Made by a program: the position numbers and the translations under genes
In this document: in pieces, positions 1 to 64,000 of the stretch
Numbering within the stretch: the first letter of the stretch is position 1
Layout: each line of letters opens with the position of its first letter
The notes under the pieces: generated by a model
What the model saw: the letters and a program-made list of their open reading frames with translations, nothing else
Database searches by the model: none
What the model was told of the DNA's origin: nothing
Assembly: GCA_963924565.1 (NCBI GenBank)
Contig: OZ004610.1
Location: 6,510,001-6,574,000 of the forward strand
Direction: 5' to 3'
Length of the DNA: 64,000 nucleotides
Source: Ascidiella aspersa
Lineage: Eukaryota

Positions 1-189
1 AGTTGTCTTACTGTATCGACTGATGTAGCACAAAAGCAATATTATTTTAAGGTGAAATAATTTAAACTATATGTGCGTTGACGGACCCTAATTGTATTTT
101 GCTCTTTGTTGAATATACCTGTCATACGTTAAGAGTTTTTATCAAAACATTAAATCGATCTTTGCTGATCCGTGTGCTTTGTGACTCAG

Positions 190-1174
190 ATCAGAAACAC
201 GCGAATACAACAAAAAGCCTGGAAATGGTAAGTTGTTCTTTTAATTATAACATTGTGAAATAGTTTAACCATCTTCATGTAATAAGGCTTGACGTTTTAT
301 TGAATCCGAACATGTTTAAATCGATGTTTTTCAACTCATAGGTGTCCACCCTAAAGTGAGTTGCCGTTTAATTGGTTAAGTCCGCCGTCTGCAGTATTTC
401 GCATGGGAAAATATAAATTGAGATTGATTCTAAAAAAGAAAGCTTCAATGCCACATTGCGGATGCAATGTAACGCCACGGATCATATTAATTAAATTCAA
501 ACCTATGTATGCTGATTTAATATGCTTGTTCCCTTACAAAACGTTCAGTGAAGAGAATTGGTTTCCAAAGCTTCGCTGTTAAACACCCTTAGCATTTGTG
601 TCTCAGCATATAAAGGTTGAGAAACACTGTTTTTTTTTGTTTTTTGTTACTAGTTTAATGTTTTTGCAAGCGAACAAAGTTTTACTAGTTTAACTTGACT
701 ATCCGTTAACTTGCTGAGTCAGTGGCCTAACAACTTAAACTTTCCTGGGGTTGTTTTTGAATAATTGTCTCAAATTTACAAAAAAACAAAAACAAAAAAA
801 AAACAGACTAAAGCATGAAGAAAATATTTTTTAAACAGATTTACGCGGAAAATAGCCTTTCGGGTCGCCTGAGCCTGATCCATCACTATGGCACTGATTA
901 CCACGTGGTGGCGCAGCGTGCAGCCGAGCAGAAGAAGAAGATGTTGGCGCAGCAGCAGACCAGGACGCGAGAGGTCCTCCGGGAGGCGGAGGACAAACAG
1001 AAGAGGGAGCAGAGGAAGAAGGTAAGTAAAGAGGATTGTAGCGTACTAATGGTTGTAGGTTGGAGTAAGACGCAGTGTTGTAATGACTGAAGAAGTCAAA
1101 GTCACTGTTTTCAAATGACTTGACTTGAGTCATTTGAAATAAATATGACTCGAATTGACTCTTGACTTGACTTA

Positions 1175-1212
<38 letters not shown>

Positions 1213-2471
1213 GAGTTATATATCCTACTTTTTGCACACTAAAAAATTTGCTTGCACTCTATTTCATTTTTGGTATTTTTTAGTTAAGGTATTGTTCATA
1301 ATCGGACGAGGTAACCCAAATTTAATAGGTTAACGTGTAATTTGTATTATAAGGACGATTGGAATTGACTTGCTTTAATTATGACTTGTTGTTTCTTCAA
1401 AAAGACATGACTTGGGCTTATAACTTAAGTTATTTTACAAAAGATTTCACTTATACTTAAGTCATTTTAAAATGACTTATTTACAACATGGGTAAGACGT
1501 AGTAAGAATATAAAATCCCGTACTGAAGTAGGTATCATTTTGAACGTTTAACATATCTCTTTATGGTGAAAACGAATAAAGAGATAGTCGAAATGTTTAA
1601 AATCCTACCTCATGAGCTTTTATATTCTTGCAGCTATATTGTAATTGTTATTTTAAAATGCTATATATTAGCGTAAGCTGCTTGTTATATTTAAGTAGAA
1701 TTGTTCAAAGTACTAAATTACCCAAGTTTGAATAGCTGTTGTCTATAACATTTATTAGAAAAAGAACGCCCCAGAACCAAATAATTCGTGGCCGGGGTAT
1801 ATTTGTTTGTTACTCAGCAAAATATTTGTTAGCGAGTATGAAATGAGTCCATTTAAAATTTACAAAGATGCAACAAGTCACAAAATGCAAACACTTTAAA
1901 TTTAAGTATACCAAGGGTTCTTAAATTGGGGTCCATGGACCCCTTGGGGGTCCGTAAATTAGTTTTAGGGGGTCAATGAAGGCTTAATTGAAATAATAGT
2001 GTATATTTAAAAAGTAATCGTTTTTTTTAAGAAAGCAGTTTAATTAAATACAAAACGGTTTTGCACTGACTGTATTTAGACCTCATTTTACTTTCAAATT
2101 TTTAAAACTGAAATGAACATATTTATGAATTTTTGACGTCATTTTTTGAAAATTGTTGCATATCGTGGTCCAAGCGACTTAAAAAAAATTTAGGGGTCCG
2201 CGGTAAAAAAAGTTTAAGAACCCCTCAATTATACTAATGTTAGTCCCCTTTTCAACCCCGCGCCCTGTAACATCAACTGTAGTTATTAGCACCTACTACA
2301 TCACGTCCTGCCGTATGCATATTGTTTTTTTTAATTTGCATGCACTACTGGTTGCAGTTTTCCAGCTTACTTGTAAACCTTTTTTAGATTTACGCCTTGA
2401 ACCGTCTCATGACTGCATTGGAAATGGAGCAGTTCAAAGAGTATATAAAGTCTATCCACGGCAACCATTGA
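190..2471 (+). CDS. SVBP: 5'-partial gene ending in an SVBP/CCDC23 (small vasohibin-binding protein)-like helix; exons 190-227, 839-1021, 2388-2471
   Basis: Canonical AG/GT sites (ctcag|AT..ATG|gtaagt; aaacag|ATT..AAG|gtaagt; tttttag|ATT) joined in phase 0 give ..QKHANTTKSLEM/IYAENSLSGRLSLIHHYGTDYHVVAQRAAEQKKKMLAQQQTRTREVLREAEDKQKREQRKK/IYALNRLMTALEMEQFKEYIKSIHGNH*. The C-terminus matches human SVBP [26 protein letters not shown] as recalled. AATAAA at 2640-2645. Confidence 0.72.
1047..1630. mobile_element. long-inverted-repeat (foldback-type) MITE, interrupted by the 1073-1491 element
   Basis: tggttg..gtaagacg continues after the insert as agtaagaata..gaagtaggtatcattttgaacgttt; 1500-1630 is self-complementary; related copies at ~8660-8760, ~16485-16575, ~17292-17435 and ~46860-46965. 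Confidence 0.6.
1073..1491. mobile_element. hAT-like MITE of the 'GACTTGACTT' family, nested in another MITE
   Basis: Ends cagtgttgtaa / ttacaacatgg; perfect 8-bp TSD GTAAGACG (1065-1072, 1492-1499); internal GACTT repeats; related copies near 16377, 18860 and 55383. Confidence 0.8.
1912..2226. mobile_element. hAT-type MITE
   Basis: TIRs caagggttcttaaa / tttaagaacccct; GGGGTCC subterminal motifs; 7/8 TSD aagtatac / aattatac. Confidence 0.7.
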
Positions 2472-2639
2472 TCTGTCAATCAAGTCGTCGTTCAACCGAA
2501 ACGCCGCATGCACTGCCGTGCTGTTCGATTAGCATACGTTAAATTCTGGCTACCGGTTTAGATTGTTAATGCAGTCACGACAACAACGCTTAAAATTTAA
2601 TTGTAAACTTGCTTTAGATTTAACGCCAAACAATGTTAA

Positions 2640-2645
2640 AATAAA
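2640..2645 (+). terminator. polyadenylation signal of the SVBP-like gene
   Basis: AATAAA about 170 nt after the TGA at 2469-2471. Confidence 0.5.
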
Positions 2646-3307
2646 ACATTTGCACTGCATTTTCAACTTGATCTAGTATCACCAGTAACAACGATTTAAG
2701 CTTAGTGTTTCTCATTCATCCAAAAATCATAATTGTATAAGGCCTATAGCAGTGCCATAATAAACGAAGCCCTCTTAAGTTTTCATGTGAAATATTTAAT
2801 TTATTTCCTGACTAAATTATCATATTCATACCACCGAAGGAGAAAAATCAACCGAAAAAAGTCACTGGGCCAAATATGTTCTAGTACTAAAAACCATAAA
2901 GCTAAACATAAATTGGAATGTGTGAACTTTGCGTTTTAGGAAGTTTTAAGTACCGTGTGCCTATTTATTTTGAGTGTTACCTTTTTACATCGCCATTGCC
3001 TAATATGCGTCACGAATTGCACTTATAAAAATACACTGCTAAATTTCGTTGCCAATATTTAATTGTGTTTTTTTCCTGTTTCAATCAACCAGGTACCCAA
3101 AGTTTTTTTTTGAAATACTGTTAGATGTAAAAAAAAATTATCGCCTACAAGCCCCTATAAAAAGTAAGTGGGAATCAGCTTTTACGCAGAAAACGGGCAC
3201 AGGTTTATTGGTTTAAAAATAAAGCAGTGAACAAGCAGCACAAAACACACACAGTATAAATACACACAAAAACATCCACAGCACTTGATTTCAACACACG
3301 AGAACGA

Positions 3308-5151
3308 CTAGAACAGACTGCAGGTGTCGACACTGGATCGGACGAAAAAACTACGGAGAGAAAACAAGGTGACGTTGCTCCGGATTGGCACATGAGGAGA
3401 GGACTTGGTCTCGCAGGTGGGGTGCTCCTCTTCCTCCTTCACCTCTGCTGGGTGACAGCTCCCGATATATACCGGACTCACATCCTTGCTCTCGCTAACG
3501 AAGCACATCTCCTTCTCCTCTCGAGCGTTGATTGGGAACAAGATAAGGCTGCGGTTGGTGTAACTGGGAGAATGATAATGAACGGTTAACAAAAGAAAAG
3601 GTGACCTTCGATTTAAATAAAGTATGTTACTGCAACAAACGTTATATAAAATTATTCTAGTATTACCCTGTTTTCGATGTTGTACATTTTTTTACAAAAT
3701 ACGTAACAATTAGCACTAATGAATGATGCACACACAAATGTGAACAAGCCCTTCTAAAGCTGCTTTTGACATTTAGCACGAAGTCAAGGTCCAGGCATAC
3801 TTGTCGGGAAAAGCTGGTTGGGTACATTTGGCACAGCCATAATAGCCTAGGTTTGAGTTATTTCTGTATGCTGGTATAATTAGAAAAATAGCTACAATAG
3901 CCTACTTTTCGTGATCAGCAGCCTGCTGGAGAATTTCGAGAATCTTCTTTGGCGCAAAGCTGACGTTGCACATGCCGTTTGCTTCCTGGTCGATTTCCAC
4001 CTTTCTCATGACGTAACAAATGGGAGGGATGGAGGTAAACCTAAAAAAAAATATATGCGTTTTTTTAAGGGGTAATTTTTCGTCGTATGCAAAACGAGCA
4101 ACTGCTTTACCTTGGAAGCTGAAAGTGGTCGACTGCAGTGACGTTGTTGTCACGTGAACACATAGCTGACCAATCATCGCTCAGCAGGCACATGGCCGTA
4201 AGTTTATCTTCATCGTTGGATAGGCTGACTGCAGCAGGGCCACTGGAATATTAAAATTATGCGCTCTACGAATGCCCAGGGAGAGATAAACCATTTAGAA
4301 GCAGGACGTCACTTTTGGCAGAGCCGGGGACGAATATGTTTAAATTTTATTTCAAATCTAAGTCAATCTTTGAATGAACTGCAGTTGGTCATATAGAAAA
4401 AATATAAAAGTAGTTAGTGTTGCATTATACCAACGAGTTCAGTAATAATAATTAATGTTGCGGCAACATGGCATATTGGTTAAGACATTTAGATGAAAAA
4501 ATACCAATATTTTAGGATTTAAAGCCAATGAATCACGAATGAATTCTTTCCATAAAACTGTGATCACTCAATATTTGAAAACATCGCTTAGCAGTGCGCA
4601 TAAACTATGGTATTAATTCCGATCCTGTCGAGGACATAATTACCTTTTCGAAATGTTGTTGTGAAACGACAAGCCTTGTATTTCGCCAACGTACGGCGTC
4701 ACCTCCCAGTTGCGAAAGAAATCGTCAACATCGTCGACAACGAGCCTCGGCGACGGCTGAGGTTTAAGCGTTTCAACTGGACAAATACTGAGAATAGAAA
4801 ATAGCTAATTTAAAAGTTTGCATTGTATTCCTTAATCCGTTATTTTGCGGATCAAACAACTATAGTAATTATTAATTAACAAACATAGCTGTAAGATTAG
4901 ATTTTGGTCGGTCTAACTGATTTATCAGTTTTGCGGAGGCTTCCCCCAAATACAACTCACTTGTTATTTGAGTTGCCTTCGCTTTCTTTTGTGGCACATT
5001 GAGCAGCACGCGCGCAAATTTGCTCCGAGGTGATTTTAAACAAGCTCAAGGCAGTAGTGCCGGTCCAATTGCGATACAGCGGCTCGTACTTGTAACAGGT
5101 AGACTGGACGTTTACAGCCAGGCAGAGACAGACAAACACTACACGTAGCAT
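3308..5151 (-). CDS. orphan secreted cysteine-rich glycoprotein, 241 aa; exons 5151-4961, 4787-4644, 4040-3906, 3563-3308
   Basis: Four exons with canonical GT/AG, all three introns in phase 2, form an uninterrupted 726-nt ORF. Signal peptide MLRVVFVCLCLAVNVQS; 10 Cys and 6 N-glycosylation sequons in the mature chain; AATAAA on the minus strand at 3209-3204. Confidence 0.8.
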
Positions 5152-8100
5152 TTTGTATTTCGTTGAAGCAAGTCGATGCAATAGGTAAAATGTTTAGCTT
5201 TTCTGCAACAACAGTATGAAGTTTTACAGTTATTTTAGCACGACTTACCGAACCTTTGTGACGCAACAACTATACTATAATTTGAGTTCTGCCTTGCTTG
5301 CAACTGACTAACATACCAGTTAACTATGAATGAACTGGTCAGAGAGCAACGCCTTTAAGTAGCAAGAGGTGTAAAAGCTCACGCATTCTTATCATTTTCG
5401 AAACAATTCGAGGCTACAAGACAAACATTTCGAAGGCGATTACACAACGATAGGATGCTCTTATCAAGCTGAGTCTAGATGCAGACATGCTCGCTGACAG
5501 AAAAAGCACAGTTCTAATTGAGGTTGTGTAAGCAAACACATTTTTGATTAGGGAATTATCGGAAAGTAGTAAACCAATCTTAAAGGTAGTAAATCAATCT
5601 TGACCCAAATGGCAGAAATTTATAACCACTCTTTATGACGTGAGCCAATCTAAATTACTTTTCTTTTCCTGCCTTAACTTGTTTGATTCTGAACTCCCTA
5701 ATTGTGTCAAAATACGTTTCTTTTCACGTCAATGATAAAAAACTCAAACATCTCGATAAACAGAAGAAGTATCGTGTTTAAACTATTTTAACCGAATCTG
5801 TACAGAGCAAATGACATCTTTATTTTTCACGCTTGCAGTGTACCATGCATAGTTTTAAAACGAAATGCCTCAATACGTGAAATCAGACATCGCCCAACAG
5901 ATTTCACAAACAACAATCAACGCTTGTCTGGACAAAAAAAAACAAGACTCTGCTCTCGACGGATATGGTAAGGCTTCTAGGCTGATCTATAGGATGTCCG
6001 CAGAGGACATCGTAGAAAATTGTCACAAAACAAAGACTCGTGACGATTGGTTTTGTTATGGTGATGTCACGTGCGTCGCGTAGTTGCTATTGTTTGTGTT
6101 GGCTTCCGATTTGTGCGGTTTGTTTTCGGCATTGAATCATGTGCAAATCATACGATTGGATTACACACGAATCGTGTTGATATTAGTGTGGCACATTTTG
6201 TTTACGTTATGTAGAAAACAGAAGTTTTCTGAATTGAATTTGTCGTAAAGTTTTTTTATTCAAGCGTGCTTTTCTATTTAAGCAAATTAACCATTTAAAA
6301 AACAGGTTTTTCTGAACAAAATCACAAAATGATTTACATATTCTTGTAACAAGGGTATTTCAAACGATAATAACTTATATATGTATAGTATTAGCATGAA
6401 TTTTCTGCCTTTTAAAGCAAACAAAACAGTCTTACGTCGAATCCAGGGGCGTATCCTAGGGTTTTCTGTTGAAAAGCAAAAACAAGATTTGTTTTATATC
6501 TGCCGGTGTTGTTAAAAAAATGCGGGTGGCGTTATTGCTCCCCTGGTATTCAACCCAATCTTTGCACCTTTTACTATAAATTATACTAAGATGGAGACAG
6601 CAGAATTGCTAAGATACCAAACCAAATACAGATATTAGGCGAAATGATAAGTTAGACTGAACGTGCTCGTTTAGTAATAATAATTAAATATTACATCGTT
6701 TGGATTGCTTAATTTGAGGGCATGCGTTGTTAGGATTCCTTAACTTACATAATGGCCAAGGTTTATGGGTTAAAATTCGTAATTGGAAAGAGCTTAAAAA
6801 CATCAGCATGTTGTAATCACTGTTTTTCGCTTTACTGAACGTTAAACCAGCCTTAAAAGAAACCCAAGGGCCTATAAAACGGTTTGAATCACTCTAAAAT
6901 CTATCCAATGATCCTAACAATCGATCAAGCGTTTATTCAAATTGCCATCAGCTGTTTTATTTTGACGACCTTTTTCAATGTTCTGGTAAAGATTTATACA
7001 GTGTGACTCCCAAACATTAGGAAGTGCCAATCCTCTTTAAACTATAAATGCCGTTATGTCAAGATAAATTCGAATCTTTTTTGTGTGTTTAAAGCGTCAC
7101 GTATCTTTTTAAACTGAAAGTTTTGCCAATTTAATACTAATAAGCGCAAACTGATTAAACTGAGTTTCAGCTGCATATTGGCGTCTGGGTTGGCTAGAAC
7201 AACAGGTGTTTTTTAAATTAATTTTTTATGACATCACGTCTGACGTAACTTTATGCCTAAAAACTTTCGTGGTCATTAAAACAAAAACGCTGTACCCGCA
7301 CCGTTTCACCGAGCGAAATTTGGGGTTCGACGAAAGCTTGCAGAATAACATACAGTTGGGGTTCGACAAGACGTACAAATCATAACAGGCTTTTAAGTTT
7401 TTTTGCTATCGCGCATTGGATGGCCACGATATAAATTGTAAATCAGCGTTTTGTTTTCCCTAACATGCTTTCCACTTATGGTGATTTTCTACAGTATAAT
7501 TAACGTTTTCCATATATTTCCTTTTGCCCCAATGTTTCTGTAAAACTAATTCCCTATAAGTGCTTTAATGTTATGGTCAACAACAACTGCAACTTATTAC
7601 AAAACCTCTAGGCGGATATCAACAATATGATAAAGCTTCAATTTTCTGGAAAACTAAAACTTCATATTTTGACAATAAAATCCACGTGGTTTCATTAAGT
7701 CTATCAAAAACGGAGGCCCCAATTGATAATGAAACAACATCCGGCACGCAGCTTATTTTGCTTAAAACTCCCTTTTCGCCATTTTTTGCGCAAATTTGAC
7801 AACACATCTGCAACTGTATCCTATAGCCTGTTTTTTTAGGAATGTTACACTATGAAGTCAGTAACGCAAATAATCCAAACAAGCGCGAATTTTTAAATAG
7901 TTGGTTGTAATTATACACCAACTCCATACACTACTTTATATTAGGGATTTAAGCTCAAATTTGTTGCGTTATTAAGATTTTTCCGATTTTTGAAACTGTA
8001 CACAATCGAAGCTTTACACAATCGAAGCTTTACTTTCCTTTTTTGTACATTGCTATTTTTTTAAAGATAATAAATAAAAACAAATAGCCAAATTAGACAG

Positions 8101-8996
8101 TTAAAAATAATTCAAGAGGATAAATATAATTTACATTCAATATAATAAACAGAAAACAAATAGCTGAAAACTAAAAATATTATATTAGGAAAACATGGAT
8201 AAAATAGGTATCACAATGTTAAAGAGGTAAATGAAAAAAATTAGTATAAGCAGAAACATCCATGTCATGAGGTTAAATAAACAGAATTTTCAGGATTTTA
8301 AATAATACGTGAAACAGACAAACGCGCCAAACATGAAAAATAAAATTTTATACAGATACTATTTGTCGTCAGCAAAAACTTACAAACAATGCACAACCTT
8401 GCATTTTGTAAGATATACACTAGTAATACAAAAAAGATATTCGCAAAAATTGAACGACAAAAACGTATACCCAAATGTGTTTTCAAATTTTATAAAAGAA
8501 AAAAAACAGATAAACAAACAAATTCGAAGGAACGTTTTGCCAATTTAAACCAAATAAACGTATTTTGATCAAACTTCGGGCCATTAATCTGGGTTTAAGC
8601 TGTATATTTGCACATGAGATCGACAGTAAACTACGGGTTACGTAAAATTTTGACCTAAGTTTGTGACGAAACTCTTTATTCATTTTCAACAGAGTCTATG
8701 ATAGTCAAAATGAATAAAAAATATTCGAAACGGTGTATGGGCTTTGCTATTCTTACTATAAGTCGAAATTCTATTGCATTTATTGTTTAGGAATTTAGTA
8801 ATTCCAATTTTAATCTAATTTGGAAAACCTGAAATGATGAAATTTTAATTCTTATCCTTTTTTAATGAGAAAAAAATCTAGATGTCCAATTCTGCCTACA
8901 GTGTCCAAAGTTTACTACGGTTAAGTGGTACGGTTGGAGTCCAATTCCATTTGCACAGAAAAACAACTTTAAACCTCCAATGTTATTCTTTCAATC

Positions 8997-10744
8997 TTAA
9001 GCATTTTTCTTCACATAGTTGACCGGAAATATGCCCGACCTGCCGTCGACGGTGGTTCCCCTCCACCAGTTCTCGTTAGTTGAGTCCGTGACGATGATGA
9101 CGTCACCACGATGAAAAGCGAGCTCGCCATCTTCTTGGGCCTGGAAGTCGTGGATTGCTGTCACGGTTTTGTCCTGCAAAGTTAGAATGTCAAATGTACG
9201 ACGGTGCAATATCTGCATTTTGGTAGACAAGACTATAAACGTTGCTTGGTGTTTGTGCGTCAAGTGAATGGTTTAGGTTTCTATAGATTTGATCAGGCTG
9301 GTAGAATCTTGCCAGCCTTCTGGAGAAAATCATTTTTGCCCAAATTCAATTCTTTAGTTTTTTGGTCGAGCTCCTAAAGTTAAATACAGCGGTCGCCTAA
9401 AGATTGCATCAACCTTGCCATGTTTAGGCGATAAACAAGGATATTAACAAGTAAATTACACTTAAACTTTTTTAACAATGGCACACCTAAATTAATTCCT
9501 GCCAATTGTAGTGCGTAATGTTCCTACATATTTAACATTTCAAAAATGTAGGTGCTTAAATATTTCTAGAAACAACCACAAGTTTTTTTATAAAAAAATT
9601 TCCAACAAAAAAAATTTTGCACCAATTTCTGCGATAAGACTATAGGGATGAAAAAAATGCGTTACGCGTTGAAATGTGCGGCGGTCATTACTGTCTGCAA
9701 TTAAGTAAGTTTCCGTCCTTATTCAAAAAAAGTCGGTCGTGAGTAAGCGCAGCTTTGGCTGTGAGTTTTTAAACGTCAGGTGTTCGTCACATTTCAAGGC
9801 GGCTCAATTGGCAGGCCGCGGTCTGTGTCCACACTTTATAGCAGGGGTTCTCAAACTTTCTAGGTTTGCGGCACACTAAAAAGATCTTGAGTATTTCGTG
9901 GCACTAGTAACTTTACTACCACCCTTAACATAGCACGACATGTAAAAATGTCCAAATATTATCAGTTTTGTAATAGATAGTGCGTATTTAAGTCTAAAAT
10001 GTTGCGTGTATGCCTATTGGTAATACGAATAACTTAGTTTCCAAAATTACAAAAGTTTCGTGGAACATGCACTTGACAATCTCTCGAGGCACACTAGTGT
10101 AGCGCGGCACACAGTTTAAGAATCACTACTTTATAGGGATTTTCGAAATTGGGCATTTGCAAGAGTGCCACTCGGCCCTATATCAATACAAAGGTTAACT
10201 AGTTGTTAAAAAAAATAACGCGATACCAACACAGCCCGCCCTCTTTTTGCACGCGTTTGCAAAAACACGCTAAAACCAATACCTTTTTGGGATCGCGAAG
10301 CATGATAGTTTTGCTTCTTGAAACCGAACTTGTCCGATGGTATTCTACCAACTGATTGATAGAGGTAAACTTGACCACCCAGAGGAAGTACTTGCCGGCG
10401 CCGTCGCGCAAAATCTTAAAGTGCTCAACGCCGTCAAGGACTCTGACGGAGAGAGAGAAGTCGCCCGGAGTACTTTCGCTCTCTCTGATCAAGAACGCCC
10501 CATTGACCAAGCCTTCCCGACGTAGTTTGGTCTCCGCGTCCTGTCGCTTTATTTTCCCAAGGTACCATTCGTGCGCCTTCATATCAACGTAGTTCCTCGG
10601 GATGAGGCCTTCTCGGCCGTCGATTTCGGCCTTGTACCAGTTAGGGTCATCGCCAAAGTTCAACACTTTCAGAACTTTGCCTTTAGAGAAGGCCAACTCG
10701 TCCGCGTTCTGTGCGACGAAGTCGTACTTCGCAAGAGCTTCCAT
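8997..10744 (-). CDS. GRB2: GRB2/Drk/Sem-5 adaptor (SH3-SH2-SH3), 212 aa; exons 10744-10283 and 9173-8997
   Basis: [28 protein letters not shown] (SH3), [44 protein letters not shown] (SH2), [26 protein letters not shown] (SH3); phase-0 intron AAG|gtattg ... tttgcag|GAC. Confidence 0.96.
9842..10128. mobile_element. hAT-type MITE in the GRB2 intron
   Basis: TIRs caggggttctcaaact / agtttaagaatcacta; perfect 8-bp TSD CTTTATAG; GCGGCACAC subterminal motifs. Confidence 0.85.
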
Positions 10745-11312
10745 GCTTTTTTGGCGTTCAACGAAGAAACAGCGTCGTTTTAAGCTTACCTGTTGGCCTG
10801 GTTTCTAAGCTGGAGATGCACAACACATGATTAAATAACTATTAAAAAGCCACGTCAAAACCAGACCTTGGCAAAAAAATGAGCGGTCCCTGCTTCCCAG
10901 TTAGATTTTACCATTAAGAATTGAAGATTTGGATCATTCTTTGAAATACAATAACGGACAAAAAAACTGATAACAAATACGACTTTTCGATAAGGATATA
11001 CAATATGGCTAGAATAACTTAAACACATTTAAAAATGGTTCAAAAATAATGATGACGTCCGGATATAACACCCCTAGAAGGATAAGTATTCCTGGGTCAC
11101 ACTATAGGCGTTTTTTTCTATGTTCGAATTATCAGCGGTTGTTCTCAGATAAACTGAGAAGAGTTACCTGAGAAAGAGTTATCTAGTATTGTACGAGATT
11201 GTGTGTAGAATATGTTTTGCACATATATATTAGTCTTTTGTTGTAAGTGCAAAAATGACTGAGGTTTTTGGTAAAGGCATTGATTCATTTTGTAAGCAGG
11301 TCGAGTGTCTGT

Positions 11313-12960
11313 TTAAGTAATTGCGTTATAAGATTTGGGAGGTTGTACAGCTTTAAAATCATTTTTGTATTATTCAACACAAAAAACACTTCGGGTACTT
11401 TTCGCGATAACTTATATTTCCCAAAATCGACTTTTGTTACATTGCGTCTTGACAAAACAATGCTTACGAATAACATTATTTGGCCATCTGTTCATATTGG
11501 ACATTATTTGATATTGGACGGCATTTTGGCAATGCGCGATTTACGTTTTGACCCCATTTGCAGTAGCAATGTTACTTATTGGTTGATTTGCAAAATGACA
11601 AAGAGTAGGCTACCTACTGTGATGTCGCCATCAGCGACCTGAAATTTAACGTTTGACCCTGGGTCTATACATGGATTGACTCGACTTGCATAAAATAATT
11701 CCTTTCCAGCACCAAAACAAACTAGAGTTTAGTATTCTACGTAAAGCTATAACGTATATCGAAATAATAACTTTACTGCAATGAGGGGCCAATAGTAGTC
11801 CAGCGTAAACTCTGCTCTGTTTGATCGACAGACGTTGCACCTCAAGTTATACGATCCACAATATCTTCGATTTAGTTACAGCTGAAATGTTTCTTTTTTT
11901 TTGTGGACCGTGCTTCTATATCTATACCTAGCATATATTTTGTCTGAAAATCTTCTGTTTATATATTGTCTGCTCGAGATACCTTCAGCGAATTTAAAGT
12001 CTTTCGGCCATACAGAAACCCAGCTAACAATTTGACGTCGCAGCGACGTAGATTTTTGGTTTAAGTTTGGTCGATAATACGTTGCAACCTAACGTATTTT
12101 TACGTAGAAGCGTCGACACCAATCGACGTAGATGCGACGTTGTGCAACTACGTTGTTCATACGTTTATCATGAACGTTACCTTTACGTAACAGCGTCGAC
12201 ACCAAACGACGTAGATGCGACGTTGAAAACTACGTTATTTATACGTTTTATCACGAACGTTATTTTCACGTAGAAGTGTCTCTCCAGACGACTTAGATTC
12301 GACGTGTTTATTTGTACGACATTTTTTAAATGCGACCCGCGGTAAAATTTCAAGTAATCGCATTATATATAGTCTGGTAAGTTCTAAAGCTTCTAAAATC
12401 ATTTCTGCATTATTTAACAAACAAAAAAACACTTCGGGATACTTTTCGCGATAGCCTCTTTTTTCCAGGATCTCTCCTTTGGTATCATTGAGTCTTAATC
12501 AAACTATTCTTTTGTATCATAATATTCGACCCACTATTAATGCTTAACGGCATTCTTGTCAAGCGCGATTTACGAAACTCTTCCTATATTTGACCTGAAA
12601 TTTAGCCCCTCTGTCTAAACGTGGATTGACTAGACTTGAATCTAATAGTTCCTTCCCAGCAGAAAAACACACTAGAGTTAAGTACTCCGCGTTAAGCGGT
12701 AAGGATACATCGAAATAATAATTTTGCTGCAATAAGGGAGCAATAGTAGTCCAGAGTGAACTATATGCTCACTAATCGGCAGACGTTGCACCACAAGTTT
12801 TACGATTCACAATAGCGGCTTTTACTTGCAGCTGAATTGTTGTTTTTTGTGTACCGTTTTTCTATATCTATACTTTGCATATTTTGTCTGAAAATGTTCT
12901 ATTTATACATTGCCTGATTGAGATACCTTCAGCGAGTTTAAAGTCTTTCGGCCATACAGA
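11313..12960. repeat. diverged tandem duplication (~11313-12016 and ~12351-12960) with a repeat element at the junction
   Basis: Colinear similarity from aagtaat.gc.ttata to gtctttcggccatacaga, with many substitutions and indels. Confidence 0.8.
12019..12340. mobile_element. CCCAGCTAAC-ended non-autonomous element with internal ~83-bp tandem ACGT-rich repeats
   Basis: Starts cccagctaac; gcgtcgacaccaa.cgacgtagatgcgacgttg occurs at ~12110 and ~12193. Confidence 0.55.
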
Positions 12961-15075
12961 GTGCACTTAACATGGCAGCAACAGATCACTGGTAACATAA
13001 CAAATGGTGGCCTGTTTTTGTTTAGGAACCGTGGCCACGTCATTGTGCTAGTTTTGCTCTGGACTTCCGACCGAGTTGTATTACATATTTGCGTGAGTTT
13101 TTTTGCATAGCTGTATCATTGCTCGATACGAAAGCAAGGTAGCACATTTAGTTGCGACTGGCCTGTAATCGCGTTCCTTCAAGCTGTCGCCACCTGTTTC
13201 CTATCCAAATAAAATGCATTTAAAAAGTCACGTAAGGATTGCCCGATTTTAGTTACTCTTTTAAAACGCATGAAAATACTTTCAATGAATCTAACATTAA
13301 TGTGTTTTAATGATTATTAATTTGAAGCATTGCTGGGTGTTCTTATGATCTGTCATTGCTCCGAAAAAAAAAGTTCCACTTGTTATTAATTTAACCTAAA
13401 ACGGATAATTTAACAAGCATCATCATTAAATGCTTTGTTAAACGAAACGTATACGAAATTTAAACGGAAAAACCTTTATACCGAAAACGTTAGAATCGGG
13501 AGAAAATTGGATTCAAACTGCATTTTTATTCGTGGTTACCAAGATTTTGAGACGTCGAACTAGACCTTATGTGAATATTTGGAGTTATAGCTTAAGTCAT
13601 TGGATCAACCAACACTAATTTAAAAGCATTTTTGTATCGGTAGTTTGCCAACTAATTAAGTCGGTCTTTTTGGCTTTGAGATTCATATTTACATGTGCTA
13701 TTTGTTTTATTCCCAATAGTTTTTGTTTTGGTAAAATTGTTTATATTTGGCTAAGTCAAGATGTCTACGGTTAATTTCGGTTACAGGAGAGAAACGTTAG
13801 TTACGAACCTCTGATAATCTGGTTCTGGTTATCTTTGTAAAGCCTCGCACAACAAGACCTCTAATTTTTAAAGTTACAACGCTCCAAGTGATCAGTCGTT
13901 TATTTTGTAGCACGCGTTGGATGGCGCCAAAGATTACAAAGTTTACGACAAAAGAAATCACTTTTAAAACGTAAACATGATTTATCATTATAACGTACTA
14001 TTGTGAAAATGAACCCTATTTTTTCGTTTACATGCATAGTAAAAGCAATACGTATATTACATAAATATGCAGTGTCTTGTTATACAATACAAAGGAAAAC
14101 GGCCTTTTAAAAGCGATGAAAATGCATTTAGCATTTGTGGGCGTATCGAAAAACGCTACATTTTTATTCAAAATACCACAATTGTATTTTAGAATAAAAT
14201 AAGAAGGCAGAAAGTCTTCCTCTGACCGAATGAAGCAACGTTTTGCGAAAGCTCGAAAACTAAAAAATACAATTTGTCAACAATGCCACTTTTTTTCAGA
14301 TTTTTAATAACACAAATACGGCTATCAACCAAGATAAATCAGTATTTAGCGATATTTTTTTACATTAAATCTCAATAACCCTGCAACTTTATTTTTGGAA
14401 TGGCACAGTTGACCCAAGTTTTGCGCTAGGAATGCAGGCGTTAAAATAAAAATATCCGTCGATAAATAGAAAATTAGAAATAAAAAATGCAACTTTTAAT
14501 TGTGCAGAGCAATATTTAATTGCCACAAATAGGCTAAAATTGCCACAAATAGGCTAAAATTCAATTCAAATGTGTTATAAGCCAGGAACCCTAGCACACA
14601 ATTTTATTGATAAAACTACAATTGCATCGGTACCACATAATGTTTTTCATTCGCATCGCGAATAAGTCACAAAGTTCTTGAAGATTGAGGGCAAAAAAAT
14701 ACAATTTGTATATCGCGAAAAGAAAACGAGTCGACTGGTGGGAAACAACGCACAATTGCGTTTTAAGCATATCAAAAATGTCGATTTAACAAATCCAAGT
14801 AAGGATATTGTATTTAGCTTTTTTAGGTTTACCTTTTTTAGGTATTTTTTTCTTGGCGATAGATATCTCACATTCGAAATCGTAAAAAAAAGGATTTGAA
14901 AATGTGCATCTAAAGTCTAAATGCTGTCACTCCTTTACTGAAAAGAGTAAAAATGCGTTTTAATAAAAAAATGAGACGCCTTGATTCAATTCCCGTTACT
15001 CTCGAACACTGACACTCGTCCTTATAAAAAGCAACGGAAGTTAGGTAGAAACAAACCACAAAACTGTGCTGCACA

Positions 15076-17724
15076 CTACACTGGGGTCGCCTGAACCGAA
15101 GAGTCGGGTCCAGGCCTCGCAATCGCCGCAGCCGTAGTTTTCGGAACGCCGATGACTAGTTCGGAAGCCGCTACACCGTCCGCCGGGATTCGGGGCGCAT
15201 TTTGCCGCGCGAACCGCGTCGTCTGAGCGGAGTGCCGCGGCAGCGAGATCGAAGCACGGAGCGGCGGACGGCGGCTTCCCGGCTTGCGTTTGCCGGAGAA
15301 GACGCGCCCTGGCGCCGCTGGCCGGTCGAGCGAGTCCATGCCGCCGGCGCTGGGCACGGCGATCGAGTCGATGATGTCGTCTATGTGACGCCGCGGCGTC
15401 TCGACAGACGCGAGCGCGCCGGTGGCGCTGTACGGCGTGCGGAAAGTGTTGGTGCCGGTGGCGCGCGTCGCTCGCGGTTCGGACGCAGGGTTGGTGGAAT
15501 TGGGTTGTTCGGTTTGCTGCGTACCGAGGCTCTGTTGCCGGTTGTCAGACGAGCTTTGCGCCCCGCCTTCGTCGCTTTGCTCGTTTTCCTGGTTGAAGCC
15601 GAGGTTGACGACGCCGCTTACGACCTACAAGAAACCCAAGTATTAGCTTCTATAGTTGAAGAAACGCGTATCAGCTTCTAGTTTTTTTGGTTTTTCCTTT
15701 TGGTTTTATAAGGAATGCTTTACGATTTTATCGTTTCGTCGTTGATTGTCTTCTTATTTTCGATTTATGTGTGCGGAGTTGGTAACTTTAAAGGTTCTGT
15801 TAGATTATATTTTTTTCTTGTTAGTTTTGCAAAGTAACTGGTCGTGTTTGGAGCCACTATCATTTAATGTAAGTTTTGTGTTTAAAATATAACATATGCC
15901 TGACGGGTAAAAAAAAAGGTTCAAGCCAAATGACATCAATTTTTAGACCAATATCAATTAAAAATATTAAGCTAAATTGGAAAATTGGTTATACACTCGT
16001 TTAAACCTTCAAAATACGACTAGTACCCCTTTGTAGTTTTTTTTAACTCGTTTTAAGCCTTTCAAAGTACAAGTCCACACCTTTATACTAAATAATCGAT
16101 ATACTTTAACCATCAGAGTTCAAATTAAAATCATTTATTCTACCTGATAGTAAGCGGGCGGTGATTCCCCGTTCTCGATTGTGGCCAACACCTGGCCGTA
16201 GCTGGGCGGACTGTCCACGTACTCGCTGACCGTCGAGACGCCGTTGGCGCCGCTGCCTGACTCCCCGGTGCCCCTCAGCGACGAAATTTGCACCGCGTTG
16301 GCGCGGGTCGACGCCCAGCGCTTTCGGACCACTTTAAGGACGAGCCTGCGGGTCAAAAACGGGGTTAAGGTAGGGTCAATGTTGTGATGAATTAAGTCTA
16401 TGACTTAGGCACTTAAGTCACTGTTTTCAAATTACCTGACTTGACTTAAAGACTTTTGGGCAAATTTTGTTGTTCAAATTGAATACAGAGTTATTTGAAA
16501 CGTTCAAAATGATACCTACTTCTGTATGGACTTTGCTATTCTTAATACGTTTTACTACAACCTCAAACCATTATGCTCTAAAGACTTGACTCAAGTCTTT
16601 TGGACAAAGAACTTGACTTGGACTTAAGTTATTAAGTCTGACTTGGGTTGAAGTTAAGTGTTCTTTTTTAACATTTTGTTATACAATTGAGTTACTTAAT
16701 TCAATTGTTGTCCGTAAAACGATAAGTTTGCTGTATGTTGTTCTCTCTTGTTTACCAAGTTCAAAGTTTTATAGCTTTCGTTTAATATCAGTAAATCGAC
16801 GTAAAATTGCTCTAATAATGACTTGAATAGGACTTGCTTGGGTAAACTGATGAATTGGAATGGGACTTGGACTTGAGTTATGTCACAAATGACTTGAATG
16901 GGACATAAGTCATTTGTGAGTCGTTCTCCTTTGCTTTGTTAGTATGGAGAATAAATATCAACGCCTCATTGCAATAAGTAGACTATGCTTTTATTATGAG
17001 TACGTTTTTTTCAGTGAAAAAGTTAAAAAAAAGAGTTAAAACAGATGCAAGTAGTTATGACGTATTTTGCTTTTAGATTGGACAGCTGTGCGTGTTGCCC
17101 GAAATATTTGGTATTGGGATAAATACGTAGTTTTAACAGCTATATAGGTCTAGGTACATCGCATAGAATTTTCGGTTCAAAGGTATTGAAAAAATTGGAA
17201 ACTTTGGTAATTTAATTATACTTAAATGCAATTAAGTAGTCAAGGAATCGCATAAGATCCACTTTCCAATGATTTACTTATAACCTTGGAGCTTAATGGT
17301 TGGAGGTTGTAGTAAGACGTGTTAAGTAAGAATATCAAAGCCTATACAGAAGTAGGTAGCATTTCAAAGTTTCCAATATAACTTTATTCATTTTCAACAT
17401 GACCTACTTTAAAAAATGAATAAAGATATATTCGAAGCTAATCAGCGTATAAAAAACACTTAATTCTACCCTCAAAATCTGCGCCACTCACCTGTGCAAA
17501 ACCAGTCCGATGGCGATGAGGATAAACACTCCTAGCACCAGAAGGATCGGGAGCAGAATGCGAAACTGGGAAGATACGGGGAAGAATCCTCCGCTTCCCG
17601 GGAGGTCCGTCGTGCTTCCTGCAACCATTAAAGTCCCAGAGCTCTCCGTGATAACGGTGCTGGTAATCCGATTGCGAAGGCGTAGTCTCTGCAGGAGGCA
17701 TTGGAGATCACTGCAAGGCTCCAT
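15076..17724 (-). CDS. single-pass membrane protein with two PPxY motifs (putative NEDD4-family adaptor), 327 aa; exons 17724-17492, 16345-16144, 15624-15076
   Basis: Canonical splice sites with consistent phases (2, then 0); in-frame TAA upstream of the ATG; TM segment ILLPILLVLGVFILIAIGLVL followed by basic HRLVLKVVRKR; SPPSY and SPPAY; VNLGF; low-complexity tail ending ATPV*. Confidence 0.85.
16377..16920. mobile_element. GACTT-family MITE with a foldback-MITE fragment inserted at ~16470-16580
   Basis: caatgttgtgatg start and GACTTGACTT motifs, interrupted by the reverse complement of the tggttggaggttgtagtaag element. Confidence 0.65.
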
Positions 17725-18859
17725 TGAAGTGGCTTTAAGTCTTTAGGAGCGGTTGAACTTGTATTGTAGTGTTCTTTGTGCCTGTCAGATTAGGCTTTCA
17801 GGTGTTCGGGCTTACTTTCAGTTATTTAGCAGCTATATTGGCGTTTGTATCGCGCAGTTGTACAGCAAAACAACTCGTAATGGATTCGATTTCTGTGCCA
17901 GTGTCTCTCTCTAGCAATTATTTTCACCTGGAAAAAACAAAAACACGCTGATGGGAAAAACTCAAGCCACGTGCCTGGTCAGAAGTGCCCGGTGCTCTGG
18001 ATTTAGACGACGTAAAACACGCAACAGATAACAACCTAATTACCACCTTTGATCGCAAGCCTAAAAGACCTCGCGTCGAGTGTGTGTCACTTGACATCGG
18101 CTTAAATAGCTGAAACTCGGCTCGGGTAACTCCTATATATCCTAAACCTACAGTTCTTCCCAGCATTGTTTTGCCACAGCGCGTCGACATTTGTTTTTCA
18201 GCGAGCTATTAAAAAATGACGATGTTGTTATGACGCCGCAATAAAGCAATACGTCAGCTCGCCAATCGCGAACAGGCGCTTTCTCACTAGAGCTGTTCTG
18301 TGTGCGCTACCATCAGGGTCAATTTAGCGATAGTTTTAACTGCTGATGGCTGCTCTCGAAGAGCTACCGTGTTCGCTAACACAACACCGACAGTGACTCG
18401 GTACTTGGCCGGATCACAAGGCACTGCTTTGTAAAAACACTGGCCTGCCGTTATTGCCTATTCTGCCACCAGGATTCCTATGCTGGACTGTGTAGACAAA
18501 CCGTTCCTGATTAAACGCGCCCAGAATTCCTGAACTGTAAGGGGAAGGCTTTTGCCAACTTAAGTGAGCTGTCAACCAGCGTGGTTGTTCGAAACAAGAA
18601 TTTGCCTTGATTGCTTTGTGCTTAGAGAACTGCGCCCTTGCAAGAAAAATACCTTAAAATAGAAAGCAAGGCACTACTGAAATACCCAAATCGAAGTGGA
18701 AAAACGTCATTGAAGTCAACTGTGATCCTTGTGCTTAACTGCAAGTTCAATTAACCTACATTTCCGTGCCTTAAACTAAATATATAATAAAGTTTAGAAC
18801 GCTGTCAACTCTGTGTAATGATATAAGTCCCATTCTGTGTAATGATATAAGTCCCAATT

Positions 18860-19234
18860 TTTTATAAAAGTGCTATTCAAGTTGGTTTAAATAAATAAAA
18901 AGTCAAATCCCGGTAAGTTATTATAAGAGCAAGTCAAGTTCTGATTAAAAAGCTAAACGTTAAACTATTAAAATTGGTAAACTCGTTTATTAAAATTGGT
19001 AATGAGCGATAACTCAACTAAAATCAACAAAAACGCAACATATAGCAAGCCAATTGTTAAATATTCAATTTTTTAAAATGCTTAATAAACACAATTCATT
19101 TCAACGCACGTCATCCGTTCAAAAGACTCAAGTCAAGTTAAGCCATTTTGCCCCAAAGACTTAAGTCAAGTCATTTAAAACCAGCGACTTAATTCAAGTT
19201 ATCATTATCATTGACTCAAGTCATTACACTACTG
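18860..19234. mobile_element. GACTT-family MITE, reverse orientation
   Basis: aagtcaagtc motifs; ends gactcaagtcattacactactg. Confidence 0.65.
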
Positions 19235-22200
19235 CTAATGAAACCAGCTATGGATTCACGTAAACAAAAGCCTTAGCGGCTGCTGCAGTTTTCTTTATTC
19301 GCCCAACTCTACCCGGCAAGCGAAAATTTCAACACCCAGAGCAGTCGCGACCTTTTTGTTTACAAAAAACGGCCGGCGAGCGAATCAAAGCGAAGGTACA
19401 GCGGTAATCGCGAATTCACGGCGACCTCGGGAGCGAAATGAACGATTGGCGCGGGGCCCGACATCAGTAGCAAAGCCGCTGGGAAATCAGGCCTCATTGA
19501 CGCGGACGCCGGTCCACACGCAAAGCTAATTGCGACGGGATGCCACATCAATTACCAGCCATATGCGCAAGGCCGCGAAACGATAACCTCTCAATCAGCT
19601 GCCTTTGAATATGAAGGAATTTAATTTTGTTTATTAGAAGCGCCGGTCGATTGCGGATGACACGCTATTGAAGATGGCCAAAAGTGAAGCGCAAGATTAT
19701 TCGGTCACATCTATAAAGGAACAAACAAACAATTACTCTCTTCTCGTAAATAAAAAGTGCCAGACCTATAATATACAGGACAATAATTGTAATCAACTTT
19801 ATAATATAAACACATTACACCCTAGCAGCGATATATACTTTTTCAGCTAATTCGGCGCACAGCCCTTAACTTGGTCAACTGATGGTCTTTTCTGGCTTGA
19901 TTGCGGGACATTACCGAGCAACTGTATCCGTTTTCGCGCACGATAACTTTCTAAAACCTGACGCCGGCGCGACGCTCATAAGTCACGCGGTAACGAGATT
20001 GGCGCTGCTTAAAAAGCTCACGAGCTTAATCCTCGTTTCCAAGTATAACCATCGATCGTTTGCTTTGCAGCAGCTCTTTTCAAACTCTTTCGGTTACGGC
20101 AGGCCGGTAAATCTTAAGTTTATTGGTGATTTAGACGAGTATTTATTTACTTTTTAACAATCAATCAACTTGAGTTTATTGGAGCAGTTGATTTTAAATC
20201 TTTTTTTTTAAATTTTACATTTTATGCACATTATGTGACTGCCTATGTATACTACTGAAGCTGGACAAAAAATTCTTGGAACATAAGGATTTTTTTCGGC
20301 TTGACAAAGACTGGTTCTTATAGTGATGACATGTTTAAGCTAGTTAAACTTACATGGCGTTATTGTACCAAGGATCATTTCAACCGCACATGAAAGGCGT
20401 AAAACGAATTGCCCTCTTTAACACCGCTTTGAACTCAAATACCGCAAGGCAAAACGATAAACTGCTGCTAGTAACGCATCACGCTGTTGTTCGGCTTACC
20501 TGTTTAAAACCTAAAACGGTTCGCGTTTCTTTGAACACTTAAGTTCGTCGGATTTTCGCCGCTCGTTTAGAAATTAGCTCACCAACATTTTTTTTAATAT
20601 AAGCTACAACTGGTTACTAATTCACCTGCCTTATTAGCCGGAGCAGGAATATTTAGCTCACGAATAACCCACACACGTTAAGTCAAGGTGGAGGTCACAG
20701 GCCCCAATTTCTTACTAAATCGGCACCGTTTTTCGAGGTTCTCATTCTAAATCTGTGGGGTGGGGATAGCGAAACGGCCATATACGCCAAATTGTCGTTG
20801 GTCAGCAAACTCGGCGAACAACACTGACTGTTTTCCTCGCCTCAGTTTTGATTTCAAATCATTAAATCAGTGTCTCACTGGTGTCGCAAAGTCCAGCTGA
20901 CCTTGATTCTTTGTTTACGGGCAAATCTTGACGGACGGACGCCAAAGACAAGCAAGTCTAGCCTGTTTCTGTTTCGAAGCCTTGTCGCAATTAATTTCGT
21001 GATGTATTTACGCTAATACACCTATACAGTACATTAGCGGTATGTGAGGTGGTTGGGTTGTTTAAATGCACAAATGCGCAAATATATTTATCCAAGGTAA
21101 GACGAAACTCCCAAAACGTCAATATTATTTTTTTAATAAAGTTATTGAGCTCAAATTTCGACACATGTCTTATAACTCTACCCTATCATGCAATCAACTT
21201 TTTAATTAATAGATTATTTATTTTTGCGGATTATTACCGATGTTCAATTATATTAGCCCATAACATGTTAAAAGAGAAACATACAAAAAAACCTTGGTGC
21301 GTTCTTTATAAATGGTCATACTCGACCGCCAATTTTTTCCGGGTTACGTATAAAAACTATCCCTACTTAGTGTCCTATCACTCTTAATAGTGTAAACTAA
21401 AACTCAGCTATAGCTGTTTTGTATAGGATTGCATGTTGATTTTAGATATCGTGAGATATAACGGTGCCCACGCTGAAGAGTTCGCTTCTCCGCGTTATAT
21501 CAATATCGGTTTTGGGAGGCCAAATTAAAACGCGCTTGCGGTACTAGCCTTTGCAGAGGTTTAGAGCCTGTTTTGCCAAGCGTCTGTGCTTTGCTAAAAT
21601 ACAAGCAGAAAGTGATTAAACAAAGTTGTGAAAACACTGCCCAATGGTTTCCAAATTTTTTTTTATAATTTTACCCTTGCTATTTTTTAATGAATGAGAT
21701 TGGCGAAAAATAACTTACTGTATAGGAATAACGTCACTACTAAGGAACGATGTAAAATAGGATGTGCATAAAAAAGGAATACCCTATAGCGAAGTGTAGA
21801 TTGGCTCACACCTTGCTTTATTGCTTTTGCCTATGATGCGTTGGGTTTACAATTTTTTACAAGGCTAGCAATTTTTTTGTGATTTGCCCTCCAAATGAGA
21901 TAACAGATAACCATAGGCTTGTCTGGATCCGCTAAGAATTCTCAGTACGGCAGCGACAGGCATGGATCGCTCCCAGCGAAAGTCGACTTTTTGATAAATA
22001 TCTTACAAAGACCAAAATTGCACCTAATTATTGACCACGATAAGCGTCCAAAGAAAAATTTACATATAGCAAGCGCCTATACGAAACAAACTGTTTGGAA
22101 TCTGGCTAATTTGTGACAACCAATTTAATTGAAAGAATTTAAATTACCCAACTTCTACTTGGGTTGATTTCATTAACTTTAACGATACCGGCTCACGACG

Positions 22201-25200
22201 TATGATTTACTAGACACCTTTAAATAAAGCCAGGGCCAAAACCGTGCAAATAAAGTTGGTGGTAGTCCAACGTAGCAAAACAGCCTTAAATTTATATCAT
22301 ATTGCGAAATTGGACAAAAGAGAACACCCCAAAATTTCATAAGCTCGCACTAAAAACTCAATTTTCCGAAATGATCAGGAAAAACATATTTGCGATTATA
22401 AAACATATGACTTCTCATTGGGATCTTTTTTATCTTTCCACTAATAAAAACACGTACTGTATACGGTAAATAACGTTAGGCTTTCGGCTAAAAATACAAA
22501 GTAAATATGGTGCTAACAAAAATCCTTTTAAAGATATTTTCTGCTGATCTATCCCTTACATGACGCTGTAGGCACACCTCAATCAAAAACGACCGACATT
22601 GCTGGTAGTTTGACGATTCAATCGCAATACACAGCAACTTGTTGGAGAGCAAACTGGCGCGAATGGACTGCGTGACTTCACGAAAAGTGCACGACTTTCT
22701 CTGCGCCGCAAAATAAACACCTCCGCTGGGATTCTTGGTTTTCGTCGAGGGAGCACGTTGCTCGGAAACCTAATATAATCGCCGTTTCGGCAATATGCAA
22801 TAGCACTCGGAAATTTGGCGTTTAAGGCTACTGCATTTCTAAGGACTGCAACGTTTTTTTTTGCAACGTATATCTTTACAACTGTTGGAATAACCTCGCA
22901 ATAACCAGAAACAGAAAACTAAAGTAGTCTTTGCTTGACTGTAGGAAACCACTTTTACTTAAAAAGGTTCATATTCAATGCTAATTCACCAAGTCAAGAA
23001 TGCGCGTAAGCATTTTTTTTTGAAAATCATTTTGAATTCAAAAACAGGCATCACCTTTTTTTCCGTTGTTCTACTGCAGGTCGATTTTTAATGTGCAATG
23101 TCGTTTTTTTAACAAGCTAAGCTGCATCCTGAAAGAAAACGTTCACAAAGGCTCAAACGTCTACCAACGAAACAAAACATGACTAACGCAGACCCATCAG
23201 TCTCTTTTCCAAACGGGCGGCAACCTTGCTGGAAAACACGTTGACGCACACTCGTACAAAAAGTTGCAAAGCAGGTATATTCGGGGCGCCGCAAACCGCA
23301 AGTCCAACGCAGAGTGCGCACCTGCCTTGCCGCCATAGCAAAGTCTAACAGCAGTCTATGCGATCGAGCGATATGCGTATTACCGGATCGGACGCGTGCC
23401 ACTAATGAGTAGTGCATTTTGCCAAACGGAGAAGGACGCAGGGGCAGTGCTCTCTAAACGCCCCGCGAAAGTTTAACTCATATTCTAACCAGGGCAGCGG
23501 CAGTGCCTCTGGCTAGCAGCATTTGCCGGCGTAATTGTTGAGTTTGGCGAATAGGACTCTTCTACTTTGCGCTTCTGCCGCCACAGTACGGTTCATTTTC
23601 CTATATGGGCAGCAACATGGCCTATAATACACACACGTGAAGCACTTAGCGTCAATTTTAGCGCGGCGCTGTATAGAATGGCACAGTGAACGTTGTACGA
23701 TGTATATTAGAATAGAGCTATCACATAACGAATGACCCTTTATTGAACAATTACCGGTTTAATTTGCAACGGCCGGGCACCCAAAGTCCAACCACTACCG
23801 ATGTGCAAGGTATTTCGGCGCATTGATTGATTTTATGTCCGACGGGTTTATATTATTGTTGAACACGACAGACTTAGTTTAAGTTAGAATGAGCTTTGGT
23901 TTAATAAAAGTCAAAATAAATCTAGTTTTTCAAAGAATTGTTATGATTATCTCTTTGTCTCATACCCACTAATGTATTGTAATACCATAATGAGTGCAAT
24001 AAGACAACACTTTATACGCCTTTTTTTCAAGGTATTGTGTTAGCCTTTAATCCCAATACAGAAATTTGATTGTTGAAAAAAATTATTTTTATGTTCATGA
24101 CGTCACCTATTTTTTTTTTGCGTGCTATGTCGTCACGAAGGTTAAAGAAAACTCAATTTACCCTAACGTCGTAAACGTAAGAAATAGCCGCAAATATAAA
24201 ATTTACTAAACAGAGCAATAGTTAGGAACGCAATACACGGAGTTTTTAAATGTTGATTTTATCAAATATAAAAAGACTTTGGTGTTTTTAATGAAAGTCC
24301 AATACTGTTTATTACGCTTTTGGTCGTAGACTGCCTTCGTTACAAAAAAACAACAGTGCAACAATTTACCTTTGCAGCTGGTAAAATCAAAACAAGCTTG
24401 GCGTGTAGTAAGAATAACATTGAAACCCAGGGAGTTTTGCCAAAGCAAAGGTGATGTGTCTTTCAGGATCAATGACAACAAGATCGCCAGCCGAGCACGT
24501 AATGACGTTTTCGCTGGAATTCTACGGCCAACGGATGACGGAGGGGTTGGGCTTAAGTGCAACTTTCTGCTAATTGTAATTGTCGCTTACGGCAGGAGAT
24601 TGTTCACGACCCCCCGACGATTCGTTGTACTTGTAACGAATTAATGATTAAGCATCCGTGAGCGAGATATTAACGTTGCTGGCCTATTTGAAGGGAAATA
24701 TTTCGATAAATTTCATCTAAATGTTTTAACGAACAAGGCGAACTCCTATACTTGGGTCCTAATCTTGCTAAATGACACATTACATTACTTCTCTTATTTA
24801 AACTGGACTTTCATTGACGATATCTAAATTGTTAATAAAATGTTTAAGATACCCTTCTCCAAGTTTAGCTGTACTTTGTTGTCATAGTTGGCAATCTACC
24901 TTTGAAAACTGTTCGGTGCTTATTTATCTATCCTTCTTTTCTCACACTTTTGCCCTTTACGCGAACCAGATAAAATCACTAACCAGTAACCAAAGCCTAA
25001 TACAGCGAGTGATTCAAGTTACAACATGTCTTCCACAGCTTTAACTGCGTTTTCTCCCTGTTAACCCTATACCTTGTGACTATACATACATACTGGGAAG
25101 GTAACTTAGCAGATTTTTTCTATGCACACCCGCTTGGCAAAACATTCTTCAGACAACGATCCACTCCACGAAAGCACGACAACTCGGACTCGTACATTTC

Positions 25201-28200
25201 GCCTTGTGTACTTCACGGCCTGGTTTCTGACGCGCAAACCGACCAGAGATAGATTTCGAGAAAGGTTCTGTTTTGGTGGCGGTCGGATTATGCACATTTG
25301 CCGCGTCACCAAAAGAGCGGGGGTCACGGCACGTTTTTCTGACTCTACCGGGGCGTGTTGTGCACGATGCTTAACGCCCCGACCGTCAATTGCGGGCCGG
25401 TTTACTTGTCCGCTCCGACAATTATCTGTTTACCCCTTTTCACCCTCTTTTGATCAACTTTTTCAAACTGCTGGAAGAGTAGACGAAAAAATATAGCTGC
25501 CTTATATTCGTATATTCGCCTCGTAAACTTGCTTAGAAGATGAAAACACAATAAACCGTTTGTTGGGGAACTTGAAGATTTAACGAACGTTTACGGGCAA
25601 AGATAATAAAACAATATTTTTTTGTTTAAAAGGGCGTGCAGCAATTTGTTTTGTTTTTTGGAAAACGTAAACCAGACCATCGCTGCTCATTGTTTTTCTC
25701 CCAACTGTAAAACACCAAATAAGTCGCGTATAACTTTATGAGCTAACTATACCCCCGGGCTTGTATTCGGCGATTAGTGTGAACACATTGTGTCGCAATC
25801 TTTTAATTGTAAATTTACATAAAACTTTTAAAGCGGAGTCGCTTCTCTTCGTTAAGGACGGACAAAGAGACGGAAGTTTTCGACATTTTAAGAAGTGTTT
25901 TTTAATAAAATTTAGCGCGCTGCTTCGATGTACTAATAATGTTTACCGTCATCACATCAACTTGAGCACGCATCTTACGCAAGATGCGTCACTATATGAC
26001 GTCGCATTTATGCTATTGGGATAATTCAGGCGAAAATCGTAAAGACAACCTATAAGGTTTAAACTGAAAATATATTTTATCGAGCCTGTTTGGCACAATA
26101 TTGTTTAAAAAAAACACAAAATACGACAAGCAATTCTCTCGAGGCGTAATTAAAAATTTACCGCACAAAAACAGAAAATCCCAAGCAACAGGATTTAAAA
26201 GGGAAGCACGTGCAATTATATTGACCCTGATTCACCAGACAACGCAATTAGCACAGCTTGTCCCTTGCAAATAGCGGTAAACCGAATTGCCTAGCAAAGC
26301 AAATAAAATCAAGGGCAGCTGGCGAACGCAATTTCGGTTAATTGTCGATCTTTCTGTTCGGTATCGCATATATAGTCACCAGTTCATAAAACACAACGAT
26401 CACATTTCTTCTCAATAACATTGAGATGTCATTTGTAGGTCACTTTGCCATTTTTATAAACCGATGGGGTCTTGTTTTATTGATAACATACATTCAACGC
26501 CAAAAAAACTATTTTAGCTAGAAGTTCTTTGTGAAAAGCTGTATATGTCTGATTCTAAATATGGTTATCAGATGGCACTGTATAACGACAAGTTGTCCTA
26601 AAATTTTGACAAGTTTTTGCACTGTTTCGTGCCTTTTAATTGATTTCATTTCTACTTTGACCCGATGAAGCACTACAGTTCGAATGCGTTTTTAGGTTAT
26701 ACAGTGCCACATGATTACCACATGTAGAAGCTGTTTCTTTTCCTTAAAATCGTACAACCTCTGTACTTCTTACTATTTTACTGTCCAAAAAAGAACTACC
26801 ACAAAAACGATGCTTTCATTGCTATGCCAATATTAATGGATAAATCTCGAAGTTTTGCCGAAATATTTGTTCACTAGTTTTGACTCGAGTTCAATCACTA
26901 ACGCAAAGGCTTTATATGTATAGGTGAGCTTCTGCGGCCGCTGTTCATATACTGCAATCGCTTCTAAGTATCTGTTAATGCTGACTTTCGATGGACGTTT
27001 TGTGCCGGGCCAAGCGCTTACAAAGTGACTCTTACCCCATCAGCGATCGCCCATTTATATCGTCCAAAACAGCCGCGGCACCGATGCCTGTTTTTCCTGT
27101 ATCGCGCCCCGCTGCCCCCTTTTGTCTAATTCGTGCAACAAACCGCGCCGTTCGCATCGCTAATTATGACGTCACGGCTCGCAGCAGGTAGCCGGTTTGC
27201 GGCCGAACATAATCCTGTCGTCATCCGACCAGTAACGGGAGGCCGCTGTGTTTATCCAGCGTCGCAGTGGGCCAGCACGTTGCTGAAAGCAGCAGATTTT
27301 CCTTTTCCGCCACCTTTCGCTGTTTTTAAATGCAGTATGCATGCCTTGTTTACACCTTCGTGTCTTGACTTCTTATTTACAGCTTGACGGGTTGAGCGGA
27401 GATTTATGATGGCCGTACCGTTATTCTCATACAGATAACCGAAATTTTGCGTAAAATTGACACTCAATTAGATAGATTTATTATGATGCCCATACCTGAC
27501 ATTTTTAGACAAAAACCTAACGACCCAATATCAATTTAATAAATACAAAGTTGAGGTTAGCAAAATTGGCCAACGTAAGACGTACAAAGGTCGTGGTGAG
27601 GTAGGTTACTACTTGTTATAAAAAGTAATAAGGAGGTGCCGATACTAGCAAAGCATCGCACGATTGTAGCAATACAACAACCTGGTATCAAGTACCGAGT
27701 GATATCTGCGTATATAGGACATAACTTTTATGTAAATTTAGTTAATTTAATACAGCTGCCTGCATTCCACTGGAAGGCGATGGGTTCGACGTCATAGCGT
27801 CATAGCCCTTGTACATTTCGGAACGCAAGGGACAAGTGTGCTTGCAAAATGTTGAGAACGACGCGCAAAAGCCAGTGCACAGGCGTCCAATACGCTCTGA
27901 ATGCAAGCCCAGGTTTCCCAATTCAGAAACTTCGCGGCGCAAATATCCCGTGGGGTCGTACGAATCCTGCAAACCTTCTGGATCGGAAACGCTGTAAAAT
28001 CGGGGAAACACAAGAACAAATGAACAAGTCATTTAGTTCTGTTTTCGAAGTAAAGGTTTGGCTAAAAACGAAACGCGGATAAAAAGAAATTTCGTTTGCG
28101 GTCAAATCAACGCCCTGCATGCAGAACATGCGAGCTTAACAAATGCGAAAATGTGCTATGATTTCATTCAAAAACTACTGCGAAAGTGCTATGATTCATT

Positions 28201-28711
28201 CAAGTACCAATCAACAAGAACCACTCCCAACTCATAAAATAGTGTCTTGTCGAATAAATTTGTTTACAGCCTAATATGGTAAGCTTTGTCGCCGTTACAA
28301 GACGTAAAAGCATACGCGGCAAACTTAACACACCTAGTCAAAAAAGCGTGCCTTTGTGTGACTGCGAACCGCCATATGGTTGCCCACGTGTTTGAACAAC
28401 TCCCAGAAGACCTTTCGCACAACAATTTAGAGCCAGCCAAATGGCGGGGATACAGGAGTCCGATTCCCGTAAGACCTTGGCCGGTCTGTCGACTCGCGCT
28501 TGTGCTGCTTAGCGCCTTTGTTTGTTTGTTGTTGTTGTTGGTTTGTCTGGCGATGGTCTGGGCAAAGCTTTGGCGCGCCTTTTGCTTTGCAAGATGCGCG
28601 TAACGCCATGTTATTGGTGCACACCTGCTGTCGATGCGAAACCCTTCGTATAGTAGACACGTTCGTTAGGCTTATTGATTTATAATTATTGTTGAAGTCA
28701 TTGTGCATTCG

Positions 28712-29090
28712 GGAAGTGCGATACTTTCACTTTGTACTCTGTTCCAATACCAATACACATTTTTAGGAAAATAATACTGACGATCCGATCCGATCCGATT
28801 CTAAACGTCAAATAAGCAAATTGGATTTAGTTTATTGTTTTACAACAAATATATGATTTTTTAGCGTCCTTGACAAACGATTCAAAGTCGCCGAATAGTA
28901 AAGCGAAAAACTGCTCCGGCGCTTGAAAACGTAGATACCTTTATTGTTGCTATTCTATTTAAAAAATATGTATTTTAAATTGTACACGCTAAGTTAGATC
29001 GCAACCATGGCTCCATTGAATAAATTAATATGAGATCGGATCGGGATCGACACACATTAGTATTGAACGAGTACCGATACTAACACTTCG
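28712..29090. mobile_element. CCGAT(CCGAT)n-type MITE; related fragment at ~52590-52690
   Basis: gaagtgcgatac..gatccgatccgatccgat and the inverse gatcggatcgg..gtaccgatactaacacttc. Confidence 0.5.
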
Positions 29091-29224
29091 CATCCGGGTC
29101 AGACAAACCTTTATATTTGGTGTTAAGGTAATTTGAATCCGGTTTGAGGTCAATCAACTTTAAATGTTTCGTAGTTTAGAACCTGATATACATTCGACGG
29201 CAGACGATTCGATTCGGTCTATTG

Positions 29225-29700
29225 CAGGGTTTCTCAACCGTGGCCCTCGGCCCCCCTGGGGGGCCACGGAGCGGGGATTGGGGGGCCACATGCATAACTC
29301 TCATACTATAGGTCATGGTATTAGAAAGCTTCATTATTGGAAATCGCAATTATAATGATCTTTGCGAAGCTGGATTTTGCGATCTTGCTTGAATTAATAA
29401 AACGAAATGGCTCAAAACAAAACAGAGCCGAATAAAAAATACCTTAGCGGAGTACAAGATTGAGCTTTGCAATGACTACTAACTACGTTAATTTAAAGTG
29501 AAATAACAGATTTGTTAATTAATTATAAAGTAAATGCATTCATTCGTTAGACTTCGTTTAAATGGTTGTATTTGTTACTGACGTTGAGAACAAGCGAAAA
29601 CACGTAAATACAATGCTAGGTAGTTTTTATAAGCAGGGGGCCACGAAGGTTGAGAGCCTATTAAAGGGGGCCACAGAGCATAAAAGGTTGAGAACCACTG
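29225..29700. mobile_element. hAT-type MITE; partial reverse copy from ~35790
   Basis: TIRs cagggtttctcaacc / ggttgagaaccactg; perfect 8-bp TSD GTCTATTG; GGGGGCCAC subterminal repeats. Confidence 0.88.
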
Positions 29701-31519
29701 GTCTATTGCTTGTTTGGTGCTTAATGTGGATTATTATACGCTTTTATTTCACCAACATCACATAACGTCATTTCCATGAGTTTGTGAAACAAAATTTCCA
29801 AAGCACAAAATGCCGCGTCGGATGGCAAACCACGGCCAAAAGATTTGTATCACTGCGAATACAGATACTATACTTCTTTACATCACGTATCGGTTCTAAA
29901 CCTATACTATTGGACATCCTAAATCGGGAGTCGTGGCAGTTCAACGTTAATAAAGTTAAGTTTATATGAAGAACTAAGTGAGTTGAATAGATGTTTTAAA
30001 AACTTTAACGTTATTAGAGCCTTTTAAAAACCTTACTGGTGTTATTCATGAACACAATGCTTTAGTTAGACAAAAAATACAAAATAGCCTTCTAAACAAA
30101 TTGTGTGTAACAAATTGTATTTGTAACAAATTGAATATAACAGATTGTGTTTGTTTACATGAATATTGTGAATCACTAACAAACCACATTTTTTTCTGCT
30201 TTTCAAAAACAACAACAAACGTGTGTTGTGAAAATCTAATATTTAAAGCTTTCATATGCCGGCCAAATAAACGTGTTTCTGCGTTCGTGGAAATAAATAC
30301 AAAAGCATTAAAAACGAAAACGTGACAGGCTTCCAGCCACGGTGAGTGCCATTCCGTGGTGTCGTTTCCGCTTACCTGGTGATCGACAGTTTTTAAACGC
30401 ACGTCGATCAACTTAGCACCTCTTGTAACAACTCGGGTCGGTGCTAATCTGTTCAGTCCTGCTTTGAAATTGCCACTGTCGGTACAAGCAGAATGACAGC
30501 GGTAAAGCGACGGCCAACATTGTCAATTTTGCGCGATATTTAGAACCAAGCTGTCGGAAATTGTGGACATACACTCCAGTCGAAAAGTCTCTAATCGGAG
30601 ACTTCGGAAGGCGATATTGGAGAACTGTTAACCTCGACGATTGGCCTATGCCACTTTATGTAAACAAATACATGGATGTTACATATATCAAATCTACAGT
30701 TTGTAAACATATCCAAGTTTGTATATCATTTTAATAAATTACTGCCTCCTCCAGTCACGCAGTATAGCCGGTTGTTTTGCTCAGGTTTGGAACTGCTAAT
30801 GCCATACTTTGAATGTGTTTACAGAAGTAAATTTAGTCTTGTTTTGTTCGTTAACCTGTACTGGATTTTACGTCGACCTCAGGCCAAAAGAAGACGGGCA
30901 AACTCGTGATATTATTTTAAAGAAAATAAAATTTTCGCGCGAAATCGCTTCCTAAAAGTAAAAAAAAATAAATAAATAAATAAAAAAAAAATAATTACAA
31001 AACCGATTACTGGCCATCTTCCCATTCAGTAAGCCTAATCATACCCGTACAAAGAATGAATTGATCTTAAAGAATGGGTAAGTAAGCGAACCGGTTGTTG
31101 AATAGATTGTATCCAACCACCACCATATTTAGGTAATACTACTAAGTCAGACGAGATGAGTAAGGGCGTTTGTCCGCTTGGAATTTCTTTCTACATTTTT
31201 TTTTTGTTTTTATTCCAACAAAATTTTTCTTTTTTTAATTATTTTCACAGAAAGGATATCTTTCACCGTAACAATGTGACTTATATTAAATTTCCTTGAC
31301 ATTGACTTTTACTATTATTTACTGGATAATGTTGCGTTTAATAAATAGAAATATTAGTACAGTAGAGAATTAACTAGGAATCTTTGAATTTCTGGTCTTT
31401 GTCTTCTCACTAAAACTTACAATGTCAACACAAGAATTGCAGACGTTGAGTGTATTAAAAAATGATTCGGACGAAAACGCCGCGTCGCAAAAATGCGGTG
31501 GAGCGTTTCGGCGGGGCCT

Positions 31520-31570
31520 GGGTGACCTGCAGGGGGCGAATGCACTGAAGCCCCCGCAAGTTCAGCACCC
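31520..31570 (-). promoter_or_regulatory. conserved post-SECIS hairpin in the GPx-B 3'UTR
   Basis: GGGUG-cuga-ACUUGCGGGGGC-uucagugcauuc-GCCCCCUGCAGGU-CACCC; the 13-mer AGUGCAUUCGCCC is shared with the GPx-A 3'UTR. Confidence 0.55.
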
Positions 31571-31577
31571 TCGTCGA

Positions 31578-31650
31578 AATCGCTACGAGCTCGGCCCCTC
31601 CCGTCTGCGCATGCGCAGTTTCCGGGAACGACGTCATTTAGGCATTTTTT
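31578..31650 (-). promoter_or_regulatory. SECIS element (type II) of GPx-B
   Basis: AUGAC-GUCGUUCCCG-G-AAA-CUGCG(CAUG)CGCAG-A-CGGGAGGGGC-CGAG: UGA/GA quartet, 10-bp helix II, unpaired AA, apical ministem; core spans 31637-31590, 57 nt after the TAG. Confidence 0.9.
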
Positions 31651-31693
31651 GCGCGGAGGTTTTCCGTCCGTTGTTTGTGTCGTTTGCAGCACG

Positions 31694-34600
31694 CTAGTCG
31701 TCCAACAGTTCGTTAATCAGCTCGCGCAGCCGACCAACGGACGATGAGTCTCCCATTGTTGAAGTGTAGCTAAAAAAGTAAACCTGTAGTTTTAGCAGAG
31801 ATAATGGACACTTTAAAGTTAAACAAAGCATGGCTACTGAGTCGGTTAAAAATTGTCCGAGTCCGACTCCGTTCAAAAAAATGAACCAAGTCCGAGTCAC
31901 GAGTCAAACTCCGGGCAAATGTGCCATTTCGTCGAGTTCCAAGTCCGGTTCCCCGCCCCCGTATTTCACCCATTTACTTAACTAAAATAGGGTAGGTATA
32001 AAGCAATCGGCTCGCGCAGCCGATTCACTGGTGAGGAGTCTCCCATGGTTGAAGTGAAGCTGAAAAAGTAAAACTATGCTCTTATGGCGGAGAAAACGGA
32101 CACTTTAAAGCGCTGCTAAGACGGTTAAAAATAACTCGAGTCTGACTCCGGCCAAAAAAATGAACCCGAGTTCGACTCCCGAGTCTGACTCCAGGCATAT
32201 ATGCGATCTCGTCGAGTTCCGAGTCCGGTTCCAACTCTTCAGCCTGTATTTCACCAATTTTACCCCCCTTGGTGGAAAATATTCCACCATTTCTATTCCA
32301 CGTTTATATTTTACAGTTTGCGGCATTATCAGAAATAGATATCAGCTTACCTTTCGCTTAAAAGTTGATTAATCCACGGTTTAAGGTCGATCGGTAAAGT
32401 CGAGCTCTCGAAACGGAATCTGCAAGATGTAATCAAAACTTTCAGGTGTGTAAAAGTTACGCCTGAAAACCACACACGTTTTTGACTTTGCTTCGTGTTG
32501 TTAAATTTGCTTATAATTTGCAGTTTCTTATTTAGTAGGTCATCATTATTTTCCTATGGTTGACACAAATTTTACAACTTAAATTTGCATAAATAAAATT
32601 GTAAAGCTATCGTTGCAAACTTTTATTTGCTGTTCGCCCCTTTTGAAGAAAAAGTACTAAATTGTTCTTATTTTTTTTATCCACCAATGATTGACTTTAC
32701 TAAAAAAACGAAACTGAAGTAAGAGGTAAAGTAGGTGAAGGGTTTTGGATGAATATCTTTTTATTGACGGTCCTTCTACTTAATAACCATTCTACTTGAA
32801 AACCATACACCATAAAGGTTCTGATGCCGCTACGAAGCTAGGGAGTATAGGGACCGTGATGTGAACTGCGCACGACAGTAGAAGATCAGTTATCCGTTTC
32901 GTTTTTGGTGGTAGCAGTACTGTATTAAGTAGCAGGTAAATAGTTAGTATTATTGTAGCTATTATTATTTTGTCACAAAACACAACTGTGTCTGATAAAA
33001 ACGTCACTCCTGAATCAAGCAGACACCGTACGATAGCCTTTTTCATTTGTACTAAACAGGCCTGGTAGCAACAGCATATTTATTTATCTATGTTTATTGT
33101 TTTTTATTACGATAACCTTATATAAATTCTAAACAAGTGACACATTCGCGTAAAAATAATTTAAAACTTTTCTGCACACCTTGGTACTCCCTTTTTGTCG
33201 AGCAGAAATTTGTTAAAATTCCACGTAATGTCGTTGCCGCGTATGGGGTCCCAGAAGAATTCTGTCTTCGTGCCGATAAGGTTGCCCACAGTTGGACAGG
33301 ACGCCTGCGAAATTGCAATTTTAGCGCTTTACCCACAACGTAAAACACGAGGTTGTTTCTTGTTAAGATAACGCGTTTTGTAATTGTAAAAAAAGTAATT
33401 ATTTATTTAATTATCGTGCGTAATCACAACCGCGCTTTGGCTAATAACCGCCGCGAATGAGCATTGTATCAGTGATTCTCAACCTTTTATGGCTTATGGC
33501 ACCCCTTAAAAATAATTAATAAATAGATTTTCGGCGCATCGACTGGAATTTTTGTTTTTTTCGGTATTTTACTAAAATGTCACTGTAAATGTAACTGGAA
33601 CAACACAATCAACTTACAACATGTGGGAAAATGTCATTTGATATAACAGTCTCTAATCGTACGCAAATGGTTGTATCATAAATCTTCCCAATTGAGCAAA
33701 AAATAGATTCCTAACCATTCCCAAACACCTATCGGCACCCTTGAGCATTAGAAACGGCACACGAGGGCGCTGCGGCACCCCGGTTGAGAACCACCGCATT
33801 ATAGCCTCCCATTAGAATTAATAAGCCAGAACATTATTGTTTTTTAATTTCACTTCTAAACTTAGTTTATAAGGCTCTACAAACAAAACGTATAGATTTA
33901 TCCCGAACGAGACGCGACTTAACTCACATAGACAGCATGTCTTGTACAGTATTAAGTTCAAATAAAATATTCATATGTAAACTTTAGTGTGCCATTTTAG
34001 AATTTAGGACAAACAATATCCCATCAGCGTTAAATTGTAGAAAACCATGTGTTGCTGTCAATAAGTATAGAATGTTTTATTTCAACGATATACGTGACTT
34101 TCCTAGCGACTAAAAGGCGGGACCTTGGAATGGTTGTCTGTGGCATATAGGTCAAAAATTTCTACGAACTTTTTCTGCTATTGCTAAAGAGATGAATAGA
34201 TGACTGGTGTGCCTTTGAGTCCGCAACGCAATGGAAATTACTGCCATGACAATCGCAATATGCTCTTTAGGCATAAGCCGCTTGCGAGTGTTTAAGAGCA
34301 AAATGTCTCAGTTACTTATTTGTTGCACACGTTGCAATATCTAACGTGTTATCATCATTAGAACTTTTAAGCCCGTTTCAATGGTTTTCAAACGGATTGG
34401 TTACGGCAGTGGTTCCCAACGCATGGGTCGCGACCCAAAGTTGGGTCGCCTGATTATTTTTTGGGGTCGCTTGTTTTCAGGCATATTGTATCTTTTAACA
34501 AAACTGGAAATCATAACCACAAAATATGAAAACTAAACAGCGAAACCGGCTGGTTGTTAAAGCTGACATGCGTGACATGCGTGTTACATGGTCCAGCAAA

Positions 34601-37600
34601 ATAACGCCTTGATTTCAAAAACTCACTGACAACAAGCGAGCACAACTATCTCATTCGTAATTTAATAAACATATTATTTTTGGAAAAAGTAACTGCTTTT
34701 GTAGTGCAGTTTGTTTGCAACGCAATCTTGTATTTGCTTGGGTCGCAAGATTATACAAAATAATTTTTTTTTCATATTGGGTCGCCTTAAAAACGTGTTG
34801 GGAACCACTGGTTTACGGCAAACTAAATCTAATAAAGTCCGCCGCACACTTTCTATAGAAAACAATAAAGACAAAACTTTTTCCTAATGCACTTCAAAGC
34901 ATTAGCTAAATGTAACAATGTTATCAGTTTTTTTAATAGTGCGTATTTTCTACGTATACCCTTGTATGCTAGCTTTATGCTTGCTTATTTGTATACAAAC
35001 AAAAGTGTTTCCAAAATTACAAAAAAGTTTTACGGCACACTTCAAAATTTCTCAAGGCACCTTTAAAAATCACTGGACTATATGTACTCAAATTTAAAGC
35101 ATTTTGGCGTGATGAAAAATAACCTCCAATTTCTACGAGATCTTTTTTATATTGACAATATTTCGTTCTAAACTTTTTTTTGTTACGTCGCATGAATCAC
35201 TTAGTGATAGAACATGACGTAAACACCCCTAAACCCTTGGCACCACGTATTTTTCCAGCGAAAAATTGTTTTAATTCTTTACAAAGCTTGTTTGGCAAAA
35301 AGAGAGTTTTTACCTTCATTTTCTTGTAAAGCTGCTCTTCGTTCTGTCCGTTCACTTCCACTTTGGTAAAGAAGTTTATCTTCGGGTTAGGAACGTAACC
35401 GTGACCGGGCCGAACGTACCTGATACCGTTGAAAATCTCCAAGTCGGTACCGGGCTCCTGTAGACCGAACTGGTTGCTGGGGAAGGCAAGGACGACCAGT
35501 GGCCTGTCTTTGTATTCCTGCGGAAAGAGTATAGTAGATGTATTTAACCTGCACTACCTAGCAAACCCGTTGTCACTGTCAGTTTACGCACAATAAGAGA
35601 TATGCGATTTGTTTTTAAAATATCTTCTAATAATGACAAGTTGCTGTACGGTATCCATTTTTTCTCTATTTTGTGGTGTTTTCTTGGCACCTACACTCAG
35701 TTGTTCCTAACCAGGATCATATAAATGCGGAAAATGAATTTAGTGGATGCATATAAGGTTATCGTAAATCATACAGAAAACTGCTAAACCAGTGGTTCTC
35801 AACCTTTTATACTTTGTGGCCTCCTTTTAAAGGCTCTCAACCCTCGTGCCCCCCTGCTTATCAAAAATACCTAATTCTATTTAACGTGTTTTCACTTGTT
35901 TTACTTCTTCACGTTTTTAACAAATACAGCCATTAATCAACGAATATTAAATTATCTTAGTTAGTCATTACAGAGTTTGTTCTTGGACTCCGCCAAAGTA
36001 TTTTTATATTCAGCTTTGTTTTGTACTGAGCCAAGCGATGTCACAACATTTGTCGATGATTTCTCCATTTTCGTTTTACTAATGCGTTACTATTACTTCA
36101 GCGATTTATAAGTTGTTGAAAAGTTTATTTCGCCTTTGAGTAAGACAGGATAGTCCTTATACGTGGCTTTAACGAATATAAGTGGTGTGCGGTCAAAATC
36201 GTGCTATTTCGACCACGTCATGTAATAATTAGGTATTTTAGATAAGCAGAAATAAGGGTTGAAGTCTCTGACAATCAGTCTCGCATGAATAATGCAATTT
36301 ATATCAGATTAAACATATTTCAACTATAACGCTTAGTTTGTTTACTGTAGTTTGTTGATTTATATTTTTAAAGGTGAACACAGTACATGTCTTGGATTAA
36401 CGTTTTTGTTTAGTCTTATTTTTGTACACGAAGTAAAGTCAGGTAGCAGCTGCTCAATGACTCAGTTTTTCGCTACCCCATGGGAACTACGAACGCCTCT
36501 CTTATTTTAATTTTTCGCGTGTTTACACTGTAATTTCAAAATAAATTTCAATATATCCATCTATCTTTGTTCATGAGTTTACCCTTCATTCTTTACCTTT
36601 TTTACAGTTCTGTCCACTTACTTGTAGTAGTGCATTCAGGCTGTGGTACTGAGATTTGGTGAGACCTCAGTAGGTCGCCACGTTCACGGCGATGGAGACG
36701 TTACCCTTGAACTTGCGAAGGTTAACTACAGACCCATTCTGTTGACTCGAAAACGTGTTGTCGTACACCGAGTACTGAAGTAAAAATGATATAGAAATAA
36801 TAAAAACGCACTTTATGCAAAGCTAACAAGGCTTGTCGAGTAAACCAAATTGGCTTGGCCGTTTCGGAGCCTACTGGTAACGTGCTTCAACAATCCGAAG
36901 TCACCTTGCATTGCACTTGAAAGGCGTATGTCAGGGGTCGGAAACCTGCGGCCCGCCTTGAATGTTAAAATTTTAGTTAGTCTTTTGCTCGTATATATGC
37001 CTTTCGAGAAAAGTTTGACGCCGTATACAGCTTGGAACTATCAATAGAAGTTTCGCTAATCAGTATATTTGAATTCAATGTATTGTGCTTCGCACTAGTT
37101 TATTGCGTCTTTTAAATACAAACGTAAAAAATACCAAGAGTTTAACATTCCTATTCATCTTACACGAGAAACTGGTTTGACGATTAAATTTATTGCATGT
37201 TTTTTACACCTTTTTAATGTGATTATGGTTGAAGCTGTGCTGACTCGATTTTAATCCAAACAAACGCAAATGCGAACGTCTTGTCGTCTTCTCTGTAAAT
37301 GTAGAAAATTTGCTGATTTTCAAATGGAAAAAAAAACTAGGTCCGTCTCTTAATAACAGTCGTTTCAATGCTAGTAAATTATCAGTTTACATTTATAACG
37401 GCCCGTCGAGACTCTTCAAAATTTGGGTAAGGCCCGCGACTAGTAAAAGGTTGCCTCCCTGATATATGTGATCTAAAATGACATCCATTTCGGCCATTAT
37501 TTTTGTTTCAACTATAATACTAGTTTACATTTTATTCGGGCAAAAACCGGCGAAGTTAAATTTAGTCGATTTAACTTATTTGCCTTGTTTTATTGTTTTC

Positions 37601-38735
37601 CCTTAAGCACTAAGGCGTAAAGTTGATTTGACTGTAGTTCTTGCGGCCAGGGTTGTAACATGCTACAGTCGCCAGTAAAGGAGATACACCTCTGGGAAAC
37701 AGCCAGCAGAACTTTTTTTGGATTTGATCTCTTGGTTAGCAATTATGCCACTGTAAATATAATTCGTTACCCTTATACCAACTAAATCACTTATCCCCCA
37801 CGCTAAATCCTTTATGTTGGCATTTTGTCATATTGTCCATTAGCCGTAGTGTCTTGTGTGCCTTTAGTTTCGCTTCTCGTTTCGCGCTGCATTAAACCCC
37901 TAAAATATAAACAATTTTTTGCTTATTTTTTTATTTTTTTGCTTGGGCGTTGGGTTATTTATTACGAAACAATACTGCGCGTAAAATAACTGGTGATTTA
38001 TTCAGATTTCTACGAAGCTGCAAATACTAGCTTTGTGGTGAATAACATGGCGATGATTTGTTTGTTTCAGGAAGGAAATTTAAATAGTCCCATTATTTTT
38101 ATAGTATTGTGTCAGCTAATTTTTGTCAAATGGCATGTTATAACTTTGAAATATTTAAACTTACAAATGGTATGGTTTAGTGATGTTATGCTCGAAATGA
38201 ACGTACTCTTTACTACGCATAACGTACTGCCCTAGGAGTTCTATCGGTTCTTTCTTAATACTGAACTTGATTTGGTGCCTATCTACCATTGTTTCCGATC
38301 GACGTTTTCTATCTTGTAAGAAAATAAATAAACAAGCATAAACGTAGCTAACCTTTTAAAATACCGCTAAACGATACAATTGTGTCACATATTGACATGG
38401 AAATGTAATCTTAAATTGGATCGAACGGCCGACATGTTGCTCATAATATCAAATATCGATATCGGTAAATATGCCTACCAAATAATATGCGTCATTTCAA
38501 TATAGTCGTATAAGTAACTATAAGTAAAATAAACTCTTACTGAACAGATAATACAAAACACCCAACGCATTTAAATATTTAAATTAATATAATATTTTTT
38601 TACGTTTATATTGGCCATCACTAAATGCAAACCAAATACCTGTGTCGAATTGTAGCAGGTCGCGTAATGTAAGGTTAGAGCTTGCTGGATTCCACAGAGA
38701 AACAATATGGAACTAAGCGCGTTCAGCCGCGCCAT
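31694..38735 (-). CDS. GPX: secreted selenocysteine glutathione peroxidase 'GPx-B' (GPx3-like); exons 38735-38640, 36774-36622, 35517-35314, 33304-33180, 32419-32351, 31769-31694 (240 aa; 216 aa if it stops at 32347)
   Basis: Signal peptide MARLNALSSILFLCGIQQALT; VNVATY-TGA(36669-36667)-GLT; LAFPSNQFGLQEPG; YVRPGHGY; DITWNFNKFL; all splice phases consistent; SECIS in the 3'UTR. Confidence 0.93.
31715..32261. repeat. ~290-bp tandem duplication covering the acceptor and 5' part of the GPx-B terminal exon plus a GAGTC/GACTC MITE remnant
   Basis: gctcgcgcagccga..gagtctcccat.gttgaagtg.agct.aaaaagtaaa..gtatttcacc occurs at ~31715-31976 and ~32005-32261. Confidence 0.85.
33470..33796. mobile_element. 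hAT-type MITE
   Basis: TIRs cagtgattctcaacc / ggttgagaaccaccg; degenerate TSD cattgtat / cattatag; GGCACCC motifs. Confidence 0.75.
34407..34810. mobile_element. hAT-type MITE
   Basis: TIRs cagtggttcccaac / gttgggaaccactg; 7/8 TSD ggttacgg / gtttacgg; GGGTCGC repeats. Confidence 0.85.
36932..37461. mobile_element. hAT-type MITE (CGGCCCG family)
   Basis: caggggtcggaaacc..ggttgcctccctg ends; ggcccg subterminal motifs. Confidence 0.65.
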
Positions 38736-39173
38736 ATTGCCTATAATGCTGTTGCAGCTTAAAACAAAAGACCTTTAGTTTTCTACGAAGTCTGCAGTTT
38801 TTATTGAATAAGGAAGAGGGGTGTGTTAAAGCATGGGCGGATTGAGGATTGTGCTTGGGATTCATAGACATTTTTTAGAGAAATACTTCTCAACGCGATG
38901 TAATGTGTCGAGTGAGATTAAGAACTCGGCAGTTCCTGAGCAAAGTCAGATACATATGCATAGCTGAAGTCCTGTATCAATGGCCGCAAATCTATATAAA
39001 TCGGAATTCCACCCTAATTTCACTTTCGGCTTTAAGATCACGTTTATTAAATAAAAACCGCACTGTATTTTTTTTATTAAATTGTGCTTTACAAAACAAC
39101 ACAGCCTAGTACTATAGCCCTACATCTCTAAGGCAATGCACCGTTCGACCCGTTCAACTGAACAGCACAAATA

Positions 39174-39176
<3 letters not shown>

Positions 39177-39208
<32 letters not shown>
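39177..39208. repeat. (AT)16 microsatellite; (AT)17 copy at 41459-41492
   Basis: direct read. Confidence 0.95.
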
Positions 39209-39211
<3 letters not shown>

Positions 39212-40921
39212 GTGTTTAATCTGCGTTAAACTGACACAGACTGCTACATTATAGCTGCCATATATGCATGCTTGCTGACGATGGAACACTGTGTTAAACT
39301 GCAAGTTGGACCCTTCACTAGAAATTTTATTCCAATGCATTTCCTGCCTGACAATTCATTGACAGCAGAAAAAATTATTTCAGTACTTTCGAAGCAAAGC
39401 GGATCTAACAGAAAGCCACAATAATTTGATTCGTTCAACGCAACAGCGGGTACACCATGTAGCCCTAAAGCCAGATATTTGTCAATCAATATACTTGCTA
39501 ACTAAGCGGCTGTAGGCTACTCCAGAGCGACCCACTGGACTTTCAACGTTGTTCAAATTCTCGCTAAAATAAGCGCTCCCATTGAAAAAGTCGTCTCGTA
39601 TCCTGCAGGACTTATAGCTAGTTAGGAAGTTTATCGGTCTTTGCAACTTATAATTGCGAACCTTGGCCTTCTTTTAAATTGGGAAAATGAATCACGCAGA
39701 ATTTGACAACGTTTGACAATTCGTTCCAAATTCAAAATGACCGTTTAGAACAGTTGTCGGTGAACTGTGGGCCGCAGATCCATTTATAGTGGGCCGCGTG
39801 TTACTTTTGAATAGCTTAGTGGTATAATGTAGTTTTGGGCCGCGTGATAGCCGTACATTCATTGCATTTAATTTAAAAGTTAGCGTAGCATAGCATTTTG
39901 AACTTGACTCTTGGAAAGTCTCACGTGCCAAATAAGGTCCTGAAAACCCGTCGAACAATACTTTTGCAAACTTTAGCAGTATGTAATTGAAAACAATTTC
40001 GCGCTTCACGTATATGCTTCGTTTTATAGAATGTTTGACATTGTGGTATGGCATTTTTTGTCACAAAGTCGCCGTGTAATAATATTTCACCTTAATAACA
40101 AAAATCCTGAATCCGCCACTATTTTGTAGTGGTGTTACGTAGTTGACCTTCAATAACTCTAAAAATAATGCTTTGGGCCGCGACAAAAAAGTTTTTGGAC
40201 CACTGGTTTCGAAAGTACCCATTACAGGGCCGTGATCTAACATCTATAAATACTTTTAGTTAGCTTATATACTCAAGTATATTCTAAACCTGTCCTATTC
40301 ACACAGCAGATAAGCTGGCCGTACGAGTTCAGGCAAAGGCCTTAGCTCTCTTCGGGAACTTTAGGCTATACGGAGGCCAGTAAAGAAACAAACTGAGCGC
40401 TTGTAATTCAAATACGCAGAGGTAATTTCCATTTAACTATATTTGTTGTTTTGCAATGCAATACCAAAATCTAACTGTGTCTAAGCCGTTCCAGTAACCT
40501 TTAGGCTTGTTGCAAGTAGTCATTTTTAGCCCAAGTTAATAATCACATACCTTAATTTTGGCCTTATTCTGTCTACTTTAACTAGAAGAACAGTAGTAAC
40601 AGCCATGGTTCTTAAAAATGTTTTAAACTTGATATAGGCACTGTCCGGCAATACAATGTAAACCTATAGTAATTTATAACGCCCCTCTTTAAAATACACG
40701 ATTTCCTACTTTCCTTGTGTTTATATTCTGTAGGTTATAAAATCAACCTTTGGGTGCAAATATGAACTTAAATACTTTAGAAAAGCCATATGTCCGAACT
40801 AGGAAGTAAAATAAACTCTTACTGAACAGATAATACAAAACACCCAACGCATTTAAATATTTAAATTAATATAATATTTTTTTACGTTTATATTGGCCAT
40901 CACTAAATGCAAACCAAATAC

Positions 40922-41017
40922 CTGTGTCGAATTGTAGCAGGTCGCGTAATGTAAGGTTAGAGCTTGCTGGATTCCACAGAGAAACAATATGGAACTAAGC
41001 GCGTTCAGCCGCGCCAT
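40922..41017 (-). CDS. GPX: duplicate copy of GPx-B exon 1 (signal peptide)
   Basis: Identical to 38640-38735: MARLNALSSILFLCGIQQALTLHYATCYNSTQ|gtattt. Confidence 0.75.
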
Positions 41018-41455
41018 ATTGCCTATAATGCTGTTGCAGCTTAAAACAAAAGACCTTTAGTTTTCTACGAAGTCTGCAGTTTTTATTGAATAAGGAAGAG
41101 GGGTGTGTTAAAGCATGGGCGGATTGAGGATTGTGCTTGGGATTCATAGACATTTTTTAGAGAAATACTTCTCAACGCGATGTAATGTGTCGAGTGAGAT
41201 TAAGAACTCGGCAGTTCCTGAGCTAAGTCAGATACATATGCATAGCTGAAGTCCTGTATCAATGGCCGCAAATCTATATAAATCGGAATTCCACCCTAAT
41301 TTCACTTTCGGCTTTAAGATCACGTTTATTAAATAAAAACCGCACTGTATTTTTTTTATTAAATTGTGCTTTACAAAACAACACAGCCTAGTACTATAGC
41401 CCTACATCTCTAAGGCAATGCACCGTTCGACCCGTTCAACTGAACAGCACAAATA

Positions 41456-41495
<40 letters not shown>

Positions 41496-43860
41496 GTGTT
41501 TAATCTGCGTTAAACTGACACAGACTGCTACATTATAGCTGCCATATATGCATGCTTGCTGACGATGGAACACTGTGTTAAACTGCAAGTTGGACCCTTC
41601 ACTAGAAATTTTATTCCAATGCATTTCCTGCCTGACAATTCATTGACAGCAGAAAAAATTATTTCAGTACTTTCGAAGCAAAGCGGATCTAACAGAAAGC
41701 CACAATAATTTGATTCGTTCAACGCAACAGCGGGTACACCATGTAGCCCTAAAGCCAGATATTTGTCAATCAATATACTTGCTAACTAAGCGGCTGTAGG
41801 CTACTCCAGAGCGACCCACTGGACTTTCAACGTTGTTCAAATTCTCGCTAAAATAAGCGCTCCCATTGAAAAAGTCGTCTCGTATCCTGCAGGACTTATA
41901 GCTAGTTAGGAAGTTTATCGGTCTTTGCAACTTATAATTGCGAACCTTGGCCTTCTTTTAAATTGGGAAAATGAATCACGCAGAATTTGACAACGTTTGA
42001 CAATTCGTTCCAAATTCAAAATGACCGTTTAGAACAGTTGTCGGTGAACTGTGGGCCGCAGATCCATTTATAGTGGGCCGCGTGTTACTTTTGAATAGCT
42101 TAGTGGTATAATGTAGTTTTGGGCCGCGTGATAGCCGTACATTCATTGCATTTAATTTAAAAGTTAGCGTAGCATAGCATTTTGAACTTGACTCTTGGAA
42201 AGTCTCACGTGCCAAATAAGGTCCTGAAAACCCGTCGAACAATACTTTTGCAAACTTTAGCAGTATGTAATTGAAAACAATTTCGCGCTTCACGTATATG
42301 CTTCGTTTTATAGAATGTTTGACATTGTGGTATGGCATTTTTTGTCACAAAGTCGCCGTGTAATAATATTTCACCTTAATAACAAAAATCCTGAATCCGC
42401 CACTATTTTGTAGTGGTGTTACGTAGTTGACCTTCAATAACTCTAAAAATAATGCTTTGGGCCGCGACAAAAAAGTTTTTGGACCACTGGTTTCGAAAGT
42501 ACCCATTACAGGGCCGTGATCTAACATCTATAAATACTTTTAGTTAGCTTATATACTCAAGTATATTCTAAACCTGTCCTATTCACACAGCAGATAAGCT
42601 GGCCGTACGAGTTCAGGCAAAGGCCTTAGCTCTCTTCGGGAACTTTAGGCTATACGGAGGCCAGTAAAGAAACAAACTGAGCGCTTGTAATTCAAATACG
42701 CAGAGGTAATTTCCATTTAACTATATTTGTTGTTTTGCAATGCAATACCAAAATCTAACTGTGTCTAAGCCGTTCCAGTAACCTTTAGGCTTGTTGCAAG
42801 TAGTCATTTTTAGCCCAAGTTAATAATCACATACCTTAATTTTGGCCTTATTCTGTCTACTTTAACTAGAAGAACAGTAGTAACAGCCATGGTTCTTAAA
42901 AATGTTTTAAACTTGATATAGGCACTGTCCGGCAATACAATGTAAACCTATAGTAATTTATAACGCCCCTCTTTAAAATACACGATTTCCTACTTTCCTT
43001 GTGTTTATATTCTGTAGGTTATAAAATCAACCTTTGGGTGCAAATATGAACTTAAATACTTTAGAAAAGCCATATGTCCGAACTAGGCATAACTATGTGA
43101 TCAGACGTATTACATGGATAGCGCTGTGTATGGCTTCAAGATAACTCCGCCCGTGTAATAAATGGAAATATGTCTTCTAATACCCTTAGTTGGAAGCTAA
43201 TTAATGTTAAACCAAATTAGAATCAACTCGTGACGTGAGTCATCTGTCGTGCCCAAAGAGGCCTTACAACTATGAAGTTTAAATTACATTTTGCGGGCCT
43301 ACTTTTCCTATCTGAAAGCCGAAAAGATCAGCAGGCCTAAGACATTCCACTGAGTTGCTCATCGCTTCTTTGTAACCTATTCCTTCTAAGATATCTCCTT
43401 CTATGTATCCCTTAGCACAATATAGATTCTAGCCGCCTAAAAGCTGATCTCCATATGCAAAGTTCTGAGTTAGAGCGAGAAGAGTATTAGTTCCTTCCCT
43501 TCAAAGAATATTTGGAAAGCTCGCTTTTAGGATAGCTCTTGCTGCTTCGACTGACAATAGTTCTTAACAATCGACCTAAATTACAGGCTGTGATGCACAA
43601 GATTACGTCGTGTAGGCCAATGACTTGTATTGGTATTAAAATTATATTTGCTGCCTATTTCTTTAAATAGATTAGGGTTGGGCGTGGACAAATGCGAGTT
43701 CTAACGCAAATCAAAGGACATCTATGACGAAGTGGTCTTTAAAATATAGCTTTACATCTATCGAAACAACCCCTACAAAGATTTGTCAGTTGCCAACATG
43801 TTTTTACTCGACTGCCTAGAGGACCTCACAGAAAACCGCCGTTACCCCACATCAAGCATA

Positions 43861-44083
43861 CAGGGTGGGCCAAAAGTAGGCTTACAGTTATTCCACAGCG
43901 TTGGCTTGAAAGAAGAGGTAGCATTGAATGGCCACCACGCTCACCTGACCTGACATCAATGAATTTCTTTTTTGGGGATGTTGTAAAGAACAAGGTGTAT
44001 GAAAAGAACCTCAAAACAATAAATTTATTTTTAGACCCAGACCCTTACTTTTATAACTGTAAGTCTACTTTTGGCCCACTCTG
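43861..44083 (+). mobile_element. Tc1/mariner-derived MITE with a transposase remnant
   Basis: TA TSDs; TIRs cagggtgggccaaaagtag / ctacttttggcccactctg; internal PQRWLERRGSIEWPPRSPDLTSMNFFF..VKNKVY matches the WPPRSPDL motif. Confidence 0.88.
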
Positions 44084-45885
44084 TACATGCTGTCACTCTC
44101 ACGCCACTCACGCACAAAAATGAAATATATTCTCGGTGTTCTGCATTAAACTAAGATTACAAATTTGATAATCTCAGGGGAACCCTGGTGATTTTATGAA
44201 TAATTGTATTGACAACAACCAGGAAACGGCGCCGTCCACATCCAAATCCGGCATAGGATATGCATGTCCGTAATATAACGACTGCCCACTCATAATTCAA
44301 TATTATCGCGCCTAATGAAATTTTCTGCACCCATTTGCTTTGTTTATCTATCTGGGTTTATTCTTGTTTGTACCTTTTGTGAGTTACAAAAAAACTAATT
44401 TCAGCAAATTTATTTGTTTACAACATAGTAAACCTTTTAAGAGTTTTTTTTTTCAAACTGTAAATTTGTGACACACATCGATCAGTGAATTAACAATACT
44501 AAATGAATCGCATTAAAATGAATATAATAATCTTTATAATGTCAAAATACTGGCACTTTGTTATTATACAATAAAATACATCTTACTTTATTACCAAAAA
44601 GTTATCCAATTACCCTTTTTTGGCAATTATAACAGGCTAAGAATCACTGATTTAAGCTCTACGCATTTATACAACCTGTCAAACGTCGCTCTGGCGAATT
44701 ATCTTGGATTGACGAGTCTACATCGCTTTGCTAGACAGCAGATGTCAGTAGCCATAAGCCGTCAGGATGCTGCACAACCGAAATTAAGCGTGGAATCGTG
44801 CATATGCCAGGCGCCTTTACAATTATGACATCCGCCCGAAAGAACAGAGAGCCTCTGCCGCCTTATGGCAGGACTTGTATCAATGTTACTAGTTTTGGAT
44901 GAAAAAACGCGCTATCGGTAAATTAATCGGCCAGATCGATTATGTGCTACTCGAGTTATGTGCACACGTTTTCACCTTATTTTATATACAGTATATACAC
45001 AGATGTACAATTATTGTAAAATTAGCCTCGTCAGAAACCCACCCGGATTAACATGGAGGTGTTTTATTTGAAACATTACAGTATCATGTTTACAGATTTC
45101 ATTGAACGCAATATTATGTTTGTAGTTTCCGACGATTTATAAATAGTGTTTATGGACTTGTTTGTCTGTCGTTTCAACCAATCATCAGACACTGCCATGG
45201 TGCCTTTCAAGATTCTATTATACCGCTTCGCATGGCTTTGAAGTCAGCAAGACTGTTTGTCGCAATAACAGAAACCTTTAATAAACGACATTCAACCTTC
45301 TGTAACAATCTTCTAGCGTTTATTACTTTATAACGACATTCTTCCTTTCAATATTTATGTGTTTTTTTTAAATAAAAATAAATCTGATTCGTAATGCTTA
45401 AAAAATACTTTCGCGCTTCAACAAAATTACGATATACTTAAATATGCTGATAAACAACTATATTCGGTTATTATTTATCTCTAGCTTTAAATTAACTTGA
45501 ACCTTTAAACTAATTTGGGAAACTTTATCATAACATCGTGGATCAAGGCAAGAAAGGTGAACAAAATTTAACGCTTTTCGACAACGACTGTTCTCCATTT
45601 GTATACTGAACGAATGCTGTTGTATCTGAAATATAAGGGTAAACTTTAAATAGCCTAAAATGGCAAATGTTATAAACGAATTGTCGCCTACTCTACTCTG
45701 TTTGAAAGAGTACACGAAATGCAAAATCATGATTCTAACTAAAAACCTACGCTAATATGCCACGACTCTCACGGACTGCGAAAAAACAACACAAACATAT
45801 CTCACGTTGGAGTTTAATTTCCCCTAATTAAAACAAATTATCGCAAAAGCGCGCTGGAAATGACGAGACACTTCGGTGACGTCAC

Positions 45886-45923
45886 ACGTCATCGGGCGAA
45901 TGCACTAAATTCCCTGATGACGT
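45886..45923 (-). promoter_or_regulatory. conserved post-SECIS hairpin in the GPx-A 3'UTR
   Basis: ACGUCAUCAGGG-aauuuagugcauucg-CCCGAUGACGU; contains AGUGCAUUCGCCC. Confidence 0.55.
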
Positions 45924-45937
45924 CAACAATCTCCTGG

Positions 45938-46005
45938 GTGGTCCCTAAATCGGCCCCAACCCGACTGCCAGCGGCAGTTTACGGGTGAGGCGTCACAGAC
46001 TTTCC
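45938..46005 (-). promoter_or_regulatory. SECIS element (type II, GUGA core) of GPx-A
   Basis: GUGAC-GCCUCACCCG-U-AAA-CUGCC(GCU)GGCAG-U-CGGGUUGGGGC-CGAU; core spans 45996-45949, about 60 nt after the TAA. Confidence 0.9.
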
Positions 46006-46056
46006 GGGCGTTGGCGCTAAAGAGCTTCTTGGGAGTTGATATTTCGGTTGAAATTT

Positions 46057-49000
46057 TTATTTCATGAGAAGGTCGTCGACCCAGTTGGTGAGGATGCTGG
46101 CCAGAGGCCCGCTTCCGAATCGCCACCTGGAAAAGATAAAAATATGATTTAAGAGCGTATTTACTACTGGGGGCAAAAATACTGTCTAAACTTGGCGAAT
46201 CACATGGGGAAAACTAATTACTTCCTTTCATTTACATGCACCCTGTCTAAAGGCAAACAATGCTTCGTAATTTAAAAAATGTTATTCGGTGTATGCTGTT
46301 GGCTGTTGTTTTTTGGCAAAAAACAAAAAGCGTTTTCGTTGACTCTAAACGGCGAGATTTGGCTTTCACGTTTGCTGACCTCATTCATGTGCTAAGCGAG
46401 TAAGCCCGATACTTTCCTTAGCAGATGTCTAATATTTATAAGAAATGTAGGGCGTCAGATCCGACTTTCACAAGAAAGCAGTATAAACGTGAGCGTTGTC
46501 GCAACAGTTGTAGCCCATATGTTTGTTCCTTGCAGTGTAACGTACCTCGGGATACCTTCCTTATCCAGCAGAAACTTGTTGAAGTTCCAGTAGATATCGT
46601 TGGCCTTGATGGGCGACCAGTAAAGTTCGCTCGTGATGCCGATGTTGGGGCTGGTGGGAGGACACGACGCCTGAAAGACAGAAATCGTTGTTTTATGGTC
46701 ATGCATAACCTCTTTGGTGTTGTTTGACTTAAGCGTAGCTTTGGTTTAAAAATAATTGGGAAGCTAAGCAAGTCATTGGTCAAATTCAATAAGTACAACA
46801 ACAAGCTTTTTAAATTTAACATATATATTTTAGGTGATTTAACTAAATTAAGAACTACTCAGGAATGGTTGGAGGTTGTAGTAAGATATAGTAAGAATAT
46901 CAAAGCCCAAACAGAAGTAGATATTATTGTAAATGTTTCAAATAACTCTTTTATTCATTTTCAATCTGTTTAAATGTGAAATTTTAACGTTAAGTGATGA
47001 TAAGACAAGTACGATGATACAAGTTTTGGCTTTAAGATTCATTTACAAGCTACATTACAGATCCGTGAATAGTGTATGTCACGATTAGTCTGCATTTTTT
47101 TTAAAGCTGTAAAAGTAGTAAAACCATTGGTGGAACACAACGGTAGAATTCTGCTCAAACCTCTCAGCCAATCGGTTCGTCAGCTGTACCTACATAATAA
47201 AGCCATACATCTATTCACACCTTCAAGTTGGTAAAGAAGGGTTCCTCCGTTGCCCCGTTCACTTCGCTCTTGGCGAAGAAGAAGATCTTCTTGTTGGGCA
47301 CGAATCCGTGTCCCGGCCTCACGTATTTGACGCTGTTGACAATCTCGTCGTTGGCGTCTGGTTGCTGCAAACCAAACTGGTTGCAGGGAAAGGCGAGCAC
47401 CACAACTGGTTTGTTGGTGTATTGCTGCGCGAGAGGTCATAATAGTTATTATAATGACGTAGGCTACTTGGAAGCAATATTTGTAATATCCTGGGTCAAT
47501 GTTAATTGTTTTGAAATATTGTGTTAACTTGATTGAAATCTTTAACGCAAAATTGCTTTATTTTTACCAAAAATATTGGGACCCTTGGGTTGAACAAAGT
47601 GAAAAGATTTTCCTAATTGGAAAATTGTTTTTCCAAGTAGTAAATCTTTTGCTAATGACTTATTTATCTTTGTAAATTGTTTTGGGAATCTAAAAAATTA
47701 ATCGTTTCTTTGTTTGGCAATTTCGATTTGATGTCAATGATTTAACTGGGATGACTAGAACCATAACTAATAGTAATGAATTCTGTTAAAAATATAGGAG
47801 GTTGTGAAACAAACCGAATGTATTTAAAACGCTGTAATTGTCCGGCTGGTAAAGGCAGTGTAGCTTATAAACAGAGGTTTCGGTATTTTTGTAATAAAGC
47901 GTTTAATCTCAGCGAAAATTTGGAGTTTTTGCTGTCACGAAAATACAAAAAAACAGTCTTGCACTTACCTCAAGTAGTGCATTCAGGCCCTTGTACTGGG
48001 GCGCAGTCTGGCCTCAGTAGGTGGCCACGTTGATTACAAGGGAAACGTTGCCCCGAAATTCGTCCAGGCTCACCATGTTACCCATGAGGTCGGTGAACTT
48101 CTGGTCGTACACCGAAAACTACAAGTGAGAAAAATATGTCTGAAGTTTTTAAAGGGGTGGTTGTCCACGTTTGTGGATATAGTCACACATTTTTAAAGGT
48201 CTCGTGATGAAAAATACAGGTTTTAAGTTTTAATCATGTTAAAAATCAGCAGTTGGTAGAGAAAAATAACTGCGAAGATTCCACTCATAGCAATATTTGT
48301 TTCTATTGTACCTGAAATAAATGCCTTTATTTAGGCAGGAAATAAAGATTTTTGTTTGTAAGAACAAAATTGGGACAGTATTTCAATGAGAATTTATCAA
48401 CGATCGTTCGCCAAGGAGTGTTTTTTATTTTCTTGTTTTGCAAAACAAAATTATTTTAGGAACATTACACGTTATATATGGCATAATAAAGCCGTACAAT
48501 TGTCTAGGTGTGTTGATTGTTTCGTATACAGCGAAGTTGAAACACAGTAAATGAGCTGGATTAACTCCAACCAAAATGTAACGGGTTTTAATACAAAAAT
48601 TAGGGTCAAATTTACAGCGTTTTGTTTAAAGTTTAGTGCCATTGCCTCTGAAAAACACATTATAAATGTCCATCATCTTTTTTTTAAATAAAGACATTTT
48701 GATCTGATCAAATGATAAATAAACAACACTGATTGGCCTAGTTCAGTGGTTGCCAAACTTTTTTATTTCGTGGCCTAATTTTTTTTACAAAGCAGATCGA
48801 AGCCCATCGTTTTTTTCACCTCTGGTAATGCCTATTACATATTCATTACCAAAAGTTTGCCAATATTATAAGGATTTTTGTTCCTTGCAACAATTGGAGC
48901 TTTAATAAGTTCCAGTGTGTCAAAGTTAAACAACTCGCACGCACAGTTTTCACAAGACATTTTAAGTACGCCAAAAATATTTTAGTACCACTATTTTAGT

Positions 49001-49370
49001 ACTATAGTAGCATTATTTTCAAATAGCACTATGGCCCACTTAAAATAGACTCACGGTCAACTACTGGGCCATGGCCCACAGTTTGGGAACCACTGGCCTA
49101 GTAGTTTAACATTTAAGTTTACAAAAATAGGAAGAATGGTTTGCTGCCTCATATCAATGGCAAAATTATCCCCCATAAAATTTGCCACATTACCGATACC
49201 GACAAATTGTCTTAAAATCTTGACTAGCATTCGCACCACCGTGCTTTATTAGGTCAAAGTACAAATTATCCTACCTTTGCATCACTAAAACATGTTGAGT
49301 TTTCCACTTGTGCCGCTGTGGCCAGGCCACACAGCAGCAGTAAGGACGGCAGAGCGCTTGATAGCGCCAT
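46057..49370 (-). CDS. GPX: secreted selenocysteine glutathione peroxidase 'GPx-A' (GPx3-like), 214 aa; exons 49370-49275, 48118-47969, 47424-47221, 46670-46546, 46126-46057
   Basis: Signal peptide [20 protein letters not shown]; INVATY-TGA(48016-48014)-GQT; [13 protein letters not shown]; YVRPGHGF; [10 protein letters not shown]; same exon phases and near-identical exon sizes as GPx-B; SECIS downstream. Confidence 0.95.
48744..49095. mobile_element. hAT-type MITE in GPx-A intron 1
   Basis: TIRs cagtggttgccaaact / agtttgggaaccactg; 7/8 TSD gcctagtt / gcctagta. Confidence 0.82.
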
Positions 49371-63317: not shown

Positions 63318-64000
63318 GTAAGTGGGTCCGGTGTGTAAAGTATGATTTCTGACGATTACGGAACCCGCCAGGTCGAATAATGGTGTATTTCTGAGCTTAA
63401 AGTTAAAGTGGGCCGCCGTTAAAATTGTCAATACTATTTCTTAATGTTTCGTCATTTAACGTATAGCCAGTTAGCCACTAATTGTATGCTATCTCAGCTA
63501 ATAAATACTGCCCACTGGGCAAAACACCTTTAGGCCGAAATGCTACACAAATTACACAAATTTTGTCCAACCTGTGTAGCGCTAACACAATGTTCAAAAC
63601 TACCTCTCACTTGTCCAGTCGAAATTCGAACCTTCTTCGGGGACGAATGTGCGCTTTTCGAACAACCAACGCACATAGTTGCCATTCTAGATTATTTTAA
63701 TCTAGATTTAGATGTTTTGATAAATCTACATGTAGGTTTATACAATCTAGATGTTAGATGTTTTTTTAGATTATTATAAAAAAATATTGTATAATCTAAA
63801 TTAGTGACAGATTCGCTATTGACGATAAATCTTTCAGTAATTTCAAAAGTTTTTTTTTTGCAAATTGAAAAAAAAATGATGAGATATAAAATCGAAATTT
63901 CAGTAACTCGTCATGTTCAGTAAAATGTTTTATAAAGCAGAAAATCTTAAATCTAAAGCATCAAGCAAGTCCCTTTATGCAACTTTATAGGGCATTAAGC

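What the first reader, a model, noticed from the sequence alone, without database searches (positions are those of the whole stretch)
31520..31570. Candidate new SECIS-companion RNA element conserved in both GPx paralogs
Seen: the two GPx 3'UTRs show no obvious similarity by eye except for the SECIS and a UU(C/U)AGUGCAUUCGCCC motif (15/16 identical; 13-mer at 31546-31534 and 45906-45894). The motif begins 44 nt (B) and 43 nt (A) after the last base of the SECIS quartet. In both genes it occupies the loop and 3' shoulder of a strong hairpin whose stems are largely different in sequence (ACUUGCGGGGGC/GCCCCCUGCAGGU vs ACGUCAUCAGGG/CCCGAUGACGU). Sequence, spacing and structure are therefore all kept across an old duplication. 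Inference: a second cis-element that tunes Sec insertion, selenium hierarchy or mRNA stability, through a protein-binding loop or a miRNA site. I know of no described element with this sequence.
Basis: partly seen in the sequence, partly recalled or inferred. Interest (0 to 1): 0.85.

Follow-up and report, generated by a model that had tools for sequence, protein, structure and literature searches.

The report
SECIS-adjacent hairpin complementary to Sec-codon region
Two old tandem copies of a selenocysteine glutathione peroxidase gene keep, just after their SECIS element, a hairpin whose loop can base-pair with the coding sequence 29 nt past the UGA-Sec codon, which hints at a direct RNA link between the recoding signal and the recoded codon.

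Summary
The 16-mer UUYAGUGCAUUCGCCC sits at 31534-31549 (GPx-B) and 45894-45909 (GPx-A) on the minus strand. These are the only two exact copies in the 308.6 Mb genome, and the motif is not part of a repeat.

- **Age of the duplication:** the paralogs are 54% identical in protein and 38% identical at four-fold sites. Of the 3'UTR, only the SECIS core, this hairpin and a weak block near the likely poly(A) site remain alignable.
- **Structure:** both copies fold into hairpins (-20.6 and -16.3 kcal/mol). The outer stems differ, with four double compensatory changes.
- **New here:** the loop 9-mer AGUGCAUUC is the exact reverse complement of GAAUGCACU in the Sec exon of both genes, 29 nt after the UGA. 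That word lies inside the longest identical run of the whole coding alignment.
- **Scope:** the genome's three other Sec-GPx genes have neither the motif nor any such complementarity, so this is not a general SECIS companion.

My best reading (0.40) is a long-range pairing between the 3'UTR loop and the coding sequence that couples the SECIS to the UGA. The evidence therefore rests on two paralogs.

The parts
31525..31561 (-). GPx-B 3'UTR hairpin: a 12-bp stem (31550-31561 with 31525-31537, U31531 bulged) and a 12-nt loop (31538-31549).
   Evidence: MFE -20.6 kcal/mol, z -2.5. All 12 pairs verified.
31534..31549 (-). Conserved 16-mer in GPx-B. It covers the loop plus the first 4 nt of the 3' stem strand. 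The 9-mer 31538-31546 is the part complementary to the CDS.
45886..45923 (-). GPx-A 3'UTR hairpin: an 8-bp outer stem, bulged A45915, a 3-bp GGG/CCC inner stem and a 15-nt loop (45897-45911).
   Evidence: MFE -16.3 kcal/mol, z -3.2. Pairs verified.
45894..45909 (-). Conserved 16-mer in GPx-A. The stretch 45897-45907 can pair with the CDS (10 Watson-Crick pairs plus 1 G-U).
31579..31645 (-). GPx-B SECIS, with the type-II layout: AUGA 31634-31637, AAA, a mini-stem, and GA 31591-31592.
   Evidence: Rfam SECIS_1 scores 18.6 bits, below the cut-off of 35. Fold.
45944..46004 (-). GPx-A SECIS, homologous to B's (74% identity over the core) but with GUGA (45993-45996) in place of AUGA. GA is at 45950-45951.
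   Evidence: Rfam does not call it.
36629..36638 (-). GPx-B coding partner of the loop: the exact reverse complement 9-mer at 36629-36637, plus a flanking U for a G-U pair. It lies 29 nt after the UGA and 7 nt before the exon end.
47975..47985 (-). GPx-A coding partner of the loop: the exact reverse complement 10-mer at 47975-47984, plus a flanking U. It lies 29 nt after the UGA.
36667..36669 (-). GPx-B UGA-Sec codon.
48014..48016 (-). GPx-A UGA-Sec codon.
31426..31456 (-). GPx-B putative 3'-end signals: AAUACA 31451-31456, CAACGU 31443-31448, UUGUGUUG 31426-31433. This is inferred from sequence, not shown. A second AUUAAA lies at about 31337-31342.
45787..45818 (-). GPx-A putative 3'-end signals: AUUAAA 45813-45818, CAACGU 45804-45809, UUGUGUUG 45787-45794. 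This is inferred from sequence, not shown.

Best explanation
Each of the two tandem Sec-GPx mRNAs carries a selectively maintained stem-loop in its 3'UTR, about 30 nt after the SECIS. The stem-loop presents the sequence AGUGCAUUC in a large apical loop. This loop most likely base-pairs with the complementary GAAUGCACU in the coding region, 29 nt downstream of the UGA-Sec codon. That gives 9 Watson-Crick pairs plus a G-U in B, and 10 plus a G-U in A. Such a long-range contact would hold the neighbouring SECIS, and whatever it recruits, next to the ribosome that is decoding UGA. Alternatively it could gate ribosome passage just after the UGA. Either way it would tune Sec insertion for this gene pair only. 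Shown: conservation, hairpin potential, complementarity, uniqueness in the genome. Inferred: that the pairing forms in vivo, that it affects recoding, and that the element lies inside the mature mRNA.
For: (1) The motif is exact at both sites and nowhere else in 308.6 Mb. (2) The duplication is old: 54% protein identity and 38% identity at four-fold sites. Introns do not align. Yet the hairpin segment aligns with z 5.1. (3) Both copies fold into hairpins more stable than shuffles (z -2.5 and -3.2). Six stem pairs are unchanged, one changes on one side and four change on both sides. (4) The distance from the SECIS differs by 1 nt although the linker sequence is not conserved (z 1.6). (5) The reverse complement of the loop 9-mer occurs on the mRNA strand of the 64-kb window only twice, at homologous places in the two Sec exons, 29 nt after each UGA. 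(6) That word lies in the longest identical run (16 nt) of the whole coding alignment. For the longest UTR block and the longest CDS block to share a 9-nt complement by chance, I calculate about 40/4^9 = 1.5e-4. (7) With restricted windows (45 nt after the UGA against 150 nt after the SECIS), P = 0.007 (B) and 0.003 (A). Three other Sec-GPx genes give P of 0.2 to 0.9. (8) A third paralog encodes the same L-N-A-L with different codons and lacks the motif. (9) The loop is predicted unpaired (P > 0.9 in B). Net pairing energy after opening costs is -8.4 (B) and -10.1 (A) kcal/mol. (10) There are precedents in kind. A possible pairing between a UGA-proximal element and the SECIS was proposed for selenoprotein S (PMC6844570). 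Long-distance pairing is needed for readthrough in tombusviruses (PMC3234231).
Against: The evidence comes from only two paralogs of one genome. There are no orthologues, no covariation within the long-range duplex, and no RNA data. A 9-10 nt complement somewhere between a whole 270-nt UTR and the whole CDS is common by chance (P about 0.1 for 10 nt or more, and about 0.36 for 9 nt or more). The significance therefore depends on restricting the test to the conserved blocks or to the UGA-proximal window, and I found the complementarity post hoc. Identical codons at L-N-A-L are only mildly unusual (P about 0.055), and a second run of 4 identical codons exists elsewhere. The duplex starts 30 nt after the UGA, beyond the ribosome's leading edge when UGA is in the A site, so it is not a simple roadblock. 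In A, part of the loop can pair locally. A's stem arms are TGACGTCA-like palindromes that would pair for trivial reasons. The poly(A) site is inferred from hexamers only.
Confidence: 0.4

Rival explanations
1. The hairpin is a real, selected RNA element, but it works by presenting its loop to a protein or other trans factor. It would control mRNA stability, localisation or Sec efficiency. The match to the coding sequence is a coincidence.
For: Sequence, structure and spacing are conserved. The two U's 5' of the complementary 9-mer are also conserved, and the pairing model does not explain them. 9-10 nt complements between a UTR and a CDS are common by chance. The auxiliary UTR elements known in selenoprotein S (SPUR, PSL) have no demonstrated RNA partner (PMC6844570).
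Against: The complement falls on the longest conserved coding run, 29 nt after the UGA, in both genes. I could recognise no known RNA-binding-protein motif in the loop; that rests on memory, not on a test.
Confidence: 0.27
2. There is no function. The motif is residual homology from the duplication, or a short gene-conversion patch, and the hairpins are incidental to GC-rich sequence.
For: Only two sequences are available. With a generous 'neutral' identity of 0.5, a 13-nt run in about 250 aligned positions has P of about 0.03 (my calculation). Over the wider 161-nt region of B, the fold is not more stable than shuffles (z -1.0).
Against: Four-fold sites are 38% identical, and introns and the UTR linker do not align. 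With 0.38 the run has P of about 1e-3. Flanks this diverged should not support gene conversion (established knowledge of homology requirements, not tested here). Two independent hairpins sit at the same offset with different stems.
Confidence: 0.1
3. It is a DNA-level element. The same 9-bp word occurs twice per gene in opposite orientation, in exon 2 and in the 3'UTR, as binding sites for a DNA-binding factor. The CpG-rich, palindrome-rich 3' ends would then act as regulatory DNA.
For: Complementary words on one strand are the same duplex word inverted. The UTRs are unusually rich in GC and CpG for a 38% GC genome. They hold the palindromes GCGCATGCGC (B) and TGACGTCA (A).
Against: The fixed offset from the SECIS and the compensatory stem changes around the word point to RNA. 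One stem pair in B is G-U, which is valid only on the sense RNA strand. The 13-mer is not enriched in the genome (4 hits against 1 for the control).
Confidence: 0.08
4. It is small-RNA biology: either a target site for a miRNA or other small RNA, or a source of a small RNA whose first nine bases match the GPx coding sequence.
For: The conserved core is the length of a seed plus flank. The 13-mer's first 9 nt are complementary to both GPx coding regions.
Against: A 12-bp stem is too short for a canonical miRNA precursor, and the conserved part sits in the loop rather than in an arm. No small-RNA data or miRNA list for this species was available. No Rfam miRNA family matches.
Confidence: 0.06

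Closest known systems
SPUR and PSL elements of the selenoprotein S 3'UTR (Bubenik 2013, PMC3628699; Cockman 2019, PMC6844570)
   Same: Both are gene-specific auxiliary RNA elements in a selenoprotein 3'UTR, separate from the SECIS, conserved in sequence and structure, and affecting UGA recoding. The authors even raise a possible pairing between SPUR and the SECIS.
   Different: SPUR and PSL lie in the first 91 nt of the UTR, upstream of the SECIS and next to a penultimate UGA. The element here lies downstream of the SECIS, its candidate partner is inside the coding region, and there is no sequence similarity. Function is untested here.
Selenocysteine redefinition element (SRE) downstream of UGA in SELENON, and the SELENOP SRE1 (PMC5727441)
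   Same: It is an RNA feature placed a few tens of nt 3' of the UGA-Sec codon that modulates recoding. The coding partner found here lies in that territory.
   Different: An SRE is a local stem-loop formed within the coding region. Here the partner of the UGA-proximal sequence would be about 560 nt away in the 3'UTR.
Long-distance RNA-RNA interactions needed for readthrough or frameshifting in plant plus-strand RNA viruses (tombusvirus readthrough, PMC3234231; review PMC5893793)
   Same: A sequence just 3' of a recoding site pairs with the loop of a 3'UTR stem-loop hundreds to thousands of nt away.
   Different: Those are viral RNAs that use near-cognate decoding or slippage, with no SECIS or Sec machinery. 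They are experimentally proven; this case is only predicted.
SECIS element (Rfam RF00031)
   Same: It is a stem-loop in the same 3'UTR, about 30 nt away, and is conserved together with the hairpin.
   Different: The hairpin has no UGA/GA quartet on its two strands and no AAR motif, so it is not a second SECIS.

Membership tests
SECIS element (as a second SECIS) | [quoted passage not shown] | tested here: not met
   Both genes have UGA just 5' of the hairpin, but B has no GA on the 3' side. Rfam gives no SECIS match over the hairpin.
SECIS element (as a second SECIS) | An AAR motif in the apical loop or bulge at the right distance from the quartet. | tested here: not met
   The loops hold no AAR at the required spacing.
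SelS-type auxiliary UTR elements (SPUR/PSL) | Location in the proximal 3'UTR, between the UGA/stop codon and the SECIS. | tested here: not met
   The element lies 3' of the SECIS, at UTR positions 133-169 (B).
SelS-type auxiliary UTR elements (SPUR/PSL) | Mutation changes UGA recoding without changing mRNA level. | not testable with these tools
   This needs a reporter assay.
SRE (local recoding stem-loop) | A stem-loop formed locally within the coding sequence directly 3' of the UGA. | tested here: not met
   The hairpin is in the 3'UTR. Exon 2 alone does show a small local stem (UACUG with CAGUA) that encloses the UGA, but it does not involve the motif.
Long-distance recoding interaction (viral type) | Conserved complementarity between a sequence near the recoding site and a 3'UTR loop. 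| tested here: met
   9-10 Watson-Crick pairs plus a G-U in both paralogs, 29 nt after the UGA.
Long-distance recoding interaction (viral type) | Co-variation of the two partners, and loss and rescue of recoding by mutation and compensation. | not testable with these tools
   The two sites are identical in both paralogs, so there is no co-variation to count. Orthologues were not obtainable.
miRNA precursor | An imperfect stem of about 22 bp or more, with the conserved mature sequence in an arm. | tested here: not met
   The stems are 11-12 bp and the conserved part is in the loop.
Dispersed repeat | Many copies in the genome. | tested here: not met
   There are two exact copies of the motif, and the UTR matches only itself.

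The most novel reading that the evidence does not exclude
A cellular selenoprotein mRNA solves the 'SECIS at a distance' problem by direct RNA-RNA pairing. A loop placed about 40 nt 3' of the SECIS docks onto the coding sequence 29 nt 3' of the UGA. This delivers the SECIS complex to the decoding ribosome, and would be a cellular counterpart of the long-distance recoding interactions of plant RNA viruses.
Probability: 0.35. Interest if true: 0.85.

Novelty: new variant of a known kind. Interest (0 to 1): 0.62.

Why it matters
How a SECIS in the 3'UTR communicates with a ribosome paused at a UGA hundreds of nucleotides upstream is still unsettled. Gene-specific efficiency of Sec insertion (the selenoprotein hierarchy) is also only partly explained by SECIS differences. 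A conserved loop next to the SECIS that is complementary to the sequence just past the UGA offers a concrete model, testable by compensatory mutation, of physical coupling between the two sites. If the pairing turns out to be irrelevant, the hairpin is still a clean example of a gene-family-specific auxiliary UTR element outside vertebrates. So far only selenoprotein S offers a studied case of that kind.

Tried and rejected
- **RNA reads:** No runs, and therefore no read laying, were possible, so expression and the 3' end are not shown.
- **Metagenome scans:** the SECIS-anchored motif gave nothing. The looser 21-nt pattern gave two hits in GC-rich contigs without a SECIS or hairpin, which I take as chance.
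- **Exon-sized protein query:** The search for homologous proteins found no candidates in the allowed length range.
- **Rfam:** no family reaches its gathering score in the window. Only a sub-threshold SECIS_1 hit in B and chance-level hits appear. The genome scan with RF00031 scored only 129 of 5300 candidates, so it is not a census.
- **Covariance model:** a model built from the B hairpin alone sees only the loop in A (7.4 bits, E about 9). The tools cannot take a hand-made structural alignment of two sequences with different stem registers, so I ran no structural genome scan.
- **RNAduplex on long inputs:** unrestricted runs gave meaningless whole-length duplexes. I replaced them with exact-run counts and shuffles.
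- **Readings considered and rejected:**
  - a second SECIS (no quartet);
  - a miRNA precursor (stem too short);
  - coding potential (a 91-codon ORF spans B's UTR, but there is no counterpart in A, and the indels are not multiples of three);
  - a repeat.
- **Literature:** a search for the motif letters found nothing.
- **Spliced model:** The coding partner was folded within exon 2 alone.

Full report
**What is there**

The window carries two Sec-containing glutathione peroxidase genes in tandem on the minus strand.
- GPx-B has coding exons at 36622-36774, 35314-35517 and about 33180-33304, and a last exon that ends at the TAG 31694-31696.
- GPx-A has coding exons at 47969-48118, 47221-47424 and about 46546-46670, and a last exon that ends at the TAA 46057-46059.
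- Each has an in-frame UGA in the NVATY-U-G active-site context, plus the FP-x-NQFG and WNFNKF motifs.
- Each 3'UTR has a type-II-like SECIS. B has AUGA 31634-31637 and GA 31591-32, and is seen by Rfam SECIS_1 at 18.6 bits, below the cut-off. A has GUGA 45993-45996 and GA 45950-51, and Rfam does not call it. The two SECIS cores are 74% identical.
- I searched the exons one by one and did not join them for any search or fold.

**The observation**

- The 16-mer is exact at 31534-31549 and 45894-45909.
- Genome-wide (308.6 Mb) these are the only exact copies. The four one-mismatch hits equal the control count and lie in unrelated sequence.
- The 13-mer core occurs four times; the other two copies are unrelated.
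- B's whole UTR matches nothing but itself. The motif is therefore not a repeat.
The motif starts 42 (B) and 41 (A) nt after the A of the SECIS GA.

**How old is the duplication, and is the motif more than leftover similarity?**

- Exon-by-exon codon alignment gives 54% protein identity, 61% nucleotide identity, 43% at third positions and 38% (17 of 45) at four-fold sites.
- Introns do not align.
- The 3'UTR, segment by segment against dinucleotide shuffles:

| Segment | z | Shuffles at least as good |
|---|---|---|
| Stop codon to SECIS | 0.2 | 136 of 300 |
| SECIS core | 7.4 | 0 of 300 |
| Linker | 1.6 | 34 of 300 |
| Hairpin | 5.1 | 0 of 300 |
| Next 130 nt | 3.0 | 1 of 300 |
| Beyond that | 0.5 | 98 of 300 |

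- The UTRs are collinear, with offsets of only 2-7 nt over 270 nt.
- The weak 3' block holds a PAS-like hexamer at UTR position 238 (B, AAUACA) and 239 (A, AUUAAA), followed by shared CAACGU and a GU-rich UUGUGUUG. That is the usual layout of a cleavage site.
- I infer that the hairpin lies about 90 nt upstream of the poly(A) site. This is an inference from sequence only.

**Structure**

- B folds into a 12-bp stem with one bulge and a 12-nt loop (-20.6 kcal/mol, z -2.5).
- A folds into an 8-bp plus 3-bp stem with one bulge and a 15-nt loop (-16.3 kcal/mol, z -3.2).
- Aligned from the base of the stem, six pairs are the same, one changes on one side and four change on both sides.
- The conserved 16-mer covers the loop and the first four bases of the 3' strand.
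- Caveat: A's arms are TGACGTCA-like palindromes, which pair trivially.

**The new point**

- The loop 9-mer AGUGCAUUC is the exact reverse complement of GAAUGCACU.
- On the mRNA strand of the 64-kb window that word occurs only at 36629-36637 and 47976-47984. These are homologous places in the two Sec exons, 29 nt after each UGA and 7 nt before the exon end.
- With flanks, the duplex has 9 Watson-Crick pairs plus a G-U in B (-13.2 kcal/mol) and 10 plus a G-U in A (-14.5).
- The coding word lies in the longest identical run of the whole A/B coding alignment. That run is 16 nt; the run over the Sec codon is 11 nt.
- For the longest UTR block (13 nt) and the longest coding block (16 nt) to share a 9-nt complement, I calculate a chance of about 40/4^9 = 1.5e-4.
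- With windows restricted to 45 nt after the UGA and 150 nt after the SECIS, shuffles give P = 0.007 (B) and 0.003 (A). The same test on the three other Sec-GPx genes of the genome gives P = 0.24, 0.20 and 0.89.
- One of those paralogs encodes the same L-N-A-L with different codons and has no motif.
- The loop is predicted open (P > 0.9 in B). After opening costs, the net pairing energy is -8.4 (B) and -10.1 (A) kcal/mol.

**Cautions**

- A 9-10 nt complement somewhere between a whole UTR and a whole CDS is common. P is about 0.1 for 10 nt or more. B has two other such matches, one of them with the hairpin's 5' arm.
- Four identical codons in a row has P of about 0.055 and also occurs at the start of the exon.
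- I found the complementarity after looking at several other ideas.
- The two sites are identical in both paralogs, so there is no co-variation to count.
- The same facts fit a DNA word used twice in opposite orientation.

**Scope**

- The genome has at least three more Sec-GPx genes, with AT-rich canonical SECIS elements, and one Cys-GPx. None has the motif.
- This is therefore not a general companion of SECIS elements. It is a feature of this gene pair.

**Organism and relatives**

- The best GPx match is Ciona intestinalis H2XPC7 (58% over one exon). The GRB2-like exon in the window is closest to Ciona savignyi (64%).
- The genome is probably a tunicate or another deuterostome with no close relative in the libraries.

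**Known systems**

- Auxiliary UTR elements for Sec recoding are known for selenoprotein S (PSL and SPUR). There the authors raise a possible pairing with the SECIS (PMC6844570).
- Local SRE stem-loops follow the UGA in some genes (PMC5727441).
- Long-distance pairing between a recoding site and a 3'UTR loop is established in plant RNA viruses (PMC3234231, PMC5893793).
- The motif letters appear in no paper of the library.

**Verdict**

- The conserved hairpin is real and very probably selected; I put that at about 0.75-0.8.
- A role through pairing with the UGA-proximal coding sequence is my leading mechanism, at 0.40.
- A protein-binding loop with a coincidental complement follows at 0.27. 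The DNA-level, no-function and small-RNA readings share most of the rest.

Noticed in passing
window 39244-40054 and 41528-42338: A 2284-bp tandem duplication lies in the spacer between the two GPx genes. Identical 81-aa and 120-aa ORFs recur at that spacing.
   Followed up: no
window 31715-32260: A tandem duplication of about 285 bp (about 80% identity) covers GPx-B's last coding exon and part of the intron. It ends before the 3'UTR, so the SECIS and hairpin are single-copy.
   Followed up: partly
window 45993-45996: GPx-A's SECIS has GUGA instead of AUGA in the quartet, and Rfam SECIS_1 misses it. Helix II shows compensatory changes relative to GPx-B.
   Followed up: partly
window 36660-36672 / 48007-48019 with 36645-36650 / 47992-47997: A local stem, UACUG pairing with CAGUA, encloses the UGA-Sec codon in both genes. 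It is made from the conserved Y-U and Q-Y codons and may be an SRE-like feature.
   Followed up: no
window about 31485-31497 and about 45842-45853: A second small shared hairpin, CGC(A)-UUUU-(U)GCG, lies about 55 nt after the main hairpin, around the shared 8-mer UUUUGCGA.
   Followed up: no
window 31604-31615; 45877-45925: B's SECIS apical mini-stem is the palindrome GCGCAUGCGC. A's hairpin arms and the following 10-mer are TGACGTCA-like palindromes. Both UTRs are CpG-rich islands in a 38% GC genome.
   Followed up: no
window 36708-36717 with 31555-31564: A 10-nt complementarity, in GPx-B only, links exon 2 upstream of the UGA with the 5' arm of the hairpin. It is at chance level (P about 0.1) and is absent in A.
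   Followed up: partly
window 10199-10744 (-): A GRB2/drk-like SH3-SH2 exon. The best matches, only 64-66% identical, are spread across many animal phyla, so the genome has no close relative in the protein library.
   Followed up: partly
L007 (G000:C7:9562096-9562812), L010 (G000:C3:18947810-18948740), L011 (G000:C7, 17375400-17377742), L012 (G000:C1:33308561-33308848): The genome has three further Sec-GPx genes with AT-rich canonical SECIS elements, two of them intronless over the Pfam GSHPx (PF00255) match, and one Cys-GPx.
   Followed up: partly
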